From contig CM030336.1 of assembly GCA_017654855.1 (NCBI GenBank), positions 4,154,001-4,218,000 on the forward strand: a stretch of 64,000 nucleotides of DNA. Direction: 5' to 3'. Source of the stretch: Podospora anserina (lineage: Eukaryota). A model generated the notes under the pieces. That model searched no databases. It had not been told where the DNA came from and worked only from the letters and a program-made list of their open reading frames with translations. Made by a program: the position numbers and the translations under genes. This document shows positions 1 through 64,000 of this stretch, in pieces. Each line of letters begins with the position of its first letter. Within the stretch, counting starts at the first letter, position 1.

Positions 1-623
1 GCTGGCGGTGAGTGAGAAGGGAAGCTTCATGATACTGAGTGTTGGGCGAGGGGTATCTCGATCTTGAACGTAAAATGAGTGTCGTGGAAGCTGGAGCTCG
101 TATCTCGTGAAGCATCCAAGCGGTTTGTGACGTTTCAAAGATCGCAAGAAAAAAAGAAGAAAAAAAGCAGGAAAATATCCTCCTAAAGAAGATCCCATAT
201 CAAATATCATAGCAATGAAGCCATGTACAATTGTTTGTTGTTGACAATCCTTGGTGTGTCTCATCCATCAACCTTGTGTTACGATTGTCTACCCCTGAGA
301 GGATAATACCAAGATGTGAGACCCACCTGAATGCCAGGCACACGCTGCCAACAATCAGCATCATGGCGACCGACAGAGCGGAACAATCCCAAGTAGCTTA
401 GTATTATGCTCGGTCATCCGATCTGTCAAAAAATTCCAGCCCTTCTAGAAAAGGCTTGCGGAAGCAGGAGCAAGGGACAGTAGGCGATGGCGCAGGCAGG
501 TCATCCAAGTGATCAAAATTATCAATTATGACGACATCAAATATCCAAAAAGCCATGTACACGTCGTCCGTGGTATTCTCCAAAACGCATGCAAACAAAA
601 ATAAATACCACAAGCCAACATTA

Positions 624-1719
624 TCATTTTTGCCCTCCCACAGGACCACGCATCGGCCCAGTCGTCGCAAGTTCAGTCGGCACATTATGCCCCATCCTGA
701 AAGCCGTCGAGTCAGTCGCTGACAACTCCGCCATATTCGGGCTCGGCCCCATCGGCGGGAACTGGTGATAGTAGGTAGGCGTCTGCGAGAACTCCGAGAC
801 GGTTCGGCTGTGGCCGTGCGGTTGGTATGCTTGGAATGAGTGGTGTGGATCATATGGCGAAGGTGATCCTCCAAGCCCTGCTTGCTTGGGCGGGTGACCG
901 AATCCAGGGAAGGAATTTTGCAGATAAGGAGCTGAATGCCCGTCAGCTTGGAAAACCGGAGAAGTTGGGAAGGGACGTTGACTTACTGCTCTCGGGGCTG
1001 CTGAAGGTCGAGGTCACGGTTGGCTCATAGCCGACAGGTTTGAAGGTTGGAGTTGGCTGATAGCCACCTGCCTCTGTCACGAATGGTCTGATGTGGTTTT
1101 CTTGACTCTGTCGTACATTGCGTCGCCATCTCCAGAGAAGGAAGGCAATGAGGGCGAGGAAAAGGACAGCAGCTCCTGCCGCTATGCCCCCGATTGCTGC
1201 CGGGGGAATGCCACTGTTTGAGCTTGGCGTGGTGGTTGAGAGCTCTGGTCGCGGATCAGCGCCCGTGGTTGGAGTTGGAGTGGCGGTTGGTGTGCTTTGA
1301 GTTGTCGAGGTTGGCTCAATGCTAGTGGTCGTGGGTGAAGCTCCAACGAAGATTTGGCGATTATCCGGGTCAGGACTGAGGCGGGCAGCAACAAGCCGGT
1401 CGGTCGGGCACGATCCTCTATGACATGGGTTTATCTTGCAACAACCCAAGAAGGGTGGTGTGTTGCCAGCACAGGTCCACCACAATGCGCTCGAATCCGA
1501 ACTGTCGCATTCCTGGGCTGGAAGATCGAGGTAGCTGTCCTTGGAGAAGGATGCTGGCCGAAGGTTTTCTGGGGGACACGTTCCCGGTTCTCTCTGATAC
1601 CCAGTGGTGCACGGGTTGATGGTGCAGCAGCCGATGAACTCAGTCTTCTTTCCAAGACAAACATAAAAGGTGCCACCACTGGGGCAACTCGCGCCGAGGG
1701 AAGGAGGGATGTTTGCCAT
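624..1719 (-). CDS. Cys-rich, single-pass membrane protein (N-terminal Cys-rich domain, Ser/Thr/Pro stalk, TM helix, cytoplasmic tail)
   Basis: ATG at 1719, GT-AG intron 986..932 with GCTGAC branch site, TGA at 626-624; the spliced 1041 nt is in frame. Shows repeated F(I/L)GCCxINPC motifs, an S/T/P-rich linker and a TM segment AIGGIAAGAAVLFLALIAFLLW followed by RWRR. Confidence 0.8.
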
Positions 1720-3637
1720 GTCTGAGATAGCAACGTTCAAAGATCAAAACAAAGATGAAAGGGGGGACTAACAGAGCACCAAAGTCGCACATTGTCCACG
1801 AAAGAAAAGAGGGGCGAACACAGCAGAATATCTATCCCAGACCTCATCCACTATCGTCAACCAGGCTGTAGAGCCTGCAGCTGACACGGTGAGAAAGCTA
1901 CAGTATGCACCCTTACCCGCTCTGGACATGGAGCCCTGCCAGTCAATCTCAACACCAACATCGATAGCTGCAAGCCCACCGCACACCCATTATGCAGCCG
2001 GATACTTCATAGCCACAATGTGCCATGTTCATGTTGAGCTTCATCAACTAGCTACATGACGTCAATCCCACCTTTCCTGTTGCCTCCATGAGTTGCATTG
2101 CCTCAGTGCCGACCATGTTTCGTTCCATTTATTTGTTTCATCGTCTTGAAACTCAAAGGGCACTTTTCAAGAACCACACTCTTGGGAATAATAGCACTTT
2201 CATGAGCCGGTGAGGGTCCAGACCGCTACGGCAATCTCCAATCCCCTAGCGGACGAGGCTGAATTAGCCCCTGCCCCAGCAAAGAAGAAGAAAGAGCCAC
2301 ACCAGATCCCGATAATCCCATATAAGCACTTAGACTCCAGACAGTGTCCACCCAGAGCGCCACTCTCCCTCATCATCCTAGTTGGCAAAATGAGAGGCGC
2401 GAAGAAAGAGCTAGCAGAAAGCCAAGGTTTTTGGCAATCGTATTTGACAACAGGCATCTGCAGCTCTGAATAAAAATAACAAGTGAAACATTTCTGCCTC
2501 AGTCAACCACTGGTGCCAAGTTGTGATGGGGTGCTGCAGCCGGGCGGGGTTCGCATGGTGGTGGTGGTGGTGGTGGTGGGAGACAAACAACCTGGTAAAA
2601 GATGGCGTCGGGACCAAGACAAGGCTGGCGCAAAATGGTCTGGGCATTTGAGCTTGGGTTGTCGGATGGAGTTGGTTGAGTTTGGGGGCCGGGAAGGAAG
2701 GGCGGGCCGAGGGTTTGATCCGAGTGGTCGGGTTTGAGGAGGGACGAGGGTTGTGGTACTGGCGATGAAAGTGAGGGTTTGGTGATGGTGTTGCTGCTCT
2801 GTGTTTGGTGGTGGATGTGGGTTGCGGTCTCGTTTCGACTGGAGGGATGTTGGATGCCGAGCACAAAGTCGAAAGGCATGAGAATTCTGCAGGAGCAAGA
2901 CGTGGGGATATAAGTGCCTGGTTTGGAAGACTTAGCACCAGCCGAAACAACATGGAGTAAGCTTGGGCTGTTTGGTCCAGTGGTATGGCTACGGCACCAC
3001 TTCGATCCAAACTGAGAGAGACTAGGCAACACCGTGAGCCTGAGAACCCTGGACGACGGGGACGCCCCGAGTTCAACTCCCAGCAGGTGGTCGGGTACGG
3101 AACTCATTTGCATTTTTTTTCTTCCAACACCAAACTGACATTTTGCCCTCTGCGATCCAATTTTTGATCACCATCCACCAGCTAAGCCTCCTTCCGTGAC
3201 GACTTGGGTCTTTAGGGCTCGATCGTGGTCAATGGATGGCCAAGCAGGCTTTTGACGGCAAACATCGCCTTGTCCTACGACTCTGTTTTGTATGGCAGTC
3301 AAGTTGTCTCGCCCACTGCCAATCCCAGCTTTGCACCCGAGATCAACTATATATGACTCACCACCTTCCTTCCCGGCGTGACTGGTAACCACGATTTGAA
3401 GTTCAGGATATGAGGTGTTTATGGGACTTGCCGCCGCTTGCGACGCCGGTGCCAGGAGGTAACGGTGACAGTCGCACGCCAGCTCAGCAGTCACACTGCT
3501 CGATGCATGGAACAAAGATGGAATGGGGCCGTCGTCAACTCTAGGCAATAGGACGACGACGCATCATTTCTCGGCCCAGGCATAACTACCTTGAATTGCC
3601 TACAACGGGTGGGAATCGTCCAACTTCGTCGCTATTG

Positions 3638-4636
3638 ATGATGGCCTTCACACGTGTACGCACCATGATGCTGCTGCTTCTCAGCATTAGCAGCACCGTC
3701 TGCCATGCAATACCATCTCCAAACCTCAAAATCCAGACCTATATTACGCACCATAGTGGCAATACGGATGAGGTGCTGAATGTCCCCTTGTACCGGTACG
3801 TCGTAACCCCAAAATCTCTCCGCAAATTGTTTTTTCCCACCCCAAACTGTTCCTAAGAAAGTGTCTCGCGTGCCAGGACCACAGTCACAAATGCCATGAT
3901 AGCCTCGGGGCCGAATTCCCAGTCTGCCCGAGAGAGTAACAGCAATATGTCGTGCTTCTCCCTCGGTTACGGTCTTTCAGCTCGAGACTGCGAGTACATG
4001 GCGTCAATCGGCATGTTCGACCAAGGCCGGAACGCCATCTATAACAACGGCAAGATGTGGATTGGGCGGGACGGGCCGAACACCTTCACCTTCATCAACG
4101 GTGCTGGGGTGCCGATCATTCTCGTCATGTGGTACGCTTTCAACAAGGACAACACTTCCAGTTTCATGAATATCCGCCGTCCCGAGATCACGTACTCACT
4201 CCCCGAGACCGGAAGCGCAGTCGAGATCTCTGTTGCGAATGGGGTGCCGGGGGGTTGGTCAATGATTTACAACTACTCTACTCCGCTGAGCGAGTATGGG
4301 CAGATCAGGAACACGTTCGGGGAGTTCAGCACGGGCGATTACGCCACGGTTGATGTGTCGAGGTTGGTGAATATGGCGGGAAACTCGGTGACCGTTAGAG
4401 TGTTTGGCCACCAGCCTGTCGACACCACTCTACAGCCTGTATGCGTCACTGATATGCGCACTTGCGCGTATGTGTGCACCAGCAGGAGTGTGGGATCGTG
4501 CGGAGCGACGGGGAGTTATCAGTTGGTGAACTGTGGCGGACCCAACGCGGTGGAGGGGATTGATGAACACGGGAATCCCACCGGCGGTTGTCAGGGGTGG
4601 ACGAATGGGGGGCATATCGAAGTTATTTTCCTTTGA
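3638..4636 (+). CDS. Secreted Cys-rich protein (fungal effector/allergen-like)
   Basis: Signal-peptide exon (MMLLLLSISSTVCHA) joins the 246-aa ORF in frame through intron 3796..3876 (GTACGT...CAG). Cys-rich C-terminus CVTDMRTCAYVC...GGCQG. Confidence 0.75.
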
Positions 4637-5088
4637 GTTTTGGGGATTTGGACGGGAATCGGCGGCTGTTTGTTGGGGGAAAAAAAACCAGAACGAGGGT
4701 TGAGAGTGGGGCGTTGAAAGGGAATTTTGACAATGTTTGATTTCTACTCTCATTATATTCGATACGAATAACCAGAGCCATGGACTGGGGTAACAGCCAC
4801 AGCCTGAAAATGATTGCTCATGAAAAGTGAAGGGATTCCGAAGTTGCCTTGTGGTTGGCAGTGGATCATCAGATCGCAGGGGCCTGTGGGGCGATTGATA
4901 AGCTGTGTGGCTGTTATCAGATGGTCGCACAATGCCCCACTTCGCGACCACATCATCTGGGAGCACTGACCGTCTCACCACGGCAGATTCACCGGTGATG
5001 CTTTGTTGCACCTTTCTTTCTCTTCTCTCTGAAGAAAAAGTTGCCGAATCATTGTTTCATCGCTGATTTTGGCCAAGCACACGTGAAA

Positions 5089-6200
5089 ATGAGCGACGCA
5101 AACAAAACCACCGACGTTGTGGCTCCCGCCGACGCGCCGGTAGTCGCACCGGAGCCCGTCACCGCCACGGCCCCAGCTACCGAACCCGCTGCGAAGCCGG
5201 AGGCGCCCGTCACCACCGCCATCACCTCAGCCACAGAGCCCACCGCTACCGCCACAACCACCACTGCTGCGCCTGCCGCTACAGAGACAACCGGTGATGC
5301 CAAACCTGAGACAGAACAGGAAGCCTCTCCACTCGCCCAGCTCTGGGAAGCCGCCAAGAACCATGGTCACCCTGAGATCTGGGGTGTGCCCCTTGCCGAC
5401 CCGGCCAACCACATTCCCAGCCAGATCGTTTTCCAAAAGTATCTCAACGCCAACGATGGCGACCTCGCCAAGGCCAGAGACCAGCTGATCAAGACTTTGG
5501 ACTGGCGCAAGAAGTCTGACCCGTTGGACCTGGTGCGCAGGATGTACTCCAAGTCCAAGTTTGAAGGGCTGGGGTTTGTCACCACCTATGTCGTGGACGG
5601 CAAGGAGGTTGATGAACCCGAGGAGAGAGAGATCTTCACCTGGAACATCTACGGTGGTGTGAAGAGCATTGATGAGACCTTTGGTAATCTGGAGGAGTAG
5701 GTTCCCCTGACAAGTCTCACTGCAGTAGTCAGCTAACTCGCAACAGGTTCATCAACTGGCGCGTCGCCCTCATGGAACTCGCTCTCCAAGAGCTCAACAT
5801 CTGCGGCGCCATCAAGCCCATCACCGCCGACTACGACCCCTACAAGCTCTTCCAGGTCCATGATTACAAGTCCATCTCCTTCCTCCGCTCCCCTCCTCAC
5901 GTCAAGTCTGCCAGCGCCGAGACCATCAAGGTCTTTGCGCAGAACTACCCCGAGCTGCTCAAGGAGAAGTTCTTTGTCAATGTCCCAGCTATCATGGGCT
6001 TTGTCTACGGCTTCATGAAGCTGTTTGTCGCTCCCAAGACCATCAAGAAGTTCCATCCCATGTCCAATGGCGCGAACCTGGCCAAGGAGTTTGCCGAGAG
6101 TAGGATCAAGGGGCTGGGGGAGAAGTTGCCGGCTGAGTACGGTGGTAAGGGCGGGGAGTTGAAGGCTGTGGGGAAGGAGCCTTTTTTGACGGCGGAGTAA
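5089..6200 (+). CDS. SFH5: Sec14-family (CRAL-TRIO) phosphatidylinositol transfer protein Sfh5
   Basis: Motifs HGHPEIWGV, KYLNANDGD, FTWNIYG, QVHDYKSISFLR, NYPELLKEKFFVNVP and LPAEYGG; intron 5697..5746 joins the two ORFs in frame. Confidence 0.92.
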
Positions 6201-6589
6201 TTGGTCGATTGGAATCTGTTTAGGATCAATGGATTGGTAATGGCAAGAAAAGGAACAATAGGGGCTGATAGAGGGAATCGGGACAGAACGGCCTGTCTGT
6301 TTGTTAATGCAGAAAGAAATGGACTACACCAGAAATTGGCAACTACCATCATCACGAAGAGTGATGCCTGAATTGCGTCAGCCTGTTTTTATGTAACGTG
6401 CATAAGTATTGAACTTGAATAACCCCGCATTCCACATGGTGCTGTTTGGAGGACCCCACCTTTTGTGTAGCTAGCTATTTCTTTGAACAACCGAGTTTTG
6501 AACGGCGCTGTTTTTGTCACTACATCGTTGCCATCGCGCCCTCAGCTCATCTCCCAGACCACTGGAACTACTTTACCTACTGTGACAAA

Positions 6590-7149
6590 ATGCCCCTCAT
6601 AACCGGCCTCCACCATGTCTGTCCCGTCCCCTCCCCTCCTTCACTTGGTTGTAGCTAATATTCCATGACAGGTCAACCTCATCGTCCCACCCAACACCCT
6701 CCCCGAAGCCAACGCGTTCTACGGGAAGACGTTGGGTCTGACGCCCCGGCCGGTGCCGCAGTTGCAGAAGGACAGGCTGGCGTGGTTTGATATCGGGACG
6801 TCGGGGCAGCAGATTCATATTGCTTTTGGGAGGCCAGAGGTTGATTTCACTGAGGAGGCGAAAGGGGCGTCGAGGCATCCGTGTTTCAAGGTTGGGAGTT
6901 TGGAGGAGCTGGGGGAGTTGCAGAGGAGGGTTTGGGGGCATTTTAGGGGGGTGGGGGAGGAGTGGGAACGGGGAAGGCCGTTGGGGTGTGATGAGCCGGG
7001 GAAGGAGGATTCTGGCGAGTACTCATGAGGCGGGATATTGTAGGGGGAACGGTACTAACGGGTGGTTAACAGGTGCGAAAGGGGTCGAGTACCCGACGAG
7101 GTTCTTTGCGAGGGATTATGCAGGGAATCGCTTGGAATTTACGCTGTGA
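6590..7149 (+). CDS. Glyoxalase/VOC-fold protein
   Basis: Spliced MPLITGLHHV|NLIVP...AFYGKTLGL...QIHIAFG...RHPCF...RFFARDYAGNRLEFTL; introns 6617..6671 and 7015..7072 (the second with a GC donor). Confidence 0.85.
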
Positions 7150-7803
7150 GAGGGGGTGATGATGGGGGTGGGGTCTTGGGGTTGTGTTCAGTAATCATCA
7201 GGTGATTGGGATGGCTTTCATGCTAGCTATGCTAATTGATCATGATAGTACTGAATTTGGATTTTGTTGGCTTCATACCTATTCTTTGATAAGGCTGATC
7301 GAGGCCCGGTAATCCCGTTCCCATTGCGGCCGAGTGCGGGTTTCTCATGGCATTCCCCTGTCAATCCTCATTCAGAATCCTAATATCTGCAAGTTCACGC
7401 TCAGACGTTCCTCACAGTTACATCAAGACCAAATGCTGGGTCATGCTGGCAGAGCATGCAGCTGCTATTGGTAAACCTTGCTCTGACTCAGCGACCCGAA
7501 CAATAGAATCTTCGGATGTTCCACGCATACTTCTTTTCAGGGAGGCAAAGTTCCCGCGAATGATTTTGAAGGTGCTGTGCTTGGGCTCATTATGGGTGAG
7601 CACTTGCTTCTTGGCTTCACATATCGGGTTGGTGAGATGCCGACCCCGCGCCTACGATCAATGAGCGACCTCGAGAGGTGGAGATGGAGGGGAATGTTAC
7701 ACTCAAAAGGGTAGGTATCTTGCAGCCTGATGCGGATAAAAAGGGTGGTCTGCTGCCTGTTCCACCCTTGAATCTCTTTTGCTGATCTTAACATCCTTCC
7801 AAG

Positions 7804-9645
7804 ATGGCAACGGACGAGATCTATGACTTTATCATTGTTGGTGGTCGGTAGCTATCAGTGACCCCTGTTTGCATGCTGATTATGGTACTAACAACGCTAC
7901 AGGTGGTCCAGCTGGCAGCGCTCTGGCGTATGGCCTGTCTCAATGCCCGAAGCCGCCCAAAGTTCTCATCCTTGAGGCAGGTGGTGACAATGAAGACAAG
8001 AACCTTCGTGTCGATGGTCAGCGCTGGTTGACGTTCACGAAAGAGGGGATGAACTGGGGATATAAAACCACCCCTCAAGAATTTTGCAATAACCGTGAGA
8101 TTGACTACTCTCGTGGCAAAGGCCTTGGCGGATCAACCGCCATCAACTTTGGTGTCTTTACCGTGGGTGCCAAAGACGACTACGACACTTGGGCCGAGAT
8201 GACCGGAGATGATGACTTTGCATGGGACAAGATCAACGACCGGTTCAAGAGGATTGTGACAGTGCACCCGGAAGTTCCTCCGGGGACAGATAAGAAGTAT
8301 GCCTCGCTCACACAAAACGGCAGCAATGGTCCGGTCCACGTAGGGTATGCCGCTGAGTTCGAAGAGGACCTCCTCCCGCTTCTTGAGCAGTTCGAGCAAG
8401 GCGGCTTCCCCCTGAACTCAGACCACAATTCTGGCAACCCTCTGGGCATGTCGGTTCTCATCAGCTCAGCCTATCGCGGCCTCAGATCAACAAGCAAAGA
8501 CCTTCTTGCCAACCTCCCCCCGAGTTTCACCGTCTTGACCAACTCCCCCGTGCAGAGGATCATTTTCGACTCCAACAAGAAAGCCACCGGCGTCGAGTCC
8601 AACTCTCGGGTCTTTCACGCCAAGAACGAAGTCCTTCTCTCCGCTGGCGCCCTGGACTCGCCTCGGGTTTTAATGCACTCCGGCGTCGGCCCGGCAGATC
8701 AGCTCTCCCAGTTCAATATCCCGATCATTGCTGACATTCCCTCGGTCGGCCAGAATCTCCGCGACCACTGCTTCGTCCCGCTTGTATACAAACGCTCACC
8801 CAACTCCATCACGCCTCTCTCCTCCCGTTCAGCCTTTTGGTCTGATCAGACACAAATGGATGTGGCTCTTGAGCAGTGGAAGACCAACCCTGGTGCTACA
8901 CCCGTCAACCCCTGGGGCAAATACGCCTGTGAACTCGGCATTGGCTTCTTCAAGCTTGACTCTATAACCAGCTCAAAGGAGTTCCTGTCCCTGCCAGAAG
9001 AGGAGAAGAAATACTTGAACAAAGAGACCATTCCGCATTACGAAGTCATCACGCACTTCCCCATGCATTGGTTTCTCCCAGGCTTTCCCGCAAACCGAGG
9101 AACCAACACTCTTATCGATTACACCTGCTTCTTGGTCTTCCTCTACAACGCCCAGACTTTGGGGACTGTCAGACTCCAATCATCTGATCCGGCGGTGCCA
9201 TTGTTGTTTGACCCCAGGTTCTTGGCTCATGAGTTTGACCGGAAGGCTGCCGTGGAGTCATTGAGGGAGATAGTCAAGTTTACTGAGAGTGAAAATTTCA
9301 AGCAGGGGGTGGATGTGGATGGGATTATTGCTGGTCCGAAGGGGAAGGACGCCGGTGATGAGGAACTGCTGGAGTATTGGAAGGAAAATATCTCTAGTAG
9401 TTGGCACATGACGGGGACGTGTAAAATGGGGGAGGTGGTGGATGCTGACTTTAAGGTGAAGGGGGTGGAGGGGGTGAGGGTGGTGGATATGAGTGCTGTG
9501 CCTGTGTTGGTCAGTGGGCATACACAGGCTGTTGCTTGTAAGTGAATTTTCTTGGAGTTGAAGTGTGAGGCCTATGGCTAACATGAGGGTAGATGTTACG
9601 GGATATACGGCCGCGGAGAAGATTTTGAGAGAGTATGGACTTTAA
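7804..9645 (+). CDS. GMC oxidoreductase (AA3-type, no signal peptide)
   Basis: YDFIIVGGGPAG FAD motif across intron 1, RGKGLGGSTAIN, LSAGALDSPRVLMHSGVG, VGQNLRDH, SWHMTGTCKMG and GVRVVDMS; short last exon ends at TAA 9643-9645. Confidence 0.93.
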
Positions 9646-9919
9646 GTTAACTGAATTATAGAGATGAAAGATCAGTACGGTAGAAATGCTATGTAGGCCG
9701 TGCGGCATTAAATGGTGACCGAGCGGGGGTATCTTGGTCAAAATCACCTGGTACGGCACCTGTGAAATCTCTACTCCCATATCCCGTATCGCGCCCATTT
9801 CACACGGCGTCGTGTGGTAACTCCGCAGGGTTCAAGAACTCTGATCTGAAAAATCCATGGTCAAAAACATCGCCAGGAAATCATCGTATCTGTGTGACAG
9901 ACTCGCCTAAACGCGTCCC

Positions 9920-10781
9920 TTAATCAGCGGCGTGCAAAATACCCTCTAGAACCTCAATGCTCTTCTGAAACCTCTCGTGTGCATTTATCATCTCCTCAAA
10001 CCTCTCCTCGAGCTGGCCAATGTGTACCTGCAGACTCGCAATGAGGGCCTCGTCGTCCGGAATAATGAAGTTCGTATTCTCCTCTCTTTGAAGGTGCTCC
10101 TTCGCCAACGCTAAACGCTCCTCCAAATCACCATCCACCACATCGTCATCCTCATGCATATTCTCCTCCCACTCCTCATCCATAACACCAACCATCGCCT
10201 CATCATCCCCACCAGAGTCAACAACGCGGCTTTTTTCTCCTGTGAAAGAATTCCAACAAACTTTCCGCATCCTTTTCGGTATGTTCACAGGAAGTCCTCT
10301 TTGGGCCGGGCTCGTTGAGCCGTTTCTGGCGCTCAAACGGAAGCTTCTACTTGACGACCTCCCGACCATCGCAGATGCTGGCAATACGATTCATTGTCAA
10401 GAAATAGTGCTTACCCCTCGTGAGGGGCCACATCATGTCAAAATCAGCAGCTTTGTTAGCTCCCCAGACCTGAAAACAAGCGGCTCGTCGTCTTTGCTTG
10501 TATCCAAGGTCGGCTATGTCGTTGTCGGAAAGCATTGTATGTTGTGCGATTGTGTTGTCTAGAAATCTGTCAGCACCACACCTGTCTTTGAGGGCGAGAT
10601 GTTCTCGACTTGCTTGCGTGATGAGGGGATTCCGTTTGAGCAAAGTGCTCTGAATATAACAATAAGGGCTATCCAAAACGCGCTTTCCCTGACTGAGGCT
10701 ATCAACGTCCTGGTGGTGCCTTGGACTGCCTCTCGGGGATGCTGCCTGAGGAGCCATGATATCACCACTACCGGTGAGCAC
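9920..10781 (-). CDS. Hypothetical protein with acidic, coiled-coil C-terminus; 5' structure uncertain
   Basis: The 154-aa ORF ends in an acidic, heptad-like segment (LQVHIGQLEERFEEMINAH). The overlapping upstream ORF is in another frame, implying an intron or frameshift that I could not resolve. Confidence 0.4.
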
Positions 10782-10955
10782 CTGTACCAGCAGTGCAAGA
10801 TATTATTACAGGGTGATTTATGGACTGATGATTGAATATGTCCTCACAACGGATGATCGACATCTGATGGTGTTGAAATATAGCATTTGGAAAATGGGTG
10901 GTGAAATGGCAAGAGTTTCAAGACCAAAAGGCCTAGCCTCTCAGAGTATGTGACA

Positions 10956-12304
10956 TCAGTCGTCTTCCATCTCCGATACTGCCTCTGCAAACTGTTTCCA
11001 TAACTCAGACATTCCATCAACATTTTCATGCTCTTCTCCTCCATATAAAAGCCACATCTCGTCTGCTCTCTGGATAAATACCCCTGCCTTTTTCAGCTCG
11101 TTCAGCTCGATGTAAGCTCTGGCAAAATGGGCATAATACTCCACCAGCTGCGGCTGTAGTTCTTCTTTCTCGATCAACATCATCGCCTCCCTGACCAGCT
11201 GGTCAACCCTCTCCACACTCCCCAACTCAGCAGCCTTCCCCAACGTCTGGTAGATCTCCAGGATCCTGTCTCTCCGATCATCAGCAGCCTCCCTCTCCCT
11301 TGCCGGCGCAGCGCAAAGTGCACACTGACACTGAAACCCCCACGGCTGAAGGACCGCCTTCCTCTGCTCGTGAGTGTACCCGAGCGGTGCATCTGCAATC
11401 CCATGTCAGCAACCCGTTCTACCCCTAACTGACAAAACAAAGCAAACTCACAGCTATGCGCCACCTCCTCCCCCTTTCCGATTCCTCTCAGAGCAACCAC
11501 TTCCATAGCCATCTTACTCGGCACCCACCTCCAAAACGCATTCGGCCTGCAGTTGTGATTCACCCTCGACCCCTCAAGAAAAAGCGCCAAGTGCCCCTCC
11601 CCCGCGATCTCAATCCCGAAGCCGTTTGTCCTTAGCACGTCCACGACTACAAAATATTATTAGCATACCCGTCCTGACTCCATCACATGACAATATCACT
11701 CACCCCAATCCTTTTCATTGCTAGGATTACTCCTCGCCAACCCCTCCACCTCCCTCCTCGTCTCCTCGGGCAGATTTCCCACCGCCAAATCAAGCATCCT
11801 CCTCTTGTTCTTGGCCGAGTACCGATCCCCATTGATAAACTCCAACCTGACGATCAAGACGGGAAAGCCAACCATTATCGTCTCGTGTTGCTTGAAGTTG
11901 CCTGTTGCAACCAGACCAAGGCCGCGGTTGGGGAGAGGGGCGATTTTCCATTTTTCTGCGGAGGTGTTGAAGCGGCGGAAGGGAGAGGGAACGAGGGAGT
12001 CATCAAGGGCAGGGGAAATTAAAGCTGCGGCTAAGGGGGGGAAGGTGATGACGGAAAGGCCTTGGTTGCGGATGTGGGGGGTGGTGAAGATGCAATCGGG
12101 GGGTCCGGACTCGTAGCCGTCTGATGGGGTTGGGCACCAGGGGGTGGGGGACCAGAAACTGCCGTCTGACTCGAGGGGGCAGGTTGGGATAGGGGAGGAG
12201 AGGAGGGGGGTGGGGAGGCAGGTTGTGTATTGGGCGGATGCGAGAACTGAAGAGGAGAAGGTAGAGATGACGAGGAGGGAGATGGTGTCAGGGAGGCGCT
12301 TCAT
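10956..12304 (-). CDS. SET-domain protein with signal-peptide-like N-terminus
   Basis: GLGLVAT, SRVNHNCRPNA, ALRGIGKGEEVAHS and post-SET WGFQCQCALC across two introns near 11650-11700 and 11393-11451; hydrophobic N-terminus ISLLVISTFSSSVLASA. Confidence 0.88.
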
Positions 12305-13401
12305 TTTGATGTGGGGAAGAAGATAGGTCAGTTAAGTGAGGGTACCGTCATCTCGATCGTGGACGGTGCTGAGTTATAAGTCGGCTTACAAGAGCGAGGA
12401 GCGGCAGAGACATGATACACAAACTGAACATGACACATGGTCGGTTCTTGTTTTAGTCTATACAGCCGGCTTAGCCAGGAAATTATATCAGACGGGTTTA
12501 GCCAATGAGGGAGGTTTTGTAGATTCTTGTGGCTGGTTGAGCTTGGGTAGTGGTGGTAATTAACCGAGTGGAGGGCCAGGGTCATTCCAGACAGAGTCTT
12601 GGGCAGGAATCAGGATTGGCTTTTATATCTATGAATGTATTGAAATGTCCGCATTCTATGAAGAAGCTGTTAATACTGATAAATGCAAAGCAATGTGATA
12701 ATTATTCAATCCCTGGTCTTGTCTCACAATGCCGACTAGGTTCAAATGATAGTCGGAGGAGTCAAGGATCAATTGATGAATCAGGGCAATCTCAGGTTGC
12801 CAGACTGGCCGACACCGCTCCTTGGAAAGTTTAATATCTTGTTGACTGCCCCTGAATGTTGACCTTGGACTGGTTGGTTGGTTGGTGAACCACAGCAGTC
12901 TTGGTGCCGCATGTCGATGTCCGGAACCGGGTGGGATTTTGTGGTGTTCACGTCAAACACGTCAACAAAAAGACATGTCCGATGTGGAGTCTCCCTTCTT
13001 TGCTGTGACCGGGCAGCAACGAAACAAATACTAGTCTAAAAAAAAAAAATAAGAAAATGCGTGCACGTCCGCGATACCCGGCCATCTGGCCAACCACGGC
13101 CCGTCGTTCGCTTAAAAGTGGGGATGATCTACTCCAAGAAAGGAAAAAAATAAAAAATAAAAAAGGGGAGATGCCCTGGAAGCTCGAGCTCAAAAAAAAA
13201 AAAAAAGACAAAGCTTCTTGCCCCTCTTCTCATTGTCGTAATCAACTCCTCTTTTTTTATTTTTTATTTTTTTCTTTTTTTTATCTTCCACTCACTGCCA
13301 ACGTTCTTTCCTTTTTCTTCTTCCTCACTTTGCCTTCGCTCCACCACCACCACTTTTTTTTCTGCACCTGCATTCAACCACTGGCTTTCTTCCCTTCAAA
13401 C

Positions 13402-15013
13402 ATGCCTCCGTCAAAGAGAACCTCATTACAGGCGCAATCTTCTGCCTCCAAAGACCAGGTATGTGCCTCGTGTTCCGCCTCTTTTCTTTTTTTCATGAGC
13501 CCGTTTGTCTATTTTCACTCTCACTCTTTCAAAGCGGCAAACAAAGTCTCATTTTCACGCTCACCTTCTCGATTTTCAAAATCCTCATCTTTCTCCCTCA
13601 ACCGCTCCATTCGATACTAACATTCTTCAACGGAAACAGAAGAAGAAGAAAAACAACACCACAACAGCTGCCGCACCAACGGCAACAACCGCACCAGAGG
13701 AGTCAGAGTCTATGTCTCCTCGTAATAGCATCACGGTAGCACATCGAACCATGCCTCCTCCTCCCGCTACACGCGCTCGCAGCAGCAGCGCTAGCAGCAA
13801 GTCAGGGTTAAGCTCTCTTTCACCCAGCCACAGCAGTCCGCCTCCAGTCAGTGCACCCAAGGAGAAGGCGATGCTAACCCCAGTCTCGGACGAGGTGGAG
13901 ATGAGGTCTCCAACAAGTGCGAAGGCTACTCCAGTATCAACCAGCCCCAGTGCTAAGACTAACGGCAATCCCGTGGTCAACTCCGATACCAACGGCACTG
14001 TAGATGACATCCCGCCAGTGGTACACGCCAAGGGCACACTTCAGGTCATCGCTCCCAGGAAGGCCCAGTCACAGATGATGCAACCAGCTTACTCTTTTGA
14101 GTTTTGCAACAATATCGATGAGATCACTGTGCGTCAACTGGAAGAGGACATTGCTGCCTACCACAACGACATGGCCTTTGTTCAAGCCCAACTCTCGGAT
14201 GAAACTCTGACCCCTCAAGAGTCCCGCACTTTCCAACTGCGGTTGCTTGATCTTAGCCACCAGATTCGCCATTGCAGGCACCGGATCGAACAGATTTCAT
14301 TCCAGAACCGCAAGATGGCCAAACCAATTGGTTACAGCCGTCTTGCATACACCAATGTCGTTACCCCTATGGTCCCAGCAGCGACAGCCGCAGCCGCAGC
14401 GGCTGGCGGCATCAATGGCACGTCCTCCTTCACCGCCAAGCAGCGCCCTGACGGCACGGTGTCTTCGACGCCGACAACGTCGAAGCGCCCTGCTGAAGAC
14501 GATGAGGATGAAGGAATGACGGATGGACCGTCCAAGAGAGCCAAGCAGTCCCCTTCACCGACCACAGTAGCCCAACTCACCGAAGAGTACGATTTGAGCG
14601 AGATCGAGATCGTTGACACGGGTGAAGAAGGCGACTTACCTGGCGTCATCACTGTTCTTCAGCGTCTCGGGTTTTGGAAGTGCCGCCTCTGCTGCTCTCC
14701 CAAGTATTTGCTCGCGGGCAGTGGTAGGTCACCGGCTGCGCCATGCAAGTGGCCACTGAAGGACATCAGCAAAATGATTACGCATTTTACGGAAATGCAT
14801 AGCGAGCATAGCGTCAATGAGCGTTGTTATGAGTTGGGGATTGCGCTGGCCAAGAATCGCGGACCGTTTGAGTACTGGCTTCGGAGGACGAGGAATCAGA
14901 ATATTGGGGATGGCAGGTGCCTTGACGAGGCGATTTACAAGTTGGTGAATGGGCAGATGCCCACTCTGTTGAGGCAGCATAGTCGGGCGGCAGCGGGGGT
15001 TGCTATGGAGTAG
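13402..15013 (+). CDS. Hypothetical nuclear-type protein with coiled coil and C-terminal Cys/His motif
   Basis: Exon 1 MPPSKRTSLQAQSSASKDQ, intron 13459..13639, then a long ORF containing WKCRLC...CKWPLKDISKMITHFTEMH; poly(A)/poly(T) tracts upstream. Confidence 0.8.
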
Positions 15014-15804
15014 GTTATGGAGCTTTGAAGGGTATTGTTCTGTATGGATGGGTTTCGCGCTGCTTTCAGAGGGTTGCATCTTGTTCCTACGGGGTTTTGA
15101 AGCATAGGATTTTCGCGTCGCGTTGGTGGTGATGGGTGGTCAGGGCCATGACGTGAACGGGCCGTGATCGCAGGGCAAAGCGACACAAGAGCGAAAGCGA
15201 TGGGGAGAGCGACATCCAGGACGAGCGTTCATACTGTATTGAATCCTTGTTGCATCAGATATTTGGTTGAAACACGGTTGGTGTAGTGTTGTGCGTGCTT
15301 TCCTGTAGTTTTACTTCACCACAGAGAGGTGTCCCTGGGATCACGGGCGAGATCAATCCTGTTCCGAACAGCCATCTGTGAGGTATGAATGTAACCCTCC
15401 ACCTGCTTCCAGACCTTCGGATCTATGGTCATGTTAAAACATTTGATTTTGTACTCTTTGCAGTTGTCTCTCCCCCCACCTGACTCAACTTACCTTATCA
15501 GAAAAGCCTGTCATCCGCCAGCGGATATGGGAGCACAAGCCTGGGGTGCTGTGAACCCCAACAATTCACTTGGCTTCGGTCACTCACTCGTGAGCACCTA
15601 GACAGGAGCAAACGGTAAGCGCTCACCTATCACCGCTTGCTCCTACCCTGAGGGAATTGATCGCCATTTCCCGGGCTATGGGTCTCTGGTGGCTATAAAG
15701 CGTGATCAACCTCTGCGACTCCTTCCACACACTTCATTCAACCTCCTCCAATCCATCAGCTAGCAGGTACCTAACCAAGCAATAGAAACCTCAACACCAG
15801 CAGC

Positions 15805-16528
15805 ATGATCTCTCTCACCACCTTCTTCACCAGCACTCTGGCCCTCTTTGGCGTTTGTCCATCCTCACTCCTTTCCACTCCTCATCCCAATTAACCCACC
15901 CAACAGGTTGTTGTCCACACCGGCTTCGGCCCCGAAGGCAAAACCATGGTCGATCTCACCTTTGACCTCCCCATTAACCCGGCCGAGCCGAACAGCGCAA
16001 AGATTAGCGTCACCGGCACCATCGAGCAGGCCGTTGCAAAGATGGAGGGGGAGTACCCCGGCTGGAACGCGACGTTTACGTCCCAGCCTGGTGCCGCTGG
16101 TGGTGGTGGTGGTAGTGTCTCGAGAATCTTTGAACCGGACCACTACGACTGCAATGTCCCTGGGGATGAGGACGCGTTGCAGGAGCAGATCTTTGAGGGG
16201 ATTGAGTACCTCCGGAGGTTGAATGATACTGCTAGGAACGGGCCCGGGCCAGAGAATTGTGGGAGGGTTAGTTGTAGTTGGAATTCGGCTATTATTTGGT
16301 GTAATAATGTGAGTGTTATGAGAGGGGAGGGCGGAGGGCGGAGGGCGGTTGGGCTAACCTGTGTAACTGCAGAATGACTTTGAGAAGGAGCTTCAGTGGA
16401 GGGATATTGCTAATGCGGCGGCGTATGTTACTGTCAAGTGTGCGCTTGATGAGACGGTGTATGTCAAGGGGCATGGTGAGTATACTAAGGAGGGGTGGTA
16501 TGTGGTGTTGCGGAGGGATTGGTGCTGA
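15805..16528 (+). CDS. Small secreted Cys-rich protein (paralog A)
   Basis: Signal exon MISLTTFFTSTLALFG, two introns, motif GIEYLRRL...GPGPENCGRVSCSWNSAIIWCNN, ends ...REDWC-stop; TATAAA at about 15694. Confidence 0.85.
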
Positions 16529-17224
16529 ACAGGCTTGGTGAGTGGGGGTTTAGTTGGGCTGGGATGCAGTTTTTGAAGCATTTTTAGGTGGGAGTTGGGT
16601 TTATGGCCTGGTGTTGATGTTGTCATCACTTTGAGGCGAACACGGATAAGGCACCGAGTTTAGCTACTGAAATCGCATGGATCCTCTTTTGCGAATAGCT
16701 TCGCTCCCACATACCTACCTTCATTTTGCATTCTGTGATCACCAATTATCTCATCTCATGCCTAGAAAGTTTTGCTGGTGGAGAGCCGCGCAGGTGGGTT
16801 GGCCTCCAGCAACGGGTGGCATGTTCTCCGCCGCCCCTGCCTTACAACTCGGGGCTGGCTACAAAGAAAGTCAGATAATCATTCTGGCCCACAGCCCCGA
16901 GAGCCATTCTCGTCACTTGGAAGCACATATCCGCACGCTGCGGACCGGGAGCAATGGTGGACGTCACGAGCTCCACCTCGAGGTACAGGCCAGCCTGGAG
17001 CAGCATTAAAGCAGCACTTACGGCCGAGAAATTGTGGGAACATCTCGTTATTTCATTCGAATAGTTGAATCGGATCATGCAGTGAATCTACTTGCTCCTG
17101 GGTGGGCCACGGCCACTCTCGGGTGAGTATATATTCTTGTCCTCCTGCTCCCGTTGTCTTCTCCCCTTCCCTATCAATCCATCAGACTCACAACCACCAC
17201 CTCCAACCACTCACCGTGATCACA

Positions 17225-18035
17225 ATGTTGACAATCTCCACCGTCTTCGCCAGCCTTCAGGCTTTCTCCACGGTGAGACCATACCTCCACACCCCTTGAC
17301 TTTCCATCATCAAAGTCTCACTAAGCAGTATCTCAGGTCACTGTGGCCATTCCCGCCCGCCGCGCCGATGACCCCGGCCCCAACTCGGGCATTGACCCCA
17401 AGGGAATCCTCGGCTACGGCACCGTCCCCATCTCCTGGGACCTCCCAACCGACCTGAACAACCCCTCCGCCGGCACCATCACCGTGACCGGCACAGTCCA
17501 AGAAGCCGTCGCAGCCATGGAAGCCGCCTACCCAGGCTGGAACGGCACCTTCCAGTCCAAGCTTCCGGCCTCCACCGCGGAGCAGCAGGAAGACGGCGAC
17601 GATACCTCTGACTTGGGCCTCTTCTCCTTCCCCACGCGCGAGTCGTTCACATGCGACCTCCCTTACGTCCAGGCCAGCAAGCGTATGATTTGGGATGGCA
17701 TCCGCTACCTCCGCACATTGAGTGGTTCGGCCAAGAATGGCCCCGGTAGCCCGGGCAAGGGCAACTGCGGGAGGGTGAGCTGCAGTTGGAGTGCGGCTAT
17801 TTGGTGGTGCAATGATGTAGGTTTTGTCGTGTGTGATGTTGATCTATGGAAAATTACTAACAATGACGAAACACAGAATAACTTCGAGAAGGAGGTCGGG
17901 TGGAATGATATTGCTGATGGTGCTGAGTTCCTCTGCCGCTCCGACTGTGTCCACAGGAAGAAGGACGTCTTGGGCCAGGTGTTTTACACGGATAAGTGGA
18001 ATGTGATTGCTCGTCACGATCAGAACAACTGCTAG
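17225..18035 (+). CDS. Small secreted Cys-rich protein (paralog B)
   Basis: Signal exon MLTISTVFASLQAFST and motif GIRYLRTL...GNCGRVSCSWSAAIWWCND; same intron layout as paralog A. Confidence 0.85.
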
Positions 18036-18297
18036 AAACCACGAGGATGGTTGGCAAAAGGGCAGGGGGTGTTTGGATGGAGCTGTGTCCGGATGAGACA
18101 GCAATGATAGTCTCGAGTGGATCTGCGAGACATGATAGCCTCACATTGCACAAATAACAGACAGCTTGGTTGAGGATGATTCCAAGGTGAGCTTTGTTGT
18201 TGTGATATGTCCTGTAGCTAACCAAATGAACCATACAATCCCAGATATTCTATCCAACCCAGTACCCATCGTCAGGCCCTAAAACATAGACCAGCCC

Positions 18298-18748
18298 TTA
18301 ACGGGTGCTGCACCTGTAGGATCCAATGGTGGTGCGATCGCCAAAGGTAGCGCAGCCGTTGACGCCGTTCTTCCAAATCTGGTCGCCAGTGCAGCCCCCG
18401 TTTCTGTAGAAGATGCAGTTCTCTCCGGTGCCGTGGCGGATGGAGACGATGGGGAGATGGCCGCTGCAGGCCTGGGCGGGGGCTCCGTTTCTGGCGTAGT
18501 GGGTGCAAGACACGCCCGGCATGGACTGGCCGAAGGTGAAGCAGGTGTCGTGGAAGGTGCTGCCGCGGAGGACGCGGTTCTGGACCTGGTCGTTGCAGAT
18601 TCTGCTGTCGGCGTAGCCGATGACTGTGGAATAGGTTAGTGATGGGGAAGAGGGCAAAGGGAGGGGGTGTGGTTGACGTACTCTGCCAGGCTGAGGCGGA
18701 CTGGGCCGCTGCGAGGAGGGAGACGAGGGAGGTGAGGGAGAGATGCAT
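18298..18748 (-). CDS. Small secreted Cys-rich protein
   Basis: Signal MHLSLTSLVSLLAAAQSASA, one intron near 18625-18680, mature part of about 108 aa with 8 Cys. Confidence 0.8.
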
Positions 18749-20475
18749 TTTGGTGGTTGGTTGGTTGGGTTGTGTGGAAGTGTAGGATGAGGATGGGTGA
18801 AGATGATGGGACTGATGGGGGTGATGAAGGTTGTACTTGTAGTTTTTGCATTGGCTCTTTGATGGAGAAGAGTTTATAGAGAATTGTCCGAGTGATCCAA
18901 TCGCTGGTTTAGTCGGTCCACTGCTTGTGGAGGAGGATGTTTGCATTGTCGACCAAGCCATGGTGAATTTCTTTTCGTACTCGGCATCTTGGGTGTTGAT
19001 GATCGCGAGTATGACGGGTGTTTTGGTCGGGGTGAGAATGGATGCTCCATAGCTCCATAGTATGAGTAGGGATGATGATCCTGATGTGGATTCACTACTC
19101 GTATGAACGAACCAGGGAAGATGGTGTACCGTAGTGTGGTGCGGTGTTGTTGCAACGTTAATGGGTAACAGTACCAGCGATTGGATGTCTAAGGTAGCGT
19201 ACATTAGGGGTGCTTGTATTTCTTATTAATTGAGCTAGGGCTAGATCAGTGTGGAGATGTCGACTCTATGCTACTGATGGTCTAACTCCTTGGTTTACTT
19301 CCACCGATCTGAGTCGCGCGTTGTTGAGGATGTTGGGTGTTTTGGTCTCTTACCTTATCTTGTATGGGCTCTTCCTGAGAGCGTCAACCCCGAAGCATTG
19401 AGCCGTGGTATTGTGCGATACTCATGTCATCTAGCACATACATCATTCTCCAATTGACCTACATTCCACCTATCTAAATTTCCCCGAGCGGCCTCGGACT
19501 CAGGGTCCACGTCCCAGACGCTTGGGTCTTGTGTTGTAACCCCCTGGAGCCACGGGTACGCGGCACTCTAACCTTGAATCTACTAAACGCTCAGACATTG
19601 TAACCTTACATACCATTTCCTCAGATTTTCGGTACATGAATATCTGAGTCCGAACCTGCTAGCATGGTTTTCTTTCTGTTGCTCCAGCTGGGTTTATTCG
19701 CAATGCTTTCAACCATTGATGCTGACCCCACTGGACAACAAAGATTCTCGCGTTCACTCTTGACCGATCTTTGACTTCATAGCTCCAAAGACAACCTGGG
19801 CACCTCTTACCTGCCCAAGTGGGAATAGCTGTGCACAGGAAGGGTGGATACTGAGGAGCCAGTACCTTATGCTGTACCGGGTGTGCCGGTGACCCAGTAA
19901 CCTGTATCCACCATCGCCTTGGGGTTGCACCCGAGGCTTGAAGCGGCAACTTAATCGGCGGGATGGGTCTGGCCAGGCGTGGAGTGATGGGATTGTTGAT
20001 GAGGTTTGAGAGTCCGATGCTCCGGATGTGTGGGAGAGCAAGAATGGAGAGTTAGTATTGTTGTAGGACGTCCGTCGAGGGGAATCTCTGGGAAAGCTAT
20101 CCAACGCCCGTCTTCGGCGTATCCTCAGATCTTGATGTCATTCCAACGGTTTGGTCTCTCGCACTTTGCGGTTCAACAACATATCAGAGAGATGGTAGTT
20201 TCAAAATCCCACTCATGAATTTCGCACGCAAAGCCATGCTGGCACGAATAGGGTTACAGCACGGTGGGGCTTAACCCCAGTGTGAGTTGATGACTAGAGG
20301 AAGTGGAGAGCATCGGATCCCCTCTCTAGGGCCGCTAGTGGCAATTGGGCAGCTGAACCCTTCCCCTTTCCCCGTTAACGCGCTTCCTGTTCCTCCATCA
20401 CCATCTCGTCGACACGTTGGTGACGACTTGAGTCCAATTCCCAGTCATCGGCTTCCCGCCACGTCAGTAGCCAAG

Positions 20476-23400
20476 ATGTCGTATACATGGGTCAGTCATC
20501 TACCCCCCTTCTCCACCAAGACGCCACCGGTGCTGACAGCCTGGGTCGCTCAAGGTCCCTGAAGAGACACCAACCCCGGAGAGCCTCCACACATGTTCAA
20601 CATTTGAGCGTCCTCGACTCTTCCAGGACACCCGGGTGGCATCCGACTCTAGCAACGCGGAATGCAACCTGATCACCTTCCTTGCCGCGGTCCAGAAGCA
20701 CAGGCTGCCCTTTCTGCGCGAGACAGACTGGCAACCGTCTCTGCTGGCCAGAAAGGGTGGCCCGCAAGATGTGACTCAGGAAACGCTGAGGGAGGGCATT
20801 GACTATGTCTACAGGCACGTGTCGGAGAAGGACAGGTCCTTCCCTAGCGAGACGTACCGTCGTCTTATTGACGAGATCAATTTTCGTGCCGCCCAGTTGT
20901 GAGGGATCACACACACATTGCCCGTCTGCGTGGGATCTGCTGGGAGGTTCCGCTTGTGAAGCCCCTCGAGAACAGTGAGGCGTGACCAATCCTTGTTTTC
21001 GAAAAGGCTCAATGGAGTGATCTTTGGCAGTTTGCGAGGACTCCGGCTGGTCGGGAGTTGGGGTTCGAAGAGCGACTCAAGATATGCCTTGAGGTTGGCC
21101 GTGCCATTGCGGATATGCATTCCAATCGTGAGTTGCAGCTGTTCCCGTGGTCGCCACAGTGTTCACTGACTCTTGAACTGGTTAGACATCATACACGGCG
21201 ATATAAAGCCCGAAAATGTCCTCATGTTGAAGAGGGAGGATGGCTCGCTATCAGCCAAAGTCGCCGATTTTGGCTACCACGCCTCTTTTGGTAATAGTAG
21301 CAACCTGTTGGAGCTGCCCAACACCTCTCCATGGCATGCACCCGAGCGCCAGGAGCGTTCTAACCTTGCGCCAGCCGAGGTAATGACTGCGGATATCTTC
21401 TCCTTTGGCATGGTCTCTCTATGGTTTGTATTCGAAAAACAGCTTTTGAAGATGGCGCAAAGTCCCGATCATGTGCCCGTGTCCTGTTTGGATTACCTGA
21501 GTGACCCGGGGCCTGATAGGAGCCAGGCTATAGCAAACAAGCTTCGCTCCGCCAACTATCTGCCAGATCCAGCTATCTTGAAGATTCTCGCAGGCCAGCA
21601 GAGTTTCGCCGTGCAACTGGCACAAACACTGATCTCAGGACGGGATGGCCTTGACGGGAAGCTGGGGACTGAATTTAAGCCGCTTTTTGAGGGTACTCTT
21701 GCACTGGATCCGAAAGAGCCTGTGGCTGACCTGAGAGTGTTACTTGAGCTCAAGGCCCCAGATCCGTAAGTATCTGTCTATCAATGAGAAGAACAGGCTT
21801 TCAGTTGGTTATTATCATACTAACCAGGCGCGCAGGAACATGTAACCAATTGGCCTCGGCCCACATGTCAGAGGGTAGTTGGTGTGGACTTCAAGGTACT
21901 TATGAGCCTACCCAGGTACATAGTCAAGCTTGATATACATCCGCTGGCCATATTGCCCATGTAGCTCTCGGATAGCCTGCGGAGGCTATATGCCTGTGAC
22001 TTCCGACTGCGGTATTGCGTTCTCAGAGCCCTCGCTGAGATAGTGGCATCCAATCCCGAGAGCCCATGCGCCGCCGACTTGGCACTTTGTCATGACATTT
22101 GCTTTGGGAGCCTGAAAAAGACCAAGGAAGCGACGGGCAGTAAACGGATATTGACCTCGACACTGATCTGGCACAGAAAATGGCTGCACTGGATTTGGAA
22201 GGACTGGGCTTCGCCTGGGACGAAATGAGCCGGATTAACTCTGGGGTCGTGAGGTCATACGTCGAGCAAGACATTCTCGCCCAGGCCGCAGCAGTGACCA
22301 GACAGGACTTGGAACACGTGCAGCATCTATTGAGTCCCGGAAACGCAGTGGTTCTAGACATCAAGTGCAGGTTGTTTGGGATTCTACTGGCTCAAGGTCG
22401 GTATGATAAAGCCAGAAGGCTCAACCGCAAAGTCATGACGGAGTCGACGGCAGCACTGGGTGCAAAGCACCGCCGGAGGCTCATGGCCTCGAATCATCTG
22501 GCCGTTATTGATTATCACCATTTCTACGAAGACGTTGAGGGTGAAGGTCAGAAGTTCCGGAATGCTATGGCACTGGCCGCTGAATTCTTTCACCAGTGGA
22601 AAGAGGCTTTTGGCGAACGCGATCTCGACACATTGAAGAGCATGAGCCTTTTGGCAGGGCTTGTCGTTGAGCAGACGCAATGGGTTCGAGCCAAGGAGAT
22701 CCATACTCCTGGTGAGGATTACGAAAGAAACGCTGGGGCATGATCACCCAACGACTTTGAGGAGGGTGGCAACGCTATCGATACTGCTGTACAAGCTAGA
22801 GCAGTTCACCGAGGCGAAAAAGGTATGCGAAGAGGTCTTTTCAAACCCGAAAGAGGCTTCTCGGAGAGAACCACGCGGCCACTCTCAATGCCATGAACCA
22901 ACTGGAGCTCGTTGACAGCGGCGATGATCCCTACGACGACTTGGTACCCTTTGAGGCGTACACGAGGGGTATGCAAGCACTCCGTGACAATCACCGCACT
23001 TATACAGATTCCGTCATACACTTGACACCCAGAATGGCCGCCAAAGATGCCAGTGCCAGGAAACAGGCACTGGTCTTCCAGTGGGACATTGTGCAAGTCT
23101 ACGAACGGAAGGATCCGATTCTGACGCGTGATGTGCGCGGCCTGTACCTGCAGACTCTGAAACTGGCCAAAGCCCTGAATGAAGACCAAGACAACAAGGA
23201 CTTACTTGACCAGGCGCTCGGGTATCTGCAGTGGGTCCTTGGCGACTGTGCAAAGAAGCTGGGGGAGGCCAACAATTTTGCGCGCGAGGTGGTCCTGGAA
23301 ATGGGGCGGGCTAACCTGGCGAGAGGCGAATTGGAAGAAGGCACTGAGCAGATTGGTACTGTGGTGGATGTACGAACTGCCCAGTATGGAGAGGATCATG

Positions 23401-23690
23401 TGGATACTCTTGTGGCTTTAGAGATGGAGGCGGAGGGGGCCTGGGAGATGGGCTTACAGGCTCGGGCACTTGATTGCTTGAAGGATTGTATCGAGGAGGC
23501 GAAAGCACTTGTGCGGTTTGAGCATGGGTTTACCAAGAGAATGCGAGAACGCTGGCAGATGTGGGCTAGCCTTGGCAACGGTGGAAGAGGCAACTCTAGC
23601 GGGGGAGGCAGTAGGGGGGGAGGTAGTTGGGGGAGGGGTAATAGAGAACGGGGCAATAGGGGAAGGGGAAGTAGGGGGCGGGGCGGGTAG
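20476..23690 (+). pseudogene. Degenerate protein kinase-TPR gene
   Basis: Kinase motifs HIARLRGICW, LEVGRAIADMH, IIHGDIKPENVL, KVADFG and ADIFSFG, then kinesin-light-chain-like TPR motifs (FGERDLDTLKSM, LGHDHPTTL, YGEDHVDTL). Broken by several stops and frameshifts. Confidence 0.75.
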
Positions 23691-26600
23691 GAAGCGGGAA
23701 AGAGGGGTATGTAGAAGACGACTATGGGCAGTAAGTCAGGAACGTTGGCAGGTTTCTACACTGGGTAGATGGTGAAAGATCTGTTCGCGCACAAATTCAC
23801 ATTTCGATACACATATTCAACCTGGCAGGTAACACAATGGACAGTCCTACCCACCCGGCAGAGCAAGAATTATCCTGTTGGGCGACAATTTATTCGGCAC
23901 TTTATGGTGTGACATTCATATTGGCAAGTGCCGAGTGGAACGAGAGCATTGATGCGACACTCTGGTCCCAGAGCCACGTCCCGATGCTGCCCTAGAAGAA
24001 ATTATATCAGCTTTTCTAAAAGTGCGGACGCGTTGGTCACTATGCCGTCAGCAATATTTGAGAAAATGAGCTGGTTCTTGGGTTGTAGAGATGGAGCCAG
24101 ATTTAGACTTGAGGACATCTTGCGTTGGAGGCAAAGAGGGACGAGTGCCTATACCTTGTTCATGGGGCTGTAGATGATGTTGTGTAAGCGCTTGGTACGA
24201 CATACTTAAATGTGTCTGTTTGTTGCTAGGTATGGCGTGATGGTATAAGGGCGGTTTGTGGGAACGATACTGAAATCATCCTTTGGGTTTCAGCATGAAG
24301 CACATCAGATAGCGGAGGTACCTGGCCTTTGCGGAACTCATCCATCTCCTCCTATAACTCGCAGCTCGGCAATCGAGTTTGACTCCGTATCTGCATGATC
24401 CAGATTAACACCAGTCCCTCGATGGGTATCTGCCTTGCTTGCCAGATTGCAGAGGGGGTGTTACACTACATTTGCCAGTACGGAAGGTATCGTCAGGAAC
24501 CGCAGCTTGCATGCCCTCGTTGACCCTTTTGATGACCTACTTCGCATGGCGATCAATTAGAATATCCTGTAGGCTAGGTTTCACAGCATTGAAGTTGGTC
24601 ACTCCTCTGACGGTCAGGACGGCAAGCTCAACACCTGAGGTGAGACTGGGTTACCAGTCCCACTTGCTAGAAGAAGGTGGGTGATACACTCACCGAGTTC
24701 TCTTGCACTATTCCGCTATCTCCGAGGTCACCAGCGCAATTCTTCCCAACTATCAGTCACGTTCAATGCTACTGTTGCTGTGACGGGATGAGACCAAAAA
24801 ACCCCGAGCTATCCGTTCGCTTGGGAATAAGGTGGTCCTGTCAAATAGATTAAGTCGGTAGTTCGACCTTTCAAGCCATTCAAGCGAGGAAAATAGGAAG
24901 GATCATGTGGCATCAGGGATTGCATGGAAGAAGCCGTTGGGGATTCTGAAGGAAGTTTTTTGTGCCGCGCTATTGCAGTCTAAGAACAGGGAAACTCGAT
25001 GGCTATGCTGTGGGAAATATAGTGTGTTTAATATCAAGCAATAAGCGATTTCCAGGCGCCCGGTTCTGCTCTGTGAAACTCAGCCCTGCCCATAGGTTAA
25101 GTGACGAATTGACAGCTAAAGATCGACAATCTTGACAGGCGGGGGGACCTGGGGTAACCGTGCTGGATCGGACCCAGACCAAAGAAATCAAGCTGCGGAT
25201 TTAACACAGTTTTCGATCTACATACCCGATGAATCCCTCAATCACGAAAGTGACGGTCATAGCTACGCCACGGCGTATAAGCTAATAGCACCGAATCGCA
25301 TGGCTGTACTTTGCAGTCTCCTCGGAACAAGCTGCCGATAGGTCCTATTGCCCCTCAGCCACGCCACAAAAGCTGGTCGCTGATGGGCGTCGCCCCCCTT
25401 CTCAAATTTTGAAACCAATCAGTGCTTACCCTTTGCGAAGGAGCAGGTGCAATCTCCCTCAGAGAACACGAACAGAATGCCGGCATCCTAAGGTTACATT
25501 CTTCGCACTGCGACGTTGGGACCGTGCAGGAAGGATGTTAGCGAACTGACACGTCCCGCAGGCTGTCGTTGGGACGGTGGCACCCCATGCAGATCAAAGC
25601 CGGGCTTCGCACTTCAGCGAGTCCGTTAAGGGATGCCGAACCCCTATCGTTCTTCCAGAAGCTTACGAGCTTAAAATAGATGAATATTGTGACGGTGATA
25701 TACATCTTGTTTCTCACAGCATTAATACAACGCCATCGCTAACTCCGCGAACCACCATAGTTACCCCTGGGTATTGTTAGTGGTGGGCTTTTACAATATG
25801 GACAGGTTCGAGAAAGGATTCGTAAGCTCTTCAATAGTGTGATGTCAACTTCCAGCCGCCGTAACGCTCAATAATCAATACGCCTATAGCAGACTAACAA
25901 GGTTGGCCGTTTGAACTTAAAAAGATGAGATGACGGGTGGCGCCGGCTCGAATTTAGGTCTGTACGACTAACCTCAACTTTGGCATAAGGGACGTTTGTA
26001 GGCCAAGCAGACGTCGGATGCGATATGCAGCCGTCTTACTCATGCACTGAGATCTCGACCTGATTCATGTGATTAAGAAGAAGCTCGTCGGATCTTGTGT
26101 GACCAATGCCAGAGCCCTGGAAACCAACACGAACAACGATGACGCTCTGGCAAGGTTGACAAGGACCACTTGCTCCCGGGAGCAGCCACGTGCAGCCGCA
26201 CATCACATATCTCCACTGCTTACCTACTTTCCTACCCATGAGCCATGGGTCCTAGGTACTGTTCCTCCCGACAAAAACGGCTCCCGCGCCACACTGACCT
26301 TGACAGCTCGCGGGTGCGCTGCGCTCGGCCGAATCCTTCTTCACACCGAACTCTGCTCCATACCCAGGGTAGTTGGATACCAACTAGGTTCCCATCACGA
26401 GAGCCCTCTGACTCCTATCCGCAGTCACCCTCTACGGAATGTGTATCCCCACGCGCGGCCCTAATTTTCATCCCATATTGCGACCCTAACGTTGACGCAA
26501 AGTACACTCCGCGGCTCGTACCACGTGGCCCCATGTCCCTCATCTGAACAATAGGGGCACCCGCAAGCTGAGAGCAAAGACCCAATCCGAGCTTGTCACC

Positions 26601-27206
26601 ATTCAAGGAAAGGATCGTCACCTTGCAGCTTTTATTGACATCTAGCGCCTCCTCTGGCATCAACATCAGCCATGACAAGCCCTCGAGAGCTGATGTCGTA
26701 TATACGAGACGGCACAAAGCTCCTCGACAACTTCATCGTGTATCAGGCACTGATACCTAGTCGTTCAGGAACAAACATCACAATACTTAGACACGGCTCT
26801 TTGATCCCGCAGGGTGTGTGCTCAAGCTGACCACCACCGCCATCCCCACGCTCTGGACGAATGCGGCGCTGTTAAAATTACCATCACCAATGCTTCCCTT
26901 TTCTGTGAAGTCTGCCTGGAGCGGTGGCATGATCGGTCCGCCGTTGCGGATGAGGCAGGATGAAGCTATCCTCGTGGACATGGAGTTATCGGGCTGGCCG
27001 GAAGCCTTCCTATACCCTGGAGGAAATATTGATTTCAAAGACGCCTTCGTTGAAGACATCACGAGTATAAGAAGATGGCCATGTGCGCGTTATCAAACAC
27101 CTTTGTTTCACATCCTCAAGCTGAGAAAGAGCCTTCGGCATACTACCTACTTCTTACACTCTTTTGACATCATTACTTTGCTTGACCAGCCGGTCCATCA
27201 GACACT

Positions 27207-39550: not shown

Positions 39551-39844
39551 AATATTTGGAATGGCAACAACACAGCTTTCTGGGGATAGCAGCCTTTTCA
39601 GCCGGTCGTTCTATAGATCTTGGTGTACATATGCTACAAAACATCCATGCACACACATCACACATAAAACGAACGTGCGACCACTGCACTTGACCCCCGG
39701 ATCACCACAGATCGGCGCGGGTATGTCTCGAACCTACTCTGGGTCCAAATACAGCCTCACAAACGCATAATCCTCAGGACTACCTGCGATCGTGGGAACC
39801 GTTCACAAAATTCACTCCCTCCATCCTCCGATCAGCCAGGCTGA

Positions 39845-41767
39845 TTATAAATGCGGCAAAAACTCCGTCCACTCTACCGTCTCATACAACCCCCTCGGCG
39901 CCCCCCTCAAACTCACAAAAGCCTCCACAACCAAATACACCCTCGCAACCACAAAAGCCCCCAAAACCACATACACCCCCAACCTCCGTCCCCACCTCAC
40001 CAATCTCCCCCGCCCCTTGCCATCTTTCCCCGTCAAAGTAATCGGCATAGAAGGATTAACCCCCGAAACCCACCCATCAAACCCCGGCCAGCACTGCCTC
40101 GCAGAGAAAAAACCCCACAACACCACACCCGAAGCCGTTATCGTCAACGCAGAAACAATCCACAGTATCCTCTCTGCCTCTGCAACAAAGCTAAACGTCT
40201 CGAAATTGTTGAAGCCCGCTGAGCAATGCAGCGCTCCATAAGCTGCGGCTGTGGCAGCGAGTACGGCACGGAGGCGGTCACGGTGGATGTTGACTTGGCC
40301 GAGGGAGAGCTTATGGAGAGAGGGAAAGTTGACTATGTGAGGGGCGAGGTAATCTGCCTCGCCGAAGAAGTGGGCTAGTTTGGGGCCGAAGCCGAGGGTG
40401 AAGTAGTAGGGCTGGTAGTCGGGACGGGAGGAGCAGAGGGTGCGCAGACGGTCGGCGGCGTGGGAGGCGGTTTGGAGGAGGTGAGGAGGGATTAATGATC
40501 GAGTTTGCGCGGTAGGGTTGGTGGACGAGGGAGGTTTTTGAGCGTCGGGGAAGCCACGGCGGCAGTAGCGGCTGTGTCGCATGGAGAAGGTGTCGTATGG
40601 AGGCTTGAAGTAATCGAGGCATTGAGGGGAGACCAGGGGTGCGTTCAGGTTGAATTTGTAGCGATAACTGGTGTTTCTTGCATTTTGTGGTCTCTTGCTC
40701 TCAGCTGTGGCCGTGTCGGTTTCGGACCAGAGCTGACCAAAGCCGAGGAAGGCAGCTGGGTTCCTGGAGCCAGGTGACCCGATGGAGAGGTGGGTCCTCA
40801 GTTCTGACAGCTCTTGACGGGAAGTCTGCGAGGCAAGTGCGGGTGTTTGATCTGGCGAGGAAAGTGCTGGCGATGGATAACTCTCTGGCAGTCTCCAAAT
40901 CCTTTCATCATCTTCGTTTTCCACCACATGCACAAAGCACCTGATGTCCATGATTCCGTGCTCATCCACGCCACTTGTCTCTGGCGAGCAGAGGTGCATG
41001 AGCGCCAGCGCCTCGCTCCTTCTCTCATCAACGGGGAGCAACGTCGGCACCAGAATATCCAAGGGCTTGTGCCACCACAGCAGGTAGATACCCAGCGCAC
41101 AAGCAACATGCCCGCAGGTGTTGATCTCCAACAAAGATATTGGCAGATGCTTTGCTGCTCGGCCGATCACCTGAATCACCATCCACGCAGCCTGGAAACA
41201 AACAATGCTCTTTGCCAGCCAATCTGCCTTGCTCTTATCCCTAATCTGAGACTCTTGAATGGTAGGCAGATCCCCCAAGAACGACAACAGTCTGATACCC
41301 TCAGCGGTAACAGTCACTCGCCTCGGCTTTCCATCGACATCCATCCCAGCAGACTCAGGGAGATCAGCCACGAAGCCGCCCATAACGGCAAAGAAGCACT
41401 GCCCAATATCCCAGACTTGCCCGTTACCACCCCGACTCTTGACATCAATTTCGATTTGCCCCTTCAGCCAGGTAGCGACAATGAACTGTGCTGCTGCTGT
41501 AGCCACAACCACCTCAGGCGCGAAGATTCCGTAGACGACCCATTTCGCCTTGTCGAGAAACTGAAGCCGAAGGCTGTTACTGTGAGACTCGGGTGGTACG
41601 TTGAGGTGGAGTGCTGAGAAGACGCAAAGTGTGAGGGTAACGACACATGAAAAGACAAGAGAGAAGGTACCCCGCCCATTGGGTTCAGGCTGCCAGCCTA
41701 TCTTGTCATCCTCTCCAACGACGAAGCCCAAGAAGAGGAGAAAAAGCACGGCGCTAAATGTTGCCAT
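39845..41767 (-). CDS. Fungal multi-pass membrane protein of unknown function
   Basis: Intact 640-aa ORF with GWQPEPNGRGT...LCVFSALHLNVP, IRDKSKADWLAK, ISLLEINT...WWHKPLD and ARVYLVVEAFVSLR. Confidence 0.88.
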   Translation of the reverse strand: MATFSAVLFLLFLGFVVGEDDKIGWQPEPNGRGTFSLVFSCVVTLTLCVFSALHLNVPPESHSNSLRLQFLDKAKWVVYGIFAPEVVVATAAAQFIVATWLKGQIEIDVKSRGGNGQVWDIGQCFFAVMGGFVADLPESAGMDVDGKPRRVTVTAEGIRLLSFLGDLPTIQESQIRDKSKADWLAKSIVCFQAAWMVIQVIGRAAKHLPISLLEINTCGHVACALGIYLLWWHKPLDILVPTLLPVDERRSEALALMHLCSPETSGVDEHGIMDIRCFVHVVENEDDERIWRLPESYPSPALSSPDQTPALASQTSRQELSELRTHLSIGSPGSRNPAAFLGFGQLWSETDTATAESKRPQNARNTSYRYKFNLNAPLVSPQCLDYFKPPYDTFSMRHSRYCRRGFPDAQKPPSSTNPTAQTRSLIPPHLLQTASHAADRLRTLCSSRPDYQPYYFTLGFGPKLAHFFGEADYLAPHIVNFPSLHKLSLGQVNIHRDRLRAVLAATAAAYGALHCSAGFNNFETFSFVAEAERILWIVSALTITASGVVLWGFFSARQCWPGFDGWVSGVNPSMPITLTGKDGKGRGRLVRWGRRLGVYVVLGAFVVARVYLVVEAFVSLRGAPRGLYETVEWTEFLPHL

Positions 41768-42689
41768 TTGGCTGAAGCACCATCATTTTCAGCACTTCTG
41801 CTGCACAAGTCAAACCTAAAGTGCGGTTGGGAAGGGCTTTTGACCTGCCCAATATAACGACAACACCTGCAGCTGAAAGATTGAGGTTTTGTGGGCGTTG
41901 GTGAGAAGTTGCCCACTTAGTATGAGTGTGCCTGGATAAGCCGACTCCTCAGCGAATGAGAATGCTACAATTCTCCAAGCTCCGTCTTATGGGCTGACGC
42001 ATCCACACCTGATGCGACTTTGCTGGATTACTTCCTTGGCTGGGGTTTGTGTCGAGGAGGCTGAAGAAACAAGATAAGGCAGACTGGACAAGATGGGTTA
42101 AACCTGCTGTGATGTGTAGGTACCTGGTGATTCTACACATTGTGTTCGACAGAACCATGAGGCCGTAAGCCACGGGGATGGGTTTTGCACGAATACTTCA
42201 CTTCAGCATCACCGAAAGAGTTCGGTGATTCATTTTCACCTTTTGATTGCAACGTTCATCAAGTTTCATCAATTTACGCAAACCTCCCCTCTAGCCCCTA
42301 ACTGTCATCGCCCTGCGCCACGGCGATCAAAAAGCTACCCTTAATCCCCCCTGCCCTCGCCTCTCCTAGCGTTCTCCTCTCTATTCATCCTCGACCAACA
42401 ACCCTCACACGCAGTCCCGCTGTGCCGGGGAATAAACCACTCCGAAACCTCATAATACGTCATCATTCACCGCTTCTCCCTCAGGAACCTCAGCAACTCC
42501 CTTTTCTACCGGCACCCACCTGGTCTCTTTCGCCAACATGTCCTTCGTCAGCTCCGCAACGTTTGCCTTGTGTTCATCAATCTCGGCCTTCATTTCGGAG
42601 TTGATCTTCCATTCTGGGGGATATGGTCTGTTGGACGAGCTGGCGGACTGTCTGTAGCTGCTAGCAGGGGTGACATTTTCGCCGGTAGG

Positions 42690-42850
42690 TTGCTGCTGCT
42701 GCTGTGATCCCGCTGGCTGACAGATCGATATTGACAGGGGCGACATTGCCAGTGATATATTGCTGCTGCTGTAATCAGCTGGCTGAATAATCGACATTGA
42801 TATGGCCGACAGTACCACTGGCATATTGTTGCTGCTGTGATCCGCCGACT
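42690..42850. repeat. Degenerate tandem repeat of about 65-70 bp (about 2.5 units) inside a weak ORF
   Basis: GCTGCTGT(G/A)ATC recurs at about 42698, 42765 and 42831; GCTGGCTGA...ATCGA(T/C)ATTGA follows the first two. Confidence 0.55.
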
Positions 42851-43610
42851 TCTTGAGGAGGCGCGTCACTATGGCAAACAGGAGCGTTGGTCTGAACCTC
42901 CTCCTGTACGGGTGACGCAACCCGCAGAACTCTGGCCATCTTGACCGGGAGGATGACCATGCTCAACAAGCCCAATAGTAGAACCTTGCTGCTGGATCGC
43001 GCCATCTCCCTCAGAGTTGGCATCCCCGACTTATGAGAAAATGTCTTCCAAGCTGACCCCCGAGCCCTATCCAGGGTGGTCAATGAGATGAGACGGTCCC
43101 CGGCTTATCTTATAGACTGAGGCCTCAAGCCAAGTTAAAACAACGATATTTTTGCCTAAGCTAATCTAAGCCTAAATCTAGCTTAGTTTACCAGCTTGAC
43201 TTTTTATACCCTTTTTTTATCTATAGATATTAATAATAGCCTAATTCGTAGTATTAATATTTTTATCAAAGTAATTTCAAAGCCTATTAAAGGATTATAA
43301 AAGATTAAAAAGGTCCAAATAATAAAGAATTTCTATTTTTATTGCTAATTAATAATTAAATCTTCGTTTGTTGAACTTTGATTTTCCTAGATTATTATGT
43401 TTTAAATAGCATTTCTTAATGACTACTAGTAGCTATATTATTAGGCTTTTTGTAAATTACCTATTAACTTTATTCTTTTTAATGTTATACAACTTTGAAA
43501 TATTTTTAATTATGAAATATTTAACGGTATTATCCTTAAAAAGTAATATCCTCTAGAGTATAATTATTATTACCGGGATTATTACGTTTAGTATTACCGA
43601 ATTAGTAACG

Positions 43611-44009
43611 TGTGACGAACCCCTGTACAGAACCTCTGAAATGGATACTCGGTTGAAGGCTACTTCTGACAATTAGTTCGGTGCAGCTAAACAGTGCACA
43701 ACAAGATGTCTCAATGTAAACATAAGATACCGTGAATACAAGCTGTGATTGCATACTGCGGAACTATCTATCTACACCAGCCAGTTCCTCCGTATATATA
43801 GACCTTGGGACCGTGGACCATTAACTTACAGACGGTCCTCGGTCCACTCCTGATTGGCCGATACTGGACCGTGGACCGTAAGCTCCGCCGCGGTCCCCGG
43901 TCCCCATCTTATTGGTCCGTTTGCCCACCTGGACCGTGAGCCCCGCTCGATCGCGCGGTCCAGTCCTAATTAGTCCCTCGTAGCCCCACTATCTTCCAGA
44001 ACCGTAACA
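43611..44009 (-). mobile_element. 3' LTR of a Ty3/gypsy element (variant A)
   Basis: TG...CA termini, 399 bp, TATA at 43793-43800, adjacent polypurine tract; first ~196 bp homologous to 45469-45663. Confidence 0.92.
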
Positions 44010-44013
44010 TAAT

Positions 44014-44024
44014 GCTCCCTCTCC
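44014..44024 (-). other. Polypurine tract of the retrotransposon
   Basis: Minus strand GGAGAGGGAGCATTA immediately precedes the LTR start TGTTACGG. Confidence 0.75.
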
Positions 44025-44119
44025 AGGCCGAAGTCCCTGCGGCCTAATCTTCTTCCACTACTAATAATATCGTAAGTTTTTCCTCTTTACTTCTCCTACC
44101 TTTATCATGTCCTAATCGT

Positions 44120-44759
44120 ATGCAGAAACGTTATCGTAAGACTGAACAGTCTTCTTCCCTTGCCTCACGAATCCTCCGCTGTGGTTCTGCCGTGATGCCG
44201 TGCTCTACCTGTTTTACCTCCGGAATCCCTTGCATCATGGCCTCTGGGTCTTCACGATGCGCGGAGTGCGTGCGCCGTAAGATTCTATGTGACGGGTCTT
44301 ACGTTGGCTCCGCCCGTGGGTATACCTTCCTTTTCTTCCCGCACCGTAATTGACCACTCTCTAGTGACCCGAACGATGGAAGAGCAGGATAGACTCGAGC
44401 GTGAGGAGCAAGAGCTTGAAGACCAACTCTCGCAACTGACTGCCAAACTTATCCGGGTAAAACGAACACGTCGCTCCCTCCGTGCTCGCGAGGAGCGTCT
44501 TTTCGCGCGGGGTATCCAGGAGGAGGATGCCCAGGTGGCGCAGTCCGCAGCTGCGGCGCTACCTGATTCTTCACCGGGTGCTCCTGCGCGGCCGGACGCC
44601 GCCCAGGACACCGTTCCGTGGTCTCCTCACGTCTCGGACCCTTCCTTAGGCCTTGACTGGCCTTCCGACCTTTCCTTCGATCCTGATGTGGCCGGTCCTT
44701 CCTTCCTGACTCCGCAGGGTGCCGCCGGTGGCGCGCCTTCCACTTCCCAAGGTGGTTGA
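44120..44759 (+). CDS. Retrotransposon-borne antisense Zn2Cys6/coiled-coil protein (about 196 aa)
   Basis: CSTCFTSGIPCIMASGSSRCAECVRRKILC fits CX2CX6CX8CX2CX6C; intron 44316..44364 (GTGGGT...CTAG) joins it in frame to the coiled coil LEREEQELEDQLSQLTAKL; start codon uncertain. Confidence 0.85.
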
Positions 44760-44770
44760 GACGCGTGGCA

Positions 44771-45468
44771 CTACTTGTATCTGGGTCCCCTCACACCTTC
44801 CAACCTCGTAGTGTAGTGTGTAGCACGTCGACCACTACGTCGAGGGCGCAGGTTCGATTCCTGTCGAGGTTCTTTAATATCCAAGTTTATGGGCACAACC
44901 CGTGAACTTAAGTACTTATCTTTTTGTTTGGGTCGGTCTGGGTGTCGCCGGTGGAACTCTTTTAACTTGTCTGGGCAGTTGAGGTTTGCCTCTGGTTCCC
45001 ACGAATTGTCTGTAGCTGGATATCCCAATTAACAAACTAAATTTTCCAATTGGCCTCTGTTGAACCGTGAAATTAGTATTTCTTTTACATTGTATTCTTC
45101 TTCTTTGTCTTCCGCCACTATCTGCGTGTTAGCTTTGCTTGCCGGTAGTGCCGGTTCTAGAAGTAAGATATAAAAAGTATATAACTTTAGACGTATTGTA
45201 TTAGGTAGCTTTAACTCGAATACCGTCTCCGAGATCTTTTTTTTTAACCTTGAATGGGCCTACTCTCCTATAGTCCAGCTTCTTACTAAGTTGTTTAGTA
45301 CGTAAATTGCGTATAGAAAGGAATATTATGTTTCCCCCTTTAAGGCAAGGTCCCTCGAGCTTTTTACTATTATAGTATTTCTGTATTTTTTCCCTTATAA
45401 ACTTTAGTTTTTACTTAAGCTTGCCGTAAAATATATATAGCTTATTTACCTTAACCCTAGCCCTAAGT
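44771..45468 (-). pseudogene. 3' remnant of gypsy pol (integrase GPF motif plus chromodomain)
   Basis: Minus strand reads KKLDYRRVGPF...FELKLP...LLEPA...EEYNVKEIL...GYPATDNSWEPEANLNCP; AT-rich and RIP-damaged from about 45030 to 45468. Confidence 0.88.
44802..44872 (+). ncRNA. tRNA-like cloverleaf with non-canonical 6-nt anticodon loop
   Basis: Acceptor AACCTCG/CGAGGTT, D stem GTGT/GCAC, stem TCGAC/GTCGA with loop CACTAC, T arm GCAGG-TTCGATT-CCTGT; B box GGTTCGATTCC. Confidence 0.8.
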
Positions 45469-45872
45469 TGTGATGAACCCCTGTACAGAACCTCTGAAAG
45501 GAATACGGGTTGAAGGTAACTTCTGACAATTGGTTCGGTGCAGCTAAACAGTGCACAACAAGATGTCTCAATGTAAACACAAGATACCGTGAATACAATT
45601 GTGAATTGCATACTGCGGAACTGTCTAGCCACACCAGCCAGTTCCTCCGTATATATAGACCTTGATTCTCCCCGATCATGGTGATCATTCCGCTCTTCCC
45701 CAATGATCATAATGATCGCTATGATCCTTCTCTGGTTCCTTATTGGTTGTACTTCCGTGATCACTGCACTTCCCAGTCTCATTGCCCATGATCGCCCAGA
45801 CCGCCGTGACCTTGTTCTGATTGGCTGGTGACCTTGCACTGCTCCACCGTTCCCGATGTTAAGGTTGTGACA
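45469..45872 (-). mobile_element. LTR of the same family with a different U3 half (variant B)
   Basis: TG...CA termini, 404 bp; matches LTR A up to TATATAGACCTTG and is unrelated afterwards. Confidence 0.9.
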
Positions 45873-46920
45873 ATAATCTAGTGACGTAAAATAAGCTGTA
45901 ATAACTTCAAGCCAAGCGAAGGCCCTGGGCGGCAAGCCGAGACAGGATTACCTTCGGCTTGGCTTGGCTCATCTCATTGACCACCCTGGCCCTGTCCGTA
46001 ATTACTCTGTTCCCAGCCCGTAGAACCCGGGTCAGCATGTGTCTCCACCACATGCCTTTCCACCCCAACTGCACCCAGATCATTTTCTTGACCACCGGCC
46101 TCCAATGCATCTACTCCCGTCCCCATGTTGTTCACTGGTGCTTCGGTGTGATACATCGTTTTGTTCTCATGTTGATCTAGTATCACTTGTGCTGAGCGTC
46201 CTGGATTAGCAGTCTATTGTTATCCATGTACAACCATGACCAGGAACTTACACCCCTCAGCAAGTGACTGTTCTTCAATTAGACCCTGCTGTCATGTCAG
46301 ACAGGCCTGAAAGAGGTTGTGTTCATTCCAGGATGTCTCAAGACTAAGTGGGCACCCTGAGTGGGGGCAACACCAGCCTGCCATCCCATTGCCAACTGTA
46401 TTGGTAATGTGGTTATGATAGACATCTAGATTGGTCACACGGCCGCATGGAGTGGGACTACAGGCATACAGGATGGCAAAGTCCGTATTTGTGTGGCAGC
46501 TGGGACACTTGTATCGTACGTTGATATACTTTTGAGTGCCTTCGGAGTGGAAGTTAAGAGTACAAGGCGGTCGATCTCTGAGCATAGAAACCATAACAGG
46601 CTGGACAGAGGTTAAAAAACAGATGTCTTGGGACTTGCACATGGACGGGATCAAGATCAATTCCATATGAAATGACATGGTATACTGTACCACGGTAACG
46701 TAGTCTGACTTGAAAAGCGTTCTGTGTAAATCATGAACAAGTTTGCTATTTGTGGTGGGTTTGTAGGTTTGCATCATGTTTCCTTTGACGAGGACCAAAG
46801 GTGCAGTGTGGAAAGCCAAGTTTTGGTGAAGACGTTGTGAACGTGACGATCGACGTGTGATGTCAAAATAGGCTCTTGTCCATCCCTGTCTAGCCGCTTG
46901 GCAGCCACCCCTTCTTAGCT

Positions 46921-48843
46921 CTACACCCGCCTTTGCCATTCCGACACCAGCTCCACCTTTTCCATAGCACACTCCCAACTCCCAGCCTCATTCACATCAC
47001 CAACCCCGTCGTAAGCAGCCTTCTCTGGCCAAGGGCATATGGGTCGTTGAATGAACACGCCCGTGTTTGAGTCAGTTGGCCGATGCCAAGTCGTGGCAAC
47101 AAGCTTGTCGACCGCCTTCCCCTCCTCGGTCCACGCCATCAGTGCCAACAAAGCATCATGGTCGACATCCTCAAACCCCGGTACGGACCAAGTATCGCTC
47201 CCCATAAGTCCTGCCTGAAAAGCGCCTCCAATATTCCATGGTGCATTCGGCTTGCAATCCGGTGTTGAAAAACAGTGTCCCATGCCAGGAATTTGGAAAT
47301 ACCGAATGAACTCACGTACCCCATCCAAGTCGCCCCCAAAGGTGTCAATGGTCTTGTTATAGTACCACCAGGACCCCTTCTCCGGTACCAGGCCATCTGC
47401 CAAACCATGATACAAGATTACCTTGCCACCTCTGTCCTTGAAGTTGGAGATGTCGTACTGGATAGCTGAAGAATGACCAGGATCCAGTCTTTGTGCCTTG
47501 TCGATAATATCCTTCCCAAGCTTTGAGGTACCAGTCCAATCCAACTCCTTGTCGTCATTATCAAGCAGAAAGTCTCTAACATACCCCAGGCCATACGGGC
47601 TCGGTACCGTCCCACCCAACAAGATCGACCACTGATTCTCAGAGCTGAGTGTCAAACCAGGGTACAGCAACTCCCCATCCTCGGATAGCCACCCTTCATA
47701 GACCTTCCTAGCTGTCTCTGCCTGCTCTGCAGTCAGGCAATTACTGATGTTTGTCCCAAACTCTGAGCAAACCAAGGTTCCAAGATCAAACTCGCATTTC
47801 TCAGGACTGCTGACAATGCCATCCTGTACGCCATCCACATCGTCACACTGTCTCATGACCTCTTCGAGCAGTAACGAGAACTTGTTCAATGGAATATGGT
47901 ACGGGTTGGAGTCGTCAGCAGGCAGGTTGTACAAGCCTATCTGCATCAAGAACGGGTTCAGCCTTGCTGTCCACCAGGCAGGGGCCCCGATTAGTGCGCC
48001 ATCGAAGCTATCGGGGAATTCCTGTAGCTCTCGCAATCCCTGCCGGCCGCCGGTCGAACAACCGCTGTAGTATATCCAGAGTTTGTCATGTTTAGGCTGT
48101 TGGTAATATTCTTGAAAGATCTGTTTGCCCAAAACAACGGAACGATGCATGGCTCTCCAGCCCCAGAGTTCCTTCTTCTCGGAGTGGCCGTTTGCCCAGG
48201 AGGTCTCGAGGGCAGTTGAATTGTGACCGGTGTCGGTCGAGAGGGCGGCCATGCCGTGGTGGGGACCTACTGCCCTGTTTTCTTGTTGTCAGCACCGATC
48301 AACAGTGCAATGATTGCGGTGAAGGCGATGCCAGGACCAATCGGACCTCGGTACTCACATGTCAAGCCAGTTGATACCACCGGAGAAGCCCCCATTTCCC
48401 ACCACGAGCAACCTCTTTGTCGAAGGGAGCTTATCAGGTAAGAACAGTCCAAAACGGTAGCTCGCCGTGGTGGAGTGATCGATTTGGAAGGTGACGGCGC
48501 ATAGCGGAGGGAGATTGGTGGGGTTCACTGGGTATGCAGGGTCGGAGGCTCCTTCACCGTAGAAGCCGTTCGCAGGGACAGGGGTCACGTTCTCGACGGT
48601 CACAGGCGTGTTGAGGGTGTGCAAGATAGAGGAAAGATATTGAGAATTGCATTTTGGATGTCTCGCTTGCCGGTCATCGTGTTGTCCTTGGGACTGTCGA
48701 GGTTGAAAATGGTGATTGCGTTTGCATGTCGATGTGGTGGTGGCGGAGTGGAGAATCGGGAGAGGGGAAGGTGATGTAAGGGCGTGGGAGGCGCTGGGGA
48801 GGATCACGACTGCTGTTGTTGTGATGAAGCGCCACAGCGTCAT
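46921..48843 (-). CDS. Secreted tannase/feruloyl esterase
   Basis: Signal peptide, VGNGGFSGGI, STDTGH, YYSGCSTGGRQG nucleophile motif, YHGLADGLV, PGMGHC and RPICPWP; intron about 48358..48273. Confidence 0.94.
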
Positions 48844-49742
48844 CGCTTATTAGTCATTGGTTGCAAGAATATTTGGAGGTGAAGGATTAAATTGAAGCAG
48901 CCTTGAAGGGGGGTCGTTCAGACGTCAAGTGAATGAGGAAGATATATACCAAATCGGCGGTTCTACATGTGCTGACAGCGGCAATAGTGATTGGGGTGAG
49001 ACATGGGGTTTGGGGACAACTGGGTTCATTGCCACGGTATTCCTGCTGTGGCAGAGGGACTGGGAAGGTGGCATTGTGGACAGCTCGTTCTGCTACTTGC
49101 CATTTGACAGAGTATCCATCGTGATTATTTGCAGTCGACTTGGTGACTTTTCAAGGTCATTTAGGTCATTATTGGACGCTTCTCAATCTGATCAGATGAC
49201 GGGTAGCAAGTCCGTGCCGGGCCAAGTGATCCTGGTGGCTGGGATCCTAGACTCGAGCTTCCAAACGGTAAAGCTCTCCAGGCACACTGGAAAGGTCATT
49301 GTGACGACAATAGGAGACTATGGAGCAGCTGTTACCGGGAGCATCCATGGACACAGTTCTCTAGTCGGCAACTGCTAAATCGATCAGTCCACCTTTTCCC
49401 AAACACTACTGAAAAGTCCCTTTTATAGTGACGACAGCCGTAAATCTATACAATTTTTATCCTTCTACGTCCAATCCTGGCCCAGTCCCGGCCCAATGAT
49501 CTATTCCCGTCGCACCAACACCGACCCTCCGATAGCGGCTGAGACCCGGGGGACCACCAACCTCCTCCAGTAGTATAAAAGTAATATGTCGTCTTGTACC
49601 TCAACAAAAATGTGTTATCAGTTTCGACGTGCCAGCACATCCGTAGGCAAGATAGCCTGGGAAAGACGACGACATCCGAGGTAGCTGTCCGGCTGTCCAG
49701 AGATATCCACGACCAGAATTGATTGCCATCTGACGTAATGGA

Positions 49743-64000: not shown

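What the first reader, a model, noticed from the sequence alone, without database searches (positions are those of the whole stretch)
43611..44872. Candidate self-regulating retrotransposon module: antisense Zn2Cys6 factor plus its own LTR operator array
Seen: between pol and the PPT/3' LTR lies an intact, spliced antisense gene with a canonical CX2CX6CX8CX2CX6C cluster, a coiled coil and an acidic/aromatic tail (LGLDWPSDLSFDPDV). The adjacent LTR U3 holds three CCG/CGG-containing palindromes with a fixed spacer. Known: Gal4-type Zn2Cys6 proteins dimerise through a coiled coil and read CGG-type half-sites at fixed spacing; element-encoded sequence-specific regulators exist elsewhere (plant VANDAL/VANC, retroviral antisense proteins). 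Inference: the element encodes a minimal transcription factor (activator, anti-silencer or copy-number repressor) for its own LTR subtype. The antisense orientation would also let the intron survive reverse transcription.
Basis: partly seen in the sequence, partly recalled or inferred. Interest (0 to 1): 0.93.

Follow-up and report, generated by a model that had tools for sequence, protein, structure and literature searches.

The report
Retrotransposon-borne antisense zinc-cluster gene
A fungal jumping gene (the crapaud retrotransposon of Podospora) carries, on its opposite strand, a small expressed and spliced gene for a transcription-factor-like zinc-cluster protein, and relatives of this gene sit at the same place in related elements from many other fungi, though what the protein binds is still unknown.

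Summary
On the + strand, 44120-44759 encodes a 196-aa protein in two exons. The 49-nt intron (44316-44364) is removed in RNA-type contigs of 3 of 3 runs from three studies and in 0 contigs of one DNA run. One contig carries a non-templated poly(A) tail after 45049.

The gene lies tail to tail, 11 nt apart, with the chromodomain end of a Ty3/gypsy pol remnant. Its ATG is about 110 nt from a 400-nt LTR of crapaud type. The element here is only a RIP-degraded fragment.

The protein belongs to an unnamed ascomycete family (216 cluster representatives) with six conserved Cys, a long helix and an acidic tail. In 12 of 13 metagenome loci longer than 1.6 kb, relatives lie antisense between pol and LTR. 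The best-scoring models put an intron at the same place in 12 of 13 modelled loci. dN/dS is 0.20-0.34.

It is therefore an element-borne accessory gene. The self-regulation idea is untested. U3 repeat arrays are real and family-wide, but they carry no consistent CGG half-site and do not co-vary with the zinc cluster.

The closest precedent is the antisense gene brtn of Botrytis Boty elements. Homology to it could not be tested.

The parts
43100..43610 (-). AT-rich block (GC 0.25). Probably the RIP-degraded primer-binding and leader region of a crapaud copy that follows LTR A on the element strand.
   Evidence: Composition. The 18 nt next to the LTR resemble the conserved ..ccgaaca..aacg|TGT junction of L002 and other elements. 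A 24-nt tandem duplication lies at 43564-43611. The identification is weak.
43611..44009 (-). LTR A of crapaud type, about 400 nt. On the minus strand it reads TGTTAC...GTCACA. The half 43611-43807 is the conserved R/U5 part; 43808-44009 is the subfamily-specific U3.
   Evidence: It is 92.4% identical over 198 nt to 45469-45664 and 74% identical to 32703-32906. Other copies of this U3 type end at 44009/44010 (records 11, 18, 24 and the loose end). The layout matches the crapaud LTRs described in PMC10787394.
43793..43800 (.). TATATATA box at the U3/R border.
   Evidence: Read directly. TATATA lies 318-368 nt before the ATG in 11 of the 18 related loci and 327 nt before it here.
43808..43981 (.). 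U3 repeat array of about three 58-nt units. Each unit has inverted arms (43808-19/43834-45; 43866-77/43892-903; decayed 43931-42/43957-66). ATTGG (CCAAT on the element strand) follows at 43853-57 and 43911-15.
   Evidence: ACGGTCC occurs 5 times in 190 nt.
44015..44024 (-). Polypurine tract GGAGAGGGAG, 5 nt from the LTR edge.
   Evidence: Read directly. The same ..GTRACA-YRAT-pyrimidine run is seen in other elements.
44025..44045 (.). Short inverted repeat (AGGCCGAAG / CTGCGGCCT) after the polypurine tract. Its role is unknown.
   Evidence: I8. A GGTCG..CGACC counterpart is visible at the same place in L005, L007, L008, L009 and L010.
44086..45049 (+). mRNA of the antisense gene as covered by RNA-type contigs. 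The 3' UTR (44760-45049) runs antisense through the pol chromodomain remnant. A TATA-like TAATAATAT lies at 44062-44070.
   Evidence: contigs start at 44086, 44110 and 44116. The poly(A) loose end lies behind 45049. Contigs cannot fix the true 5' end.
44120..44315 (+). Exon 1: basic N-terminus and the six-Cys cluster.
   Evidence: The N-terminus aligns with the family's N-terminal part.
44316..44364 (+). Intron, 49 nt, GT..AG.
   Evidence: table 5: skipped in 3 of 3 RNA-type runs and in 0 contigs of the DNA run.
44365..44759 (+). Exon 2: long helix, acidic stretch, the DW motif, the conserved C-terminal ..SQGG, and the stop at 44757-59.
44771..45028 (-). Last 85 codons of pol (second half of the chromodomain plus tail). 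The stop is at 44771-73, 11 nt from the stop of the antisense gene.
   Evidence: Pfam Chromo, E 4.2e-6, 27 bits; ORF list.
45029..45468 (-). RIP-degraded remnant of the integrase SH3 domain and the first half of the chromodomain (GC 0.35, stops and frame breaks).
   Evidence: SH3_Tf2-1, E 1.2e-4, below the cut-off. Composition. Many similar copies in the DNA run (depth 1,100-5,300).
45469..45872 (-). LTR B: a second crapaud LTR with the same R/U5 part but a different U3 that carries TGATCA-type words.
   Evidence: Other copies end at 45872 (records 7, 8, 21, 29).

Best explanation
SHOWN. 44120-44759 is a real, expressed, spliced and polyadenylated gene. It belongs to a conserved accessory-gene family of a lineage of ascomycete Ty3/gypsy chromoviruses (crapaud in Podospora). 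The gene is encoded antisense between the end of pol and the 3' LTR. Its start lies about 110 nt outside the U3 edge, and in most relatives its 3' end overlaps the end of pol.

INFERRED FROM SEQUENCE AND MODELS. The product is a small nuclear protein with a Zn2Cys6-like binuclear cluster, a helix of about 68 residues that pairs two chains, and an acidic/aromatic tail. This is the build of a Gal4/Put3-type dimeric DNA-binding regulator.

INFERRED, NOT SHOWN. The U3 repeat array lies between two diverging promoters: the TATA box that drives the element's genomic RNA, and the start of the antisense gene. The most economical mechanism is that the protein acts at this array or near it and so couples its own expression to that of the element. 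Whether it activates or represses is unknown.

THIS LOCUS. The copy is a 1.4-kb island that escaped RIP (LTR A, the gene and its 3' UTR) between two RIP-ruined pieces of the element. It can only act in trans or for the host.

SUB-ODDS. Element-borne, expressed, selected gene: about 0.9. Zinc-cluster DNA-binding regulator: about 0.55. Binding to its own U3 array: about 0.3.
For: EXPRESSION. The splice stands in 3 of 3 RNA-type runs from three studies and in 0 contigs of the DNA run. A poly(A) tail follows 45049 on the + strand.

FAMILY. Six Podospora proteins are 71-98% identical to exon 2; two near-identical ones sit on different contigs of one species. A HMMER search of 1.84 billion representatives with P0002 found 216 with E<=1e-3 and 34 with E<=1e-10; the 150 listed are 72-309 aa. 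The six Cys are invariant or nearly so in 28 and in 96 aligned members. Named members are all 'hypothetical' or 'Zn(2)-C6 domain' proteins of Sordariomycetes and Leotiomycetes.

CONTEXT. Of 94 pattern matches in metagenome contigs, 18 encode relatives. Gag, protease, RT, RNase H, integrase and/or chromodomain lie on the opposite strand in 12 of these 18, and in 12 of the 13 longer than 1.6 kb. The order is always pol - gene (antisense) - LTR - gag.

INTRON. The best-scoring models put it at the same place in 12 of 13 modelled loci (10 of them 47-56 nt, two models unsure). L002 has none.

SELECTION. dN/dS is 0.34, 0.20 and 0.22 in the three pairs with unsaturated dS, against 0.17 for pol in one of those pairs.

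FOLD. The AlphaFold2 model of P0002 with 96 aligned sequences has pLDDT 94-98 over residues 1-110, two short helices at the CxxC pairs and one helix at 37-104. Foldseek against the PDB gave 25 matches at E<=10, of which 18 rows were listed; all 18 are Zn2Cys6 DNA-binding domains (Ppr1, Gal4, Pho7, Leu3, Lac9, Hap1, Put3), with rmsd 1.6-2.3 A over 28-35 columns in the compact alignments.

PAIRING. The homodimer model scored 0.53 against a best control of 0.31. That mark was reached by 21 of 30 proteins solved as pairs of one chain and by 0 of 23 solved as single chains. The runs agree in at least 83% of contacts and the partner's pLDDT is at least 77. The alignment was not used. Because Gal4-type dimers are solved, the pass may be from memory.

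U3 ARRAYS. In 13 of 18 loci, 2-9 copies of GTGATCC (both strands) lie 100-450 nt before the ATG, where 0.04 are expected. They often form inverted pairs at a fixed distance, for example GGATCAC-N10-GTGATCC three times in L003 and in L013.
Against: ZINC-CLUSTER ASSIGNMENT IS BORDERLINE. Pfam Zn_clus is only at its threshold for the window's exon 1 (21 bits). It is met at E<=0.01 by 4 of 28 family members. A profile search of PDB sequences gave no Zn2Cys6 hit better than E 0.052. All Foldseek E-values are 0.65 or worse.

MISSING BASIC RESIDUES. The window's protein and its closest relatives lack the basic residues between Cys2 and Cys3 (CFTSGIPC) that most family members have (CF[RK][NRK]...). 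From memory, these residues contact DNA in Gal4.

NO CGG HALF-SITES. The repeated U3 words contain no constant CGG/CCG triplet.

NO CO-VARIATION. The zinc cluster does not co-vary with the U3 word. In Podospora, internal regions do not follow LTR subfamilies (PMC10787394, section 12). A conserved host factor could read the arrays equally well.

DIMER GEOMETRY. The listed contacts of the dimer model (72 with 58, 79 with 51, 65 with 65) indicate an antiparallel pair, unlike Gal4 or Put3.

COPY NUMBER. In DNA run X1 the gene body (44144-44455) is covered by a single contig of single-copy depth at 85% identity or more. In this strain the gene is therefore not seen in other crapaud copies. RIP divergence of those copies could hide it.
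Confidence: 0.45

Rival explanations
1. The U3 arrays are read by a conserved host transcription factor. The element's zinc-cluster protein works elsewhere: on host promoters, against silencing, or as a coiled-coil partner or competitor of a host zinc-cluster factor.
For: The word GTGATCC is kept in elements whose zinc clusters are only 53-56% identical, and it changes where the cluster is 85% identical. It holds no CGG triplet. CCAAT boxes in the same U3 point to host factors. LTR subfamilies and internal regions are uncoupled in Podospora (PMC10787394, section 12).
Against: All U3 words seen (GTGATCC, GTGAGC, TGATCA, ACGGTCC) differ by only one or two bases, so one conserved reader of any origin fits. 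The gene's fixed place next to U3 in every element suggests a functional link to it.
Confidence: 0.3
2. At this locus the gene is a relic or an exapted single-copy gene. The element around it is dead, and the gene is kept and expressed either for the host or simply because a unique sequence is no longer a RIP target.
For: It is an island of GC 0.52-0.55 (43611-45028) between crapaud pieces of GC 0.25 and 0.35. There is no stop in 196 codons, while the neighbouring pol remnant is broken. One contig of single-copy depth covers the gene body in DNA run X1. Contig depth is 72-571 in three RNA-type runs (such depths cannot rank expression).
Against: Near-identical paralogues on two contigs of P. 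pseudopauciseta (P0002, P0005) and truncated models in three other species look like transposon copies, not one conserved orthologue. No comparison of the orthologous locus was possible. This reading does not exclude the main one.
Confidence: 0.35
3. The protein does not regulate transcription. It serves retrotransposition directly, for example by binding nucleic acid in the particle, guiding integration or limiting copy number.
For: Purifying selection comparable to pol. The 3' end overlaps the pol end in most elements. Zn2Cys6 domains also occur in the centromere-binding protein Cep3 (weak hits), and crapaud is enriched in centromeric regions (10.64898/2025.12.02.690432, passages read).
Against: The acidic/aromatic tail and the basic N-terminus are typical of nuclear activators. 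No similarity to gag, nucleocapsid or integrase-binding modules was found.
Confidence: 0.1
4. It is a chance ORF or a host gene that landed by accident between crapaud fragments.
For: Only one copy is seen in this window. The 2024 crapaud paper draws only gag and pol (PMC10787394, Fig. 2 legend).
Against: The splice and poly(A) tail are seen in RNA-type contigs. There are 216 related cluster representatives. The same antisense position occurs in 12 of 13 informative loci.
Confidence: 0.02

Closest known systems
[quoted passage not shown] 2011, Virology 417:248). The paper itself is not held. I read only passages that cite it, in PMC8365987, PMC7264820 and PMC4227169.
   Same: A fungal chromodomain-bearing Ty3/gypsy element with an extra gene between pol and the 3' LTR, antisense to gag-pol. 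Its function is unknown.
   Different: Sequence homology could not be tested. No brtn sequence was available, and no Botrytis or Sclerotinia protein was among the named hits. The passages I read do not mention a zinc cluster, the family's spread across Pezizomycotina, or U3 arrays.
Antisense additional ORFs between pol and the 3' LTR of plant Ty3/gypsy elements: Grande1, RIRE2, Retand, PvRetro13 (review PMC7264820, passages read).
   Same: Same position and orientation. Conserved within families. Function unknown.
   Different: Plant non-chromovirus lineages. No relation in sequence is known, and no zinc-cluster domain is reported in the passages read.
Gal4/Put3/Ppr1/Leu3/Hap1-type Zn2Cys6 transcription factors.
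   Same: Six-Cys spacing, the fold of the modelled cluster, a linker followed by a pairing helix, and an acidic tail.
   Different: Only about 196 aa, with no middle homology region. Pfam score at or below threshold. The modelled pairing is antiparallel. The window's copy lacks the basic residues after Cys2. The gene is carried by a retrotransposon.
HBZ of HTLV-1 (recalled, no call made): a spliced antisense gene transcribed from the 3' LTR that encodes a leucine-zipper factor modulating 5' LTR transcription.
   Same: Antisense, spliced, starts next to the 3' LTR, and built like a transcription factor.
   Different: A retrovirus of people with a bZIP domain rather than a zinc cluster; unrelated in sequence. 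The resemblance is an analogy only.
crapaud LTR retrotransposon of the Podospora anserina species complex (Westerberg et al. 2024, PMC10787394; abstract, sections 8 and 12 and found passages read).
   Same: LTRs of about 400 nt with a conserved R/U5 and subfamily-specific U3; a pol ending in a chromodomain; heavy RIP. The three LTR types in this window fit that description.
   Different: The paper's element diagram has two ORFs only. The words 'zinc' and 'antisense' occur 0 times in its text. Its supplements could not be seen.

Membership tests
Zn2Cys6 binuclear cluster domain (Pfam PF00172) | Six cysteines spaced CX2CX6CX5-12CX2CX6-8C | tested here: met
   The window has CX2CX6CX8CX2CX6C. The six Cys are invariant or at least 90% conserved in alignments of 28 and 96 members.
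Zn2Cys6 binuclear cluster domain (Pfam PF00172) | Score at or above Pfam's gathering threshold | tested here: inconclusive
   Exon 1 scores 21 bits against a cut-off of 21, and only profile positions 12-35 are matched. P0002 scores 16.2 bits. Four of 28 members reach E<=0.01.
Zn2Cys6 binuclear cluster domain (Pfam PF00172) | Fold: two short helix-turn units around two metal sites | tested here: inconclusive
   The AlphaFold2 model has helices at 4-9 and 23-28 with pLDDT 95-97. All 18 listed Foldseek PDB rows are Zn2Cys6 domains, but E-values are 0.65-7.8. It is a model without metal.
Zn2Cys6 binuclear cluster domain (Pfam PF00172) | Basic residues between Cys2 and Cys3 that contact DNA (recalled from Gal4) | tested here: not met
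   The window has CFTSGIPC, and P0002 and P0007 are alike. Most other family members have R/K there. This holds for the Podospora clade only.
Zn2Cys6 binuclear cluster domain (Pfam PF00172) | Binds two zinc ions and specific DNA | not testable with these tools
   Needs purified protein.
Gal4-type dimeric factor | Pairing through a coiled coil after the cluster | tested here: inconclusive
   The homodimer model scored 0.53 against a best control of 0.31 (mark reached by 21 of 30 solved pairs of one chain and 0 of 23 single chains; runs agree in at least 83% of contacts; pLDDT at least 77). The contacts indicate an antiparallel pair, and the pass may be from memory of solved relatives.
Ty3/gypsy chromovirus (crapaud) | LTR with TG..CA ends, a polypurine tract, and a pol ending in integrase SH3 plus chromodomain | tested here: met
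   LTR A at 43611-44009 reads TGTTAC..GTCACA on the minus strand. The polypurine tract is at 44015-24. Chromo scores E 4.2e-6; SH3_Tf2-1 scores E 1.2e-4, below its cut-off.
Ty3/gypsy chromovirus (crapaud) | Complete element with two matching LTRs, gag, protease, RT and RNase H | tested here: not met
   Only the last roughly 210 codons of pol are present, mostly RIP-degraded. The two neighbouring LTRs differ in U3.
Antisense additional ORF of LTR retrotransposons (brtn class) | Lies between pol and the 3' LTR, on the opposite strand, and is transcribed | tested here: met
   for the window. for 12 of the 13 related loci longer than 1.6 kb.
Antisense additional ORF of LTR retrotransposons (brtn class) | Sequence homology to brtn of Boty | not testable with these tools
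   No brtn sequence is held. The paper is not held. No Botrytis or Sclerotinia name appears among the hits.

The most novel reading that the evidence does not exclude
A whole lineage of ascomycete chromoviruses carries its own transcription factor together with the factor's operator. The antisense zinc-cluster protein binds as a dimer to the inverted-repeat arrays in U3 (GTGATCC type in most elements, ACGGTCC type in this crapaud subfamily). These arrays lie between the element's sense promoter and the antisense gene's promoter, so they would form a self-contained feedback switch carried by the retrotransposon. On this reading, the split of crapaud LTRs into 14 U3 subfamilies would partly reflect operator changes. 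A speculative point of geometry: the arm centres here are 26 bp apart, and the modelled antiparallel helix would hold two clusters roughly that far apart.
Probability: 0.25. Interest if true: 0.85.

Novelty: new member of a known kind. Interest (0 to 1): 0.66.

Why it matters
ANNOTATION OF CRAPAUD. The best-studied Podospora retrotransposon appears to have a third gene that its published description does not show. The 2024 paper's text has 0 mentions of 'zinc' or 'antisense', and its supplements could not be seen.

ANNOTATION OF FUNGAL GENOMES. Hundreds of small 'hypothetical' or 'Zn(2)-C6 domain' proteins in ascomycete genomes and metatranscriptomes would be transposon genes. This matters for gene counts and for transcription-factor censuses.

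FUNCTION OF ANTISENSE ORFS. The function of antisense extra ORFs in LTR retrotransposons has been open since at least the brtn report of 2011 and in plants. A member with a recognisable DNA-binding build, a conserved intron and a conserved array of candidate sites next to it makes the question directly testable in a tractable fungus.

IF THE PROTEIN READS ITS OWN U3. These elements would then offer compact natural factor-operator pairs and a mechanism for LTR subfamily diversification.

PRIOR LITERATURE. My searches found no paper that describes a zinc-cluster gene in a fungal retrotransposon. They cover open-access papers and bioRxiv only.

Tried and rejected
NO OWN GENOME. No genome is held for this window, so copies in the same assembly could not be collected.

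EARLIER FINDINGS. This resource was closed.

RUN SEARCH. No RNA holder is on record as RNA; the six runs marked 'RNA?' are guesses by the tool. I treated them as RNA only because their contigs carry the splice, adapters and a poly(A) tail. Parts of the stretch without RNA cover (43000-43519, 45080-45391) are not used as evidence.

FIRST METAGENOME SCAN. A 9-sequence alignment worked.

UNPLACED LOOSE END. A 21-nt loose end before 44086 in run X19 could have been an upstream exon. It is not in the window at up to 3 mismatches and no AG precedes 44086, so it is left unexplained.

BACTERIAL-TYPE SCAN. The promoter and terminator scan found nothing and does not apply to a fungus.

SEARCH FOR BRTN. 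The paper is not held. A third protein search seeded with a Leotiomycete member returned 45 proteins, and the named ones were only Pseudogymnoascus.

PDB SEQUENCE PROFILE SEARCH. It gave only weak hits; the best are coiled-coil proteins (Beclin-1, E 0.017), and the Zn2Cys6 chains start at E 0.052.

ESM ATLAS. Thirty unnamed ascomycete clusters with no Pfam family. Nothing was added beyond confirming that the family is unnamed.

PERMUTED CLUSTER IDEA. I considered that the cluster is a circular permutation of the two CX2CX6C halves, because Pfam aligns only positions 12-35. I dropped this after the Put3 alignment and the fold search put all six Cys in the usual register.

L006. Its two minus-strand ORFs gave no Pfam hit at E<=0.001, although by eye they look like integrase. 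It is counted as a miss.

SHORT LOCI. L004, L007, L012, L017 and L018 are 1.6 kb or shorter and show too little flank; they count as misses in '12 of 18'.

LOCI NOT MODELLED. L006, L016, L017 and L018 gave no gene model. L011 is the same element as L010.
Full report
WHAT IS IN THE WINDOW. [quoted passage not shown] The stretch 43100-45872 is a nest of fragments of the Ty3/gypsy chromovirus crapaud, lying on the minus strand. No complete element is present. A self-comparison finds only three related LTR pieces: 43611-43807 and 45469-45664 (92.4% identical over 198 nt), and 32703-32906 (74%). Each shares the half that is R/U5 on the element strand and then diverges completely. Westerberg et al. 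2024 describe exactly this for the 14 crapaud LTR subfamilies (PMC10787394; abstract and section 8 read).

Contigs of other copies laid on the window end at 44009/44010 and at 45872. LTR A is therefore 43611-44009 and LTR B is 45469-45872, each about 400 nt, reading TGT.AC...GTCACA on the element strand. Between them lie the following, in order along the element strand:
- a RIP-degraded remnant of the integrase SH3 domain and the first half of the chromodomain (45468-45029; GC 0.35; stops and frame breaks);
- the intact last 85 codons of pol (45028-44771; Pfam Chromo E 4.2e-6);
- the gene in question, on the other strand;
- a polypurine tract (44024-44015);
- LTR A.
Beyond LTR A lies a block of GC 0.25 (43610-43100). 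Its first bases resemble the conserved primer-binding junction of related elements (weak).

THE GENE IS REAL. The + strand has an ATG at 44120, exon 1 to 44315, a 49-nt GT..AG intron, and exon 2 from 44365 to the stop at 44757-59. I laid the contigs of one DNA run and three RNA-type runs from three different studies on 43000-46100 at 85% likeness or more. The joint 44315>44365 stands in one contig of each of the 3 RNA-type runs, with 200-230 nt on the shorter side. It stands in no contig of the DNA run. One contig covers 44110-45049 and then carries ten A that the genome does not encode, so the RNA is polyadenylated and of + polarity. Another starts at 44086.

The run type 'RNA?' is the tool's guess. 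The splice, the Illumina adapters at contig ends and the tail are what make them RNA. The 3' UTR runs antisense through the chromodomain remnant, and the poly(A) site coincides with the border of the RIP-degraded part. In the DNA run the gene body is covered by one contig of single-copy depth (98.8, against 116 for the flank). At 85% identity or more, this strain therefore shows one copy.

THE PROTEIN. Exon 1 gives a basic N-terminus and CX2CX6CX8CX2CX6C. Exon 2 gives a heptad-rich helix, an acidic stretch, LGLDWPSDLSFDPDV and a C-terminal ..STSQGG. Pfam Zn_clus matches exon 1 at exactly its threshold (21 bits, E 3.6e-4; only profile positions 12-35).

I could not hand the spliced product to the search tools. 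I therefore used exon 2 by reference, and P0002, an 88%-identical annotated Podospora protein that carries the same exon junction. HMMER against 1.84 billion cluster representatives found 216 relatives at E<=1e-3; the 150 listed are 72-309 aa. In alignments of 28 and 96 members the six Cys are invariant or nearly so. Also conserved are a Pro before Cys1, CDG after Cys6, a ..RLxRLRxQKR..ELFxRG helix, a DW motif and a G.....P..SQGS end.

Only 4 of 28 members reach Zn_clus at E<=0.01, and the ESM Atlas neighbours are unnamed ascomycete clusters. The family is thus unnamed and sits at the edge of the Zn2Cys6 model.

An AlphaFold2 model of P0002 is confident over residues 1-110 (pLDDT 94-98). It has two short helices at the CxxC pairs and one helix from 37 to 104; the rest is disordered. 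Foldseek against the PDB gave 25 matches, none with E<=0.001. All 18 rows listed are Zn2Cys6 DNA-binding domains (Ppr1, Gal4, Pho7, Leu3, Lac9, Hap1, Put3), with rmsd 1.6-2.3 A over about 30 columns. A sequence profile search of the PDB puts Put3 at E 0.052, with all six Cys in register.

A homodimer model of residues 1-110 passed. It scored 0.53 against a best control of 0.31, a mark reached by 21 of 30 proteins solved as pairs of one chain and by 0 of 23 solved as single chains. The runs agree in at least 83% of contacts and pLDDT is at least 77. The alignment was not used, and a pass may come from memory of solved relatives. The listed contacts (72 with 58, 79 with 51, 65 with 65) indicate an antiparallel pair.

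One point counts against DNA reading by this particular copy. Between Cys2 and Cys3 it has FTSGIP, where most relatives have R/K residues.

THE GENE BELONGS TO THE ELEMENT LINEAGE. A scan of JGI metagenome contigs with a 9-member alignment gave 94 pattern matches, of which 18 encode relatives. In 12 of the 18 the opposite strand carries retroelement domains: gag, zinc knuckle, protease, RVT_1, RNase H, integrase, SH3_Tf2-1 or Chromo. Of the 13 loci longer than 1.6 kb, 12 do; L006 gave no Pfam hit. The other 5 are too short to show flanks.

The order is always pol - gene (antisense, tail to tail, often overlapping pol by 20-250 nt) - one LTR - gag. Several contigs of 6.7-7.6 kb are whole elements with the two LTRs collapsed into one.

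The geometry is constant. TATATA lies 318-368 nt and the LTR end GTRACA 115-178 nt before the ATG in the loci that show these motifs; here the figures are 327 and 116. The best-scoring gene models have an intron at the same codon, after CDG..V...., in 12 of 13 modelled loci. Ten of these introns are 47-56 nt, the L004 and L009 models are unsure, and L002 is intronless. This fits a gene that is copied through the sense RNA, from which an antisense intron cannot be spliced.

dN/dS is 0.34 (L010/L007), 0.20 (L013/L003) and 0.22 (L010/L013), against 0.17 for pol in L013/L003. Two further pairs were saturated at silent sites. Many database members sit on contigs of 1-1.7 kb or 6-8.8 kb, and some species have near-identical paralogues, as expected of a repeat.

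THE U3 ARRAY. In LTR A, directly beside the TATA box, a 58-nt unit is repeated about three times (43808-43981). Units 1 and 2 hold inverted 12-nt arms, GGACCGTGGACC and GGTCCNCGGTCC, with 14 nt between them, followed by ATTGG (CCAAT on the element strand). The third unit is decayed. The three 'palindromes' are therefore copies of one unit.

Arrays of this kind are a family trait. In 13 of 18 related loci, 2-9 copies of GTGATCC/GGATCAC lie 100-450 nt before the ATG (0.04 expected). They are often inverted pairs at a fixed distance: N10 three times in L003 and L013, N6 twice in L010, and double arms in L001. L002 has GTGAGC-type words, L015 has GTGAGCA, and LTR B has TGATCA-type words. All are one- or two-base variants of one core. 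None holds a constant CGG.

The array lies between two diverging starts, the element's TATA box and the antisense gene. In layout it resembles a shared upstream activating region.

DOES THE PROTEIN READ THE ARRAY? Nothing here shows it. The zinc cluster of L015 is 85% identical to that of L013 although their U3 words differ. Elements that share GTGATCC are as little as 53% identical in the cluster. The two linker lengths do not sort with the spacing of the arms. The window has both the most divergent cluster (44-59%) and the most divergent word, but that is one case.

Westerberg et al. report little association between internal regions and LTR subfamilies (section 12). I therefore keep 'regulator acting at its own LTR' as the most economical mechanism, at about 0.3. 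A conserved host factor reading the arrays is about equally likely.

THIS LOCUS. LTR A, the gene and its 3' UTR (43611-45028; GC 0.52-0.55) form an intact island between two ruined pieces of the element. Either selection kept it, or it was no longer a duplicated target for RIP. In both cases this copy cannot serve its own dead element in cis.

WHAT IS KNOWN. An additional antisense gene between pol and the 3' LTR of a fungal chromovirus was reported for Boty of Botrytis cinerea (brtn; Zhao et al. 2011). I saw only citing passages; the paper is not held. Plant examples are reviewed in PMC7264820, which states that their function is unknown. I could not test homology to brtn.

The crapaud paper draws two ORFs, and the words 'zinc' and 'antisense' occur 0 times in its text. 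Five literature searches found no description of a zinc-cluster gene in a fungal retrotransposon.

VERDICT. The gene is element-borne, expressed, selected and built like a transcription factor, but self-regulation by LTR subtype is unsupported and the comparative data lean against it. It is a new member of a known kind, the antisense extra ORFs of LTR retrotransposons, with a molecular identity that makes the old question of their function testable.

Noticed in passing
window 43071-43092 and 45968-45989: A perfect 22-nt inverted repeat brackets the whole crapaud nest. The stretch 45891-45989 also occurs elsewhere in the genome with 7 differences, inside longer RNA-type contigs (records 15 and 22). 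It may be the ends of another mobile element into which crapaud inserted.
   Followed up: no
window about 32500-32906 (element strand is the window's + strand): A third crapaud LTR, apparently solo, with yet another U3 that carries GGTACC.. and GGTGAGCC/GGCTCACC words and an ATTGG box. No zinc-cluster gene lies beside it.
   Followed up: partly
window 45029-45049: The border between intact and RIP-degraded sequence falls inside the chromodomain and coincides with the poly(A) site of the antisense mRNA. The AT-rich RIP product may supply the polyadenylation signal at this locus.
   Followed up: partly
window 44025-44045; L005, L007, L008, L009, L010 at the same relative place: A short inverted repeat (GGYCG..CGRCC) directly after the polypurine tract is visible in the window and these loci. 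Its role is unknown: plus-strand priming, or part of the antisense promoter.
   Followed up: no
L002, L008, L010, L011, L013 (metagenome contigs of 6.7-7.5 kb): These contigs are circular permutations of whole elements: pol end - antisense gene - one LTR - gag - pol. They are probably assemblies in which the two LTRs collapsed. One-LTR circles or tandem elements cannot be excluded.
   Followed up: no
family-wide, C-terminus of the protein: The very end, G(T/S)..P..SQG(S/G/A), is conserved even where the gene does not overlap pol, as in the window. It is therefore a feature of this protein and not a shadow of the other strand.
   Followed up: no
window 43808-43903 and the model: The centres of the two inverted arms are 26 bp apart. 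The antiparallel dimer model would hold the two zinc clusters very roughly that far apart. This may be coincidence.
   Followed up: no

What the first reader, a model, noticed from the sequence alone, without database searches (positions are those of the whole stretch)
43808..43973. LTR A U3 is three palindromes GGACCGTGGACC-N14-GGTCCNCGGTCC, each followed by a CCAAT-like box
Units start at 43808, 43866 and 43931. The arms are conserved (third unit degenerate), while the spacers differ completely in sequence yet are exactly 14 nt each time. Each unit is followed by ATTGG/ATTAG, which is CCAAT on the element strand. Conserved spacer length with free spacer sequence points to a dimeric protein binding site rather than simple tandem duplication (inference).
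Basis: partly seen in the sequence, partly recalled or inferred. Interest (0 to 1): 0.82.

Follow-up and report, generated by a model that had tools for sequence, protein, structure and literature searches.

The report
Palindromic enhancer repeats in fungal LTR
The palindromes are real and sit in the promoter half of a long terminal repeat of the Podospora retrotransposon crapaud, where they look like three tandem copies of a CCAAT-box-plus-palindrome enhancer module, a known kind of arrangement whose binding proteins are still unknown.

Summary
The motif is real. GGACCNNGGACC-N14-GGTCCNNGGTCC occurs perfectly at 43808 and 43866, against 0 matches in 100 shuffles. The third "unit" is misread. 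In the true 58-bp register (43808, 43866, 43924) its spacer is 9/14 identical to unit 2's, and only one hexamer per arm survives. What all three modules share is CCAAT-type box, 7 nt, then GGACCG-N19-CGGTCC, with four perfect copies and one with 1 mismatch. In modules 1 and 2 this pair is doubled at a 7-bp offset.

The host is a fungus of the Podospora anserina complex. The repeat is a 399-bp LTR on the minus strand. It is the 3' LTR of a truncated Ty3/gypsy chromovirus and fits the published family crapaud. That family's U3 is known to be hypervariable, and its promoter binding sites are stated to be unknown (PMC10787394).

Two other crapaud-like LTRs in the window share R-U5 but carry different U3s. 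Each U3 is also enriched in inverted repeats; the R-U5 halves are not.

Best reading: tandem enhancer modules bound by the CCAAT-binding complex and a symmetric factor. This is inferred, not shown. Genomic copies could not be surveyed.

Side find: an antisense zinc-cluster-like ORF lies next to this U3.

The parts
43611..44009 (-). LTR A, 399 bp; on the element strand TGTTACG...CGTCACA; U3 43801-44009, TATA 43793-43800, R-U5 43611-43792
   Evidence: 43611-43807 is 92% identical to 45469-45664 and 74% identical to 32703-32905; the ends were read from the sequence
43793..43800 (-). TATATATA box, invariant in all three LTR copies, 7 nt downstream (element strand) of module 1
43808..43865 (.). Module 1 (58 bp), TATA-proximal: GGACCGTGGACC, 14 nt, GGTCCTCGGTCC, 7 nt, ATTGG (43853-43857; GCCAATCAG on the element strand)
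43866..43923 (.). Module 2 (58 bp): GGACCGTGGACC, 14 nt, GGTCCCCGGTCC, 7 nt, ATTGG (43911-43915; ACCAATAAG on the element strand)
   Evidence: the 7-nt tandem units TGGACCG and CGGTCCC were found by TRF
43924..43981 (.). Module 3 (58 bp), distal and decayed: keeps only GGACCG at 43931 and CGGTCC at 43956 (CTGGACCG-N19-CGGTCCAG), 7 nt, then ATTAG (43969-43973)
   Evidence: (I23, D2, D4)
43808..43961 (.). Five copies of the inverted hexamer pair GGACCG-N19-CGGTCC, starting at 43808, 43815 (1 mismatch), 43866, 43873 and 43931
   Evidence: 9 of the window's 33 GGACCG hexamers lie in these 154 bp
44015..44024 (-). Purine-rich tract GGAGAGGGAG, 5 nt upstream (element strand) of the LTR start; a candidate polypurine tract
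   Evidence: reading it as a PPT is inference
44195..44759 (+). Antisense ORF between the pol stop and LTR A: exon 44195 (or in-frame ATG 44120)-44315, intron 44316-44364, exon 44365-44759. It encodes a Cys6 zinc-cluster-like head plus a coiled coil
   Evidence: Zn_clus 21.0 bits, cut-off 21; 171 codons, no stop, 152/171 identical to P0125
44771..45410 (-). Broken, RIP-like remnants of a chromoviral pol 3' end: integrase SH3 (45201-45410), SH3-chromo linker (45029-45259), chromodomain end and pol stop (44771-45028)
45469..45872 (-). LTR B, about 404 bp: same R-U5, unrelated U3 built of TGATC(A) motifs plus two CCAAT boxes in the same contexts as in LTR A
   Evidence: the right end is uncertain
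32594..32905 (+). LTR C (U3 start not determined), RIP-like. Third U3 type, with GGTGAGCC-N9-GGCTCACC at 32594-32618; TATA at 32708-32715

Best explanation
[quoted passage not shown] Its U3 belongs to one of that family's many U3 subfamilies. It consists of three tandem 58-bp enhancer/promoter modules placed directly upstream of the TATA box. On the element strand each module reads: CCAAT-type box, 7 nt, then an inverted pair of GGACCG hexamers separated by 19 nt. In the two TATA-proximal modules the pair is doubled at a 7-bp offset. The most likely working (inferred, not shown) is as follows. The CCAAT boxes recruit the host CCAAT-binding complex (HapB/C/E, NF-Y type). The hexamer pairs are bound by a dyad-symmetric host factor, either a dimer with widely spaced heads or two interleaved dimers. 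The fixed CCAAT-N7-hexamer distance allows cooperation between the two. Repeating the module raises transcription of the element. Different U3 subfamilies plug different symmetric motifs into the same CCAAT/TATA scaffold.
For: Shown: the motif is non-random. It lies in the U3 of an LTR whose TATA-to-end half is shared by two other copies, while the three U3s are unrelated. The host is in the P. anserina complex: GatB is 96% identical to a P. pseudopauciseta cluster. Integrase-SH3 and chromodomain remnants and a purine tract lie upstream on the element strand. These features match the published description of crapaud: LTR pair about 800 bp, variation confined to U3 before the TATA box, RT-RN-IN-chromodomain, 14 subfamilies (PMC10787394, sections 6, 8, 12 and 16 read). 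Within the array, arms are 23/24 identical against 5/14 for the spacer and 10/20 for the tail between modules 1 and 2. The CCAAT-to-hexamer gap is 7 nt in all three modules. Both CCAAT contexts of LTR A (GCCAATCAG, ACCAATAAG) recur in LTR B, in the other order. All three unrelated U3s are enriched in short inverted repeats: summed arm length was reached by 1/300, 1/300 and 3/300 shuffles. The three R-U5 halves are not enriched: 172/300, 92/300 and 300/300. The single arm position that differs between the two arms is not compensated, so hexamers rather than base-pairing are what is kept. Repeated palindromes upstream of the TATA box are already described as putative regulators in plant Sirevirus LTRs (PMC2829016, passages seen).
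Against: Only one LTR of this U3 type, with two intact modules, could be examined. The arms were defined post hoc. There are no expression or binding data. Repeated arms could be homogenised by slippage or gene conversion without selection. This copy is a truncated element beside RIP-like DNA and may be dead. GGACCG is not enriched outside the LTR: 33 in the window against 28.8 +/- 5.6 expected, and 9 of the 33 lie here. No factor with this motif was found: the hexamer/pentamer literature search returned 275 papers, and none of the 25 listed concerns a fungal factor. Half-sites 25 bp apart (about 2.4 helical turns) are unusually far apart for a simple dimer. The IR enrichment in LTR B partly follows from a self-complementary motif being repeated. 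The U3 start of LTR C was not determined, so flank may have been included.
Confidence: 0.55

Rival explanations
1. The arms act as nucleic-acid hairpins, in the U3 part of the element's RNA 3' end or in single-stranded cDNA (for stability, 3'-end formation or reverse transcription). Under this reading, stems are kept while loops drift.
For: Each unit folds as ssDNA better than shuffles: -11.4, -15.4 and -10.1 kcal/mol, z -3.8, -4.2 and -2.2. All three unrelated U3s keep inverted repeats although their sequences differ, a pattern that would also fit selection for structure.
Against: The one variable arm position gives the same mismatch in units 1 and 2, with no compensating change. The arms pair equally well between units, with the CCAAT box in the loop (-16.4 kcal/mol, z -5.0). 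The RNA minimum-energy fold of the whole U3 uses that inter-unit pairing rather than the N14 loops, and the whole U3 gives only z -2.35, with 4/200 shuffles as good. A self-complementary protein site gives the same fold scores by construction.
Confidence: 0.1
2. There is no function. The array is a by-product of replication or reverse-transcription slippage (7-nt and 58-nt duplications, one inverted duplication), and its repeated arms are kept alike by concerted evolution.
For: TRF sees exact 7-nt tandem doublets TGGACCG and CGGTCCC. The modules are clear 58-bp tandem duplicates. The third module is decaying. The element copy is truncated and flanked by RIP-like sequence.
Against: The contrast of arms 23/24 against spacer 5/14 within one duplicated module needs an extra process. 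The CCAAT boxes and their 7-nt distance are kept as well. Inverted-repeat enrichment recurs in two unrelated U3 types but not in R-U5. Published data show that U3 subfamilies each proliferated, so they were working promoters (PMC10787394, sections 6 and 8).
Confidence: 0.2
3. GGACC acts on the RNA as an m6A (DRACH-type) methylation site clustered in the element's 3' untranslated U3.
For: GGACC fits the DRACH consensus. This was noticed only from titles in the listing and from recall. There are 5 GGACC and 6 GGTCC pentamers on the plus strand between 43808 and 43961.
Against: Only one orientation would be a DRACH site on the RNA. The strict dyad symmetry, the extended hexamer GGACCG and the fixed N19 are therefore unexplained. 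No evidence on m6A in Podospora was looked at.
Confidence: 0.03

Closest known systems
[quoted passage not shown] 2024, Mob DNA, PMC10787394; sections 3, 6, 8, 12 and 16 and term searches read)
   Same: Same host group. LTRs of about 400 bp. Variation is confined to U3 upstream of the TATA box, with a conserved 3' half. It is a Ty3/gypsy element with a chromodomain, has many solo/fragment copies, and includes copies with disparate LTRs.
   Different: The paper classifies U3 types but states that promoter binding sites are unknown. The words palindrom* and CCAAT do not occur in its main text, and its supplements as held contain no LTR sequence text. Which of the 14 subfamilies LTR A belongs to could not be determined.
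Repeated palindromic motifs (RM boxes) upstream of the TATA box in plant Sirevirus LTRs (Bousios et al. 2010, PMC2829016; passages read)
   Same: Multiple dyad-symmetric repeats cluster in the LTR just upstream of a conserved TATA box. A CGG/CCG core makes the symmetry, the intervening bases vary, and a regulatory role is proposed but untested.
   Different: These are plant Ty1/copia elements and are not homologous. Their RM half-sites are close together, whereas here the hexamers are 19 nt apart, doubled at a 7-bp offset, and coupled to CCAAT boxes.
Tnt1/Retrolyc1 U3 subfamilies with tandem regulatory boxes (as summarised in PMC2829016; details recalled)
   Same: A retrotransposon family with homogeneous coding regions whose subfamilies differ in U3 regulatory repeats.
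   Different: This is a plant copia element. Its boxes have shown stress-responsive activity, and nothing is shown for crapaud.
Fungal promoters combining Zn2Cys6 inverted repeats with a CCAAT box (e.g. Xyr1 sites in Trichoderma cellulase/xylanase promoters; recalled, no call)
   Same: It works like a composite of a HAP-complex CCAAT box next to an inverted repeat for a dimeric factor.
   Different: The motif is different, the spacers are shorter and these are host genes. The comparison is from memory only.
Antisense genes next to the 3' LTR: plant Retand elements (PMC11963269, abstract/listing only) and HTLV-1 HBZ (recalled)
   Same: An extra ORF on the opposite strand between pol and the 3' LTR. 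HBZ is a coiled-coil DNA-binding-type protein transcribed from the 3' LTR.
   Different: Nothing shows that the ORF here is transcribed, that it starts in U3, or that its product binds DNA.

Membership tests
LTR of an LTR retrotransposon | TG...CA ends with short inverted termini | tested here: met
   Element strand TGTTACG...CGTCACA; LTR B starts TGTCAC and ends CATCACA.
LTR of an LTR retrotransposon | Adjacent internal sequence: pol 3' end and a purine tract upstream of the 3' LTR | tested here: met
   Chromo 27 bits against cut-off 25.1. SH3_Tf2-1 at 22.6 bits, below its cut-off of 30. 5 of 6 tested relatives of the linker fragment carry SH3_Tf2-1 and 3 also carry Chromo. GGAGAGGGAG lies 5 nt from the LTR.
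LTR of an LTR retrotransposon | Target-site duplication flanking the element | tested here: inconclusive
   TAACG to the left of LTR A and TAATG to its right agree at 4/5. But the right side is element-internal, so this is probably chance. No matching pair was found for LTR A with LTR B.
crapaud (Podospora Ty3/gypsy chromovirus) | [quoted passage not shown] | tested here: met
   GatB is 96% identical to a P. pseudopauciseta cluster; the next best hits are at 88% or lower in other genera.
crapaud (Podospora Ty3/gypsy chromovirus) | LTR of about 400 bp, with a conserved 3' half from the TATA box on and an unrelated 5' half (U3) between subfamilies | tested here: met
   LTRs are 399 and about 404 bp. 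R-U5 is 92% (A against B) and 74% (against C) identical, and the U3s cannot be aligned.
crapaud (Podospora Ty3/gypsy chromovirus) | Nucleotide identity to the reference element (EU697463.1) or to the published LTR set | not testable with these tools
   No eukaryotic nucleotide collection was on hand, and the paper's supplements hold no sequence text.
CCAAT box of the CCAAT-binding complex (HapB/C/E, NF-Y type) | CCAAT pentamer with fitting flanks in a promoter | tested here: met
   GCCAATCAG lies 57 nt and ACCAATAAG 115 nt upstream of the TATA start. The third box is CTAAT, which does not fit. The flank consensus is recalled.
CCAAT box of the CCAAT-binding complex (HapB/C/E, NF-Y type) | Binding by the complex | not testable with these tools
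   Needs EMSA/ChIP.
Zn2Cys6 (Gal4-type) binding site | Pair of CGG triplets in inverted, everted or direct orientation at a fixed short spacing | tested here: inconclusive
   Each hexamer holds CCG/CGG in everted orientation, with 19 nt between triplets. That is longer than the spacings I recall for characterised family members (0-18). No binding test was possible.
Zn(2)-C6 fungal-type domain (antisense ORF product) | Six cysteines spaced CX2CX6CX5-12CX2CX6-8C and a Pfam Zn_clus match | tested here: inconclusive
   The spacing CX2CX6CX8CX2CX6C is present. Zn_clus scores 21.0 bits at a cut-off of 21 on the exon peptide and 18.4 on the longer frame. The profile is only partly covered. The basic residues between Cys2 and Cys3 that contact DNA in Gal4 (recalled) are absent (FTSGIP).
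Sirevirus RM boxes | Homology to plant Ty1/copia Sirevirus LTRs | tested here: not met
   The element has a chromoviral Ty3/gypsy integrase. The resemblance is in layout only.

The most novel reading that the evidence does not exclude
crapaud carries its own regulator. The antisense ORF between pol and the 3' LTR (44195-44759) would encode a Cys6 zinc-cluster-like protein that dimerises through an antiparallel coiled coil, residues about 35-93. By my arithmetic that is roughly 87 A, or about 25 bp. This would put two DNA-binding heads at the centre-to-centre distance of the GGACCG/CGGTCC half-sites. The symmetric U3 modules would then act both as a bidirectional promoter, with the ORF's ATG 111-186 nt from the U3 edge behind a CT-rich tract, and as the operator for this element-encoded factor. 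That would be a fungal counterpart of retroviral 3'-LTR antisense regulators. Support: the ORF is intact although the neighbouring pol is broken. It has 6 relatives, all in the Podospora complex, two of them in one genome. The homodimer model supports pairing but does not show it: score 0.53 against best control 0.00. The mark was reached by 21 of 30 proteins solved as pairs of one chain and 0 of 23 solved as single chains. On eukaryotes it was reached by 17 of 29, but by only 1 of 7 without an older solved relative, and by 0 of 30 single chains. The runs agree in at least 88% of contacts and partner pLDDT is at least 75. Contacts such as 72-58, 79-51 and 41-86 indicate the antiparallel register. 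Against: internal regions of crapaud do not track LTR subfamilies (PMC10787394, section 12), so one protein could not match all U3 types. The first zinc-cluster half lacks basic residues. 25 bp puts the half-sites on different helix faces. The coiled-coil pass may be generic.
Probability: 0.07. Interest if true: 0.85.

Novelty: new member of a known kind. Interest (0 to 1): 0.4.

Why it matters
Westerberg et al. (PMC10787394) left open why crapaud split into many U3 subfamilies and what binds them. This analysis gives that question a concrete form. At least three U3 types in this window keep a common TATA and CCAAT framework, and each fills it with its own dyad-symmetric repeat. That predicts subfamily-specific host factors and expression patterns, as in Tnt1 of tobacco. 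It also gives defined mutations to test: the hexamers, the N19 spacer and the N7 gap to the CCAAT box. Crapaud LTRs are the most abundant repeats in these genomes and often lie next to genes, so such portable bidirectional enhancer modules could also rewire host genes. The antisense zinc-cluster-like ORF, if it belongs to the element, would be an undescribed gene of a fungal chromovirus.

Tried and rejected
1. Survey of other genomic copies was not possible.

2. The supplements of PMC10787394 were searched for the arm sequence and gave 0 hits. The alignment figure is a picture.

3. Espagne 2008 (PMC2441463) has 0 occurrences of 'crapaud' in its main text. The 'repa'/solo LTR search gave nothing useful.

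4. I first read LTR A as a solo LTR with TSD TAACG/TAATG. I dropped this after pol remnants and a purine tract were found to its right.

5. LTR B as the 5' LTR of the same copy is unresolved. No primer-binding-site-like TGG follows it and no TSD pairs with LTR A.

6. The search for longer relatives of the pol C-terminal fragment gave no hit. This is weak evidence, since transposon proteins are often not predicted.

7. The PDB sequence search with the ORF product gave a best E of 0.34, so nothing usable. Atlas neighbours are unnamed Ascomycota clusters, with weak structural likeness to Zn(2)-C6 proteins (TM 0.26-0.48 by query), a lead only.

8. Matching the hexamer to fungal factor motifs that I recall (CreA, FarA/B CCTCGG, CSRE, AflR, NirA, StuA, Zap1 and others) gave no consistent fit across units. 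CCTCGG occurs in unit 1 only.

9. GC by codon position of the antisense ORF is 0.67/0.58/0.59, unlike host genes in the window (GC3 0.60-0.70, GC2 0.42-0.43). The region has a clear 3-base periodicity but not the host pattern, so coding status is supported only by the open frame and its relatives.

10. The m6A reading is listed as a rival at low confidence.

Full report
OBSERVATION. The plus strand reads GGACCGTGGACC-ATTAACTTACAGAC-GGTCCTCGGTCC at 43808-43845 and GGACCGTGGACC-GTAAGCTCCGCCGC-GGTCCCCGGTCC at 43866-43903. The degenerate pattern GGACCNNGGACC-N14-GGTCCNNGGTCC, with up to 3 mismatches, finds these two places and nothing else in 64 kb. It finds nothing in 100 dinucleotide shuffles. 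GGACCNNGGACC occurs 5 times against 0.17 expected, four of them here. ATTGG (43853, 43911) and ATTAG (43969) each follow the last CGGTCC after exactly 7 nt. Two of the three palindromes and all three boxes are therefore as described.

THE THIRD UNIT. The repeat finder shows that the array has a 58-bp period. CGGTCC-plus-box recurs at 43840, 43898 and 43956. TGGACCGTAAGCTCCGC at 43872 matches TGGACCGTGAGCCCCGC at 43930 at 88%. Cut in that register (43808, 43866, 43924), module 3 has a spacer 9/14 identical to that of module 2 and has lost one pentamer of each arm. 'Completely different spacers' holds only for module 1 against module 2 (5/14). One formula fits all modules: GGACCG-N19-CGGTCC. It is perfect at 43808, 43866, 43873 and 43931 and has one mismatch at 43815. 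It occurs as two interleaved pairs offset by 7 bp in modules 1 and 2 and as one pair in module 3. Nine of the window's 33 GGACCG hexamers lie in these 154 bp. The total of 33 is not above expectation (28.8 +/- 5.6).

WHAT THE REGION IS.
- The stretch 43611-43807 recurs at 45469-45664 (92%) and, inverted and RIP-like, at 32703-32905 (74%).
- All three copies share the segment from AGGTCTATATATACGG to GGGGTTCRTCACA and are unalignable upstream of the TATA box.
- LTR A is 399 bp (TGTTACG...CGTCACA on the minus strand) and LTR B about 404 bp.
- To the right of LTR A the minus strand carries broken pieces of a chromoviral integrase. These are a Tf2-type SH3 (22.6 bits, below its cut-off), a linker whose relatives carry SH3_Tf2-1 (5 of 6 tested) and Chromo (3 of 6), and a chromodomain end (27 bits, above its cut-off).
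- A pol stop follows at 44771, and a purine tract lies 5 nt before the LTR.
- A housekeeping gene in the window (GatB) is 96% identical to a Podospora pseudopauciseta cluster.
- All of this matches crapaud as described by Westerberg et al. 2024 (PMC10787394). That family is a Ty3/gypsy element with a chromodomain, has two LTRs totalling about 800 bp, and confines its variation to U3 before the TATA box. It has 14 subfamilies and many fragments, and 7 of its 150 full copies have unlike LTRs.
- Direct sequence comparison with the reference element was not possible with the tools on hand.
- The paper states that promoter binding sites of the subfamilies are unknown. Its text mentions neither palindromes nor CCAAT boxes.

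COMPARISON OF THE THREE U3s.
- On the element strand LTR A reads CTAAT-box, module 3, ACCAATAAG, module 2, GCCAATCAG, module 1, TATA.
- LTR B has the same two CCAAT contexts in the other order, filled in with seven TGATC(A) motifs.
- LTR C has GCCAATTAAG and its own palindromes, for example GGTGAGCC-N9-GGCTCACC.
- I counted perfect inverted repeats with arms of at least 6 nt and loops of at most 22 nt. All three U3s exceed dinucleotide shuffles: 1/300, 1/300 and 3/300 shuffles reach the observed sum. The three R-U5 halves do not: 172/300, 92/300 and 300/300.
- Caveats: repeating a self-complementary motif produces such repeats automatically, and the start of LTR C's U3 is not known.

MECHANISM.
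- Protein site against hairpin: each unit folds well as single-stranded DNA (z -2.2 to -4.2). But arms of neighbouring units pair even better across the CCAAT box (z -5.0), and the RNA minimum-energy fold of the whole U3 uses that alternative (z -2.35).
- The only position at which the two arms differ gives an uncompensated mismatch in both intact units. What is conserved is the hexamer and its distances, not pairing. That favours a double-stranded, dyad-symmetric protein site.
- Selection against neutrality: between modules 1 and 2 the arms are 23/24 identical, the spacer 5/14 and the tail 10/20 (Fisher p = 1e-4, categories chosen post hoc). Concerted evolution of repeated arms cannot be excluded.
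- I therefore read the array as three tandem enhancer modules, in which the CCAAT-binding complex acts together with an unknown symmetric factor, with confidence 0.55.
- No known factor motif could be assigned. My recalled list did not fit consistently, and the literature word search (275 papers, 25 listed) showed none for fungi.

SIDE FINDING.
- The 760 bp between the pol stop and LTR A are filled by an open frame on the opposite strand: 44195 (or 44120)-44315, a 49-nt GT..AG intron, then 44365-44759. It has 171 codons and no stop, and it is 152/171 identical to P0125.
- P0125 is an annotated 'Zn(2)-C6 fungal-type domain' protein of P. pseudopauciseta whose model confirms the splice.
- The search returned 6 relatives, all from the Podospora complex where named, two of them in one genome.
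- The head has the cysteine spacing CX2CX6CX8CX2CX6C. Its Pfam score is borderline: 21.0 bits at a cut-off of 21.
- A homodimer model supports pairing but does not show it: score 0.53 against best control 0.00. The mark was reached by 21 of 30 proteins solved as pairs of one chain and 0 of 23 solved as single chains. On eukaryotes it was reached by 17 of 29, by only 1 of 7 without an older solved relative, and by 0 of 30 single chains. The runs agree in at least 88% of contacts, and partner pLDDT is at least 75.
- The contact list (72-58, 79-51, 41-86, 65-65) implies an antiparallel coil over residues 35-93. My arithmetic (about 1.5 A per residue, 3.4 A per bp) makes that about 87 A, or about 25 bp, which is the hexamer centre-to-centre distance. 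This is a coincidence worth testing, no more.
- Three points speak against it. The paper finds that internal regions do not follow LTR subfamilies. The first half of the zinc cluster lacks basic residues. And 25 bp is 2.4 helical turns.

NOVELTY. Hypervariable U3 subfamilies of crapaud are published. Repeated palindromes with a CGG/CCG core upstream of the TATA box are published for plant Sireviruses (PMC2829016), and U3 subfamilies with different regulatory repeats are published for Tnt1. The finding is a new, well-defined member of that kind in a fungal chromovirus. Its composite layout (CCAAT-N7-hexamer, N19 pair, 7-bp interleaving) did not appear in the papers I could read.

LIMITS. I examined one LTR of this type and had no genomic copies and no expression or binding data. 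Family membership rests on features, not on alignment to the reference.

Noticed in passing
window 44120-44759 (+): An intact antisense ORF (one 49-nt intron) lies between the pol stop and the 3' LTR of the truncated crapaud copy. It has a Cys6 zinc-cluster-like head plus a coiled coil, and its relatives were found only in the Podospora complex. The homodimer model passes with an antiparallel register.
   Followed up: partly
window 45029-45468 (-): The pol remnants are AT-rich with RIP-like indices (GC 0.35, TpA/ApT 1.81). The adjoining antisense-ORF region and the LTR A U3 are not (GC 0.57-0.60). The damage stops near the pol stop.
   Followed up: partly
window 45450-45467: The telomere-like TTAACCCTAGCCCTAAG directly abuts the U5 end of LTR B, where a primer-binding site would sit if B were a 5' LTR.
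   Followed up: no
window 43564-43611 and 43000-43610: A 24-nt tandem repeat (2 copies, 80% matches) touches the U5 end of LTR A. The whole left flank is AT-rich (GC 0.30), and its origin is unknown.
   Followed up: no
window 60221-60239 (-): This is the only other GGACCNNGGACC in the window: TGGAACT TGGACCT TGGACCT, 7-bp repeats about 65-85 nt upstream of the ATG of an unassigned ORF (59640-60182, minus strand; no Pfam hit). It is a possible host site for the same factor, or chance (0.17 expected in total).
   Followed up: partly
window 45665-45872 (LTR B U3): There are seven TGATC(A) motifs, three of them at a 10-bp period, and CAAGGTCAC direct repeats flanking the distal CCAAT box.
   Followed up: partly
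window 32594-32700 (LTR C U3): Several palindromes: GGTGAGCC-N9-GGCTCACC, ACCTCT-N4-AGAGGT and GCTCAC-N12-GTGAGC. The copy carries mostly C>T and G>A changes relative to A and B: 40 transitions against 13-15 transversions.
   Followed up: partly
window 43943-43958: The spacer of module 3 holds overlapping CG-rich palindromes (CGATCG, CGCGCG) that are absent from modules 1 and 2 (I9/I10).
   Followed up: no

Follow-up and report, generated by a model that had tools for sequence, protein, structure and literature searches.

A tRNA-like sequence with a downstream hairpin and T-run in a fungal Ty3/gypsy chromovirus: probably an element-owned small-RNA gene

An internally deleted Ty3/gypsy retrotransposon of Podospora anserina carries a module of three parts, in which a tRNA-like cloverleaf is followed by a hairpin and a T-run. 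Because related elements in other fungi have retained this unit, we consider it probable that the module is the element's own small-RNA gene and not a stray tRNA. Judged by these related copies, it is not a chance insertion, and what has been kept is RNA structure, beyond the promoter boxes. Our tentative explanation is that the module represents a three-part, Pol III-type precursor of a Sordariomycete Ty3/gypsy chromovirus lineage that would be processed by RNase P and RNase Z; we regard this as a real possibility, if something short of probable. Throughout, "the window" is the whole 64,000-nucleotide stretch of DNA that was analysed.

The tRNA-like sequence

The cloverleaf occupies positions 44802-44872 of the plus strand, as found by ARAGORN, by Rfam and by direct reading of the letters. 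Over the 64-kb window ARAGORN reports a single gene, at these positions, and labels it 'tRNA-???' with a 2-base 'anticodon'. The tRNA family RF00005 is also the sole Rfam match above gathering in the window; with 49 bits (E 1.9e-7) it passes the curated threshold of 29, and the alignment spans model positions 1-71 with one anticodon-loop position absent. Together these searches confirm an earlier sequence-only reading, which had described a tRNA-like sequence with four paired stems, a B box and a 6-nt loop without U33 at this place. The acceptor stem is AACCTCG/CGAGGTT, the D stem GTGT/GCAC, the anticodon stem TCGAC/GTCGA and the T stem GCAGG/CCTGT. An A-box-like sequence, TAGTGTAGTGTG, lies at 44809-44820, and a perfect B box, GGTTCGATTCC, at 44851-44861; the window holds no second one. 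The features of a decoding gene (a 7-nt loop with U33, and both G18 and G19) are missing here: the anticodon loop is CACTAC, 6 nt long and without U33, and the D loop, AGTGTGTA, is without G18. By itself, the tRNA-like has an ordinary folding energy (z -1.25; 24 of 200 shuffles fold equally well).

When the ARAGORN thresholds were relaxed, 121 hits were obtained at 90% and 951 at 80%; most had giant 'introns' and were discarded as noise, and a weak hit in one related locus (L004) was set aside as lying inside coding sequence. Scanning 24 nt of the tRNA-like against viral contigs gave no matches. 'Undetermined' hits of tRNA scans in fungi can be parts of transposons.

The host element

The element around the tRNA-like is a Ty3/gypsy chromovirus on the minus strand (43611-45872), and the retrotransposon setting proposed earlier is borne out by its LTRs, polypurine tract, chromodomain and integrase similarity. 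Its 3' LTR (43611-44009) belongs to a multi-copy family and reads TGTTAC...GTCACA on the minus strand, so that the TG..CA termini can be read directly from the sequence; it forms a direct repeat, of 88-92% identity, with 45469-45664. Over 43611-44010 there is coverage by RNA contigs from other copies, with mismatches and with a break at either end, and related LTRs are found in four of the metagenomic loci compared below (L004, L005, L030 and L063). A minus-strand polypurine tract, GGAGAGGGAG, stands at 44015-44024, 5 nt from the 3' LTR, and purine tracts occupy the equivalent position in L004 and L030. At the other end we place a probable 5' LTR at 45469-45872 on the minus strand: its inner 196 bp resemble the 3' LTR, its outer half is diverged and ends in GTGACA, and contigs from other copies stop at 45872. 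Between this LTR and the remnant of pol lies an AT-rich leader (45260-45468, minus strand). The copy is without gag, reverse transcriptase and most of the integrase, while LTR ends and polypurine tract are present, and we read this as an internal deletion. Neither a primer-binding site nor a target-site duplication was recognised for this copy. At the level of 90% identity the module locus is single-copy, and it is expressed.

What is left of pol is its 3' end (44771-45259, minus strand), comprising the integrase C-terminus and a chromodomain, the arrangement that defines chromoviruses. The minus-strand ORF 44771-45028 opens with the C-terminal half of the chromodomain (27 bits for Pfam Chromo, whose cut-off is 25.1; the match, 44945-45025, covers this half only), and similarity to the integrase C-terminus is found upstream, beyond one TAA (45029-45031). 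The nearest relatives of the remnant, two proteins designated P0018 and P0026, are 51% identical to it, and no match came from searching longer proteins with the 85-aa pol-frame ORF. We considered whether the pol tail might be a mere antisense translation of a tRNA, without any retrotransposon, and dropped this on account of the ORF, the integrase similarity and the Chromo match. Opposite the tRNA-like, the ORF reads ...EPRQESNLRPRR... and continues through the module up to its stop at 44771-44773. The tRNA-like had been described as antisense to the last codons of pol; it does lie opposite this minus-strand ORF, and the stretch concerned is probably a fortuitous read-on past pol rather than true pol coding, since pol of the relatives stops 17-18 codons past the motif 'NPDRPK', which in the window ends at ~44927.

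Related copies and conservation of structure

A covariance model searched over the window plus 69 related metagenomic loci (470 kb) found five copies with E <1e-10 and nothing further below E 1. The four copies besides that of the window sit at the same place in related elements, in three of the 69 loci (L005, L030 and L063), and the module is not confined to one copy; the condition that would have refuted the sequence-only reading, occurrence in this copy alone, does not hold. This presence in just 3 of 69 related loci does count against a small-RNA reading of the module. With Rfam, the five copies score 49 (window), 51.2, 40.1, 35.7 and 32.2 bits, all above the tRNA threshold. Every one of them is antisense to pol and lies between the end of pol and an antisense gene, with no copy elsewhere in the 470 kb. 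U33 is absent from all five; the anticodon loops read CACTAC, CATCTT, CATCCTA and TATTCTA, while the fifth is extended by an insert of 47 nt folding into a long arm.

In an alignment of the five sequences fitted to the model, 93.3% of the cells of the cloverleaf are paired, compared with 32-50% in control alignments that were slid out of register. Compensatory covariation, which the sequence-only reading had put forward as a check, is found: 11 of the 21 pairs are changed on both sides, across all four helices, a level reached by 0 of 500 shuffles, though the window copy is only 54-66% identical to the others (54-83% over all pairs of copies) and could therefore descend from a different tRNA, in which case some 'compensatory' changes would be differences between parents. 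Among the carriers, L005 has module units in tandem and retains an open integrase-chromodomain ORF, with Integrase_H2C2, rve (31 bits, below its cut-off of 32.6), SH3_Tf2-1 and Chromo (55 bits) domains; a gag ORF lies beyond its LTR.

The hairpin and the T-run

Ten nucleotides past the tRNA-like, on the same strand, the window has a hairpin at 44883-44909 with an 11-bp stem and a 5-nt loop (-13.5 kcal/mol, z -3.86, with 1 of 200 shuffles equally good), followed by a T5 run at 44921-44925, 49 nt past the tRNA-like, which is a candidate Pol III terminator. All five copies have a hairpin that starts 2-10 nt after the tRNA-like, with stems of 11, 20, 20, 19 and 16 bp and z values, in the same order, of -3.9, -8.0, -6.4, -7.1 and -3.7; those of L005, L030 and L063 (16-20 bp) are the counterparts of the hairpin in the window. 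A T-run follows each tRNA-like copy at +49 to +57, its counterparts outside the window being T9, T5+T10 and T4, the last in L030 and L063. From family to family the hairpin sequences are unrelated. Of ten module parts, eight fold better on the tRNA-sense strand than on the opposite strand, by virtue of G-U pairs.

The layout of a tRNA-led Pol III precursor, with A and B boxes, 3' hairpin and T-run, is thus present in all five modules, weakly so in the window, where the stem has 11 bp and the run is T5, and in L030 and L063, where it is T4. A small RNA encoded by the element was among three roles suggested by the sequence-only reading, next to an mRNA-end signal and a chromatin barrier; the element-encoded small RNA would now appear the best fit of the three, while the conserved hairpin and T-run had been overlooked. 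No TATA-like element was seen upstream of the tRNA-like, and a short-word BLAST of the five hairpins against the 470 kb, made in search of hairpin targets, returned only the hairpins themselves. Stems of 19 to 20 bp with a 3-nt loop are short for Dicer, which counts against the small-RNA reading. The window copy is the weakest of the five, with its 11-bp hairpin, only a T5 and the loss of G18; this speaks on the same side, together with the short T4 of L030 and L063 and the two negative results on a TATA-like element and on hairpin targets.

The antisense gene and its transcript

The tRNA-like is separated by 42 nt from the stop codon of a gene on the same strand, which runs from 44120 to 44759 and is supported by ORFs, spliced contigs and the Zn_clus profile. 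Exon 1 (44120-44315) encodes the cysteine pattern C-x2-C-x6-C-x8-C-x2-C-x6-C; an intron (44316-44364) with a GT..AG joint 44315>44365 follows, and exon 2 (44365-44759) encodes a coiled coil and ends in TGA at 44757-44759. The Zn_clus profile gives 21.0 bits on the protein against a cut-off of 21. The earlier statement that the tRNA-like shares its strand with a Zn2Cys6-type antisense gene holds, and the gene is found spliced in four of four runs. Homologs of the protein are named in Podospora species and other Sordariomycetes, and related antisense genes are present in 26 of the 69 related loci; a metagenome scan with the antisense protein left none confirmed among 146 pattern matches.

Contigs were taken from four runs, one from each of four studies, and we treat them as RNA because the GT..AG joint is spliced in all of them. 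The spliced contigs span 44149-45053, 44121-44980, 44136-44979 and 44119-44976, without a single deviating letter, so the transcript as assembled extends over 44119-44980 of the plus strand. Its 3' UTR (~44760-44978) holds the entire module, and the assembled mRNA continues ~105-180 nt past the tRNA-like in all four runs. It had been proposed that the tRNA-like, in the manner of mascRNA, ends the antisense mRNA near 44801; since the contigs cross it to ~44978, the mRNA is not ended there, and such a signal is disfavoured further by the module-free relatives, in which the antisense gene itself overlaps pol. Only spliced mRNA uncut across the module was seen, so that processing, if there is any, is incomplete; contigs show presence only, and a cleaved fraction of the transcript is compatible with them. 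The uncovered stretches 44011-44118 and ~45054-45150 are uninformative on transcription. This Pol II-type spliced mRNA, the sole RNA evidence at hand, counts against the small-RNA reading.

Such an mRNA raises the question of whether the module might simply be a cis-element in the 3' UTR of the Pol II antisense transcript, with no separate Pol III gene, and govern the fate of that mRNA, be it through partial cleavage by RNase P/Z or through its stability, translation, localisation or particle packaging. The four contigs with the full module in the 3' UTR fit this view, as does the constant position of the module, which in every case shares the strand of the antisense gene and comes directly 3' of it; in L005 the tRNA-like even begins right where the antisense coding region ends. 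We nonetheless consider it unlikely, as just three of the 26 loci with an antisense gene have a module, from which it follows that the module is not needed for the antisense mRNA. The perfect B boxes and the T-runs would also be left unexplained, and inspection by eye found no triple-helix or A-rich stabiliser upstream of the module. Folded as a whole, the 3' UTR is unremarkable (z +0.95). In MALAT1 mascRNA and MEN-beta, too, a tRNA-like sits in a Pol II transcript's 3' part and is a substrate of RNase P and RNase Z. Their cut gives that transcript its mature 3' end, whereas in the window the assembled mRNA goes on beyond the tRNA-like.

Other explanations for the module

Might the module act as DNA instead? 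Its B box, by binding TFIIIC and perhaps Pol III, would then serve as a chromatin barrier or positioning site that keeps the antisense gene or the element active in heterochromatin targeted by chromodomain integrases. In yeasts, tRNA genes act as barriers, the element does carry a chromodomain, and the B box is perfect in four of the five copies, that of the heavily mutated L063 differing by one transition. We find this explanation rather improbable: TFIIIC binding needs no acceptor, D or anticodon stem, yet all four helices keep their pairing, and the conserved hairpin would have no part to play.

The distribution of the module is patchy, requiring 2-3 changes on the pol-tail tree for its three carrier loci among the 69, and this might be expected if a retroposon of tRNA or SINE type, or a tRNA gene that had been captured, had reached the spacer and passed from element to element by recombination, as a neutral passenger with no function. 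What lies downstream of pol has indeed been swapped between lineages: L035 has its pol tail in common with L030 and L063 and differs in the downstream part. The window copy looks eroded. No clean insertion boundary was found when L030 and L063 were compared with the module-free L035, the alignment being confined to the pol tail. Against a passenger, all five copies share one place, orientation and three-part layout, with none elsewhere in the 470 kb; pairing is maintained at 54-83% identity; the hairpin persists while its sequence gets replaced; and one carrier, L005, has open pol and gag ORFs. The single place and orientation over the 470 kb and the tail of hairpin plus T-run are also not those of a SINE, and we judge a passenger to be quite improbable.

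A role in priming, either as a primer tRNA encoded by the element or with its complement as an extra tRNA-binding site, seems highly improbable to us. The pol-sense genomic RNA would carry the complement of the whole tRNA-like near its 3' end, with the polarity of a primer-binding site, and Ty3 has a bipartite primer-binding site with one part located 3'. As already noted in the sequence-only reading, the tRNA-like is away from the primer-binding-site position; no other site in the window matches the approximate complement of its 3' end (with CCA) at up to 3 mismatches, by eye the post-LTR sequence of the window and of L005 matches no module 3' end (L030 contains no 5' LTR for such a comparison), and it is the tRNA-sense strand that the G-U pairs favour. 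That the element merely inserted beside an ordinary cellular tRNA gene or a recent pseudogene, for which only the high tRNA score speaks, can be put aside as having a negligible chance, given the defective anticodon and D loops, the location within the element, flanked by the LTRs as well as by pol and the polypurine tract, and the same arrangement in other elements.

How the module might work

Returning to the Pol III-type precursor, we note that the module lies on the strand opposite gag-pol, in the spacer that separates the pol stop from the convergent antisense Zn-cluster/coiled-coil gene; there its internal A and B boxes may recruit TFIIIC and Pol III. Transcription would stop at the T-run, yielding an RNA of ~125-190 nt, in which the non-decoding cloverleaf might act as a handle for RNase P and RNase Z; a cut by RNase Z after the discriminator base would then free the hairpin as the precursor of a small RNA with targets of its own. 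Neurospora milR-4 and the tRNA-miRNA units of murine gammaherpesvirus 68 (MHV68) arise by such a route. The Pol II antisense mRNA, with the module in its 3' UTR, could undergo the same processing. In a wider and more speculative form, which we find conceivable and on the whole doubtful, an apparently autonomous fungal chromovirus lineage would own Pol III small-RNA genes, sometimes in tandem, and exchange them as a cassette together with the antisense Zn-cluster regulator.

LTR retrotransposons are usually seen as Pol II units that comprise gag-pol and, at most, an extra ORF, and a conserved Pol III-type unit inside such an element would, if true, add a new layer. The transposon would then make its own structured small RNA through host tRNA enzymes, using the host tRNA-processing and RNAi machinery for milRNA-like RNAs of its own, and it would do so in the order of fungi in which milRNAs dependent on Pol III and RNase Z first came to light. 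Among retrotransposons it would be the equivalent of the herpesviral tRNA-miRNA units, and it could be linked to the role that small RNAs derived from gypsy elements play in fungi, Botrytis among them. Podospora, as a genetic model, offers a concrete locus at which this can be tested.

Comparison with known systems

The closest viral likeness is to the tRNA-miRNA units, or TMERs, of MHV68, in which non-decoding tRNA-like leaders with internal Pol III promoters are followed by hairpins and a T-run, in tandem units. Both are found in a mobile or viral genome and combine tRNA-like leader, hairpin and T-run, with the tandem units of L005 as a further parallel; the TMERs differ in belonging to a mouse herpesvirus and having stems of ~22 bp, compared with 11-20 bp in the fungal LTR retrotransposon. 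In Neurospora, which belongs to the same fungal order, Pol III makes the major milRNAs, with a T cluster just downstream, and milR-4 arises from a precursor that contains a tRNA and depends on RNase Z, a case that the authors liken to MHV68, according to the sections of that article on milRNA production (PMC3547838). The module resembles milR-4 of Neurospora crassa, as these sections describe it, in its order of tRNA moiety, stem-loop and T cluster, the RNase Z cut at the tRNA 3' end, which yields the pre-milRNA, being that of milR-4 (PMC3547838). While milR-4 is there placed between genuine tRNA-Ala genes in host DNA (PMC3547838), the tRNA part of the module is non-decoding and inside a retrotransposon.

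An extra antisense gene is itself familiar from Ty3/gypsy elements: Boty-like elements have brtn (Zhao et al. 2011, as described in passages of PMC8365987 and PMC7264820). The window fits this pattern, with a conserved ORF between pol and the 3' LTR that is spliced and expressed, and so resembles both Boty/brtn and the plant antisense aORFs of RIRE2, Retand and Grande, the likeness of the antisense protein to brtn being one of description only. The passages on Boty/brtn and the plant aORFs mention no tRNA-like.

Pol III promoters in LTR retrotransposons are known from the 'TRIMp3' elements Helenus, Cassandra and Ajax, where they derive from tRNA or 5S RNA, Helenus occurring in fungi (PMC10886601). 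As far as the relevant passages go, the small-RNA-like part belongs to the LTR of TRIMs that are short and non-autonomous, occur in Pucciniales and Agaricomycetes, and are considered not to encode a functional RNA in this part (PMC10886601). Unlike TRIMp3, the tRNA-like described here is internal, antisense and tied to a hairpin and a terminator, in a Sordariomycete chromovirus with open integrase-chromodomain and gag ORFs, and it lies well outside either LTR, with 793 nt separating it from the 3' LTR and 597 nt from the 5' one.

The tRNA-like sequence and its host element

The tRNA-like sequence at 44802-44872 (+) is the sole gene reported by ARAGORN in the 64-kb window, where it is called 'tRNA-???' with a two-base 'anticodon'. 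The tRNA family (RF00005) is also the sole Rfam match in the window above any gathering score (49 bits against 29, E 1.9e-7); this match spans the full model, with one anticodon-loop position absent from the alignment. Read from the sequence, the acceptor stem (AACCTCG/CGAGGTT), D stem (GTGT/GCAC), anticodon stem (TCGAC/GTCGA) and T stem (GCAGG/CCTGT) are all intact, while the anticodon loop has six bases, CACTAC, and lacks U33, and the D loop lacks G18. Besides the A-box-like sequence TAGTGTAGTGTG, the cloverleaf has a perfect B box, found nowhere else in the window. Both programs thus agree with the cloverleaf proposed in the sequence-only reading. Its folding energy is unremarkable (z -1.25); the identification is based on the covariance-model score and not on thermodynamics.

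The cloverleaf had been placed inside a retrotransposon, and this setting is confirmed. A minus-strand ORF at 44771-45028, which covers the tRNA-like sequence and reads EPRQESNLRPRR across it, opens with a partial chromodomain, its C-terminal half (27 bits for Pfam Chromo, cut-off 25.1); upstream of the TAA at 45029-45031, the same frame encodes a gypsy integrase ending, ...ELKLP...LLEPA.... This TAA occupies the W codon of the chromodomain. A HMMER search with the pol remnant gave 2615 proteins with E no higher than 1e-3; among single-stretch relatives, P0018 and P0026 are the closest, with 51% identity. A 400-bp LTR with TGTTAC...GTCACA ends (43611-44009, minus strand) is preceded by the polypurine tract GGAGAGGGAG at 44015-44024, as read from the sequence. 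A second LTR copy begins at 45469, with 88-92% identity to the first over about 196 bp, and probably extends to 45872, ending in GTGACA, where RNA contigs of other copies break as well. The minus-strand element spans 43611-45872 and has suffered an internal deletion: gag, RT and most of the integrase are gone. The view that there is no retrotransposon here, suggested by the lack of a long pol ORF and by a tannase/feruloyl-esterase neighbour to the right, is ruled out by the chromodomain, integrase end, LTRs and polypurine tract. About 1 kb separates that neighbour, at 46921-48846 (-) and with a Pfam Tannase match at E 3e-73, from the 5' LTR of the element.

The tRNA-like sequence had also been described as antisense to the last codons of pol. 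The minus-strand pol frame does span it; however, the pol of relatives stops 17-18 codons past 'NPDRPK', a motif that in the window ends at about 44927, so the spanning stretch is most likely a fortuitous read-on.

On the plus strand, the antisense gene (44120-44759, with a 49-nt intron) encodes a protein of about 195 aa, in which a coiled coil is combined with the cluster C-x2-C-x6-C-x8-C-x2-C-x6-C, matched by Zn_clus at 21.0 bits (cut-off 21). Its close homologs bear, in five of six matches, names from species of the Podospora anserina complex, and named members of the family come from Chaetomiaceae, Verticillium, Metarhizium, Apiospora and Neoarthrinium. In each of four RNA runs, from four studies, one contig without mismatch skips exactly 44316-44364 (GT..AG), and the gene is therefore expressed and spliced. 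These contigs start at 44119, 44121, 44136 and 44149, and in all four runs they continue past 44801, near which the mRNA had been hypothesised to end, to 44976, 44979, 44980 and 45053; as contigs report presence only, a cleaved fraction of the transcript could coexist. The 3' UTR accordingly holds the entire tRNA-like sequence and ends about 105 nt (three runs) or 181 nt (one run) beyond it.

Related elements carry the same module

Recurrence was searched for in metagenome contigs, where the antisense protein as query gave no match and the pol tail gave at least 69 loci. Among the 69 loci listed, the default settings of ARAGORN gave a short-looped 'tRNA-???' in L005 alone, on the strand opposite pol, and allowing introns added a second tRNA-like sequence in the same locus; a B-box scan indicated L030 and L063 as further carriers. 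A covariance model built from four of the tRNA-like sequences, and run on both strands of the window and the 69 loci (470 kb), gave five matches (E 5e-19 to 2e-11) and no sixth below E 1.9. All five copies pass the Rfam tRNA threshold. The order on the strand opposite pol is the same in all module loci: LTR, polypurine tract complement, antisense gene (Cys cluster and coiled coil), tRNA-like sequence, pol end. The module is thus not confined to the window copy, as four further copies occupy the same place in L005 (two), L030 and L063.

L005 has an open pol ORF of 583 aa with Integrase_H2C2, SH3_Tf2-1 and Chromo domains (rve, at 31 bits, is under its cut-off of 32.6), and beyond the LTR a gag ORF with a zinc knuckle. 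Its two modules are in tandem, and about 20 nt separate the pol stop from the second module's T-run. Transition-type changes and stop codons abound in the copies L030 and L063. Within L005 2930-5719, the gag ORF (Retrotrans_gag, zf-CCHC) begins immediately after the LTR that follows pol, a layout reflecting either a tandem pair with a common LTR or an assembly of collapsed copies; a TGG-type primer-binding site was not seen in the sequence after that LTR. An antisense ORF at L005 2159-2854 (-) is open through the first tRNA-like sequence and its hairpin, and an out-of-frame TGA lies exactly at the 5' edge of that tRNA-like sequence.

The covariation across element copies that the sequence-only reading had proposed to look for is present in the five sequences. 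In a model-fitted alignment, which is thus fitted to the structure, standard pairs fill 93.3% of 104 cells and two-sided changes occur in 11 of 21 pairs, across all four helices, at a pairwise identity of only 54-83%; none of 500 shuffles reached these pairing values, and in a slid-partner control 32-50% was paired. The window copy, at 54-66% identity, could descend from another parent tRNA, and some of the 'compensation' would then be a legacy of different tRNAs. Four copies have the anticodon loops CACTAC, CATCTT, CATCCTA and TATTCTA, the fifth has a 47-nt insert instead, and U33 is found in none. The insert is in the second tRNA-like sequence of L005 (1970-2086, minus strand), where it extends the anticodon arm by about 25 bp; this module has two long hairpins, one from the insert and one downstream.

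All five tRNA-like sequences are followed by a hairpin, absent from the earlier description, which starts 2-10 nt past the discriminator base. The window hairpin has 11 bp (z -3.9), those of the first and second L005 modules have 20 bp each (z -8.0 and -6.4), that of L030 has 19 bp (z -7.1) and that of L063 has 16 bp (z -3.7). Next, at +49 to +57, comes a T-run: T5 in the window, T9 and T5+T10 in L005 modules 1 and 2, and T4 in both L030 and L063. As the hairpin sequences are unrelated from family to family, it is the shape that persists. Because of G-U pairs, folding favours the tRNA-sense strand over the opposite one for eight of ten parts (one is equal, one worse). We are confident that the module is a conserved component of the element rather than a stray tRNA.

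Possible function of the module

Internal A and B boxes followed by a downstream T-run would constitute a Pol III-type transcription unit, in which all four stems of a non-decoding cloverleaf are predicted to be under selection and the hairpin would be placed just at the RNase Z cut site. Since this layout matches that of a tRNA-led Pol III precursor, our preferred reading, held tentatively, is that the module may be an element-owned small-RNA precursor of this type. A 3' UTR element of the antisense mRNA, a role that we consider rather unlikely, would be equally compatible with the mRNA seen uncut across the module. A TFIIIC barrier would leave the conservation of stems and hairpin unexplained and is improbable; a neutral passenger, hard to reconcile with a single fixed place, orientation and layout at such divergence, is slightly more doubtful still. 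We give very little credence to a priming role, for which no complementary site was found in the window.

According to one study, the major milRNAs of Neurospora, which belongs to the same order as the host, are made by Pol III with a T cluster just downstream; milR-4 originates in a transcript that includes a tRNA, requires RNase Z for its 5' end, and was likened by its authors to murine gammaherpesvirus 68 (PMC3547838). tRNA-led Pol III hairpin units are already known from a herpesvirus and from Neurospora host DNA. Antisense extra genes of gypsy elements are known as well, namely Boty brtn (cited in PMC8365987, PMC7264820) and plant aORFs, and so are tRNA-like sequences in LTRs, those of the non-autonomous Helenus TRIMs (PMC10886601). 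Several of the parts are thus known singly; a limited literature search found no LTR retrotransposon described as carrying a tRNA-like/hairpin/T-run unit in its internal region.

Distribution of the module and variation of the LTRs

By tblastn, the antisense gene adjoins or overlaps the pol tail in 26 of the 69 listed loci; a 27th match (L031) lies elsewhere on the other strand, and in L035 the gene is visible by eye. Most of these loci lack the module, and the gene overlaps the pol end there (L004, L001 and L035 inspected). Convergent tail-to-tail overlaps of tens to more than 100 nt are seen in the module-free L001, L004, L009, L011, L012, L035 and others. The module itself is in 3 of the 69 listed loci, in 66 of which the sequence downstream of pol is 450 nt or longer. 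In a pol-tail tree of 63 rows and 110 columns, with many forks unresolved and the partial matches L060, L061, L062, L064, L065, L068 and L069 left out, the window and L005 fall within one starred clade of 14, and L030 and L063 lie outside it, beside the module-free L035; the distribution requires 2-3 changes. The alignment of L035 with L030 and L063 is confined to the pol tail; the part downstream of pol is thus swapped between lineages, and such swapping can explain the patchy distribution of the module.

Many RNA contigs cover the inner LTR (43611-43815, 45469-45664), at depths that sum to 280-1450; the antisense gene has about 150-260. These contigs contain mismatches and their loose ends differ, so the LTR family is multi-copy and widely present in transcript assemblies. 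The outer halves, 43808-44009 and 45665-45872, differ: GGACCGTGGACC/GGTCC repeats with ATTGG make up one, while in the other the repeats are of the GATCATGGTGATCA type, again with ATTGG. A GGATCAC/GTGATCC variant is present in the LTR of L004. The pattern resembles a fast-changing array in which short inverted repeats lie next to CCAAT-like boxes in U3. AT-rich stretches (38-42% G+C) at 43000-43600 and 45060-45460, flanking or filling the element, look like repeat-induced point mutation. Mismatch-free RNA contigs of low depth on the AT-rich leader (45164-45498), and a possible 56-nt joint 45392>45449 in two of four runs, with CT..AC ends (GT..AG on the minus strand), hint that a weak minus-strand transcript arises from the 5' LTR.
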